Shown: positions 1-64,000 of the stretch, in pieces
Numbering within the stretch: position 1 is the first letter of the stretch
Layout of the letters: each line of letters begins with the position of its first letter
Assembly: GCA_951406725.2 (NCBI GenBank)
Contig: OX597817.1
Span: 106,454,001-106,518,000, forward strand
Origin: Octopus vulgaris
Taxonomy: Eukaryota
DNA length: 64,000 bases
Direction: 5' to 3'
Translations under genes and position numbers: made by a program
The notes under the pieces: generated by a model
Databases searched by the model: none
What the model saw: only the letters and a program-made list of their open reading frames with translations
What the model was told of the DNA's origin: nothing

Positions 1-977
1 GAGTAATTGTGTTAAGCCCCTTCGTAAATTTAGTCCTATACTTGATTCCAGTACTTTGTTCTGAGAAATATTTAACCAAGTTGAAGTGCTTAGTATTCCT
101 CTTTCTATAAAAGTGTTAGGTCCCATGATCAGGAGCTGCCTACAGTCAGTGTTGTATTTGCATGTTTTGGCTGTTTTGTATCCGCATGTTCTGAAAGAAG
201 GGATGTGCTGACGCTAATCTTGGAAATTGAGCAGAAGCTGTCGTCTTTATTGGTATTTTCAACAGCTGCTTCCTTTCAACCAGAATCAGCCGTGAATCAA
301 GTGTAAAGCGAGGAGGGTGGGAACAAGACTAGAATGTTAAGAGCATCACTTTCCATTACTCGTTGAGCAAAAGCTGTCAATGTTGTTCTCTTAAGAACGT
401 GACAATAGAAATGATGCATGTTCTCATCGTAGTAAAATAAGATAGCTTTTTTATTAAGTGAATTGTTAGGCATTACAAACATGGCAATAGCCGTATTTAA
501 AAATCTAACAATTAATTGTTGAGTTCTATCAGTGCTTTGTGGCTATGAGTTTTTTAAGAAAGACATCACGTTAAAAACGACTTGTTGCTGCCTATCAGTC
601 CAAAATTCACATTAACGCGTACAAACACGTTACAGTGAAAATTGCCAACATCTAGTCAAAACATATCACTACCCTACTTGATTTTATTTTTTTTCTAGAA
701 ATATAGTTTAAAATTAACCTCTTTCGTTAAACGCATGTAGTTCACTTCAAATGTCAGAATTATAATTTCGCAATGGGTGACGTTAGTTGGAAATAGGTTG
801 TTCTTACCACAGTAACAAATGTTTGTTTCAGTCAAAGATGCCTTTATATGTATATATAATAGAGCCTCTTATGTAGTCTTGTTAAAACACGCAAGTGCCC
901 ACACACATAAATATACAGACCTCCATATATACATTCATGTACGCGTGCACAGAGAGATATACGAAACGTACTCATGC

Positions 978-1032
<55 letters not shown>

Positions 1033-1128
1033 TATATACATATATATATACATATATATATATACATATATACACACATGTATGTATGTATGTATGTATG
1101 TATGTATGTATGTATGTATGTATGTATA

Positions 1129-1500
1129 GGCGCAGGAGTGGCTGTGTGGTAAGTAGCTTGCTTACCATCAACATGTTCAAACCCCTACGTGGCACCTTGA
1201 GCAAGTGTCTTCTACTATAGCCTCGAGCCGACCAAAGCCTTGTGAGTGGATTTGGTAGATGGAAACTGATAGAAGCCCGTCGTTTGTGTGTGTTTGTGTG
1301 TCTGTGTTTCCCCCACCATCGCTTGACAACCGATGCTGGTGTGTTTACGTCCCCGTAACTTAGCAGTTCGGCAAAAAGAGACCGATAGAATAAGTACTAG
1401 GTTTACAAAGAATAAGCCCTGGGGCTGGTTTGTTCGACTAAAGGCGGTGCTCCAGCATGGCCACAATCAAATGACTGGAGCAAATAAAAGAATAAAAGAA
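1129..1500 (+). mobile_element. tRNA-derived SINE family A, full-length copy
   Basis: A-box-like GTGGCTGTGTGGTAAG, a CORE-like ACCTTG(G/A)GCAAGT segment, an internal TG microsatellite and an AATAAAAG tail. Homologous copies occur throughout the window. Confidence 0.85.
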
Positions 1501-1503
1501 TAT

Positions 1504-1547
<44 letters not shown>

Positions 1548-1631
1548 GTGTGTGTGTTTGTATGTATACATTGCATATGTATATATATATATATGAATAA
1601 AAGAATGCATACATATGTGTGTGTATGTGTG

Positions 1632-1705
<74 letters not shown>

Positions 1706-2439
1706 CAAGCAAGCAAGCTTACATTGTTGCTTACTTGCTTACTTGGCTATGGTGCATACAAATAGAACGGAGAAAAGTGAGAGGGGAGAGAGAGAGAGAA
1801 CATCCATAAATACATCTATTAATTCTTTATGTTCATACATGCTTTCATTATGTGTTTGTGAATGTGTAGGTTGAGTACATACAAATTACACCAAGTAATT
1901 TGTTCCAGCAGTAAACAGTCGATTGACTCGTACTGTATTTTATTGGGACATGTTGATGTTAGAAGGAAATAAGACTTTGATGGCTTTGATCAGGTTTGCG
2001 AAAGAAGGATACCATTGACCAAACAACGAACATGTATTGATCGTAATTTCATTAAATTCAATCTATATTCTTAAATTGTAGATCCACAGTTTCAGAATGA
2101 CACTCCTGAATATCATTCTCAGCTGACAGTCTTGCATGGAATTTGCTTTTGGTTAAACGCAATACTTAAAACTCTTGTTTCAACTATAATTAGATACGAA
2201 AAGCAAGTGAGGCTCATATCTACTTATAGACGTTTTAGTACGCAGCTAAGAGTTACTATAAAATACTAGAATTTCGTTTCATTTGTGTGCAGAATTCGAC
2301 AAATTCATCTTCCAGGTTGTCTGAAACTGATCATTGATTAATTGGAAAGGGATTTTAAATAAATTGATTGCACAATTCACTAATATCGAGGAAGAAGAAT
2401 CTAACCGATTACAACGGGACATTACGCTTCTAAGCTAAC

Positions 2440-4920
2440 AACTGACGTCATTTATTTTCTCTGCTTGCAGCAGTATAATGCTTTCTGACGACTCACCTTT
2501 TGCCGACGAAATTTATAACATCTGTGATTGGAGTAAAAGAGTTCCATTTAATGTTTAAAATGCGATGAAGGCATTTTTGGTGGAGTTGTTCTAACAGTTT
2601 AAAATGTCTTTCATAACACGTATATTTTCACAAGAATACAACAGGGATCATAAGACAAATGATTTGTAAAGAGCCAATTTTGTATTGATATTTATATGTC
2701 GCTGGCGCCAAACGCGCGACTCCAAGTTACCAAATACTTTTGCTGCCCTTTGAATTCGCAGATGTATTTCTGTATCAAGATTTCCATCATTTTGTACAGA
2801 GCTACAAGGTAGATTAACTAATCGACAACCTCAAGTAACTTACTCTTAGCAAAAATTTTTGGTGGGTTACAAACACCACACGCAGGTTGATGCATTACAA
2901 CTTTTTTTTTCAAGTTGATGGTCAAGCCAAAATCATCACAAGCTAAGTCAACTGCAGATACAAGAGATCGCAGAAGTGTTTCAGAATGACTGACAAGATC
3001 GCAATCGTCAGCGTACAGAAGTTCCCTAATGAGTGAAATAAAATATTTCGTTTTGAATTTCAGTCTGGTCAGATTAAAAACATTCCCTGTTGTTCGATAT
3101 TTTATGTAAATACCTTCCTCATAATTTTGAAAAGCGTGTGATAACACAACAGCAAAGTATATTGCAAAGAGGATGTGTGCATCAAAGTCTCCTTGCTTTA
3201 CTCCATTTTCCACGGCAAAAGATTCAGAGAGCTTACCACCAAAATTAACTCTAGCTTTTATATCTTGATGCAAAGCCCTGATCATGTTTACAAATTTTTC
3301 TGGGCAACCTATTTTCCTTAGAATTAGCTACAGACCATTTCGATTAACAGTATCGAATGTTTTGCTCTAATAAACAAAGCAATGGTATAGGGCAAGATTC
3401 TGTTCTTGTAATTGTCTGATAGTAAAGATACAATCAGCTGTGCCCCTGAAGGAACGAAAACCACACTGAGACTCAGATACTATATTTGGAACTATGAAGA
3501 TATTTAATCGTTCTACTGCAAACAAAAACGAAATTCCACGAAAATTACTACAGATCCTTTGGCCCCGATTTATACAAGGAGACAAAAATGGCATTAATCA
3601 AGTCTTGAGGCACTTTCTCAATTCTTCAACAGTGACAAATTAATAGTTTTAAAAGTTCAAACATTTTGTCACACACCCACCTCCCCATTTCAAGACATAT
3701 GCACAGATTCCATCAGACCCTGGAGATTTATTGTTATTCAGCTTATTCACAGCTAAATAATGTCATTTTGAGTTGGTTCAAATGCCATATCTTCTATAAC
3801 TGGAAAGTGTTCGATTTTTTCTATCATCTACATGTCGGCGTATGATGGTCTATTCAAAAGTGTACAAAAATGTTTTACCCAACGCTTATGAATAGAAGCG
3901 GTGTCAGTCAGAAGAAAAAGTCCATTTGCTGTTCTCACTGGAGCCATTGAAGAAGATTTGGGGACATATACCTCCTTAATATAAGACTACAAACCGTTGG
4001 CATTACTTCTATCAGCTGATTCTTGTGTCTCTTTTGCTCTATCATTCCACCATTCCTGTGCCTCTTTTGCTCTATCATTCCACCATTCCTGTTTAATTTT
4101 CCTTAGAGCAGTCTGCACTTTCCCTTTCAGCTTTCTGTAAGGTTCGTTTGAGTTGGGGTTCAAGGACTGAGAAAGAAGTGTATTGCCTAAGTTTTGTTTT
4201 TCTAAAAGTAGATCATAAATTTCTGTTGAGAACCAGTTACTGGACTTACGTGATTTAAATCCCACTGACTAACTTGCAGCCTGAAATACTTTTGTTTTGA
4301 AATCTTCCCATAGATTGTTTGGGCCAAGATTGATACTTTCTATAGCATCGTGGAATCTTTGCAAGTTGCTTGATAATTTAAAGTTTGCAAATTTTAACTT
4401 TTTTTGGTACCTTAGGACCAGACTGTCGATTTCTAGGCGTTATCGAAAAATTTATTTTTCCACGCACTAGACGATCGTCAGTCCCGCTCTCTGCTCATCT
4501 CATGGCCTGAACGCTAGAAACGTCTTTCATATCACGTTTTCCGATCAAAATATTATCTATGAGACGCCAGTGCTTAGATCATTGGTGGATCCAGGTGGTT
4601 TTATATTTATTTTTCTGCAGATTATTCTCAATGCAAAACGTCAAAAGAGCTACTCTTTTTTTATTACATTTTCCAATCTCATGTTGACCTAAAATAGACC
4701 ATGAAACGTAGTCTTTTCCAACTCTAGCGTTGAAATATTCCACTTTGACCAGCTGGTCAGAAATTGATACTTTCCTCAATAATTGTGCTAGATCATCATA
4801 AAACTGTCCTGCAGTTTCATCAGATGGAACATTGTTGGCGCATAAATACTGACAACGGTAAGAAACCTACCTCTTGTCAGTTTAATACGGCATGACATGG
4901 TTCCTGCAGTTACTAATAGG
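2440..4920 (-). mobile_element. Decayed RTE-clade (BovB-like) LINE, endonuclease plus reverse transcriptase
   Basis: Collinear ORF fragments: VSIYAP and NARVG (APE), SQCGFR..RGTADCIFTIRQLQE, GVKQGD and LLYADD (RT). Many stops and frameshifts. Confidence 0.88.
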
Positions 4921-5961
4921 TACAGTAAATTTTTCTTTTAGAAGAGGGCATAAGAAGAATAGGAGAAAGACTTAGAGTGTGAGAGGAATACAATTTAGTA
5001 AAATGGATTAGGTATAGGAAAGGGAAATATGTCATAGACTTCAAGTGTTGCCTTCCAAGTGGTGGAAAGGTATGTATAGTCGTTCTAAGGATGCATTCTT
5101 TTACGGAAATATATATACATATATACTAGTGGAACCAAATTTTATATATGATTCATTGTATGATTTTGTTTTGTTTTTTTTTTTCCTTTTTAGCCACGGG
5201 AAGCTATAAGTAACCACGATGAAAATGTAAATATTTTAGAAATTAGTTGATTGAATAAATGAGTAGGTTTCAATCGACTACATTTTCAGTTAAATTATAT
5301 GTAAATAGACGATCAAAAGCAATTTTCAAAAACAAAAAGGAAGCGGTCAACAAGGGAGGTAGCTATGAATCAATGAAGTTACTATACAAGGTATAGTGAT
5401 GATGCTTGCCAAATGAATGCCAGATTTACAAAATACACGAGTTGCGTTCAGCTGGTTGACTGCGATAGCTTCAAGATTCCAATATATTTATAAATTTCAC
5501 ATACTCTGGTAATTTCCTTTGCGTATCCCTAGGGGTCCACGTATCCTGGCTTAAGAACTCTCTCTCGAAACAATATTAGGATCTCTTTTAAGAGTACAAC
5601 TTATATTAAGAATTCATCTATTAAGAAAACTGAAGAGAATACAAAGCAAGGAAAGACATTTAACATTTGAATTTTATTTGAGAACAAAGCACGTATAAAA
5701 CAGACTATCTGAACTTGCCAACGGAACGGTCTCTGTGTAGTCGTTCGACCAGCTAGAAACAGCAACCAGGCCTGTTAGAAAAATGTAATCAACGAGGCTT
5801 TTCTTCACAAAATTCGACATAAAATAAAATGTAAATAAATAAAGCCCCTTTCAAATCACATCCTACGATCTTCAATGTGATTCTGAATTCACATGTCTGA
5901 TGTGACGATTGCATCTGAAATGCATTTGATAACATGCTAAACCGCAACAGACCACCTAAAG

Positions 5962-6212
5962 CAGTGGTTTTCAACTGGGGTCCATATGACCCTTGGGGGT
6001 CTACGTAAGGTTTTGTTGTTAAAATTTATTGGTTATACTTCTACAATACACAAAATATTCTAGCAATTTATTTAATACAATTCCTAATAATATTTAATTA
6101 CAAAAATGCAATAGGATTTTTAAAAAAAACACTGAATGGCTATGAGGGTCCAGTTAGAGAAAAAGAGGAACCAAAGGAGTCCACATGGGCAAAAAATGGT
6201 TGAGAACCGCTG
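5962..6212. mobile_element. hAT/Charlie-type MITE
   Basis: TIRs CAGTGGTTTTCAAC ... GTTGAGAACCGCTG, with degenerate 8-bp flanks acctaaag / atctagat resembling the Charlie NTCTAGAN target. Confidence 0.7.
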
Positions 6213-7033
6213 ATCTAGATAATAGGAGATCACCCAAAACGAAAGTTTAATAGAACAGTAAATAAGATAATATCCAACTGAAAATATTAGGCTGAATACA
6301 GAAAATTATTATAACTAAAATTATTTCGTTTATTAGTGATTTTGTTAATGACTGATCTTCTGAATCAGCTGCTTCTTCATCTCTGAATGAGTTAACAATC
6401 AGTAGTTTATTTTCTTGGCAACGGTCTCATCAAACATCTTCAAGTTTTTCAACAAAAGAATTCATTATCCGTTTGTATAATGACCAAACTCCCCCTCCTT
6501 TAAGTATAATCATACAAGTCAATCTACAAGGTTGATCGAGTTGCCAGTACCAAAAGCCGAATCACACCTTGTTTTTTTTTTTAAGAAGGTCACTTTGATA
6601 ATGTTATCCTAGATACCTCTAAATCGATAGGATATTCACGGCTGGGAAATCTTTGATTATATGATAGATCTGCTTGAAGAATTATGCGATGTATATAAAT
6701 GATAGCATTGTAATAATTAAGATGACACTTTTATCTATGCTTCTTCTCTCCCTTTCTCCTTCATTACAAACAACTCCTTTCTCTTTCTCTGGAACATCAG
6801 TGAAAGTTTGATCTAAGTTTGTCACTGTCAAAGCAGATAATAACAATGTGAGTGGATTCTCCGTCTGTTTCGACAATAAGCATTCAGTTGTTCGACCAAC
6901 TGAATTACTTTTCGTGAAATTAACATGTAATCCGCAGACATATGGACCCATAACATAATTCTCAGATTGAATCGGCGTAATACCGTGTAATACAGCTGAA
7001 CTTTGAATTACAGGAACGCTCCAGTGAGATAGG

Positions 7034-7135
<102 letters not shown>

Positions 7136-7444
7136 CCACGACAGGACTCATACAAACATGTTGGAAGTCAACTCATGACTGAATGAGACCACTCCTTAGA
7201 TACAGAAGGTCCTTGCAAACGTGCTCAGAGTTCAACAAGTTCCTGTGCGTGAATTTGCTTTAAGTGAATAAATTGTTGCACAGTACTAGACCCACTTTTC
7301 AGAGCAATCAGCAGAATAAAATAAATTGCGATGATCAGAAAGCAACTGCAATTTAAGTTTTTGTGCGAGTTTACCTTTCCCTATAAGGAAATTCTAACGA
7401 GAACTAGGGATCCTTTACTTTCAATGGTTCACATGCTAGTTAAC

Positions 7445-7590
7445 CCATACCTGGGAACCTAACAGGTGCTACTACTCCAGGTCAGAGTAGACTGGGGACA
7501 ATAGTGGCTAATAAGTGTTTCCACACTCCTCAAAACGCTGAAACACCTGTACCAGGACCTCATTACCGGATGCAGTTTAAAATCGTACTC
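7445..7590 (+). repeat. Interspersed repeat family D
   Basis: CAGGTGCTACTACTCCAGGTCAGA...GGATGCAGTTTA matches the reverse complement of 34490-34640. Confidence 0.65.
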
Positions 7591-7615
7591 TAATCATATA
7601 TACATACATGTATAA

Positions 7616-7651
<36 letters not shown>

Positions 7652-7663
7652 GCACGCACGCAC

Positions 7664-7735
<72 letters not shown>

Positions 7736-8473
7736 AATATGCAAGGCTTTTCTGAAATTCAAAATGTGAATTTGTTTTCGATATCAACATTCCAACGATG
7801 AAGCTTTGAATTTTACTAAAAACCAATTCCTTCCTTACAGGAAGATTTCAAAGAATTAAAAATAGGAGAGAACATTCGCATATACACACGTCATATTATG
7901 CGATAAATTTTCTTTTCAAAACCTAGTACATCTCACTAAATTATATTTAGTAACATAAGATTTTTAAAAAGATTTTTTTAAAGGTCATTGATTAAGAAAA
8001 TTTAATTGATGCGAAAGTTAACATTTTCTTTGATAAGTGACTTATTTAAGATATGGTGGCTAGCCTTTAGTTAAAAAATGAATGAACCACAATAAAACAA
8101 AAATTATGTATTTATGGTTAGAAAATTTTATCAAGGCTAGAAGAGAGGATTTGTCGTATAGTAAAGCGCCAGAAATAAGCTATTCCAAATTTAGATAAAA
8201 GTTCTGTCTACACAAAAGAGTTGTTAAAAACGTCAGAACTGTAGGATGGAATTTTTATACAAAAGCGGAAGCTAAAATTGAGGACAAGTGTTTCCTGTTT
8301 ACACGACTAACAATAATTGGGGGCGTCAGTTAACTTGACTAATTCAACCACATGCGGTGAGTTGTTTGAAATTTATTAAAATCTTTTATGCACTTTCAAA
8401 GGACTCCATTTTTGATTGGTAAACAATTACCTTTCATTATCATTTTACCCACCAGCATGTATATCACCTATAA

Positions 8474-8691
8474 TTCTTTAGCATTCAGGTTACTCTGTCA
8501 AAGGCATAAAGCTTATTCATTTACACTGTTTTGAATTAATCATGCATTATCTAGTAGCTTCGAGATTTCGATTGCGTGATTGTTTATTTGTAGAATGATA
8601 TTGTAAGGTATGTGCGAGAAACTGGATCTGGGTTTGAATATAAAACAGGTGGAATATCAGAGCCAATTTGACCGGTTTAAAGGCTAAAGGG
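8474..8691. mobile_element. Probable piggyBac-type MITE
   Basis: Degenerate TIRs (taa)TTCTTTAGC ... GCTAAAGGG(ata), consistent with decayed TTAA-CCCTTTAGC ends. Confidence 0.45.
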
Positions 8692-8961
8692 ATACAAAGA
8701 ACAAAACTTGAAGTACTTGATGCCATACGCAGTAGTATTCAGTGCTTCAGTAATATTGCTTAATATTTAAGTATCAATGAGATACTATTAGGAGATTATC
8801 GCTAAGGCGTTATTTCTGCAATATTTCTGATATCCATACATAATATGTACGTGTAGAGAGTGAATACCCAGGAGAGGCTGAAGGCATTAATAAAGTAATA
8901 TGTCTTGAAATGGCCTTATCACAAAAATAAAAATATTTTATTGACAAAAAATCTGTTTTGT

Positions 8962-9009
<48 letters not shown>

Positions 9010-9041
9010 GCGTGCGCGCGCGCGTATAGATATATAGATAG

Positions 9042-9072
<31 letters not shown>

Positions 9073-10523
9073 GATAGGTAGATATACATGCATATATTCA
9101 TATGTATATGTATACATACATACATACATACATACATACATACATACATACATACATAAATACATACATACATACATACGTAGTACATACACGGATACGT
9201 ATGTACGTACACTCATACTTGACGGAACAGTCAAGGGGTATCATAGAGATATCAAAGAAATAAACAGGAGTAAATCCATTCCAAAAAAAAAGTTACCAGC
9301 ATTCAGAATTAAGAAGAAAAATATATTCAGCATCGAGAATTGAGAAGAACAAAAATCTTTAATCTACGGTAGGTTGTTGGTTATGTTGGAACACTTATGA
9401 AAATGAAAACGTAATTAAATCCACTGATCTCCAAGTGAAAAAGAAAGAGAGGTTATAAAAGTTTTTTTTTTAAACCGTTTATAGAAACTCTTAAATGTTA
9501 GTTAATAATTACCAAACAAAAGTTAAAGATTATTAGTGGGAAACTTCGTCACAGGAGAAGTGACCATATAAAAAAGATAATAATAATCAAGAGGAAACTG
9601 GACTTCAACGATTGAAGATTATATAAGAAGCACTGACACAGCGTAGGTTTTGACCGTCCTGTACTGTTGACAAATTGGCCGCCTCACCTCTTCCTTAAGC
9701 GCAACAACTACAGCGGACACACTTATGCAAAGTAGCCACCCCATACAGTCCGCATATCCCGCATGTTCTACGCTACATCACTGATACGAAAATGGGAGAA
9801 CAATCAAGTTAAGACGTGGAACAAGCTTCTCCAATAGTGATTATGTCTAGAGGAAGTCTTAACAAAAAGAAAGTTCAATATTTGGTTTGGCTTGGTCTTA
9901 AGTTCTCAACTCCTGGTGGAATCATATATCGTGAATATGGCGTGTCTTGGTATTTTTCAACCTCTGCTGGAACCCATCCTTTACCAGATCTATCTCAGCC
10001 GATTTATTCCAGAAAGAGGCACAGACAGATAGACAGAAAGAGAAGAATCTGCACCAGTACAGGACTCATACTTTCTTTATCGACCCTGAAAAGATGAAAG
10101 GTACAATTGGTCTCGGCAGTATTTGAACTCAGAGCGGAGTGGGCCAGAACGAATACCACAGTTAGGCAATCTATCCGACGCTCTAACGATTCGACCAATT
10201 TGCCACCATGCAATACTTTCCTAACTTTATATAGGAGTTGTGATGAGAACAATGTTGGAATCACAGAATAAGAACGTACAAGACAGATTTAATGCTAGTT
10301 TATGAATTAACGTTTTATCATAAGCGACTTCTTAGTGTGTACCAACAATTGGGAAATTGATATGTTAATTGGCACTAGAAGAGACAAATCTAATAGCATT
10401 GAACAAGGTCATTAATTTGTCTAAAAGCTACCGAACAATTTGAGAAGCAGAGTCTAATGTACAAACTATGTAATATTTGTTTAAACTTGTTAATATAAGA
10501 CCACTGCGAATTCGATAATCAAA

Positions 10524-10650
10524 CTAGAAAAGCACTCGGAGAGCGCAGACCTCTGCCAAGCAGCTCATTTCCACCAATATACACGCATGCTGAAAATCGC
10601 CCAATTTCCCAAACCAACGCCGGCAATAACATAACCTCCTTGGCGGGGTT
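10524..10650 (-). mobile_element. Helentron-associated (HINE/DINE-like) non-autonomous element
   Basis: Subterminal inverted repeats ACCTCTGCCAAG / CTTGGCGGGGT. On the minus strand a 3' hairpin GCGCTC-TCC-GAGTGC is followed by TTTTCTAG, with T-rich flanks. A partial second copy lies at about 10827-10856. Confidence 0.6.
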
Positions 10651-11547
10651 AAAAAAAATAACACAGCCATATGATTCTTTAAAAAAAAAACTTTAAAAAC
10701 AGCAACCATCTGAAGCAGTTTTAATACATCAATGACAACAGAAAGCTAGTTTCACAGCAGCGGTGAAGGGAGCAAAGCCTGAGATTTTTGAGTCAATCCC
10801 AATAGTCAAGGCTTGTCATGTCATCCTCCGCAGATCTCCGCCAAGCAGCTCATTTTAAGATAGATACGCGAGTAAAATTACTAATAGAGAAACGAAAATA
10901 AACTTTGGAAACAGCAACGCCACCATAGGTTTCTTTTAGAAAGATAAATTCGTATACGAAATTTGTGTTCTACTCAGAGAATATTCAGTCAAAATATCAG
11001 TGTAACATTAGCTTTTTAAAAAATATTAGCTGATATGGATAGATCCCATCTGACCAAAAGCATATAAAGAGATATCTATATTAACGAAAGCGAAATTTTA
11101 TCTTTCCGCCTGGGACTCCAGTATTTCAGTCTACATTTGCTCTACATAGACATGTACCTTTTGGGAATCTGGATGACCCCGGGATTGAAAATCTGCCCTT
11201 CATTTTGTTCTTGAACATCCAACATTGGGATCTAATTTAAAAGCATTTGGATTGCTATTTCTAGCAGGTAAAAATTGGCCGATTTACGCCATCTTAGTTG
11301 GCGATTGTCACATGACATCAGAGATGAAGGGGAGATAAATGACATCCGCTTTGTTAGTTTTACGTCGAGATAAGAACTTTGGGACAAATTAGCCAACAGT
11401 TAGAATTCAATTTGAGACTGGAACACTAGAATGGTTGCATTACAAAAATTAATTCCCATCCTTCCTTAACCGCTGATCAAACACCACCGGGGTATTGTGT
11501 CATTAATGACGTATTATAATCATTCTATATAGCTCTGTTTAGATTTG

Positions 11548-11619
11548 GGCCGCAGGCCTAATTAGCCCTCCGCAGGAGCTAGCTTAAAAGTCCGCACAGA
11601 GTGCGGCTTTTAAGCTAGT
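11548..11619 (+). mobile_element. Helitron-like 3' terminus
   Basis: Hairpin CCGCAC-AGA-GTGCGG followed by CTAG|T, embedded in a 40-bp palindrome (11579-11618). Confidence 0.5.
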
Positions 11620-12152
11620 ATTAAATATACTGCGCTCGGCCCGTATAACGATATTTCTTCAAAACTACATTGAAACAAGCAAGAAATACAGCTAGCAAAA
11701 CGCAATTGGACAAAATCAAAGAAACCTCAAAAGTGACTAATAATCCTTAGTGAAAGAAAGTAGTTTGCAAGGAAACAAAGCAACACCAAATAAATCCCCA
11801 CTTGTGACCCATATTCATATTCGCCTATGCTTGTATAAATTATTTTAGCAAACCTGTGGAGTGTTTAGGCTACACATTTTGTTTATAATAACCAATGTCA
11901 AAATAAACTTCACTGGACTGAACTGTAAGGAGGAAAACAAATGTACATTTCGATCTATCACAATATTCTGTCAGGATATGAGAATGGAATTCGGTCAGTA
12001 TTTTTACTTATTTATTTGTATTTGGTTGTTTAATAAGGCGAAATCAGGATTCAAGTAACGAATTAATGTGCAATACACTTGTATGTATGTATGTATGTAT
12101 GTATGTATGTATGTATGTATGTATGTATGTATGTATATATATATTTGTATAT

Positions 12153-12800
12153 GTCAGGTCACTTTCGAGTGCTACTGGTAACATGTAACCCAGTACAACC
12201 TGTTACATGGTCGGGTTGTCGGCGTCTAAACCGGCAACCCCACCAAGCTTGCTTGGTGAGGAGCGTGTTAATTGGACACCCTGCGGGATGAAAAACAAAA
12301 CCCGTCAAAGGGCGGAGGAACTCTTGAGAGTCAACGGCCATCCAATAAATGTGTATTTTTTTTTAACGCTTAAGACTGTATCATGCGCGGGAACATAGAA
12401 ATAATCGGACTGAATACCCGATCGCGCGGTTAAACCATTGGGAGTGAAGGGGCATCCTTCTAGAAGAAGGTAACTCAGATGACTGGAATAACTCCGACGT
12501 AAAACCTGCGATTCAGTAGTTACCGATGATGTTGACTTGTTCTTCTTTTCGGATTATGGCTGCTGTTGCTTAGTGAGTGGGATTGACTCAGTGCACAGCC
12601 TTTCCTCACTTGAAAAAAAAATTTCTTGCACAGGCATTGCACGATAGCAACATTGTTCATGATTGTTGATAGTAGTGTGAGTCTCAACTGAATAGCTGGC
12701 TGTAGTCTTAACAAGCAAATAAAAGTCACATTTGATCATAGCACCAATAACAGTTAAGTTTCGTGCAATGACCATACTCGATAACGAGGGGGCAGCCATC
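12153..12800 (+). mobile_element. GC-richer interspersed element inserted in (ATGT)n, RTE 5' UTR-like
   Basis: Flanked on both sides by ATGT microsatellite, with a strongly structured 5' part. The motif TCTAGAAGAAGGTAACTC resembles RTE leader sequences (recalled, unverified). Confidence 0.45.
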
Positions 12801-14509
12801 ATGTATGTATGTGTGCGTGTGTAACTCTACGTTGTAGACATACAAACGTAGCAAATTAAACTATTTCTTCGAAGACTGAACAAAAATATGAACCGCCTTA
12901 ATCGATTTTGGAACCATATCAGGTTCTCATCAGGTATTTACATCACTTGAGGTTTCTAGGTCAGCATCTGATCAAAAGTGAAACATTTTTCAAGTTCTGA
13001 AGCGAAAGGCAAATTTTTTTGAATGCAGATTTGATGATGCTAGACATCATGGTAATAGCAATGAGAGAGCATCAGATATCAATCACTTTTAGCGACTTGG
13101 GGGCTGGTAGTTGCATTTTGCCGTTGTTGTTTTTTATACCCTGGTCAATCCTGATCGAGCACACTTTTTTCTCTTTTGAAGAGCTTTGGGGGTGAGTTAA
13201 AGGAGATTTGGTGGATATTTCTTGGAGATCGAGCGTCCACTTAGAAGTTGAATTGTTGGTTCGTAGTTGTATGTTGTTCATGTCAGGGAAAAGTGTAGCA
13301 CTGCAAGACTGATTCCTTGATACACTACAATCATATTAGATTTTTAAATATTGGTTCTTTACATTCAATCACCAGTATGCAACAGCACTGAACCTAGTTA
13401 CTTGGAAACTGGATCAGTTAAGGAACCCATATGTTGGAAGTTTATGGGATTTTTCTTTTGAAAATGGTAGGGATAGCCAATAAACTGGAAAATAGGATTT
13501 GAATGCTTTATTACATCTGGCTCCCTCTTTGTTTTCTGGCTCCTTCTCTCTCTCCTTATGTATGTATGTATGTATGTATGTATGTATGTATGTATGTATG
13601 TATGTATGTATTTATATGTATGTATGTATGTATGTGTGAGTAAACCTACGTAGTAAACATACATATAAACATAGTAAATTAAACTATTTCTCAGAAGTTT
13701 GAAAAAATGATAAACAGCTAGGTAGAGGCTAGTCGTGGTGGGATGAGGCTATAACCACCCCTCTGCACACTTATCATATAAAATAATATTAAAATAAGGT
13801 ATAAAATTTTTTACATCAGGTGAGAAAACTTGGTTTCATGGATAACGATAGTTGGGCAATAGTGACGTATCTGCAAGTAAAAGAACTGAATGATTAATGG
13901 TGCTCAGATACATCATAGTAGCCACCCATATTTGTCAATTGTGGGTGACTGATGAGGAGCTAGAAAAGAAAAAAATACTATTACTGTTTCATATTCAATT
14001 TGCAAATATAACGAACACTAGTGGGAAGTAAGTATAATATAACGAACACTAGTGGGAAGTAAGTAAATAATTAGTCTATTTTATGAATTGTTTGTAAAGG
14101 AAATTGCTATTTATTTTAGTTAATCAATTAACCCTTTCACATTTGAATTATTTCTTTGTACCGTAAAAATATTTTCATGGTTTAAAATAGCTCATGCAGT
14201 GGAATGGTAATAAAAGCACAATATTTCAACAGATAATAGTAATTGCTATAAAAGTTATTGTGTTAATTCACTAGACTTAGATTTAATGGAATAAATGCAA
14301 CAAATATTAGAATCTTTATATTGTGTTTTAGAGGTTAATTTACTAAAGCTTCATACTACGCTACTAAAGATATGAAAGGGTTTAAAATCTTTAATTTGAT
14401 AGATTAATGTGATAAAATAAAGGGTCTTGTAATTAAGTTGTTAAACTACAAAATTTCAAAATTAGTTCTATTCAACAATGACTAACTTTGTTACGAGAGA
14501 TTTCCATTG

Positions 14510-15920
14510 TGAAATATCACGAACATTATTTTCAATTAGTGTTGATGACTATACCGATGCATCCAACTTAGAATGATTTAATTAGCGTGTTCTTTGGTTA
14601 ACAAACGCTTGTTGGTCAATGAGGAACTTCTGCGGTTTTTTAATAGTTTGTTAGACATGGTCTTCAAGAATATTTTCCTTTACAATAGACTGAAAAACTG
14701 CAACCACATTTATCCAAATGTATGCTTTGAAGGAGAGAGCAACATGCTTGAGAAAAAATCTGGAGTGGTCAGGCATTTGGTAAAACCTCAACTAAAGGTT
14801 TTAACACTATATAGTCAAGCATATTCTTTATGTCTGAGTGTGAGGGAAGCTAGAACGCAATGTAAGATACAATTTGATATGGTGAGTGACAATAAGGAAT
14901 TTGTTGATTTAATCAAATGTTCACCTAAGAGGAAAAAACTATTTGGTGAGCTAAACAAAAGAACTTCAAAAGTCTGAAAGAAAATTGGTGTCTGGTCATA
15001 TCTTAAGATACACAATATGTGTTGAGTACGTTCAACGAATTCTGGAAAATTATTCGAATATTAGTACAGCTACAATTAAATACTGATGTTCGATGCCAAA
15101 ATGGAAACGCCTAGTTTCTACTTTGAAATAATCTCGGCCAATACTTGAACTCGTATACAAAGTCATTGCCAGCAGCTAAAACGTCGACGGGGGATGGCTG
15201 AAATTACTAAAAAAATTTTAAACGATATTAGGAATGAAGTTTCGTTTCACATCTTCTCTAATGGTATATTGTGAAAGGTAAGAGTCACATCATTACAACT
15301 CAGAACCTGTATTTCTACAGAAGTGAAAGGTAGCGAAAATTAATGTGAAATTGAAGAAGGTACATTTCTGTCTACACTATATGACTATTACAAACCTGTA
15401 TTTTGAAGCTGTAGATACGATATTTTCTTCTCTGGACTTTGATCAGACGAATTACAAGATATATTCAAGAGTGGAGATATTGATTCTAAAGGCAAACAGC
15501 AAAGAGAACAACTCAACAGAAAACACTTTCATTAAGGTAGGATATGCCGATGACATTGACATTAATTCTTTGATAGTTCAGATTTCTGCACTGGAAGTTT
15601 CTATGAGAAAGATCGTTACCATTTAAATGATATTGTACACTATCTGAATGAAAAAACAGCTGATGACTGTTATCAGGGATTTTTATAATTTGCCAATTTT
15701 TGCTTGGTAATTCCTGCAACATATCCCACGGCTGAAAGAACAATTTCTCTAAGCAAAACAATTAAAGCTATATCTTCTATCAGGATGATACAAGAGAGAT
15801 TGCATTCTCTTACTGTATTTTCGTATCACAATGAACGGACAGACAGAATATATCTGATTGCAGTTGTTGCGGAATTTGGTTCCCGAAATGAAAATAGCCC
15901 AAATAACTGCGGCAGATTCT
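14510..15920 (+). pseudogene. Decayed hAT transposase (ZMYM1-like family)
   Basis: FSISVDDYTDASNLE (first catalytic D region), IKCSPKR, and a C-terminal dimerisation motif VIPATYPTAERTISL...MIQERLHSL. Multiple stops. Confidence 0.75.
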
Positions 15921-16637
15921 GACTGGCAGGAAGGGAATAGAGTTGAATAATAAAGTTTTATAATTACAACTGTTTTCTCTTTTAGAATGGCATCCTATAA
16001 TTAAAATTTTACTATAAATACGTTCCAAATTTTAATCAACACCTGCCAATCCCCCCAGTTGGAAGAAAATACAGGTTATGATCGCAGAGAAATCATGTAT
16101 TTTTGCGTTTCTGTGGTTACGTTCGATATCATCTTATCACATTTTACAATCAAACACATAAATACGTGGAAAAAAAAACATGTTGACCGTCTTCACCACC
16201 TGTTAACAGACCAATATAAATTTTTATTACCTGCTCCCACCTAAAAATACTTGAGCAGTGCGTGTTTACTACGAGCTTATGTCTCAGTGTTTCTAATGTG
16301 GGGCATGCACCACACCCTTGTGACGTGAGACTCCAGAATAGAGTGTAAGAGGTGATAACACCTGCAATAAAGTTTTTATTAAAACTTTTTTGTGCACACT
16401 CACACACACACACACAAATGTACGCGCGCGTGTGTGTGTAAGACAACGAAGAAAATAAGATGTCAGTATAACAAGTAAAATCGAATTAAACTTGGTGTCA
16501 AGAAAAAAAAACTGGTTGTTGTTGAGTATATCAATATTATCATTGTAGTAGACTTCTGCTGAAGGGTTTATTTCATCTTAACTAGGTCGTTACCCGGCAG
16601 CGTAGCGACGATATTCGACTAGTATCGATTATAATTA

Positions 16638-16858
16638 AGGTAGCGAGCTGGCAGAATCGTTAGCACGCTGGACAAAATACTTAGCGGTATTTCGCCCGTC
16701 TTTACGTTCTAAGTTCAAATTCTGCCGAGGCTGACTTTGCTTTTCATCCTTTCGGAGTCGATAAAATAAGTACCTTTGAGCACTGGAGTCGATGCAATGG
16801 ACTTACCCGCCCCCGACCTCCAAAAATTGCTGGCTTTGTACCAAAATTTGAAACTAAT
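16638..16858 (+). mobile_element. tRNA-like SINE family B, standard tail
   Basis: Head GCGAGCTGGCAGAATCGTTAGCAC, B-box-like GTTCAAATTC, central CTTTCATCCTTTCGGRGTCGATAAA..AGTACC domain and tail ...GTACCAAAATTTGAAAC. Confidence 0.85.
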
Positions 16859-17069
16859 ATTGATTACAATTGTTTTAGTACCATTCTGCTTAGAACCACA
16901 TTGCATATAGATGATTATGTGTGGTAAATTATAAAAGAACTGTATTAAAGATGGTGAACTGGCGGAATTGTTAGCACGTCGGACAAAAGGCTTTGCAACA
17001 TTTCTTCTGACTCGTTATGTCCTGAGCTCATATCCCACAGAGATCAACTTTGCTTTTCATCCCTTCAGA

Positions 17070-17900
17070 TCAGCACTTGGAACGGCTGATCCTTGCCTCC
17101 TGACAGCATTCTTGAGCGTTGGACAGACGGGCCAGTTAAATTGCTTGAGGTCTGGTTTGTCCCACAACGCCAGCTGGACAAGAACTAGGGCGAGCATATT
17201 GGCCAATATCATCCAGAAAGAGACCGAGTGGAAGCTGTTTCTGGAGGGAAGGGTGGGAATAGTGAATGCCTACATTAAATGCGCCATCTACCACTGCCTG
17301 ACTGACATGCCATGCCCTGCTGAATGACTGACCAGATTGGAGCGCCCGCTCTTCAACTTTCTGTGGAGGGTACAGGTTCTGTTGATAAGACGAACCATTT
17401 GCTCTCAACATCCGCTGCGTGGAGGACTGAGCATGTCATGGATAATGATGCGCAGACATGTACAGAGGTTGCAACATGTCCAGTGTTTCTTGACGGTGAG
17501 TAGGTGTGGTTGCTGTTTGTTAGACTCACTTTCACGGCTTGTCTCTTGTCTGGCAGGGAAAGTGGTGTCAGCTACTCACAGCCCTATGTCATTCGATCAA
17601 TGCAGTCGGTAGAAGCTCCACTATGACCTTCTACGGGGAATTAGCGGCCAGCAGGTGTCATGACGTTCTTGGAGAGACACTGGGTGTCGACGGGAATCAA
17701 ATGACTGGTCTGTTCTGAAGGACTTTCAGTCCAAGGCCCCTAGATAATTTCCAGAAATCCCTGGCTCAGCAGTGCTACCGGAGGACATTGCTAGTTCTGG
17801 ATAAACTCTGCAAGCATGGTGGTGTTGTCAACAGCGCCTGCCTGAGATGCATACACAGAGCGACGAAATCGTCATGCATGCGCTCGTACAGTGTCTAAGC
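17070..17900 (+). mobile_element. Tx1/L1-clade LINE fragment (post-RT region and Zn knuckle)
   Basis: WKLFLEGRVGIVNAYI, LFNFLWR, CSQHPLRGGL and C-x2-C...ivmHalvqC. Homologous to 20550-21230; begins directly after a SINE head at 16950-17070. Confidence 0.75.
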
Positions 17901-17959
17901 TCTACTAAAATATAAACAGTGTATCTGGTTTAAATATGTTAAAGACAAATTACAATTAC

Positions 17960-18250
17960 TGAAAACACCCAGTGTCCCCATATCACCCTTTACATTGCCC
18001 CTTCAGAGCTCACAAAGCACCGAAGGGTGCATTTAGTTTAAAAATCAGTGACCTAAATGATAATCTGCTCTACATAAATACCACTTTTATTTAACATCAC
18101 GATCACTGAAAACACCCTTAACATTGCCCCTTGTGAGCAAACAAAGCACCCAGTTTATGAACTAATGACTTAAAAGCACCCAGTTTATGAACCAATGACC
18201 TAAAAGGTAATCTATTTTACATAAATACCTCTTACATTTAACAACAATCA
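17960..18250 (+). repeat. Two ~145-bp tandem units with an internal ~29-bp duplication
   Basis: TGAAAACACCC...ACATTGCCCCTT...CAAAGCACC...TACATAAATACC occurs twice; AAAGCACCCAGTTTATGAAC occurs twice in the second unit. Confidence 0.75.
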
Positions 18251-18829
18251 GATGATAACTTTACAATTTACAGAATGTCTGGTATCGCATTACATAGGCA
18301 GGTCTCGCTAGAATATTTGTCTGTCATAGGATCAGGTTACACTTATACCTGTGTTTCACTAATGAAGACGTAGAGAATCAAGTATATCAAATCGTACAAG
18401 TAACAGCCTGCTGCTTGTGCCTGGAACTTCACAGGCAGTGAAAGAAGCATCACTTGACTGGATATCCATTCACACAAATCATATGTAAACCTTAATCTAT
18501 GGGATGACGAATACTTGTGTCCATAGCAACAAGAACTTGAAATCTAGTACTATTCTACTGTATACTGTATACTTTCATATCTGTATACTTTCATATATCT
18601 GAATATCTGTATACTTTCATATAATTTTCAAAAAGAACTGAATCCTAGGTATTTTACTGCAAATCTGAAGAGAAGCGGAGGAATTAGACTGGGTGTTGTA
18701 CATGCCATTTACGAGAACATTGCGCTAATATGTAATGGAACTTATTTCAACAAGTAATCGAAAGCTAGTCAACAGACTTCGATCCTTTGAGTGTTTTGCT
18801 CGTGCTTGTACGCTATTTAAACGATACTG

Positions 18830-19053
18830 ATCCATGGGCTAAGTCTGCGTAGTTGCTAGGTCTGCTAGAAATTGCAACCACAGTTACCTCAAATTACACA
18901 TTGGATGCCAAAGTAAATACGTGTAATATACTGGACTGGGAAATGGGTAGTCCTAAAAACACAATGCTCGAGCAAAGGGTGGAATGGTCATTGCTGGAAC
19001 GTCTTCAATCCTAGATCTGCACAATCATGACTAAATGGGACTAAACAGCAACA
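18830..19053 (+). mobile_element. Ancient ~230-bp repeat family C (representative copy)
   Basis: Motifs CTGCTAGAAATAGCAGCCAAAT, GATGGTCA-GGCTGGAATGCCTTTGATC and GCTAAACAACAAC recur at about 5730, 22140, 22810, 26510, 34950, 42340-43520 (several), 49260, 58510, 60000 and 61550. Confidence 0.65.
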
Positions 19054-19322
19054 AAATACAGGACTCGCCCGCGCAACAGGAGCCATACGTTCCTAAAAAT
19101 CTTGTAACGAGAAAGCTTGTAATGTGCTATTACTTTTCCCACTAAGTGTCATATTATAAATTGAGAATGCATTTCGCCAGAGAAAAAAACGAGCAATACA
19201 ATCGCTTTTATGAATGGAAATTATAATTTCTAAGCATACACAGTATAATATGGATAAATAAAAACATTTGAAGAGAAATACATTAAGGAATAAATGAGAA
19301 TCGTAATAGTGCAATTGGGCAA

Positions 19323-19657
19323 AGCGGCGAGCTGGCAGAATCGTTGGCACGCCGGGCAAAATGCTTAGCGGCATTTCGTCTGAGTTCAGATTCCTCCGAG
19401 GTCAACTGATACATAATTTATCGACCCCGAAAGGATGAAAGGCAAAGTCGATCTCGGCGGAATTTGAACTCAGAACATAACGGCAGACGAAATACCTATT
19501 TCTTTATTACCCACAAGGGGCTAAACATAGAGGAGACAAACATGGACAGACATAGGTATTAAGTCGATTATATCGACCCCAGTGCTTAACTGGTACTTAA
19601 TTTATCGACCCCGAAAGGATGAAAGGCAAAGTCGACCTCGGCGGAATTTGAACTCAC
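19323..19657. mobile_element. SINE family B cluster: + head followed by inverted tandem bodies with LINE-like tail
   Basis: 19323-19410 on +; 19410-19657 on the minus strand reads body, LINE-like tail, GGTATTTCGTC, body. Confidence 0.85.
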
Positions 19658-19879
19658 ATATGTATTGTATTGTAGATATATTCTACTTACACATAATCAG
19701 AAGGTTCATTTAAGTTCACTGGGTGGCCTGGGGCATTGTCTAAAATGAGCAATGCTTCACTGGAAATATGTCTGGCGCTCTGTAGTTGGACGAAAGTGTG
19801 TATGACCACTCTTCGAAAAGGCTCTTAATCATCTATGCCTTCTCGAGACGGATACAACTTTGCATAACTCTTGAAAATC

Positions 19880-21790
19880 CTTGGGTTTTCAGAATGATTC
19901 ACGGGTAGGCTGATCGTCATGGACTTGACGTTCAGCTGTAGTAAGACTATCAGACTGGTTGCAATTTATGCACCCAATTCAACTGGGTAAAGTGGGTATT
20001 TTCGTGACCTGGAAAAGTTTCTGGGTACGTCATATTCACTAGTTTTGCTAGGAGACTATAACACAATCTGCGATACGCGCGTGAATTATGTTAGCTCATA
20101 CACAGACAGGAAAGGTAACTCTTGCCTCCAGGATCTGCTAAGTCGCTTTCAGCTAGCAGATCCATATAGACTGGAATTTCCGAACGCTCCATTGTGGACA
20201 TGGTCAAGCAGCGACAGGTCCTCCAGGTCATACTTAGATAGAATTTTTGTTAGAAAAGTAGATAGAAATATAGCTAAGTGTCCATAGTTCCACCTGGTCA
20301 GCTACAGTGATCACAAGCTTGTCACCTGTAAGCTTGACATAAATAAGCTATATAGTAGAGGTTCCGGCTACTGGAAGCTTAATACATCCTTTTTGGCGAT
20401 TGAGGAGTACAGAAACCGGATTAAGTTGTTAATACAAAGGGCATTATTAATAACAAATGGTGGTGTGCTCACAAACGAGCCATTAAATTTGCGTCTATTA
20501 GATATAGCATAGGTTTAGTGGCTAGAGAGAGTCTTAGCAGTGGCTACCCCTGAAAGGGAGGGCGGGGGTAGCCAATGTGTTTATCGCATCGGTCACCATT
20601 TACCGCCTAACCGTCGTTCCTTGCCCTGATTCGTGGTTAATCAAGCTGGAAAAACAGCTCCTCCACTTCATGTGGAGGGGATCGAAACCGCTTGTGAAAC
20701 GCTCTATTTCCTGCCAAGAACCGTTAAAGGGTGGACTACGGGTGCCTTGGATGTTGATGCGCACTGAGGTTGAGGCATCTGTGGTTTCACTTGGATGGTG
20801 AACGGGTGTGGTCTCCGCTAGTTCACTAGTTTCAGTGTACGGGAAACCTGGTTCTATCGTAGATCGAAGTTGGGTACATGGTTTACGGAGTGCCGTAAGG
20901 CTCTCCTGCTATTCTGTTGCTCGGGTTATGCCAGCGGTAGTGGTTCAACCGCATGTTTCTATAGAGGGTTGGTAGAGTCGGAATGTGACGATACCTTAGG
21001 GGAACCCTAGGTCTCGATGATAATCAGCTGGCCAGTCTGTTACAACGTACATTCGGGCCGAAGACCCTGGATAACTTTCAGAAGCCTCTGGCTTGGCAGT
21101 GTTACCGAGGAGCCTTGCCTATTCGAAATGAGCTCACAAGACGGTTGCCACGGCCCGTCGACCTGTCTAATATGCGGGCAAGACAGGGAAACCGTCCTGC
21201 ATGCTATTGTTCAGTGCTCGGAAGTGTGGGCTTATGTTGAACAACTATTGTCGAGTACAAGAAGAGTACAGCTGTCGTCTGAGTCAATTCTAAAAATTGA
21301 CCCACCTGTTTCCTTATCGAAAGAGGGTAAGAATTGTTTTCTCGTAGTAGTAGCAATTGCGAAAGAGGTGGCATGGAAGACTAGAGTGAAAGGACTGAAG
21401 ACAAGTAGCTTCATCTCTGGCCCTGCACTGGTGAATTTGTTCACTTTTCACCTGAAGAGAAAAATAGGGCTAGAGAGAAAATGCCTGTCGGCGAAAATGT
21501 TCACTAGTCGACGGATGAATGTAGCACGGATGTTGCGAATGAATGTAACCACATGAATACGATAAAGGACTTACCCCAGGTATCAGTGGCGAAACGGGGT
21601 TTGCAGGGTCCAAGCCGAACCCGTCTCCCCAACCCATTTGCGTTGTCTTATGTTGTTGTCCTATCATCCGATTTTATACTTATTGTAATTTTTAAACGCA
21701 TTTTATATGTTGTTCTCATTTGTGTGTCAGACCCAAATCAGATTGTATTGTCCCCTCTATGTTGGCCCCTTGTGGGCAATAAAAAATTAA
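19880..21790 (+). mobile_element. Internally deleted Tx1/L1-clade LINE with intact 3' end
   Basis: APE motifs GRLIVMD, IYAPN, LGDYN, SYLDRIFV, SDHK and YWKLNTS, then a jump near 20548 to the post-RT region. Zn knuckle CLICGQDRETVLHAIVQC; 3' UTR ends in a stem-loop plus AATAAA. Confidence 0.85.
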
Positions 21791-21849
21791 TTAACTCATT
21801 TTCTCTTCCCATCAAATCGACATTAGGTGTTCAGATGAACGGTGTGCTC

Positions 21850-21990
21850 ACACACCAGATGAAATTATCGCAGCGCAACGTGAAACGAAGTGTTTTACTC
21901 AAGAACATAACGCACCACCCTGTCCAGGAATCAAACCCACAATCTCGCGATCAAAAGTGCAACACTCTAACCACTAGGTCGCGCGCTCTC
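21850..21990 (-). mobile_element. tRNA-headed SINE family E fragment
   Basis: Minus strand CCTAGTGGTTAGAGTG...GGTTTGATTCC (A/B boxes) then TTCTTGAGTAAAACACTT; homologous copy at about 62440-62640. Confidence 0.65.
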
Positions 21991-24053
21991 AAAAGTAACA
22001 CATATACACACGCGCGCATACATATTGTATCAAAAGCAACAATCTATTTGCTCTTATTGTTTATTCCCAAGTCAGGTGTAACCAACCCATCTGCTTCTAT
22101 ATGAGAGACTATATTATTCTATGTGTTCTCTGATTAAGACTATAGGGTGTAATGTGAGCCAGATTTTTACTGCTATTTCAAGAAGGTCAAGCGACCGCGT
22201 AGAAGCTCCTTTGTTAACTGGTAATAATGTATTTTGTTTCTGTTCTTGTTCTCGTTTAAATCTCATGAAACAAAAAATCACAAATATTCTAGTTATTACA
22301 GACATGATCTAGTTTTGCAACAGACGAAATAATTTTACTGTAAAACCCGAGACAAGTCGCCGACGTTTAACTTAACTATATCTTTATACTTTCGTATAGA
22401 ATTGCTCTAGTAAATTACTTTTCTCTATTTTCATATGCTTTCTTTTTCCGGGTGAGAAACTGTTGTAGGGGTGGGATAAGAGGCGTTACTAAAAACCTTA
22501 CCTTACCAGCTTTGTCCTGCTTTAAAAGCAGTTTCTTAACAGGTGAAAAGAACATCTGCTGCACTAAAAATAACGCATGTCTTTGTCAAGATTTTGAGCA
22601 GATGGTTGAAATATTAACAATTATCACTGTGTGCTGATAAACACCAAAACGACCGCCCCTCCATCTTGAAGTGTTATGAAACATACAAAAAAAAACAGTA
22701 TTCCAGTGGTATACATTACTTGATGGTATGCCATTGCTGAATAAGTAATACGTTAGTTGATAGTGTGATGAATTTGTATACAAGTACTTGCTGCATTATA
22801 ATGTATAAATAAACGCACTGAAGCAACAGGCGAGCCTCTAGTTGTTTGTCTTAATAAAAATAACAGGTCAAACTTCTTTAAATCTCATTTTGCTTTAAAA
22901 AAAATTCCTTGGATAATGTAGTTCTAGATATATTTTTAAACAAAAACATGAGATAGTAACGTTTTAAATGTATTTGATCAAAGGCCAGCAAAATGATAGT
23001 TCATCTGAGGTTAATCAGCTGTAATATAATACATAACTATTGTATACAATATAATAAATACATAACTATTGTAGCACTTGATGATATAATAGCATATAAG
23101 TGATGTTTATTTTTATCATTATATAAATAATCATTACTTCATGATATAAATAATTGCTACTGAAAAGCCGTCCTATCGAGGGGCTTTTCAGGAAATTTTT
23201 GTGAACTTCTATTCCACACACGGGAATTCATACGATTATGTAACCCCCACCCAAAAAAAGCGAAAAGAAAAAAATTGGGGCGTGATTTATGGCCTATTTA
23301 GCTATTATTTCTCGCACACTTCATATCTCGTGTGTTTTAAGCATTTAATTGGGAAAAAATGACCACATGAATAAGCAGCTTGGTAACAGCTTGGCATGTT
23401 ACACTGAAAATAGGTATCTATATGTCTATGACTTTCGATTGGCTAAAATTACCTACAATTTGCAAACTTTAAAAGCTATTAACACTTTATTTATTTGATT
23501 TATAGTGAAAATGAATTTCATACCAATGATTACCATACAAAACTACATCATTACACCAAATATGAAATCAATTGGAAAAAAAAATTGAAGAAATTGAAAA
23601 CTGGCAGCCAAACAGAAAAGATCTGCACAGTGTTTTGCTCAAGAATACAACGCACTGCCCTGTTCGAAAATCGAAACTATAATGGTGCGGTTGTGAGTAC
23701 AACACTTTAACCACTAAAAATACAATAATTAAATTCAGTGGCACAGTGTGGGTTTTGTTGACCTTCCCCTTCCTTAAAAGTAACATAGCTTCAACATCTG
23801 TTTGCTCACTGTCCCAAGAGGCCGCGCTGTGAGGTTCATACATCCCACACACTTACGCTATGCCACTGGCTGAGTTAATAAGTTTAACTGAAAACTCACT
23901 TGTTTTCCCGTGAGGAAGGTGCCTATTTATTCTCTAAACAATTTTATTTTTCTACTCCAACCGGTGTTCACTCTTTTGCATTCACTTAGTGATATTTTTA
24001 TCACTACTTCGCCAAGTACGGTGAAGTTTATACTTTGCTAATGAGGTAATAAT

Positions 24054-24270
24054 GGTTTCAAATTTTGGCACAAGACCAACAATCTTAGGCGTGGGGGCGT
24101 AAGTCGATTACATTGACCCCCAGTGTTCAATTGGTATTTATTTTATCGATCCTGAAAGGATAACAGACAATGTCGATATCGGCGGTATTTAAACTCAAAA
24201 TGTAAAGACGGATGAAATGCCAGTAAGCATATCGCCCGGCGTGACAACAATCTGCCAACTCGCCACCTTC
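24054..24270 (-). mobile_element. SINE family B copy with 17-bp target-site duplication
   Basis: GCTAATGAGGTAATAAT at 24037-24053 and at 24271-24287 flanks the element. Confidence 0.88.
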
Positions 24271-25574
24271 GCTAATGAGGTAATAATAAGACCGTAATCT
24301 ATTTGAACTTACCTATTTCACTTGCTAAAATATAATATTAGTTAATGACTAGTATTGGTTTTGTTTACTCACCGCATAGTTATTTCTAGCTTTTTAATGC
24401 ATTGAATAGGTTAAATATTGTAAGTATAGTACTTTTACATTATTTGAAATTATGAGTTACTATTTAAGAACTGTGCTATACGCAACAATGACTAAATTAT
24501 TTATAAAGGCATTTGAAATGTTAAACAGACATATTTCAATTAAATGTGAATTTATATAAGTATATGAGTTAAATGTTGTAAAACCACTTTTACTGCACAC
24601 CAAGTTGATATTTTAGCCGAATGTTCAGTTATATTAAAAAGTCTAAACATTTTTAAATTAGAAATTTTTTTATTTTCATTTCAATTGGCATTTTGTTTTA
24701 TGAAAACGGGGGCAATTTTTTTTTTTTTTAAATATTCACACACAATATTCAGTTAAGGCATTGTCTAATGTCCTTGATTCTTATTACTACAAGTTCTAGT
24801 AATGCAATCAGATGACACATATATTTCAGAAAGTTACTGACCGATTTGCTAAAAGTAAAATAATCTTAAAACAATAGCTACCTTCAACAGATATGACTAG
24901 GAAAAAAACAATCTGCTTGGAGATGTCAACTTACATTTAAGCGATTTCAACACGGAATCAGAAGCAGGGAACACACTTTCTCTCTCATAACATCACCCCA
25001 CTTATTTTGTTAACAATTCTACTGCTCTTGATATTCAAATAACGAAATTTTAAGTCCGATGTTGAATTCTCCCACCGAATAGTAGTTATTTATTTCATTT
25101 AGGGAACATCCTGAATCCAAGGAAACTGGTGAACGCTCGCATCCGCAATAACGGTAATGGGGCATTTTTTCGCTATGAATATATAAATTGGTCACCAAAA
25201 TAATTGAAAAGGATTACAGTGAAGGTATTAATAATCTCTAATAATCGGCAGTGAAAGCGGCAATAAAAGCGGAAGGATCTATATTTTCCGTGAAATTCCT
25301 AATAATGAGTGTATTTGTAATCTGACGTAAAGCGGTAGATTGGCAGTATTATTTTCGGCTCTTTACGTTCCGAGTTCAAATCTCGCTGAGGTTGACGTTA
25401 GCCTTCATCCTTCCGGGACCGATAAAATAAAGTATCAAACAATTACTGAGAGGATGTAATCGTCTGTTTTCTTTCCCCTATGTTTCTAACCTTGTGCCTA
25501 TTTCCTCCATACTCGCCGAAATAGAGATGAGAGAATCCCTGCGTAAATGTTCCAATATTGTATACAGATCGAGA

Positions 25575-25960
25575 AGGAGACCTGGCAGAACCATTAGCAC
25601 GCCGGACAAAATGCTCAGCGGTATTTCGTCTGCCGTTACGTTCTGAGTTCAAATTCCGCCGAGGTCGACTTTGCCTTTCATCCTTTCGGGGTCGATAAAT
25701 TAAGTACCAGCTACGCACTGGGGTCGATGTAATCGACTTAATCCGTTTGTCTGCCCTTGTTTGTCCCCTCTGTGTTTAGCCCCTTGGGGGTAGTAAAGAA
25801 ATAGGTATTTCGTCCGCCTTTACGTTCTAAGTTCGTATTCCACCGAGGTCGACTTTGCCTTTCATCCTTTCGGGGTCGATAAGTAGTACCAGTCGAGCAC
25901 TGGAATCGATGTAATTGATTTACTCCCCTACCTCGGAAAAGCTAAGATTTGAAACTAACA
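25575..25960 (+). mobile_element. SINE family B dimer (head, body + LINE-like tail, second body + standard tail)
   Basis: GGTATTTCGTC at 25620-25630 and 25804-25814 brackets a 184-bp unit. Another decayed copy lies at about 25330-25500. Confidence 0.85.
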
Positions 25961-28410
25961 TTGAACTTAGGTTGACGTAAGCATATTTTCGAGAAGCGCC
26001 ATCTACACGTGAAACAACAGTTAATTTTGTGTTACTATATATTGTAAACACAATATGATTAAATAGTTAAGTTCTCTCTACAACAAGATCTCAGGTTCGA
26101 TTTCACTGTGTAAAATCTTAGGAAGTGTCATTTTCTATAGCCTTGAGTCGAGCCATGCCTTGTGAATGAAACTGGGTAGATGAGAACTGTACAGAAGCCT
26201 GGCCCATTGCGTGGACTGTAACTGTAAGTCAAAAAGCACAGCCTTGTCACATACTGTGGTTCTGCCAGAGAACTGAGTTATGAGTACACACGTCTATGGA
26301 ATACTCAGCCACTTTCATGTTAATTCCAAACAGGTAATTCAGTTGATCAACAACTGAATCCTCATTGTCGAACGACGGAGATCCAACAACAACATTATAT
26401 GTAATGCAGCAAGTGATAAAAACCCCACTAGAAATAATTATGCTTCAAGGAAAGGGCAAGTTTAGTTAATTACTGACATTGGTTTAATTATACTGGCAAA
26501 TATGATACGAGCCAACGAGGATGCGTCTTGATAGTCGCTCGACATGCCAAAAAAAGCAACCAAATTGCCTTCAAATCACACTCTACCCCCTTGGAAAAGC
26601 CTTTGTAGTCTTAGATATATAAAAAGATGTAAACGAGAGAGGGGCAGTCGCCTTCTGTCACAGGTATGAGAGTAACGAAATATTTATTTTCGCTTGCCTG
26701 TTAAATAATGTAGCGGCAGCAAAAGATTCTCTGACTCCAGGTCCCTAAGAACCTTTGCTCCGTCACTGCTTTGATCGTGAATTTTTTTGGTTTAAGTGCA
26801 ACCAAGAGTTCAATAACATCAACAAGAGAAACAACGTTTATTTCATTATATGAAGCAGGTTAACAGGCTTTGCTAATTAGGAAATATGTTGCAACATTTC
26901 TTTATTGATACACAGATACAAACTCTGCTCAAATTATATATATTTATATATCTCAGAAAAAGCATTACTAACACTGTATAACAATCTTTTTTCTTTGGTT
27001 AGTAAGTGTTATTTCTTATTTGCTTCTATCTAGTGATCAAAAGAAATTACTACTATTCCCTTCAGACTTTGCTTTTGTGACCCGGACATCAATGTGACCT
27101 GGACATCGAAACTCGCCTATTTTCCATTACATTTCAAACATTCAGTGCTGTGTTGCTGAAGCAGAAATGTTGTTATAGCGAATATTCTGCTCAATATCAC
27201 AGATTTGCTTGTGAGTTGCTTAACCTTTACTACTTGAGCATGTTTCTTAGTGGCTGACAATATGTACAGCTCTAATTATGAGCAGGAGTAGTGGGGGGGG
27301 GCATCAATTCCATGCGTTGAGAGGAATTCTTTGGGGTTTGAATAAATGTAACAAAAGCAAAGTTTAAAGGAAACATTAGCCAGTTTTCATACTTTCTTGG
27401 AGTAAGCAAATAGGAAATAACAGTTTCTACCAAGGACAAAAATTGTGTTACACAGTGTAATGAGCTGTACATCTTTTTTTTATTCATTTATCCATTTTTT
27501 ACTTGCAGCCGTTCCTGATATGCATTATAGCTGTTTCTAATGTATTTCAGAAACAACTGTAAGTCAAAAATGCACGAATAAAGAAATACATAAATCTCAT
27601 TATTTATACCTTTTATTGTATATAACTCGCTGAAATAAATCTAGATTAACTGGAGAATACAACCATTTACAAAATCGACTGGTGATGGACTACAATCTCA
27701 GGCCTTGCTTTAGGATTACGTGGAGTTTTTTTACTAATCTAAAAACATTTTATTAGCTTAGTGTATTTTGCATAAACAGAGAGCCTGTGAAATATTATGT
27801 CCATATTTACAATCCCTTATCAAAAACTCTTTATATGGTACTTGTTTTTGCTCAAGGTGTCGTGCAGTGAGACTGAACTCGAAACCACGTGATTGGGGAA
27901 CAAACTACCAACACTGCCACGCCTGCAATGAATGAATAAATAAAAATCGAGGTCGTAACTAAATGCAGCTTGAATTTTGACCTCCAACTATTATTACCGA
28001 TGATGCTAACTCGAAATGATTGGGGAATAATTTTCTGTTGGTGACAACATCGGCAAAATACACTTTAATGACAATAAACGAACTTGTTCATAAGTCTATA
28101 AAATTCAATTATTTACTTAGAGAAACCATACTTAAAATGAAACTGGTTAATGTCTCAATGAGTCAGAACATTTACTCTAAGTATTCTGAAGGTAGGTTCT
28201 GCATCTACTTGCTTACCATTACAAAAATGTGTATATAATATCAAGAGTTATTGTTTAGCTTTACTGACTCTTTAACAATTAATTCTTCTGTTTCTAAGTT
28301 TTTAACTGTTCTAAGTGAGGTCAACAGTTTGAATTAAACAAGTTATTACACTACAAACGCTTTGAACTGTCTCCGCATTTCTCCTTCTATATTCCAATTT
28401 TGTTTAATTC

Positions 28411-28448
<38 letters not shown>

Positions 28449-28695
28449 CTTCCAAATTCTATTTTGTCACAATTTTCCTGTCTACATTTCTTTCTACATC
28501 TTGTTTTTGACGTCTAATTGCCCTCACTCCACTTTCTACATTTTACTGTAGCTAGCGTTTTCTGTGCCAAACAACATTTTCAAATGACTTCTTAAATATT
28601 TTTTTTTTAAATTGTCTGCCTTCTAGTATAAACCTTTTGCACATTGTAAAAGGTTGCTTGCGTGTGTGGATGGTCTGTGTGTTTGGTGGTGGGGC

Positions 28696-29082
28696 TTCTT
28701 TTATTTGTTTGTCACTTGACTGCGGCCGTACTGGAGCACCGCCTTTTAATCGAACAAATCGACCCCCAGGACTTATTCTTTGTAAGCCTAGTACTTATTC
28801 TATCGGTCTCTTTTGCCGAACGGCTAAGTTACGGGTACGTAAACACACCAACATCGGTTGTTAAGCAATGGTGGGGGTACAAACAGATACACAAACAAAT
28901 ATATATATATATATATATACGACAGTCTTCTTTCAGTTTCCGTCTACCAAATCCACTTATAAGACTTTGATCAGCCCGAGGCTATAGTAGAAGCCACTTG
29001 CACAAGGTGCCACGCAGTGGGACTGAATTCAGAACCATGTGATTGGTAAGCAAGCTACTTACCACACAGCCACTCCTGCGCC
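28696..29082 (-). mobile_element. SINE family A copy
   Basis: Reverse-complement match to 1129-1500 over its full length. Confidence 0.85.
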
Positions 29083-29840
29083 ATATGTTTTATTCCTTAA
29101 ATTTTTGTTTTGTTCAGCTTTCATAAAAAAAAAATGAACCGTGTTTCTCTCAAAGTTATGTTATTTCCACCGTGTAGACTCAAACTTGAAAACATTGAAG
29201 GATAGAATTATGTGAAAGTTAAAGATTTTTTAAATTGCTGCTCCTTGCTGTAGTTGGAAATACTGCAACTTCAAAATGAACGAAAAGATTCACCTTTAAT
29301 TTAGACATAAAAGCGTAAGTCTTAAGAACAACAGGTACTTGATGAAATATATTAAGAAAGTTCTTTTGCGTTGTGATCATGGCATCTACGATAGAGATAT
29401 TTTAATTCAAAAAGATTTGTTTGCATGTAAAGTGTTTTCGTGTAGAAATATTATCTGTTAATTTCCTTACAAGATTGGAAAACTCTGCCTTATGCCGAAG
29501 GACGAAGGATGTGAATCGTAGATAATGACCTTCGTAAAAATCAAAGAGTATAATGTTTGAATTAAAGCAGATGCAAAAAGAATATTTTCGCATTAGTTGA
29601 AGCCTGGTAAAAAAAAACGTTATGAATAGTGTAACTGAAGGAAAGTTGCTCCAGGATATATACATAGAGAAAATATGTTCAGCAGGACATGAGAGTTCAT
29701 TGAGAACACTATAGAACTTCGTGAGAGACGGAAACAAAAAATGCAAGATGATACGTAAGAGGATATGGAAAAATTTAGAGCATTTTCTCAGGGAAATAAA
29801 TTGAATTCAGAAATACTTCTGCTTAAAAGTAGAAAAATTC

Positions 29841-30200
29841 TTTTAACTCTTGTTTCAGTCACTGGACTGCGCCCACGCTCGGTCAACGGCTGGAAGGGTT
29901 TGGTCGAACAAATCAACCTCGGACTTAGTCTGGTACTTTATTCCGTCGGTCTCTTTTACCGAAGCGCTAAGTTACGAAGACGTAAGCAAACTAACACTAG
30001 GGAGACAAACACGTACACAAACGCATATATAGATATACAAGAGGCTTCTTTCAGTTCCCCCCTGCCAAATACACTCATAAGGCTCTGGTCGGTCGAGCTA
30101 TAGTAGAAGACATTTGCCCAAGGTGTCACACAGTGGAATTGAATCCAAAATTATGTGGTTGGGAAGCAAGCGGTTTTACTTCATAGCCATGCCTGCACCT
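29841..30200 (-). mobile_element. SINE family A copy (diverged)
   Basis: Match to 1129-1500. A partial + strand copy follows at about 30365-30520. Confidence 0.75.
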
Positions 30201-30589
30201 ATAATAGTTATTTTAATTATCAGATAATTATTTCCTGGTGATGTAAATCCGTTAGACTCATCAACAGTAATAAGTGACAGGATGTTGGGCGAAATGTGTG
30301 GGTTGCTTTTATGAATAACGTTTACGTTACCTATAATTGTATCAACGGAAGAGAGAAGTTTTAGTAGATATGGCTATGTGGTTAAATAGCTCGCTTTACA
30401 ACCACAGGGTTTCGGATTCAGTCCCATTGTGCGTCGTGTCTTCCGCGATAGCCTCGGGTCAACCAATGTCTTCTGAGTGAATCTGGTAGAGTGTGGAAGC
30501 TCGTCGCATGTATATGTGTGTGTGTGTATGTATATATATATACATAATGCCAGTAATACAGAGACGGTCTGTCAGTTGGTCTCTCTCTC

Positions 30590-31036
30590 GCCTGTTTTCT
30601 CTCGGTAGTTGCTATGGCGAAAGAAGTAGTATGGAAGACGAGAGTAAAAGGAATTGCAACAGGCATGTTTGTCTCCAGTCTCGAGCTAATCGACTTTTTC
30701 GTTTTCCACATGAAACGGAAAATAAGGCTGGAGAAGAAATGCCTGTCGCAAAGTGTGTTTCGTAAAAGATGGAAGTCTATAGCAAGTATGTTGCGAGTGA
30801 AAGAACCTGTTTAATCGAGAATGTAAAAAAGGAGAAAGCAAAGTCTTCAGTGTGAGTATGTGGTTTGAGGGGTCAACCGCGTCCTCCGCTTCATTTTTTG
30901 TTATTCACTCATTCTCATTTAATTGTATATATTTTAATTATTTGTTTATTCACACATTTCGTCTCATTCGATACCCTGACCCCAACGTTTGTTTTGTCCC
31001 CTCTTTTTCTCAACCTTATGGTGAATAAAGAAATAC
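30590..31036 (+). mobile_element. 5'-truncated 3' end of a Tx1/L1-clade LINE
   Basis: AKEVVWKTRVKG...HMKRKIRLEKKCLS matches 21355-21550. The same tail (TTGTCCCCTC...AATAAAGAAATA) is followed by (TC)n. Confidence 0.8.
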
Positions 31037-31764
31037 TCTCTCTCTCTCTCTCTCTCTCCTAGTTATATACTAATGAAAAGATTTCAGATTTTGATGCTGT
31101 GCTTTAACTGTTCTCTTTAGTTTGCATATTGTAATAAACATTTAATTCCTACATCTGGAGTCTTTCCTCTTGAAATTTTTTTAAAATTGTAAATGTAAGG
31201 ACGCTGAAATTTAGTTTGTTCGAGGCGCCAGCCAGCCTAGAGCCTCCCAGCTGCAATAATAAGTTAATCATTCTCCACTCCTTTTGTGCTTCAATGTTAG
31301 TCTATATGTGTGTATCTATCTTCACAGAGATGTATGTGTTCAAGCATGCATGTCATTTACATGGGTGGATCTGCATATTTTGATTCATATAAGTGTACAC
31401 ATATTTTACTATGTTTGTATGTGAATATATATATATATATATATATATACACGTTTATGTGTTTATAAGTACATATTACACGTTAAACATTCTGGAATGT
31501 TTTACATATTTTCAATGTTTTATTGATACCTAATAAATTCTTAATTAGCCGTGTCATTCTTCGTTTTGTAAAGCCCAGCTTGTCAAAACTGATGACGTGG
31601 CATTTTAGCTACATAACTAACTTCCCTAATAATTACAGGTATAACTCTAAAGTTATAGTTCAGCATTGATGCTTTCTTTGTCTTTTATCTTTAGCAATTT
31701 GTTAACGTCTGCTGGCAACTGATTTATACTACGGTGTCCACTTTGCTTTTCTTATTTCAAGTCA

Positions 31765-31948
31765 TTGTTTTACTTGTGTCAGTCATTGGACTGCGGTCAT
31801 GCTGGACTTAGTATTAAAGGGCTTTAACCGAACGAATCAACCCCCAGTATTTTTTAAAGCCTGGTGCTAATTCTATCATTCTCTAATGCCGAATAGCAAA
31901 GTTACGAGGACGTAAACAAACTATCTCCGATTGCACAGCTGTTCTAAT

Positions 31949-31991
<43 letters not shown>

Positions 31992-32123
31992 TGGACTTCC
32001 TCACAGATTCCGTCAACTAAATCCACTCATAAAGCTTTGGTCGGCCCGGGGTTTTGGTAGAAGACACTTGCTCCTGAACCTGGAACCATGTAATTGGGAA
32101 GTAAAATTCTTACCATACAGCCT
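31765..32123 (-). mobile_element. SINE family A copy (diverged)
   Basis: Match to 1129-1500, with an internal (CA)n. Confidence 0.75.
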
Positions 32124-32129
32124 AGTTTG

Positions 32130-33100
32130 CTTTGACTAAATTTTGCAAAGGTTTCGACAACAATATTCCACCATTATTCTTTTGTATTGTGGGTGTATAT
32201 GTCCCCGACATTTGAGAAACTTCTTATATTTTTATCTCTGGAACTATCCTCTTTTCACTACTGGGTGACGACTTCATGCTTCATATGAAAACGGTATTGT
32301 GATATTTTCAGGCAGCTGCTTATAATTTGGGTTATATCTTTGGGGTTAATTCCATTTCCGTTGTAACAGAGATACAAATATTTCACTTGTATCTCTATTC
32401 CTTTGCACATCAAGCTTTTGGTTATTTCCTGTTTCTTGGTGGCAGAAGTATACCTTTGGAAGTGAGAGCTGATATACCCGTTATTGGGTCCAAGATAGCC
32501 TACTTTATTCATGCTACTGTCACTGATGCCTTCTGACAGCACGACCATGACCTTCAGCTAATTAGCAGAAAACCTTTCATCTGATGTTCTGCAGCTTTCG
32601 TGAATGTGTATCCTTTTTCATTAGTCGAGGAGCTTCTTTCCAATTCTGATAATGCTATTTACCTCATACGAGCATACTTGATCCCTGGATGCACTTCGAC
32701 GCTTAATCATCAAACTGTTGTTAGACAGATATAATACGATATTTAAAGGTTGTTTGAATTGATACTTAACCTCTGCCTCCATGTTTCTGCTTTAGATACA
32801 GCTAGTCACTATTGACGTGGAAATTCTCGTTAGTTGTCAATGGTTTTTAACATCAATGTCTCGGATCTTGTCTGGTGTCCTGTTGAATAGCGCAAATGTT
32901 AGTATGGATACTAGTGCAGCAAATACAGTGTGGACTACTGATTTGTTGTATGCAGAAATTTCTGTGAACCATACATTTTTATCTGGGTTACGCATTCCTT
33001 ATTATAAGTCCCATCAGAGGATAAATGTTCGTCCATTTCTATGTACCTGCTCCATTTTTTGACATATATCAACAAAATTGTTAGGTCATTGATAAGAAAT
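32130..33100 (-). mobile_element. Possible highly decayed Penelope-like element
   Basis: Weak KSVVHTVF and KRIHIHE motifs on the minus strand, plus degenerate GTCGAAAC pLTR-like motifs near 32150-32240. Confidence 0.3.
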
Positions 33101-34218
33101 ATGACTAGTCTGCCTCTTGCTGTTCCCTCGTTTTACGATCACACAGAAACATTTATTTTAGCTAAACTACATTCATTATATCCTTTGGAAATATCGTAAA
33201 CCGGTCAAGACTTTTTTTAACCATTCGTATTTATGGCATATACTTCCAGTTATCAACAAAGATACTACAAATCATCAATGATTACAAGAATGAATTCAGC
33301 CAGTATATTGGTCTGGGACCCACAGAGCAAGGCGGAGCTCGCAAATAAACGACAGATCCCTCCCAACAGAGTGAAAAAGTTTTTAAAGGATACTCCCCAT
33401 CCTCGAGAGTTCAATGGTTATCTTATTGCGCCTTGCAATATATCCATCGGAGGTCCTATGTATTGTGTTGGTGTTTTTGTGTTCTACTGAGCTAATTACA
33501 CCCCCTTCAGCTTTCCTCAACAAAAAAATAATAATAAGAGGTTCACAAGTATAAACAGTACTACAAAAATACTGTCTCTTTGAAATACACCCCTGGGATA
33601 CTTTATCCCATCAGCGGCAATGCAATCACTGCATTTAATATCAAGCTAGTAGCCCAGGAAAAACCCAGATTTTCTATGGGTCTTGTTTATGGACTCTGGA
33701 ACATTTTCCAGTCAAGCTTTTAGTATCCATCAATGGCTAACAGAAATAATGCTTCTTGTAATCCAACAACCCCGCAACTAAATTCCTCCGTGCCACATCA
33801 CCTCTAATATCACTTTTATGGACTGAAATTTCCTCGGAATATCCCCAAACTCATTCTTCTGAGCTACTTGATAATAATTCTACTTTCACAGTGATCCTAG
33901 AGGAAAAGGATCAGACAGTCTGTAAAAACTTTAAGCATATTTTAGTATGCAACTGGTTGGTAGTCCTTTTTAGAAGGCATTGAACATTTTAGTCAATGCC
34001 AGTCAACTTGGTATATCTATATACCCTTTGATAACTTACCGATGACAAAGGTCAATGAGATATTCTTATAGAAGGTCATTTTTTTAACTTTCCCACAACC
34101 AATAGTCAAGTCTCTTCCTGATGCTTCCTATCTTGAAAGGAGAGCAAACCTACGGGTTGTTAGTCTAGTCCTTACTTGTGTTTGTGTGTAAGTAGTTCCT
34201 GCATATTTATATACATAC

Positions 34219-34261
<43 letters not shown>

Positions 34262-34345
34262 AGGTTCTACGCCTATAAGGGAGCAGTGCATCATGAAAAT
34301 GAAACAATTTTTGTTGGTACATTCCGTCTTTTCTTTTTATTTTGT

Positions 34346-34379
<34 letters not shown>

Positions 34380-34394
34380 TATGTATATACATAC

Positions 34395-34447
<53 letters not shown>

Positions 34448-36289
34448 GTACGCATGTCCGTTCGTACCTATGTATGTATGTATTGCATTGGTATGACCCT
34501 AAACAGCATCCAGTAGTGGAGCCCTGGTACAGGAGTTCTAGGATTTTCAGGTGTGTGTAAGCACCTTTGAACCACTACTTGTTGCCAGGTTTAGTCTGAC
34601 CCGGAGTAGTAGCACCTACCAGGTCCTAGCTATGGGTTAGTTAGAATGTGAACCACTGGGAATGAATGACAGCTAGTTCTCGTTAGAATTTCTAAGAGAA
34701 AGCAAACTAGTTTTAAAAATGACCAAGTGTATTTGGCTTCTGATTGTCTGAAACTCTGTTGTACAATGGTATTTTCGCTGGAAAGTGGGTTCCTACTCAA
34801 ACCAAATTCACGTACAGCAACATCTTAGATTTTTGATTCTATGAAGCGGCCTTCCTCGGTCACGACTTCACTACCATGTGTATCTGTACTGTACCTATTC
34901 TTGAAAGGTAGATTTAATCTGTCTTCTGGTTCGTGGCCCAATGATTTGAAGGAAACTGATCGGCTAGAAATAGGAGATCAATCTTCTCTAATCCCACCAT
35001 GTCATTAAAAAAAAAAAGACATTGGATAATGTAATCAAGACAGGCTGTTTATGGCTGGAATTCTTTGATCATAAGTCGGATAAGAGCTTAACTAGAGCTA
35101 AACAATCATCAGCTGGCCATCGGCGGAGTGCTCTCTGCTGCAAATATTCAGACCAAGTGCCCGGCCAGAGTATGAATTATAAGCAGCCATTTATTCCTCC
35201 TGTTAGTTTCGTATACCCAGCAAGTATCATGGCCGCTTCTCCTCTTGTTTTAAGAGATATAAAAATAAACATCGTGTATACCGTATGATTGTAGTTGAGT
35301 TTGGATGTACTTACCCGTGAGAGTGTACGATCGCACTCCTGCATGAGAATATTCCCCTCATTTTTTTCTGGAGTATTTTAGTATTAATAGAAATGTTAGT
35401 GTTATGTGATTAGAATCAGCAAATAAGAGTAGAGAACATGAGAACGTCCACTAAGAAAACTAAAGAGGAGTCTCAGGTTTCAGGTAAAAAAAAATATCTT
35501 ACAGTATCTGTATGAAATCGTTGTTACAGAATGTATAGTATACAGAGAAAAGAAAGAGGACATAATAGGTGTAAGAGGGAATTGAAGGCTGAAACCGAAT
35601 CTCTTAAGTAAGTTGATACTAAAATCCAATCTCAGATTATCTCAAAATGGCGGGTATCAATGATAGCAAGATGGAAACATCTAATAAAGATAGCACTATG
35701 GTTCCATATATTAAACCTTTTCTTTCTTTTTTTCTACCTTCTACTTCTTCCACACTGATTTCTTGTGCCTCGGTTTTCTAATTCTTAGCACCTACAGCTA
35801 ATGTTCGCAACTATGCGAAATTTGAGATAGCTATTACTTATGTAACAACATCCGAATATATAAAAGTCAGAAATAAACATACGGTCTACTTATATTTTGC
35901 CTCAAACATTAGGGCCTCTACCTTGCCATCATCACTGTCGTCATCGCGGTTTATCTCTGAATAGAATTCTATTCACACTTATTTATAACACATTTATTAA
36001 TAAATCTCCCCCCCCCCTCTCTCTTTCTTCCTTTCCCTCCCTTTCTCGTTCTCTATATTTTTACGCACACACAAACACACAATACCGGTTCACTTACATA
36101 TATATGCATATATTGCGCAATTCAGGAATGTATTGAGCCCTGCCAGGTCGAATACTGATATCACTTGTATGAGCTATACCCACCTAGTGTGTGTGCGTGC
36201 GCGCGTCTTTTTTCAGATTGTAGGGAGTAATGTAATTTTAGGGAGTAGTTCTAGCAAGTCGACCAACCACCTTCCAGTTAGTGTGGTTT

Positions 36290-36985
36290 GTATGTATGTG
36301 TGTATGTATGTATGCATGTATGTGTGTGTATGTGTATATATGTGTGTGTATGTATATATATATGTGTGTGTATGTGTGTGTAAGTATGTATGTGTATAGA
36401 TGTGTGTGTATGCATGTGTGAGTATAGATGTGTGTGTATGCATCTATGTGTATAGATGTGTGTGTGCATGTGTATAGATGTGTGTGTATGTATGTGTATG
36501 TATAGATGTGTTTATGCATATGTGTGTGTGTATAGATGTGTGTGTATGCATATGTATGTGTATAGATGTGTGTGTATGCATATGTATGTGTATAGATGTG
36601 TGTATGTATATGTGTGTGTATAGATGTGTGTGTATGCATGTGTGTGTATAGAATAGTATGCATGTATGTGTGTATAGATGTGTATGCATGTTTGTGTGTA
36701 TAGATGTGTGTAGATGTGTGTATATGCATGTATGTGTATATATGTGTGTGTGTGCATGTATGTGTATATATGTGTGTATGTGCATGTATGTGTATATTGT
36801 GTGTGTATGCATGTATGTGTATATATATGTGTGTGTATGCATGTATGTGTATATATATGTGTGTGTATGTATGTGTGTGTATATATGTGTGTGTGTATGC
36901 ATGTATGTGTTTATATATATGTGTGTGTATGTATGTGTAAGTATGCATGTATGTGTATGCATATGTGTATGTAGAAATGCACACA
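36290..36985. repeat. Compound TG/TA micro/minisatellite
   Basis: Recurring GTATAGATGTGTGTGTATGCAT-like higher-order unit. Confidence 0.92.
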
Positions 36986-37094
36986 CATCGAGCTCTTTAA
37001 CTCTTTACTCTTTGACTTGTTTCAGCTCAAGAGTTGGGGGGCCATGCTGGGCCACCGCCTTTATCTTTGCTACACCTTCACTACTTAATGCTTC

Positions 37095-37330
37095 CTCTGA
37101 TGTCTGGCATTTTGTGAATGAGGGAGTTTGATACTGCTCCCCTCATCTGCGTTTCCTACCGTGGGGGAGGGTCATCTGGAACCTTGATCCAGCTTTGCTT
37201 TGAAAACACATCCACATTATGCAGGTCTCCCGGGATTTGGGGGTGAGTGGGGCTGGGGAGATATTGAAGAGCTGTGTATCCTTGAAACCCAAGCTGTTGC
37301 AGTATCTGGTTCTCTACCTCGATGGCGATA
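37095..37330 (-). mobile_element. 3' end of a CR1-group LINE
   Basis: The frameshifted minus-strand translation gives NSLGFKDTQLFNI...KAKLDQ..VPDDP...MRGAVSNSLIH, typical of invertebrate CR1-type ORF2 C-termini. Confidence 0.55.
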
Positions 37331-37522
37331 ACTCAGGGATATCTCATCTCAGACAGTTGAACGGAGCACAAAAACAGCACAAGAAACAAATCCCCACCCT
37401 CACACACGCACAATCATAAATTACAGGAAGATCCTTCCAACTTCACAAAAAACATTACTGTTCTTAAGGTCCAGGGAAAAATCTCACACGAAATTATTGA
37501 ATACAAGCACACATACTCACAC

Positions 37523-37570
<48 letters not shown>

Positions 37571-37571
<1 letters not shown>

Positions 37572-38100
37572 TCTCATGGCTTCTGATCTTAACTGATTGG
37601 AAGTGTTATCATGTACATTGTTTTGTCTTGGTATAACAGAGGGGCTACAGCAAATATTCTGCTCAATACCACAGATTTGCTTGTCAGTTGTTTGACCTTA
37701 ACCAGTTGAACATGTCCCTTAGTGGCTGACGATATGTGCATCTCTGATCACGAGCAGAAGTAGTGGGGGAGCATCATAGCCATGTGTTGAGAGGGATTCT
37801 TTGGGGTTTGAATAATTCACCTCTGGAAACATGGGTGGTTCTTTCAACATCCTTAAACAACCCTTATTCAGGGACCTTTTGAGCGGGATGGGCTACTCAA
37901 CCTGAAGAAAATTCTAACTGGGCCCCACCTGCAAGGTCATGTGCTGTTTATCTTGATATGAGATCACCATGTCGCGCACATATGGTTGTGATGCATGTGC
38001 CTGGTGTACCCTTATCAGACGGGTAGTCATGATGGGTATATTGGGCTTCGTATATTTTACCCCAGTGTCACTTTGATGGCATGCACCGCTCTCTCACTCA
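37571..38100 (+). mobile_element. Non-coding interspersed repeat inserted in (AAT)n
   Basis: Flanked on both sides by AAT arrays (37523-37570, 38101-38114). An older diverged copy of part of it lies at about 27170-27345. Confidence 0.7.
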
Positions 38101-39134
38101 ATAATAATAATAATGGTAACAATGGTAACAATGATTATTGATAGATATTAATTAATTTGATGTGTGCATTAAACGAGAATATCTCTTATTGTTTATTTGT
38201 TGGCTCCACGCCTCTGTGAGAAATATTTATTAATACATAGAATTAATGATAATATTCCCATCAGGAAATGACAAACTAGTTGTTCTAGCCAACAGCCCTG
38301 GGTGTCCATTGAAAACCCAACTTGGGAGTGGCAAACGTATAAAAGATAAATCACTATCATCGCCATCGTATTAATAGTGATGGGAACTGTTGTGCGGTAG
38401 CTCGACTTATAAGAAATAGTAACCAATTCTCCCCACAAAGCATAGCATACCGTCGTTAAAAATGGAAGTATGCATGTTAGTTGTCGATATACTATATTTT
38501 GAATAAGGACAGGATGATCACAGCTTGAGCGTCTTTGCTTCTTTGGGATAAATAACAGCAGCATCTTGAGACAGTCATTTTCCCGCTGCTTTCTTGTTCA
38601 CACCAGATAATTCGTGTCAACGTCTGATGTTATAAGATATAAGGAAAGAAAGAAAAACAACCTGTCTGTGAAAATAACTAAATATTTTCTAAGAAAGGAG
38701 GTGATTTTTCTGGAAGTTGGTAGTTAGTGCCGGATTTAGGTATAAGTTGAATAAATTATAGCTTAGTGCTGCACAAATAATTTCACAAAATAATTTCAAG
38801 AGATACAGTATTTCTTGACTACTAGAATGCTCCAATCTCAAAGACACATCTAAATTTTGACTTGGAATATTTTTAAATAAATAAATTAGATAAACATTGG
38901 AACTAGGTTCCTGTTCTTTCACATACTTCACCATGATGTTTTATTAGTCACTCAGCGACATATAGATTCTGCTGATGACTCATGGTCTGCATTTTAACTT
39001 TTACTTTCGACATAGTTTAGAATAAATAAACCACCTCCAGGGTTAAAATTGGTTTATGGAAAATGTAACCGATTTACGATTTTGAGAGAATCTTAACATT
39101 CCTCTGATAAAGTATTACCTATATATATATGTGT

Positions 39135-40085
39135 CTTAGTTTTAGGACCTCCTGCATTGGGCAGCGAGGCTTCTCCAACGGGGTCGGTCGGCCGTTGCAT
39201 TTCAGCTTCATCCTATGAAATGTCAATAGCTTTGAGATCATCGATGAAGGTGAAGTGCCAAGTCACTTTTGGTCGCCCTTGTTTTCTCCTGCCACGTGGT
39301 GGCTCCCACAGAATGGTGGTTTTCGCATGCCGCAACGATGGTAATCGGGGGACATGACCTGCGAATCGCATGCAGCGCTCAGTGACAACGTCATGGAGAG
39401 AACGGGTATAAGTTCGGCGATGTATTTCACCATTGGTGATGTGGTCCTGGTATGATATTCGCAGTATTCGCCGGAGGCATCGTAGCTGAAATACATTGAG
39501 CCTTCGCGCGATCTTTGCTGATGTCTTCCACGTTTCCGCCGCATATATTGCCGATGGTATGACGATGCTGTTGAACAGGCGCACTTTGGTCATGGTGGAG
39601 ATCGCCCTGCCTGCCTAGATGGGTTTAAGTCTTTTGAAACACAGCTGAGGCAGGCAACGTCGCGTTCGGCGTTTCGTCGTTGGCAACGACGCTGCTCAAA
39701 TAGATGGACTCATCAACTTCCTCGATTTGGTGTTGTCCAATCATCAAGGAGACGCCATTGTTGTTCCCATCGACATACCCAATGCTCATGATCTTCGTCT
39801 TGTTAGCACATATGCAGAGTTCGATCTTCGCCGCCTCCCGTTCTAATCTCTCTGTCATTGTGCGAATAACATTCTTCGTCACTCCGAAAAGCGCGATGTC
39901 ATCCGCGAAGTCGAGGTCAGTCAGACGCCCCGACCAACATCATGGAATCCCAAATCCGCGTTAGCACATCGTCCCGCGCATGGCGAAGTTGATCGCCATA
40001 AAAAACAGGAGTGGGGATACAATGCACCCTCGCCATACACCGGTCCCAATAGCTAAGTAGTCCGTGTAGTCCATCTCCGTTCGAA
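39135..40085 (-). mobile_element. 5'-truncated RTE-type LINE, GC/CpG-rich
   Basis: TGVWRGCIVSPLLF, LTDLDFADDIAL, KTKIM, TKVRLFNSIVIP..YAAETW, FQLRCLRRILRI and GRRKQGRPKVTW. Confidence 0.88.
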
Positions 40086-40246
40086 ATATATATATGTGTA
40101 TGTGTGTGTGTGTATGTATATAAGTGTATATATATATATGTGTATGTGTATATATATATATCTGTATATATGTGTATATATATATGTATATATGTTATGT
40201 ATATATGTTATGTATGTGTATATATATGTATATATACATATATAGT

Positions 40247-40890
40247 ACAAATAGGGGTTGGACAAAATAATGGAAACACCTAGCATCATAAGCATCATAC
40301 TTTTGAAATATCTATAAGACCGTCAAAAGCTTGTTTATTTTTATGTTATATCATTTATTATTAGTGATGCTTAATATGTTTTGCTAAAATTGCTGTTTCT
40401 TTTCAGATATCATCAGTAAAAGGTATCCAAAATTCATTAAAATGACAGATCTATCGGACTTTCAATGAGGTCAAATTGTTGATGTTCGTATGGCAGGCGC
40501 TAGCGTAATGAAAACAGCCGAAATGCTTCGTGTATCAAGAAGTACTGTCTCGAAAGCAATCATGCCTTTGAGAAAGAGGGAAAAATCTCCTCGTCGAAAC
40601 AAAACTACGGAAGAAAACCAAAACTTGCAGATAGGTACCGTCGGAATTGTTAGAAAGGATGACAAAAGTACAGCTCCCAAAATTACTGCAGAGCTTAATG
40701 GCCACTACGAGAACCCAGTTTCCACAAAAAAAAACTACGCCGGGAGCTGCACAAAGCCGGATTTCACGGGAGGGCTGCAATCGGAAAACCACTTCTTTCA
40801 AAAGCAAGTGTTTAGAGTGGAGTAAAAACCTACAGAATTGTCCCTAGAGCAGTGGAAGAATGTTATTTTCTTGGACGAGTTATCTTCTCT
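40247..40890 (+). mobile_element. Tc1-family DNA transposon, left TIR plus N-terminal transposase relic
   Basis: TIR-like AGGGGTTGGACAAAATAATGGAAACACCT. MTDLSDFQ*GQIVDVRMAGASVMKTAEMLRVSRSTVSK (paired-like HTH) from 40442; WKNVIFLDE first catalytic D. Confidence 0.85.
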
Positions 40891-41099
40891 TCAGGGAAGA
40901 AATGAAACTCGTCAATAAGACATTTTAACAGAAAACGATGGATATATATAGTGGTTTACTGAACGCTATTAATATTGTTTGAAAAAACGTTATATGACAT
41001 AACGTCAGAAAGAGGAGGGATATTTTTTTAGTGAATGCTTAATATAAAAAAAAATTAATGTTTAAATTATATATAATGATAGAGATTAGTTATATGAAC

Positions 41100-41560
41100 T
41101 AAGGGTGTGTTTTTGCCAATGTTTACATCGGTATGCAAGCTCTATAACCGTGTTTACTAGGGGATTTTGAGAAAAAATAAGGAAAAATAGTTCAGAGAAT
41201 TACAGAGTAGACAGAATTCCTTGCCTTTGTCATAAGGTATCGAGATTGAGAGAATCAACCATTCTAAATTAAATTGTTCATTGTGGTCTTTTAGATCCCA
41301 AATTAATTTACTGAGCCCTGTACTGTTACGTTTATTCCTATCCCTAAATGTTGAGTAATGGTTAGAAATTCTTTTAGATAACTGTAACGACGTGCTTCCA
41401 ATGTAAAATCGTACTTTATTATGAGTATTGATTATACACTGGTATATAGAATTTTTAATTTTAGAGTTACTTGACATAAACTTAATTCTGTTGGAATTGA
41501 CTTCAGATACAATAACCTTGTTATTAATATTTCTAGAGGGATGGATGGTATTAGCTAAAT
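41100..41560 (-). mobile_element. Penelope-like element GIY-YIG endonuclease fragment
   Basis: SIYQCII...FYIGSTSLQLSKRISNHYSTF...STGLSKLIWDLK...CLLC, the PLE GIY-YIG signature. Confidence 0.85.
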
Positions 41561-41681
41561 TAATGTTAGTATTAGTAAATGTATTTAATATTTAATAGGT
41601 TGTTATTATGTGAAAAGATAATTTGTAAGATATTTTTGGTGTTGGAAAAACCAATCCTAACCGTATATGAGTTGATAATAG

Positions 41682-41889
<208 letters not shown>

Positions 41890-41933
41890 AAAAATACCTT
41901 AGGAATGAGAACCCCGGTTCGAAATTTCCCCAA

Positions 41934-41979
41934 GACACCTGATGAAGGCTGAAGGGTATATCAGGCGAAACTTTGTGTT
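41934..41979 (+). ncRNA. Degenerate minimal type I hammerhead ribozyme motif
   Basis: GACAC-CTGATGA-A-GGCTGA(loop)TCAGGC-GAAAC-TTT-GTGTT. Core boxes, stem I and most of stem II are present; one G-G mismatch in stem II and no G of the GUH site. Confidence 0.5.
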
Positions 41980-44029
41980 AACAACAAACAAGATGAGGAC
42001 AAATATCTGTCAAATGTAAATAATGTACTGTCAAAAAAAATCCTACAGATCCACAATCCTGGCCTGGCACTTTAGCTGTTGACCCCCAAAAGAGTGAAAG
42101 GTTTAGTTGAACTCGGCTGACTCTAAACTCATAGCACAGGAACAAATACTCGACGCTCCAACAACTTCTGCTAATGCGTATTATGATGATATATATATAT
42201 ATTTGTGTCAATCCGATGGAGAAGACTTATAACCGAAAGCTTTGCAGCCTTGACCATTCAGTCTATTTTTAGGCATCATATATCTAATTCTACATTTTCT
42301 AATTTAGTGATGGACATCATCTTTCTTTTAAAGATGTAATTCAAGAGAAAATCTTGCTGCTATTTCGAGCAGTTTGAAGGACCACACAAAAGCTGCCTTT
42401 GTTTCTTGGTACATAAATGTTCTTCTTTCCTTCCCCTCACCCCCCGAATTGGAGATTTCGTGACCTTTATAAGATTCGGTTGTATGGTATGTGTGGAATC
42501 TCAGTGATAGGATGGATGTATTTTGAGCTGTGCCTTCTGAGAAAATAGATCTAGTTCTCTGGACTTATTTTTGTTGTTGTTGTTTACATGTAGGCCAGTC
42601 TTGATCGAACAGACCTAAGATCAAAGACATACCAATTGAGAAAATGCTGTCTTATTTTCACGCCTTTATTATCCAAGACGTTCTTTTTTCCTATTTCCTT
42701 CATTCATTTTTTTTTTAGTCTACAGGATACGGTTTGAAGAAGATTTAGATGTTATTTCTAATAGGTCTAACGAACATGTTGAGGGCTCGTTCAATCGTTC
42801 CCTCGTTGGTTCTATTTTCTTTGGGAGTGCAGCTTGGTTTCCTAGGATACAGACTAATGAGAAAAAGTTGTGAAATTTTATTATGATGAATCCCTGTGAG
42901 CGTTAAGCAAGGGTGGAGGATTGGGACGTAAAGCTATTAGATAAAAGTACATTGTGAATAAGCGTACGAGTATTGTTTTAATGTTGTGTTTAACCCTAAG
43001 TCAAACTTAATTACGCAGATCTATCAAAGGTGTTCAAGCCTTAATCATGCCTGACGCTTTTTGTTTAAGGTATAATTCAATCATATCCAAGACTGTATTT
43101 TTCTGGATACAGACGTCTCCACTTTTAAAGACGGTATGGTGTGATTTGAAAGATTTAGTTGCTATTTCTAGCAAGGTAAACGGCCATGTTGAGCAGTCTC
43201 TTTCTTCCCGACATGTTTCTTGGGCGCGTGTATAGACATGTTTAACCCTGATTATTTAGACCAAGATGAACGAATACCAATGAGAAAGTTTACACCTGTG
43301 CAGTGCACGGAAAAGACATGATAATGTAAGTTGTTATCATTCGACACGCTCTGATATCGCAGCCAGATCGCCCTCAAATCTCACCCACCTATTTATAAAA
43401 TAATGAACATATTTGATAATGTAATGCAGGATAATGCCTGAAAATAAATGGGATGGTCACAGTTGGATGCCTTTGATCGTAAGCCTGTTCGATCAGGGCT
43501 GACTTGGTGCTGAATAACATCAGACAATTTTGTCTTTTTTTTTTAAAAAAGTAAGCCTCCCATACTGGATCTGGTTTTACCGAATCCATAGTAAATGTTT
43601 TGTGTGTGTGTAAACTGGTGTGTTCACTCCTTTAATCAACTAAGTTTCCCGTTTAATGTCTTTAAAACTGATCATAGGATTCACCTTGTAATATCATTAC
43701 AAACCAGGGAAAGGTAAAGCAATAAATAGGTCTAACATCACTTTCACCGAAGGGCAGGTTGACTTACAAATATACGTGAGAGAGAGAGAGAGAGAGAGTT
43801 AGTGTATGCGTGAGTATGTGTATGTTCTGTATAAGTGTGTATGAATATGTGTGTGCACTGTATAAGCGTGTGTGTATGTATGTGTATGCTGTGCATGATA
43901 TTAAGTAAGTAGAAAGGTAGGTAAGTAAATAGGGAGGAATGAAAGTGGTGGGTAGGTAGGTAGGTTATAAGCAGGCAGGCAAGTAGGTAGAGTGGGGAAG
44001 CAGATAGATGGATAGATTCTACACTAGTG

Positions 44030-44442
44030 TATATGTATGCATGTGTGTATAGATATATTGTATGTGTGTGTGTGTATTGTATATATATATATATGTGTAT
44101 GTGTGTATATATATATATATATTGTGTATGTATATATATATATATATATATTGTGTATGTATATATATATATTGTATACTGTGTGTATATATATATATAT
44201 ATATATATTGTATACTGAGTGTATATATATAAATAAATATATATATATATATATATATACATATATATATTGTATACTGTGTGTGTGTATATATATATAT
44301 ATAGTATACTGTGTATCTGTGTATATGTATATATATATATTGTATACTGTGTGTGTGTATATATATATTGTATATTGTGTATATGTATATATATTGTATA
44401 CTGTGTGTGTGTATATATATATATATTGTATACTGTGTATAC

Positions 44443-44478
<36 letters not shown>

Positions 44479-44811
44479 TACTGTGTATATGTATATATAT
44501 ATATATTGTATACTGTGTATATGTATATATATATATTGTATACTGTGTATATGTATATATATATATTGTATACTGTGTGTGTGTGTATATATATATTGTA
44601 TACTGTGTATATGTATATATATATTGTATACTGTGTATATGTATATATATATATTGTATACTGTGTATATGTATATATATATATATATATATAGTATACT
44701 GTGTGTATATATATTGTATAGTGTGTATATGTATATATATATATATATTGTATACTGTGTGTGTATATATATATTGTATACTGTGTGTGTGTATATATAT
44801 ATATTGCATAC

Positions 44812-44842
<31 letters not shown>

Positions 44843-44851
44843 TGTATACTG

Positions 44852-44893
<42 letters not shown>

Positions 44894-45176
44894 ATACTGT
44901 GTGTATATATATATTGTATAGTGTGTATATATATATTGTATACTGTGTGTATACATATATATTGTATAGTGTTTATATATATATATTGTATAGTGTTTAT
45001 ATATATATATTGTATAGTGTTATATATATATATATTGTATATTGTGTATATATATATATTGTATATGTTTGTATATTGTGTATATAAATATTGTATATAG
45101 TGTATATATATATATATTGTGTATAAAAAGTATGTATATATAGTGTGTGTATATATATATACTGTATATATATATA

Positions 45177-45227
<51 letters not shown>

Positions 45228-45245
45228 CGGCCTTCCCCGTTTTTA

Positions 45246-45280
<35 letters not shown>
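44030..45280. repeat. Large compound minisatellite, unit ATTGTATACTGTGT(RT/AT)n
   Basis: Dozens of copies of TTGTATACTGTGT separated by variable AT runs; explains the 526-aa and other spurious ORFs. Confidence 0.95.
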
Positions 45281-45283
<3 letters not shown>

Positions 45284-45582
45284 TGAGGTGGTTCTCTGAG
45301 AAAATAAACTGCTATGAGAGTCATTCATTACATTTTTGAGTTTCTTATTTCATGCTAATCCATTGAATTAGAAACCATAATATATTTTAGAAAATAAAAT
45401 ACATATCTATGAATCCACTATGGTTCTTCCAGCATAGATTTTTTTATGAGCTCTACTTCCATCAACTATCTTAAAATTGAAACGATTTCACAAATCTTCC
45501 AAAAAAACTGTATATTTTTTCATCACTCCAAACTATAACTTCCTCGGTAATTTCTAGCAGTTCCTCAAACGAAATCATATAT

Positions 45583-45709
45583 ATAGGGAAGGCTGGATTA
45601 CGGGATTACCTTAGGTTTTCCGTCCATAGAGGGTTTAGCTTTACGCCATAAATCTAAATCCCCTATGGACGGGAAACCTAAGGTAGTCCCATAAACCCGC
45701 CTTCCCTAT
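45583..45709. repeat. 127-bp imperfect palindrome (hairpin MITE-like)
   Basis: Arms ATAGGGAAGG... and ...CCTTCCCTAT align at about 49/56 positions around a short centre. Confidence 0.85.
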
Positions 45710-45772
45710 TTTTAATATATACTGCTCTACATTTTAGTATGTGCTTCTTCTTTCTGATGTATGTCTTCTAAA

Positions 45773-45810
<38 letters not shown>

Positions 45811-46259
45811 TGTGTGTGTATTATATATTGGCAGTATGTACCGAGCATAACACTTTGAATAAAAGTACTTTTCATTAAATTAATCTTTCTCGAAATGTTG
45901 GAAGCTTTATATATTTCATCGCTAAGGTTGTATTAATGAAAAATGATTATAAAAGTGAGAACAGGAAAATATAAGAAACTAAGAACGGACAGGAAATGTG
46001 GAAAATAAAATGGCAATTTACATCAATGAGTATCTAATTCTACAGATTTACAGCAACAAGCTAAAAGGGGTAAGAGTCAAAGAAATTTATTCTGAACAGA
46101 ATTCTGTCTAAATAGTTGCCTGCTGCCTTTACTACTTTTTCAACAAGCCAAGTTGATGCTTTCCCTCTGCTAGAAAGACTTGCCAAACAAGGAGGTAACT
46201 GTATCACCCAAAACCGTCCCAACTGCAACGCTAAGAAACTGAACAGATTCGCGAAAATC

Positions 46260-46473
46260 CTCTCTGATTGGCCAATCGCCACATTCCTACCGTATCTGTC
46301 TTGGAATTATTTGGCAGAAAAAATACACGTAAACTCTGTTGTCAGCTTTCAGTTCGCTCTTCTTCTACACGGATCGGGCAGCTCTTGTTTGCAGTAGAAA
46401 AGTTCTCTTTTTTCTATTCTAGCCTTATCGGTCTTTTGTATTTTCTCTACTTTTCTCACAATAACCAACAACC
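46260..46473 (+). promoter_or_regulatory. Candidate promoter/5' UTR of the muscle tropomyosin isoform
   Basis: Palindromic double CCAAT box GATTGGCCAATC (46266-46277), MCAT/TEAD-type ACATTCC (46281-46287) and Inr-like TCAGTT (46349-46354), about 120 nt upstream of the ATG. Confidence 0.55.
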
Positions 46474-46587
46474 ATGGATGCCATCAAAAAGAAGATGTTG
46501 GCCATGAAGATGGAGAGGGAGCTTGCCACTGATAAGGCAGAACAAACCGATCAAAAATTACGGGATACAGAGGATAACAAGAACAAG
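46474..46587 (+). CDS. Tm: Tropomyosin, muscle-type coding exon 1 (aa 1-38, [38 protein letters not shown])
   Basis: ACC-ATG-G start context, the invariant tropomyosin N-terminus MDAIKKKM, and exactly 38 codons ending at an AAG|GTAAAA donor (the conserved tropomyosin exon 1 boundary). From memory the sequence matches cephalopod tropomyosin. Confidence 0.97.
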
Positions 46588-46992
46588 GTAAAATTGATAT
46601 CGTTCATCTTGTCTCTTGTGTCTGTGTAGTCACCTGTTCGTCTCTCCAGTCCTTCTGTAATCAAACTATTTTATTATCTTTGTCCCCCAATCTTTCAAAA
46701 TGGCGTCCCAATGATTATAATAAGTCTTTGAAAATAACTTCTGTGAGTTTGTGACATTTATACCTTTGAGAGAAAGAAAAGCGTAAAATAATCTTAAATC
46801 GGCTGACATTCGAATGTAAAAGAAAGTAAAATAATCGGAAACTTCATTCCTTTGGGCCGATAATCCTCATTGCAGTCCTCTACGTATTAATGTTTAATGA
46901 AAGATACATTTCACAAAATTAAAATTGATATTTGATATACAAGTGTGTGTGTGTATGAATGCATATAGCTATATACATACATACATACATAC

Positions 46993-47024
<32 letters not shown>

Positions 47025-47107
47025 TTATACATACATATATATATGTAAATGTGTACATATACATATATGTATGCACTTGTGTGTATACATATGTATATAT
47101 GTATATA

Positions 47108-47149
<42 letters not shown>

Positions 47150-47496
47150 AGAGAGAGAGAGATCTAATAAATGTTAATTACAATCACAATCACAGTTTTG
47201 TTACTTTCTTGTATTCACAAATATATCAGTACGTCGATAAATATATCCCTTTTTCCTTTTCTTTTTTGTCTCTGAAAGAAATTTGGTTTTATGTCTCATA
47301 ATTCATGATGCATTGTCTTTTTCTCTTTCATTAAGATCACTGATATGATATTTCAAAGTCTAAAGAATGTTTAGAACAATTTAACTATTTATGAATTTTA
47401 TGAATTTTCAAATGCGCATGTTTTAAAAACAGCCTCGTAAATTCTTTGGTTTATTCTTTGCCCCTTTGACTAATTCCTTTCTTTTCTTGCAAACAG

Positions 47497-47622
47497 TTAG
47501 AAGAGGACCTTACTACTCTCCAGAAGAAGTTTTCCAATTTGGAAAATGACTTCGATAACGCAAAAGAACAACTTGCTGAAGCAAACCAGAAGCTTGAGAC
47601 TTCCGAGAAGCGTGTCGGCGAG
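47497..47622 (+). CDS. Tm: Tropomyosin coding exon 2 (aa 39-80, [42 protein letters not shown])
   Basis: Branch-like TGACTAAT, polypyrimidine tract and CAG acceptor; 126 nt = 42 codons of coiled-coil heptads; GAG|GTAAGT donor, phase 0. Confidence 0.96.
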
Positions 47623-50391
47623 GTAAGTTAGCTGACATATTATGTTTAAACTTAACACTTAACGCATCTTAAAACTTTTTTCTTCCACTGATTGATCAAC
47701 CTATATTTTTGTCATTGACGTTTAGACTGAATGAATGCTCAAATATGAAACTGATTCAATTGAATAAATCTTATAAAGGAATATATTTTAAGTCTGAAGG
47801 CTATAGTAAAATATTTATCGATTCAAATCCACTTTTGCAATCCTCTTCGCATCTGAAGTATGCAACATCAAAAAGATCTCGTTTTAAGCAAAGTTCTTTT
47901 CTTCTGTGAAATTCGTGAAGTACTACTCCATGGCTGGCAACTGTTTTTCAAAATGCTCAATTATATTGTCATGGTTTTGGTTTTGCTAGATTTGTATTGA
48001 AGTCATTTTGATTACAGTGTAGCACCAAACGGCATGTATTTGACCGGCGTTCAAACGGTGTATGTACAGATGTTCTGTTACCATGGAATAAGACAAAAAA
48101 AAATCATTTTATTACTTTTCTATTACTTGCGTTTATACAATTTTCGAACATTAGCGCCAGAAATACTTACTCGTCTAATGGAGGTTTGACAGTTCATCTT
48201 CCATTAGTTTTGCATAATTTCTCTCCATACCTAACGTTATGTGCTAGAACTTGACTTCCACACAAACTCATACTTAATCAGAAATGTATGAGATGGGGAA
48301 GAGTCTCAAAGAAAGTAATTAAATTTAGGCAACGAAGATTTCATTATTCAGTAACGCAGTCATCAAACGACTTCTTAATTTACATAGTTCATACTGAATG
48401 TTCATTTGTCTACACCAATGGTTATGCTCATTACCTACAAGCAACCAAGACAATTCAACATTTTGCCGTGTGTGTGTGCGTGTGTGTGATTTATCTGCTG
48501 TTTCATTTATTCCTTGTGCAATGCAAGTAATCAAATGTTCCACTGATACTAAAGAAACTTCATTTTTTTTAATGTAATCTACATAAAGAAAAATTGTTTT
48601 GCCCTTTTTTGGTTCTTATTTTTTCTCTCTTTTTCGAAAGTCTAATGTAATTCCAACTGGCTTTTTTTCGAGATTAAAAATAAAGACAGGCATCGATAAT
48701 GACTCTAAAGGAACCATTATTAACAATTCTTTTTGAAAAATAACTTGCTACTGACATTCAGTATTTCTTTAGCTTTTAGACTTCAAGTTTAAAAACTGTT
48801 ATTTTCTGATAGCTGATTTATGAAATTCGATAAGATGTATCGCAATTACATCAATGATAATTGAAATTAAACAGAAACAAAACCAATGATTGATAGGAAT
48901 TCTAAAAAGAATGCAAAGGATATTATTAGATGATGATCGTGATAGTTATAGTCATCATCACCATCACCATTTTCTTTGACCGCTATGCTATTTATAGCGG
49001 GATGAATCTCTCTACATAACTCTTAATCACCATATATATAACCTCAAAATTTTAGTGGCTTTATAAACTTCCATTTTATTGTTTTACTATGAAACATCTT
49101 TTGCTGTCGTTCCCTTTGCAAATGAAAACTATTACCTAGAAAGCATTAAAAGTAAATTTTTAGCTAGTAGATAAGCAGGTCCCACTCTCTCCCTCTCGAA
49201 TGTGAGAGATAGATTACAGTAAAACGAAGTTTGTTTAAATGAACCATGAAGTTAATATGGTTGTTCGTTGGTTAGCAAAAAGTCAGCCATGTTCGAACAG
49301 ACTTCTGATCAATGAACATTCTGTCTTTGTTCATCCCGTCTTTTTTACGTATAGTCTTCATTATTCAATATGCTATTTTTTTCTATAATACGATAAGATG
49401 TGCTTTGAAGAAAATTTAGGTACTATTCTTAACAGGTCGAGAGACCATGTGAAGACTCACTCCTTCGTTGGATCCTTCTCTGAAAATGGTTAACAGAGCT
49501 ACTACATTAGAGTTACGTGAATCTTGAGTTTAAAGTTTCCGAAGATCAACAATCTTCATTTTTTAATGTTCCCATGTTTCATACAGAATTTAGGATTTTG
49601 AAAAACTTACTTTTTCCTCGCTAAAAATTTCAGGTTTTTTTTCTTTTTTGCTCCCCACTTCCGTCCTTTTCCTTTCTTCATGGAGTGTGCGACTTCGAGG
49701 AGACGGCTATTCTAAAACTTCATCATCAACTTATAAAATTCTGGTTGGCAAAAATGTCAAGCTGTTTGGTAGATTTGGGGGAACCTTATTCTAGAATTCT
49801 TATATTGGCTTTTCACTTATGATGTTCACTGGTGTATATAAATGCTAATTTTATGCTTAAAATCTACATTAATTTTATTCGCTTTGTATTATGAACAAAA
49901 TATTGCTAATCTAATGGAATGCTTCAAATTGAAGTTCTTTGGTATGAATCTGACATGGGAGAATACGTGTAATTAGGGGGAAATTGGCGTCTCGGGATAT
50001 GCTGTGGCCACAATTGACGGAGTCGTAGGAACGCCGTCGTGACATACGGCTTGTCTTGTGTATTTTAAATCTAGCGGACCTAAGTCTTCTTCAAGACTTA
50101 GACACATTCGATTTCTTCCGAGAAGAACGAGAAAAATCAAGCTCTACTGAACTATTATTGGACTGGTACTTTTATTGATCGATCCCGAATGGATTCAAAT
50201 ACTTCGACAGCATTTGAACGCACACTCACACACATCACGATACTCCACTGTTGCCCGCATTATGACAACACTTCAGGTGACAACAAAAATTAATAGCAGC
50301 TTGCGGAACCAGCAGCTTCGGCTAAAGAAATACACACTACCGCTTATTGAGTACTCTACCTCCGCCCCGTTAGCAAACCATATATATACAT

Positions 50392-50438
<47 letters not shown>

Positions 50439-50989
50439 ATGAAATATCTTCTAAGTGTTCAAAAAGTTAAATGTATGAAGTAGACGCTTGTTGGTAAGGA
50501 GCATAATAAGAATGTAGTTCCTCCAAAGCTTTCTTCGATGAATACTGTTTTCCCTCTGATACTGTGTCGGTTTCCCTTATTTAGTAATAGCAGTTCATGT
50601 GTATAATTATTACTACAGCACTGGTTAATATCAGTGAGGCACGCATATATAACTAACTCTCTTCAAAAACTCATTTCTGAAATAATAATAAATAAAAAAG
50701 TTAACGGAAAACAGCTGAAAAATATTTTGGCCGCAACTAACTATACGCAACTCTCACCTCTCTCTGTAATTCAGTATTTGTTGGCCTGCCTGTCTTCCTC
50801 ACCTCCTTTCCATTTTGTGTGTGTGTGTGTATGTGTGTGTGTGTGCGTGTGTGTGCGCGCGCGCTATTCCAAAAGCGTTAGCAAATGTGAGACAGTTGCG
50901 AGCGGAAATTGAAATCTCTAAAAACGTTAATCTATTCCGTGTGTGCGAGCGTACGTGTACTCTTTCAAAAGTGTTAACAGTTTATATGA

Positions 50990-51032
<43 letters not shown>

Positions 51033-51448
51033 GTGTGTATATATAAATTTGTCTACACACACGCAGGGTGTGTATATGTGTGAGTGCATATGAGGGTGTG
51101 ACTAAATTCTATAGAAAAAAACACTTCTTACTTTTTCAAACTTGCACAATTTAAAAACTTTAATTTAGTTTTCATTTCTAAACAACAACCAACTGTGTTT
51201 TATAACTCTTCATTAATTGAGAATAAAAACTGTAAAAAGTCTAGAGAACAACTATTATTTGTTACTATGCCTCAAAGTTCAACTTTTAGTTGTGTTTTCT
51301 TAGTTTTATAGTGATTTTTTTGTGTTAATATACTTTCATGACCATCTATGGCCAATGTGGGTAGAGACAAGTGATCCGGAGAGAGGAGGACGACGGCATC
51401 GGGAGGACGTGCGTGATTCATTGCCGCTATGGTAGAGGGAGGTTTTCA

Positions 51449-51489
51449 TGACGTCATAGCACCATATATGGAATGCTACGCATGGAATG
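51449..51489. promoter_or_regulatory. CRE + CArG + tandem MCAT motif cluster
   Basis: TGACGTCA (51449-51456), perfect CArG box CCATATATGG (51462-51471) and GGAATG twice (51470-51475, 51484-51489) within 41 bp of a CpG-rich patch. Confidence 0.6.
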
Positions 51490-51834
51490 CTGCCAGCAAC
51501 AAAACGCCAAGAACAGAATCCATATTGAGGCTTTGTCATCCACTGCCGTTCGTCCCTCTGTTAGCCGAAATTCTCCTTAAAGTTTCTCTTTAAAAAAAAA
51601 ACTGGATACCACAAAAAGTAAACTAAACAAGTGACTCAATTTTTATTAACAATTTTACATACATAATTATATACGTAATTAACATGAGATACATAGATTT
51701 AATGAAATATATGTAGTCATACACACATCTCTATAGAAAAAAAAATATCTACGTATAAATATTTATACAGTTGCGCGTATGTGTGTGTGCGAATAGATTC
51801 ACTTGTTGAGTAAGTGGTCTGTGGCAGACAGTTT

Positions 51835-51953
51835 ACAGTTGCGCGGAAGTAACTTATTGGTCAGTGTGTGCTTTTCGTTAATACTAAGATGTGGGCGGAA
51901 CTACGTTAACTGAAGCTGGTGCTGCAAGTGAATGGGTCGGCCGTGCTGAGACA
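51835..51953 (+). promoter_or_regulatory. Candidate internal promoter and 5' leader of the atypical exon, with two uORFs
   Basis: ETS-like CGGAAGT (51844-51850), reverse CCAAT (ATTGG 51856-51860) and Inr-like TCAGT (51861-51865). uORFs at 51889-51909 (MWAELR*) and 51932-51949 (MGRPC*). Confidence 0.5.
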
Positions 51954-52523
51954 ATGGGGGAGAAATGTCCAGCGGAACCGGACTTGTGCGATGTCGAGGG
52001 AGTTGACCTCTCGCAGGAATCCCTCGGCACGTTGGAATCTGACCAAGGCGTTGTAGGGTCACAAGACAGCTACACTTCTATACTTCCGGAAGACGGTGCT
52101 AAACTTAAGAAAAAGAAGAAAGATGGCAAAAAGACTAAGAAGAAGAAAAGTTCCAAGTCCAAATCTAAAGACGGAGATTCGAAAGACAGTGATGGCAAAG
52201 AACATAAAACAAAAAAGTCGTCGAGTAGTCGACGCCCTGAACCTGAGGGGGGTAATACAACCTCAAATGTCAACATGGACGAATATGACAAAGTTATTTA
52301 CAATAATGACCCCTTATTTTCTGACCTTGAGCTTTCCGACAAAGAAGGTGACTCCGAGTTACAGGTGCCGTCCAGGCAAAGACGCCAAACTCGTTTGATG
52401 GGTGTTGGTAGCAGTGGAATATTCATTCCCTGTACCCAGTTCGGCTTAAATTCGAACACCATGATCAAATTTGCAATCATAAGCACTGAACTGCAAAATG
52501 TCCTTCAAGTGTCGCTGAAAAGG
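51954..52523 (+). CDS. Alternative first coding exon of tropomyosin (190 aa low-complexity head, atypical Tm1-I/C-like)
   Basis: Long, stop-free ORF of unique sequence inside tropomyosin intron 2. ACA-ATG-G start; ends NTMIKFAIISTELQNVLQVSLKR at AGG|GTATGG in phase 0, the phase needed to join tropomyosin exon 3. Confidence 0.82.
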
Positions 52524-52594
52524 GTATGGATGAGATGTCTCTTAATATTAAGCTAGCTCCTGACTAATTCTGCATGGCTGATTCACCCATTCTT

Positions 52595-52649
52595 ACTACT
52601 ACTACTACTTGTATTGTTACTACTACCATCTTTATTGCTGCTGCTACTA

Positions 52650-52685
<36 letters not shown>

Positions 52686-52805
52686 TTTATTATTACTGCT
52701 GTTGTTATTACTACTACTATTGCCGCTGCTACTACTGTTCTCCCTCCCTCATCCTTATCAGTGCGTATATTAATGAATACTACTATTACTACTACTACTA
52801 CTATC
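52595..52805. repeat. (CTA)n/(TTA)n/(CTG)n trinucleotide tract
   Basis: Direct reading; starts about 70 nt after the atypical exon donor. Confidence 0.9.
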
Positions 52806-55629
52806 GTCATCCGCTGTCTTTTTTTTTTTTTTTTTTATTCAACTGTTGCTGGATATGCATGTCTGCTGTTGCTGCTGATGTTGATGACGATGAGTCTTGA
52901 CGACTTCTCTCTTTCACAAACTGACACTTTTCCTTGCTGGGTTTTAGTTCAGGAAAAAAAGATTTTAGAAACTGATGTCTGTCACTTGCCCTTTTCTTAC
53001 TTAGTTCTTATTTTCTATGATTTTTATGCTTTAGAAAAATAAAGTACACACACATATATATCATGTACAGGACTGTTGAGAGTATAATTCTAAATGAGCG
53101 CTTATTTATTCTCAAGAAGTTTTAACTAACTTTTATTCAAAGTAATCTTAGGCATATTGCTATAACAATTTGATACAAGACTATTTTACTCACGCATAAA
53201 ATATTTTAATGTTACTTAACGGAAAAGTTATTCATAACGATGTGCTGAATAATTAATCATTTAGAGTTTTAAAAATGTTAGGATATGAAAAATAAGATAA
53301 TTTAAATACTTTTCAAACACTTCTCAATACATATGTAGATTAAATATCGTTGTCCCAGATCGATATAGTTTTAACTTACAAGCAACGGTTGCTTGTCGAT
53401 TTGAGGGTTTCAATTCTTTAATAATTTAACAGTGATGTAGTGTGTCAGTTAGTGCAACAACATGAAACTTCACACTTGCACAAGAATTTTAAATTAGATG
53501 TGTCGTCAAACTTATAGAGTATTGGCATGAGCAACGAATGCAAAAAAACCACTTCGCAAAGTTATGTAGAGTTAAGCGTGTGTACGTGTCTTGACGCTAG
53601 GGAGTCTAAGCAGGCAACAACTCGTATCAGCGATAACTATAAACTGGCATCTCTCCCTCTCTTTTTATTTCTCTCTCTCTCTTCCTTTACGTGGGTGTGT
53701 CTGTCAGTTGCAGTAGACATAAGCTGTTGCTGCTACGTATTACAGCTTCAACCTCCTCCTCCCCTTTTCACCTGCCGGGACGGAGGTAGGGGTAACAGAA
53801 TCTTCCTTAAGCCATTTTCTGCTACTGCCTGAGATTCGTGTTTCCCAAAATAGTGGCCAGGATCAGGTTACTTACACGGGATAGATCTTTCAGTGTGTCT
53901 CTTTACTATCTACTTGATATTGCCAATTTAAGTATGTATCTGGTAGCTAACTTAGGTTTTCTTGAGTAGGAGTTAGTTCTTGAGAGAACACTATTACTTA
54001 TAACTAGCTAGATGAGGCTTGTTATTTCTTAGAATAGCTGCTCTTGCTAATGTACTTGGCTACTAAGAATATATGTTGCCTGTTAGCATCTTAACTTCTT
54101 CAACAAGCAGGCTTTGAACAACTTTTCCATTAACATGATTTAACACTTCAACACACTCAAACAATATTTTTAAATAACATAGAATTCTTAGGATATAGCT
54201 TTTTTTTTTTACACAGTTCTGGGTGTGTCCAACATACATTTTCTGAATGCTTTTACTGATTAAAAATTGTTGAATAAATATTCTATAAATGTTTATAATT
54301 TTAAATATTAAGGAGTTTATGGAGTGTGGGAGAGGGTATAATAACAGGTAACTTTTACAGACTTGGTGTTTGGATCTAATATTTCATCATCTCTGCTTGT
54401 GGATTGCTGCATTTATCCTGTATTAACTTACTAACAACTACCATTTTTCAAAGTAACCGTTTGTTTCATTTTCAGCAATAATATTCCTCACTAAAAATTC
54501 TTTAATAAAACTTTGCGAACTTTTGTTTTATAGACAAAAAAATTGTTCTTAAATGGTTACATATAAGTCAATCTTAGAGTGATTCCATTAGTACAACAGA
54601 GCCTATGCTTATTATTATTATTCCAGTAAAAGCACCAACCTAGCAAAATCTTTAATGCACTGACAAAAATGCATAGTGGTATTTCTTTCGGATTTTTACA
54701 TTCTGAGTTCAAATTCCACTGAGGTCAACTTTTCCTTTCTCCTTGGGGTGGGGGGGTGCAATCAAATAAGTATCAGAGGAGTAGGGTTGATTAATGTGAT
54801 CAACTAACTTCCTCCTCCAAAATTTCAGGCCTTGTGCCTATATTAGACATTACTTATTAGTTCCTGTAACTTTAGCATCATTTCTGGATAGAATGTTAGA
54901 ATATCACCAGTAACATTCTCATAGAGACCTGGTACTGATTTTCTTGGTAGATAATCAGATGAGGATATTTCTTACCCACAGATATAACACTATGCCTTGA
55001 ATGGGATGTGAACACACAACCAGCAGCTTAATTTCTCCAGTATATTTCTTGGAATGGTTACATTTTCTTGTTGAACTTATTTAATCTTAAGAATGTTTAT
55101 AGTACTGTATGACTTTACCATAATAGTTGTAATCAAAGTTTTTTTTAATCATTTATAAATGCTATAAAAATTAAATAACCAAAAATATTCTGTTTAAATT
55201 ATAACCCATCATTAAAAAGTACTTTTAGTATTTTATTTTTATCTAAAACCTTGAAATTGTTAAAAATCAATAAGTACTTGGGATAATTGCTTGTTTAAAT
55301 ATTTTAACCCTTTTTTTCCACAATTTGAAACAATTTAATGTAGTAAAATGAATTGCGTATGATTGTTGAAAAGGATAGTTGAACTATAGGTGTATCCATC
55401 TTTTCATTCTAGACAAAATATATTGGAAAATTTATAAGTAGATAATAATCTCCCCCACCACCACCACCAAATAATTTAAGATTAACATTGAGTCTATTCA
55501 AAAACACGGATACAGATAAATCTTCAGTAATAAAATTCTCCAAAATGGCATAGTTAATCTGTTGTGTAGTTAATCTAATCTAAAAGTAAATTATCTATAT
55601 TTCTATATACTTAACTTGGAGAGATATAA

Positions 55630-55948
55630 ATAGTTAGAAATCAAGCATGCTTATGTGGGTTAAGAAACTCACTTTGCAGCTACATGATTTCAGAGTCAGT
55701 CCACAGCACAGCACCTTGGGAAAGTGTCTTCTAATATAGCCCCAGGCTGACTAATGCCTAGTGAGTAGATTTGGTCATGGGGAATTGTGAGGTAGCCTAT
55801 CATATATATATAGACACAGGTGTGGCTGTGTGGTAAGAAGTTAGCTTCCCAACCACACTGTTCTGAGTTCAGTCCCACTATGTGGCATCTTGGGCAAGTG
55901 TTTTCTATTATAGCCCTAGGTCAACCTTGTGAGTAGTATATATATATG

Positions 55949-56023
<75 letters not shown>

Positions 56024-56555
56024 ATATGTGTGTGTGTGTATATATGTGTGTGTGTGTATATATGTGTGTGTGTGTGTATATATATATATGTGTTTGTGTG
56101 TGTATATATATGTGTGTGTTTGTGTGTGTGTATATATATATGTGTGTTTGTGTGTGTGTATATATATATATGTGTGTGTGTCTGTGTTCCACCCACTGCT
56201 TGACAACAAGTGTTGGTGTTTACATCTCCATAACTTAGTGGTTCAACAAAAAAAAAAGTACTAGGGTCAATTCATTTGACTAAAATTCTTCAAGGCAGTA
56301 CCCCCAGCATAGCCTCTGTCTAATAACTAAAACAAGTAAAATGATAAAGATCTGTGTGTGTCCCCTGCTTGACAACTGGTGTTAGTGTGTTTATTTATGT
56401 CCCCCATAACTCAAAAGTTCAGCAAAAGAGACTTATAGAATAAGTACACACTTAAAAACAAGTACTGTGGTCGATTTGTTCAATTCAACAATCAAGATGG
56501 TAGATGGTGTCCCAGCATAGCCATAATTCAATGACTGAAACAAATAAAAAATAAG
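55630..56555 (+). mobile_element. Tandem SINE family A copies with expanded internal TA/TG microsatellite
   Basis: Two heads (about 55640 and 55815), a 250-bp microsatellite at 55935-56180 and two tails (to about 56350 and 56555); CpGs decayed. Confidence 0.75.
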
Positions 56556-56979
56556 AGATTATATATTTTGTGAAGATATAATCATGATAATAGAAGCAGT
56601 TATAGTGTTCATTTTCTAAAAAACAAAAAGAATAGAAGCAACAATAACTGTTTGTTCAGTAAAATATTGAGAACAGATCAGATAACAAAGCTGTGAGTTA
56701 TTGAAGTTTTAAAAAAAAAAGCATGGTATGAAAGATAAAGAAAGCTGAAAGGAAGGAATATAAATGTTAAAACAAAACAAACTACTTCCTAACCAAACAA
56801 AAGATTACATACTAATCAATATAATAAGAGAAAGTAAAACAGAATTTATTTATGGTTTTTGAGTGACAGGTGTGAACAATTAAGTTTATATTATTGATGA
56901 GCTAAAATTGGTACTGTTGAATAGAATAATGATTTAAACAGACTAATAATAATAATAATGTTGATTTATTATTATTATT

Positions 56980-57168
56980 GTTTTACTTCTCAGCTCTGAT
57001 TCTGTGGCAGGGGACAGCAACCTGCTGTCAGAGGTCTTACAGGGTCTCTTTCTGCACATTATAAGCTTTGATAATTAGATGTTAATTATTATGGAAGACA
57101 TTCAACACCCAAGTACCAATCTCAAAATCCTAGCTGTCCCCAGCAGGACAGTTTTTTGGGGCCTGCTC
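56980..57168 (-). mobile_element. 3' end of an R4/Dong-like (RLE-type) retrotransposon in a TAA microsatellite
   Basis: Minus strand encodes QKTVLLGTARILRLVLGC*, then a short 3' UTR running into (AAT)n; TTA repeats on both flanks. Confidence 0.7.
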
Positions 57169-57229
57169 ATTATTATTATTTGTTTCATAATACTATTAGG
57201 TACACATCTACAAGTTTGAATTTTTTTCT

Positions 57230-58450
57230 TCCTTAGCTCCAGAGATATAGTCCATTGAATTGACCCTAATACTTGCTTGACTGGTGCCTATTTTATCAGT
57301 CTGAGATAGATGTAAGACAAAGTTGATCCTAAAAGGATTTGAACTCAGCATAAATGGATTTAACTAAATACCTCAACCACTGGTATTCTATTGAATATGC
57401 CACCCACCACCCTAAGGATTATTTCTAATTTAGGCACAAGGCCAGCAGTTTTGACAAGGTGGGAGTTAGTTGATTAAAACAAACCCAGTACTTGACTGAT
57501 ACTTTATTATACTAAACCTGAAAGGATGAAAGACAAAACTGACCTCAATAGAACTTGAACTTGTGATATAAAGACGTAACTAAATAACCCGAAGCATTTT
57601 GACTGTGACTTACCATTTCTGCCACCTAGTCTTTTTGTGTTGGTTTTTAACCATTCCACATATGTACAGTATATTGCTTAATCTACAGCCACCAATTTTT
57701 CTGGTTTGTTGGACTGTTTTTGCAGCAAAGTAGATAAGAAAAGGTTGCTAGAACGTAACTCCTCTTCCTCCTTTTACAGTTCTTGGAGGAAGAGATTACT
57801 GTCAGTAATTGCCCCCCCCCCCCCTGTTTCTTTTTCTTGGTGCAGTGTAGCTGATTCTGAGAGGATGAAAGAGAAAAAGAAAAATCAACCATCCTAAGTA
57901 CTTTACTGGTACTTCATCTATCAATCACAGGAGAATGAAAGGCAAAGTTGACTTTTATAGGATCTGAACTCAAAATGCAAAAGAGCCAGAACAATTACTG
58001 CAAGGCGTCTGTCTGACTGTACTCTAATTTTTCTGTCAATCAACCACTTTGCCATTCTGCCCTCCAAACCTAGTAATCCATTCTTACTTGAAGGGTGGGA
58101 TCAACTAGTACGTATTTTATCAACACTAAAAGGATGAAAAACAAAGTCAACCTTGGTAGCTTTTGAACTCAGAATGTAACATTGGAAGAAATACCATTAA
58201 ATTTTTGTTTGGAACAGTAATGATTTCAATACAAACCTAATAATGATTTCTTACTTTGGTACAAGGACACAGATATTTGGGATCAAAGACTAGCCTATTT
58301 AATCAAATGCTGTTCTTGATTGCTTCTTATTTTGTCACCCTGAAAGGGGCCATGCCAACCATTACAAGATTTGAACTCACTATGTAAAGGGGTGTAACTA
58401 AATATATGCTGCAAGGTATTTTATTTGGCACCCCACTGATTCTGCTATCC
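57230..58450 (-). mobile_element. Cluster of 4-5 decayed SINE family B copies
   Basis: Repeated AAAGGATGAAAGRCAAAGT ... TTTGAACTC motifs, all on the minus strand and CpG-depleted. A + strand copy lies at about 54630-54845. Confidence 0.7.
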
Positions 58451-60927
58451 ATCCTCTAACCTTTTGTGATAGCAAGTCAGAAATTAAAAGGTTATAGGCC
58501 TCAGTGGTAGAGAGCTGTTGTTATTCCTTAGTCCCAGGTCAAAGCTATGACAATCCTGTCTTTTTATTCACACCTCATAGTAATCAATGTTTTTTGTTTA
58601 GCAATAGTAGGGTGTGTTTTATTGGAGATTTAACTACTAATTTTAAGTGGAGTGACCATGTAGAGGCTCTATTGGAAGAGAGCAGTTAGCACTTTGCTTA
58701 AAAATGGGAGAAACTTAAAACTGAAAAGAAGAAAAAAAATCATTCTAACACAGAGTAGATAATAAATAAGATGTAAAGATAACTAAAGACACCACTTGCT
58801 GGAGAATGTTTGTCAGTGGAATCTGAAATGTCAAGAAGCAGTAAAGACTACAAAAATGAAGTCAACAAATAAAAGAAACAAAGTTAAGGAATGTAAAGAA
58901 TGATTTGAAAGAGTTAGATGACTAAATACTTAAATATTTTATAAATAGTCCTGAAAGCTGTCTCTCTCTCTCTCTCTCCTTTTTTTTAACTGCTCTGTTG
59001 TGTTACACAATGTATCCCTCCATGTCTACCATGGTCTCTGCTTTCTCTGGAATGTTTGTGAGCATAATAGATAAGAAGTGGCTGTTAGCACCTAGCTCAA
59101 TCTTCCAACAGTTTTTAAAGCAAAGGGACACTAAGTAGTCCCTATGATCTTTTCATAGCATTGCCAATTCTGATAGTGACAGATGAATCAACGCCCAGTA
59201 CTTAACTTCACTGATACTCTATTGATTACAGAAATGTGAAAGGCGAAGTTGTCCTTGACAAGATTTGAAGCTGAGAATCTTTAATAAACCAAAATATTTT
59301 AAACAAGGCAGTTACCCATCTCTGGGGGGTTTATTAGGGTTTTATTACATTGTCCTAGAGCATGGTTAGAATATAAATTAAATGGATCTTATATATAGTT
59401 AGATTCAACAAATTTCAAGTTTTCTGTCTAAACATATTTTCCTGCTGCTTCTTATTTGAAGATTTCATTAACAATGTGTTTATCTTATCTATTTCCTGAT
59501 AGAATAGAATAAAATAAGGGATTGCCAGATGTTATAAGTAGATCATTTTGAAAAATTAAGATATTTGCAAATGATATGAAGCAAAAGTTGTTATTTATTA
59601 TATTTTATGAACAGCGAAGTCTAAAAGATTTGCTTGTTACACTTTAAATGTAATATTCCTATTATTGTACTGAAAAATTAGTTATTTCTAGATTGTAATT
59701 TAGACATAAAGTATAGGGAAGTTAATTGAAATATGATCTATATATAACAACATGTATGTAATATCTTTCTTTAAACATAGTTTCTCTTTCTTTCTTCTAC
59801 TCCTACCTATTTTTATTCTATTTATTTATTAATACATATACCTATTAACATTCAAGTAGTTTTAATCACAAAATATTTTGAAGCATAACTCCAAGACCAT
59901 ATTGCAGCCTAATTCATTCCATACCTGACTATCTGTAAAAAAAAAAAAAGTCCCATTTAGTGATTATTCCCTTTAACCAATCTAATATACTGATCAGGAA
60001 GCTTTACACTTGACCTGCTTGAAATAGCAATCAAGTCTTCTCAAACTATATCCCACTGTCAAAAACAGAAAGGCAATCAAATTGAATAATGTAGTCTGAT
60101 AAATTGTTAGGAAATACAGATGGTCATTGCTAGAATGCCTTTTGGTCATGGGTCAACTCAATAAGGTATGGCTTAGAGCTAAACAATAACAACAGCCACA
60201 AGATATACTGTATACCACACTTAGAAAAATCATTGTAAATAGAATTCAACTAGTGACCATTGTATATTACTTCTAATTGGCCTAAAAACACAAGGAGTTT
60301 CTGTGAAAGCTAGATTGTCATGGTTTTGATGAAAAAGAAAAATATAATAATCACCAACTAAAGAGAAATCTAAAAACCATTAGCTTCAAATTCAGAATTC
60401 ACTTGACAACTATTGCCTATTTAGTTCAAGTAAGACAAATATTTCAATACATTGTATCATGATTCCATTAAGATTTTCTACAATGTTTGTTCTACTAATG
60501 TTGTAATGCTTTCAGCACCAAGAACCTCTTCCTATGTATCTATCAAGTAAAACCAACAGAATGAATTATATACAAACAAACTTCAGAAAGCAACTTTTCT
60601 TTTCAATGATTGAGAGAAATATGTATCTGACATCATCATCATCAACAAAATATTTCATAAATTTTCAAGGTTTTCACATGTAGACCATGGATACTTTAAC
60701 TACTTTTCATCATTTCTATTGTACTGATAAAACTGAGTCTGATTTTGTCTTTTTTATGTTGTTCAGCAGATTGATTTTTTTTATGCATTAATTAGAGAAT
60801 TTTGGTTGAATTGATCAAATTGTATACTTCATGGACAAAAAGACTGAAAATGTAAAAAAGAAATGAAATACTTTCAGTTACTGTTTCCTAAAACTTGGAA
60901 CACAACACATATATGCGTGTGTGTGTG

Positions 60928-60964
<37 letters not shown>

Positions 60965-62819
60965 CTTATTTTGGAACTTACCATAAATGACTTGCACAGG
61001 TGGTGATATTACTCTGTGATTGAAAATTGTATGAGATTAAATTGTCCAGTCAGTGGAAATATGCTTATACAACTGATTTCAAAGGATTAAAATATCATGC
61101 AGATAATAAAATAGGGTGACTGATTATGTAGGATGTCAGTCAAACAGCTGAAGAGGCAATAGTTCATACATATTTTGTCACCAATGCTACACTACCAACA
61201 CAAAAATATGAATAGTTTATCCCACCAACTTATGTAGCTAAAAATAGCTACTATAGAAAGGTATAAGTTATTCAACAATACTAGAACTGACTGCCAACCA
61301 GAGTACTATAATCCTGTACATTTAATGATTCTTTCATCACTATTTCAGCGAGTACTCTAAAGTCTGTGCTTTACTGATGCAGTCATATTAAGACCAAAAC
61401 AAGTTTTTTCAATAATTGGAAAATAATAATTAAAATAATTTTAACTATTGAGTAATATTTTTTCTTCACTGCATAATTATTTCTCACAAGTGAATGCCTC
61501 ACAAGTGAATGAGACAGCCAAGTTCCAATCAGTTCATACCCTTCTAATTTATAAATGAAGCAGGGCACATTGGATAATGTGTTCTGGATAAACTGTGTCA
61601 AATAAAACCAAAAAAAAAGTAAAGGATGGCCAAGGCTGGAATATCTTTGATGATAAGACAGCTTATTCAGAACTGACATATGGCCAAACAAGAACAGAAT
61701 GTTTCTCAAGCCAGTGAGAGAGATTCTACATGATCCATCTGCTGGAAATAGGAGTCAAATTTTCCACAGATTACACTCTGCTATCTTAAAAATAGAAAAG
61801 ACACATTAGAGAATGTGGTTTAAGACACCATACTTGATAGCATAAAAGACACATGGACATATTAGATGCAATCCAATTCAGGAAAAGAAGTTTTTACTGC
61901 ATTAAAACCCAACTTTGCATATATGATGTAGAGTGAATTTTTGAGATTTTTTGAGAGAAAGATAGGTGTTTTATATACCATGATACATGATACATTATGA
62001 TGATAAAAAGATCATGATTGGATGGTGCTAAACAGGATACTTCTGAGGAGCAACAATCTGAACAGATCTATAGCGGAATATCTTGCTCAACTTTTAAGTT
62101 CAGCCAATAGTTTTTTTTCTCAGTACTTGAGACACTTTCTTACACTATAAATACTGCCTATCCTCAATTGTTATATGTAATGACTGTAGGAAAAATAACA
62201 TCCATCACAAGTAATATTGATTGATTTCTTATATTTGGAAAAACAATTAAAAAAGCTTTTAAATTTTTAAAGAAAATATGTGAATTTCTAGTATTCATAT
62301 CATTCTCCAAGAGAATTTGTAATTAGATGAAATGGTTTACAACATGAAAGAAAAACTTTCAGACTTCAATTTTACTAAGAGATTGGACAGTATTGTTTCA
62401 AACCCCAGGATTCATAGTGCTAGTTACCTGGTTTCTATGGTATATAAGTGACAGATCACAACATTCTTCCTGTACAGGACACCAGCCCACAGAGTTACTC
62501 ATTTACAAATGATAGGACTGGAGTGACATGAAATTAAGTGTTTTTTTTTCTCAAGAATACAACACACTGCCCAGTCCAGATATCAAAACCACAATCTTGC
62601 AATCGTGAGTGCAACATCCTAACCATTAGGCCATATGCCTGATTTCTGTTGCTGGACTGCATTTATGCTAGAACACTGCAACTCCAAGAGTGTTAGCTAA
62701 TTATATCAACTGTGACTTAACTTTTCTAACCTTATAACTGAGAATATCAAAATTGATTTCGACAAACAGAAATATAACCAAGTTCAACTTATTGATTCTG
62801 CAGTCCTCATGCGTGTGTA

Positions 62820-64000
62820 TTAGGTCATACCATAACTAATGCAGTTTTTTTATACTTTTATTTTCCAAAACTAAGATAAACAAAGTTATTTTTCAATCTA
62901 AAATATACTTTCCTTCATTTTCTACAATGATCCTCCATCTATCTGGTAGACTTGCAAGGCCCCTCTTCCAAAGTTCACTTGTCCATGACATAAAAATACT
63001 CCTCCAGTACTGTTCTGACCTCATCCACACAATTAATGGTTCAGAGCACCACGACATGTAATCATGGAGGTATGAGTTCGAGTCTCATATCCGGCCACCA
63101 ACACTTTTTTCTGCAAAACAGGGGTAGCTTATCTTGTTCAGGCTATATTATTAGTATTATCCTGCATTTGAGAATTTAAAATCACTTCTTTGACTTTCTC
63201 ACACGATTCGTATTTTTTCTGTCCAAATGATTTTGAAGACTGTGGAATAAATGATAATCAGATGGGGCAATGTCCTGCAAATATGGTGGCATCATTTCCC
63301 GTTCAAACTGCTCCAGTCTTTGGAATGTCATCCTCGCTATATGTGGTTGAGCATTATCCTGATGGAAGAACACCATTCATCTTGAAACCAAAGACAGTCA
63401 TTTTCCTTCTAGCATTGATTTATGCTGCTCAAGCTGCTTGCAGTAGATCTCTTTTGTTATCATTTGGTTTGAGTTTAGAAGTTTGAAGTGGACTAAACCT
63501 TTCGTATTCCACCAAACAGATACCAATGACTTATGTGGGTGAAGACCTTCTTTAACCTGGGGTGCCGGTATTTTTCCTTTCCCTACCCACTGTCTTTGGC
63601 ACTCAACATTTTTATAGAGAACTCATTTCTTGTCACCAGTAACTATTCAGTCCAAGAAAGGTTCATTCGTGAGACATGACAGCAAAGAAGAGCACATACT
63701 CACTCTCTGCATGCAATTGGACTTGGAAAGTTTATGAAGAACCCATTGACCCAATTTGCTGACTTTTCCGATGGCATGCAGGTGTCAATGAATGGTTGAA
63801 TGACCAAATCCAAGCTTCTCTGCTAGTTCCTTAACAGTTACAATGGGATTTTGTTCCATCAGGGTTTGCAGGGAATCCTCATCACGCTCTATAGATCTTC
63901 CAGGATGAGGCTCATCTTCTAGGCTGTAGTTTCCAGCTCGGAATTTCTGGAACTACTGTTGATACTGGCTTGCGTTTATTGTCCGATCCCCATACACTGC
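62820..64000 (-). mobile_element. Decayed mariner transposon (continues beyond window)
   Basis: KLGQWVLHKLS, IVTGDKK*V, HQDNAQPH and DIAPSDYHLF, with C-terminus VENEGKYILD* (stop 62893-62895). TIR TTAGGTCATACCATAA after TA. Interrupted by a small insertion at about 63040-63185. Confidence 0.88.

Follow-up and report, generated by a model that had tools for sequence, protein, structure and literature searches.

A helix related to the unique extension of Drosophila Tm1-I/C in an alternative first exon of octopus tropomyosin

The atypical first exon of octopus tropomyosin

The window analyzed here comprises 64,000 nucleotides of the Octopus vulgaris genome (contig positions 106454001–106518000), in which a tropomyosin gene was mapped by tblastn, with the search extended over the next 100 kb. 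The tblastn matches and the splice sites place the gene on the + strand, with exon 1 at 46474–46587 (residues 1–38) and exon 2 at 47497–47622 (residues 39–80). An atypical first exon is situated between exon 2 and exon 3. Its coding part (51954–52523, + strand) comprises 190 codons and translates into 190 residues with zero stops. The 3' edge reads AGG followed by GTATGG, a phase-0 donor, and the GT at 52524–52525 (+) opens an intron of 23,036 bases that closes outside the window at exon 3, whose phase-0 acceptor precedes contig position 106529560, 11.6 kb past the window. Because exons 1 and 2, both skipped by the atypical isoform, code for 38 and 42 residues, the atypical exon stands in for residues 1–80, in agreement with the preliminary description of this open frame and its donor.

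A further alternative start, the short first exon of the low-molecular-weight isoform, is found at contig positions 106523002–106523124, 16.5 kb downstream of the atypical exon and ahead of exon 3; its 41 codons match the start of record P0325. The donors of exon 2, the atypical exon and the short exon, as well as the acceptor of exon 3, are all in phase 0. Beyond exon 3, exon 4 exists in four variants, exon 6 in three, and exons 8 and 9 in two each. The mutually exclusive exons lie at contig positions of about 106533900–106550000, the four exon-4 variants inside 1.1 kb, and some of them have strongly diverged from canonical tropomyosin. By eye, three other parts of the window (2818–4866, 19991–21556 and 39213–39939) resemble pieces of non-LTR retrotransposon reverse transcriptases and endonucleases, and a 507-residue open frame at another octopus locus (L021:3431–4954, G000:C7) resembles a retrotransposon reverse-transcriptase region.

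Contigs were examined from 4 of 24 listed runs, one from each of four studies; none of the 24 is on record as RNA, and the RNA status of the runs is a guess. The contigs stop precisely at 52523 in all four runs, and in two of them the contig continues from there into the first 29–30 letters of exon 3, in one case with a single differing letter. As this join spans 23 kb, it represents a splice although the runs were only guessed to be RNA, and the junction to exon 3 is thus read in two of the four runs. On the opposite side, a transcribed 5' leader (51593–51953, +) runs unbroken into the open frame. The contigs start at 51593, 51737, 51774 and 51776, with no upstream splice and no genomic loose end; 15 loose letters in run X6 are presumably sequencing adapter, which they resemble. 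Such starts fit a first exon rather than a cassette behind exon 2, and are not precise enough to fix the start site. A low-depth contig in run X1 spans 51317–51635. Runs X6 and X12 carry A instead of G at 52411, which turns codon 153, in a variable linker, from a Ser into an Asn codon and reflects an allele or a related species.

A CRE palindrome (51449–51456), a CArG box (51462–51471) and two M-CAT-like sites (51469–51475 and 51483–51489) lie on the + strand about 470–500 bases 5' of the ATG. They form a cluster of 41 bases (51449–51489) that was spotted post hoc and may serve either as the promoter for the atypical isoform or as an enhancer for the muscle form. The window as a whole holds 2 CRE, 2 CArG and 15 M-CAT-like matches, and none of these motifs singly exceeds chance. 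The leader contains two uORFs, of 6 codons (51889–51909) and 5 codons (51932–51949), the second of which ends 4 bases short of the main ATG; possibly they exert translational control.

The head encoded by the exon is 190/190 identical in the O. vulgaris records CAI9721608.1 and CAI9721606.1. Four O. bimaculoides clusters of 394–396 aa carry it with 185/190 identical residues, and the open frame is thus kept in another cephalopod, as had been anticipated. Searched against the genome, the final 99 residues of the head gave one match from one candidate. Spliced, nearly identical in O. bimaculoides, single-copy in the genome search and conserved in blocks across phyla, the segment 51954–52523 is more than a chance open frame and constitutes an alternative first exon of octopus tropomyosin.

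Composition, homology and distribution of the head

The composition of the head follows the acidic, Lys-rich, RRPEPEGG, acidic and amphipathic layout set out in the preliminary description. Residues 1–47 (51954–52094, +) contain 12 D/E and 1 K/R and are predicted to be disordered. They precede a Lys-rich tract (residues 48–95; 52095–52238, +) with 22 K/R and 6 D/E, a candidate RNA- or microtubule-binding segment, and basic tracts are placed alike in an alignment of mollusc and annelid relatives. Residues 96–137 are again acidic, with 12 D/E. A block conserved among lophotrochozoans (residues 94–124; 52233–52325, +) includes the RPEPEG motif, a predicted helix at 110–116 and the LFSD motif, with invariant columns; no Pfam family spans the head, this block included. 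The head ends in a hydrophobic helix (residues 166–190; 52449–52523, +) that corresponds to residues 257–281 of Tm1-I/C. In several annelid-type heads (P0016, P0017, P0018, P0048, P0082, P0098 and P0149), Cys/His motifs occur 5' of the RPEPEG block and would possibly constitute a small metal-binding element, which is absent in octopus.

A single-chain model consists of one helix that extends from 167 to 395 and the short helix at 110–116. Across most of residues 1–165 the predicted pLDDT is below 50, which describes a disordered, low-complexity head. The coil matches the tropomyosin family PF00261 with 214 bits against a curated cut-off of 38.6, as scored on the head-bearing octopus record P0003.

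The last 25 residues of the exon are identical to the fly extension (PDB 7BJS chain C) at 13 of 25 positions, and the same chain confirms the fly sequence given in the preliminary description. When exon 3 is included in the search profile, three fly aTm1 chains in the PDB outrank every canonical tropomyosin. Since exon 3 is common to all tropomyosin isoforms, the head was also tested alone. A lophotrochozoan head-only profile places 7BJS_C at the top of 177,635 PDB sequences (E = 4.7e-4) and 7BJG fourth (E = 0.89), below two unrelated matches; the octopus ORF as a single query against the PDB returns nothing significant, so that the profile is needed for the fly link. In the reverse direction, an arthropod-only profile of 20 heads, one per chosen genus, ranks the octopus ORF first among 7,254 six-frame fragments, both with the whole head (E = 4.2e-4; runner-up 0.48) and with the helix (E = 1.1e-7; runner-up 0.0063). 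Cross-scores between arthropod and lophotrochozoan heads beat the shuffled maximum in 77/77 and 20/20 cases, and HHalign gives the helix region a probability of 98.5%, figures that lean high because the sets were cut by a pattern on the helix itself; the cross-score set omits 8 of 87 matches, and 3 more failed the helix pattern. Residues K172, I176, E179 and N182 are invariant in 24/24 aligned isoforms from both groups. Read by hand, the last 25 residues of exon 2, and likewise those of the short first exon, have 0/25 in common with the helix. A search of the ESM Atlas for look-alikes returned tropomyosin clusters only and added nothing.

Upstream of the helix, the heads of arthropods and lophotrochozoans show no alignment. 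HHalign gives this region a probability of 0.75%, 0/77 and 0/20 cross-scores exceed the shuffled maximum, and the fly RNA-binding N-domain is consequently without a shown octopus counterpart. The conserved blocks of this region are group-specific, comprising RPEPEG and LFSD in lophotrochozoans and a Cys-containing block in arthropods. A loose RP-x-x-EG-like motif in 13 of the 20 arthropod heads comes from a post hoc pattern without a control and is regarded as a lead only.

Two profile searches describe the distribution of the exon. The first, built from 11 sequences across the final ~100 head residues, finds 87 proteins at E ≤0.001 among 1.84 billion. Eight of them were flagged by a pattern as continuing into the tropomyosin coil, and three more do so by eye; most others end soon past the helix, as expected of gene calls made from a single exon. 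The second, with the head and 25 residues of exon 3, finds 112 proteins of at least 290 aa among the best 7,997 word-sharing candidates. Molluscs are represented by 11 genera and flatworms by seven, two annelids are present as well, and another 38 named rows are arthropods: a centipede, a springtail, insects of several orders, crayfish, Daphnia, Artemia and an ostracod. Look-ups by cluster, in which 10 of 30 proteins carried names, bring in Lineus (a nemertean) and Owenia. No chelicerate, nematode, deuterostome or cnidarian names occur among the 112 rows, which is not proof of absence since only the best 7,997 candidates were scored. In all 29 inspected rows of the 39 arthropod-type ones, the helix directly abuts exon 3 or the short exon. 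Fused gene models from an ostracod, a gastropod and a bivalve preserve the order head, short first exon, exon 3, and in those from a centipede, a fluke and an annelid exon 2 precedes the head. Records from Teleopsis, Glossina and Bactrocera (P0182, P0186 and P0188; 1,024–1,089 aa) combine the head and a full coil with a long Pro/Ala-rich tail and may be gene-model artefacts.

Taken together, the comparisons support homology between the octopus helix and the Tm1-I/C unique extension. The earlier notion of a Tm1-I/C-like head thus stands for the helix, by two head-only tests, and does not stand for the Lys-rich tract and the RPEPEG and LFSD motifs, which have no measurable arthropod homology. 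That the fly likeness is convergent, or the ORF no real exon, is hardly credible and largely refuted. The alignable part is short, at about 25 residues, and heptad helices look alike, but convergence would leave unexplained the splice junction to exon 3, the reciprocal profile matches, the position and phase shared against exon 3, the exon order shared in fused models and the 0/25 identity of the helix with sister 5' exons. With the exon present in both Lophotrochozoa and Arthropoda, the isoform class is likely older than the ecdysozoan/lophotrochozoan split, as had been suspected. A tropomyosin with predicted kinesin binding likely dates to the common ancestor of molluscs, annelids, flatworms and arthropods.

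The predicted kinesin-1 interface

The fly complex provides the reference for the octopus helix. According to PMC8247599, aTm1 252–334 binds two Khc chains in antiparallel orientation with a Kd of 141 nM, and a 247–334 fragment alone binds Khc and partially rescues oskar localisation. The I267A/L271A mutant displays weaker Khc binding and oskar localisation, and most of the RNA binding resides in the N-domain (PMC8247599). According to two other reports, aTm1 stabilises Khc autoinhibition (PMC10948360) and serves many basal mRNAs (PMC9606379).

All six mutated interface residues of the fly protein (I267, L271, L279, L296, L300 and L307) are kept in octopus at an offset of 91 as I176, L180, L188, L205, L209 and L216, the first three within the exon's own helix. 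The fly R292–D299 pair is likewise kept as R201 and D208. The sole mismatch among the fly residues named in the available text of PMC8247599 is Q278, which is S187 in octopus and whose mutation in the fly had no effect (PMC8247599). On the kinesin side, the octopus Khc cargo-binding exon is identical to 7BJS_A at 42 of 46 positions and keeps the three RNA-binding basic residues (numbering by hand); the human chain preserves this site nearly as well, so that its conservation has no discriminating value. An initial pattern for the kinesin tail, used in the search for octopus Khc, matched repeats and unrelated ORFs only.

A complex was modeled from two copies of O. bimaculoides Khc 846–915 and residues 161–243 of the octopus head isoform (P0003). 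The model scores 0.65, compared with 0.01 for the best of three controls, none of which is a canonical tropomyosin; as the like fly complex (7BJS) is already solved, the score is a measure of likeness, not of binding, and may echo 7BJS. The mark applied is reached by 51/78 solved and 2/108 mismatched microbial pairs, and by 39/65 solved and 2/126 unrelated eukaryotic pairs. Agreement among the three model runs amounts to at least 88% of contacts, with a partner pLDDT of at least 80. Residues 165–216 are predicted to pack against the two Khc chains in antiparallel order, and the lowest-error contacts involve I176, L180, V183 and L188, all inside the helix of the atypical exon. The kinesin-1 link put forward in the preliminary description thus gains support from residue conservation and from a model with that possible echo.

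We consider it probable that the exon endows octopus tropomyosin with a disordered head and a Khc-binding-type helix, by which the isoform binds the cargo-binding stalk of kinesin-1 in a three-stranded antiparallel coil. By analogy with the fly, binding would stiffen the Khc stalk-tail, keep the motor inhibited and strengthen its hold on RNA, to which the Lys-rich tract would add affinity. In that case the isoform would serve to clamp kinesin-1 and as a cofactor in mRNP loading, instead of coating actin. The helix could instead be homologous to that of the fly and serve antiparallel self-assembly or another coiled-coil partner, kinesin binding being an arthropod or fly co-option. The fly homodimer and the Khc complex use one face (PMC8247599), so that conservation of I176, L180 and L188 fits either use, and the RPEPEG/LFSD and Cys-containing blocks point to lineage-specific partners. 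Such a role is nevertheless unlikely, given the weakness of the fly homodimer (Kd of 10 µM versus 141 nM for Khc; PMC8247599), the gap between the octopus complex model and its controls, and the four residues invariant in all 24 isoforms.

The accessible part of PMC9829102 reports that Aplysia Khc immunoprecipitates contain three tropomyosin isoforms of 46.7–46.9 kDa and three of 29–33 kDa. The head-bearing Aplysia isoform X10, of 46.8 kDa, falls within this size class. The coverage of 22–27% fits shared coil peptides, X10 itself is absent from the list, and the table also includes actin and ribosomal proteins (PMC9829102), while an antibody-only control does not appear in the accessible passages. 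With no tie to a head-specific peptide in that text, the immunoprecipitate was not taken as support.

The coil and the relation to known tropomyosins

The Octopus records do not show a partial coil like the one that the preliminary description gives for Drosophila Tm1-I/C: all four head-bearing clusters (394–396 aa) carry the full coil instead of residues 81–165. The head-to-tail exon pairings come from RefSeq models, and short-coil forms could be missed by the length floors of the searches (at least 334 aa for the Octopus clusters and at least 290 aa for the second profile). Among the 29 inspected arthropod-type proteins, 21 have 203–205 residues beyond the helix, equivalent to a full coil, and one Anopheles record ends after exon 4, like the fly form. 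The simplest reading would be that head and full coil are ancestral and that the fly form is derived.

Losing residues 1–80 removes the N-terminal overlap required for head-to-tail polymers on actin. The full coil in the Octopus records and in those 21 arthropod-type proteins, together with the single helix modeled at 167–395, is what speaks for a mainly actin-associated isoform, in which a parallel full-coil dimer ends or decorates tropomyosin strands and the head tethers kinesin-1 or other cargo. We regard this as decidedly improbable in view of the missing overlap region, of a full-coil pairing that rests on RefSeq models, and of the fly protein, which is not enriched on microfilaments according to the available text of PMC5286366. 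The kinesin clamp faces a related objection, as the long octopus coil may stay a parallel dimer, which would hide the interface.

Of the coil, fly Tm1-I/C has residues 81–165 only, followed by a 69-residue N/S/T-rich tail; filaments depend on this tail, which is confined to Sophophora (PMC7519307). No such tail occurs in the Octopus records or in read-through past the four exon-4 variants, where the added stretches measure about 38, 1, 27 and 16 residues and none is rich in N/S. The isoform shares a disordered head and a coil with the fly protein, but without this tail intermediate-filament-like polymers are very improbable indeed in octopus.

A broader proposal, which we advance tentatively and think rather unlikely to hold as a whole, is that the protostome ancestor possessed a third kind of tropomyosin. 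It would have combined a kinesin-1 clamp with a full coil, with mRNA and kinesin at the N-terminus and docking to actin or canonical tropomyosin by the C-terminal periods, and would serve as a Klc-independent adaptor for mRNA transport or hand-over in mollusc, annelid and flatworm neurons and oocytes; the fly form would be a late truncated offshoot with a filament tail. If the helix is a pan-protostome exon, kinesin and tropomyosin were linked long before flies arose, and the short coil and the filament tail would have been added late. The ancestral cargo then could not be oskar, which, to our knowledge, is not expected outside insects. The isoform would be a candidate for regulating kinesin-1 and transporting mRNA independently of Klc in classic animals of neurobiology (squid, octopus and Aplysia) as well as in planarians and schistosomes, with point mutants already set by the fly structure. 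The comparison also exposes the lophotrochozoan motif block as conserved.

The exon is already present, unnamed, in automatic gene models of O. bimaculoides (X9, X15, X17 and X27), O. vulgaris (the two records above) and Aplysia (XP_035829767.1), and heads are found as well in models from Haliotis, Patella, Mytilus, Magallana, Lineus and Schistosoma, all named only tropomyosin isoform or hypothetical protein; the lophotrochozoan reach is the new part. The Discussion of PMC8247599, as available, states that aTm1 is present in Drosophilidae, and PMC9606379 regards it as a means by which the fly transports oskar and epithelial mRNAs. The available portions of PMC5286366, PMC8247605, PMC8456996, PMC5921574 and PMC10512467 deal with the fly protein only. 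Neither literature listings nor these partial texts mention the head in molluscs or in any other lophotrochozoan, or link it to Tm1-I/C; the founding fly papers may cover other insects.

Canonical high- and low-molecular-weight tropomyosins (PF00261) share exon 3 onward and the mutually exclusive exons with the octopus isoform, but lack the head and have N-termini that permit head-to-tail polymers on actin. The closest known system is Tm1-I/C of Drosophila melanogaster (aTm1; PDB 7BJS, 7BJG and 7BJN). Both proteins have an alternative 5' end joined to residue 81, a disordered head and a related helical extension with the Khc-interface residues kept, and an antiparallel 2:1 Khc complex is predicted for octopus. 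By contrast, the octopus head upstream of the helix has no detectable homology to that of the fly, and the octopus forms keep residues 81–284 and have no N/S-rich tail. Two defining features of Tm1-I/C proper, the short coil and the tail, are thus missing in octopus, while the kinesin interface, as judged from sequence and model, appears alike.
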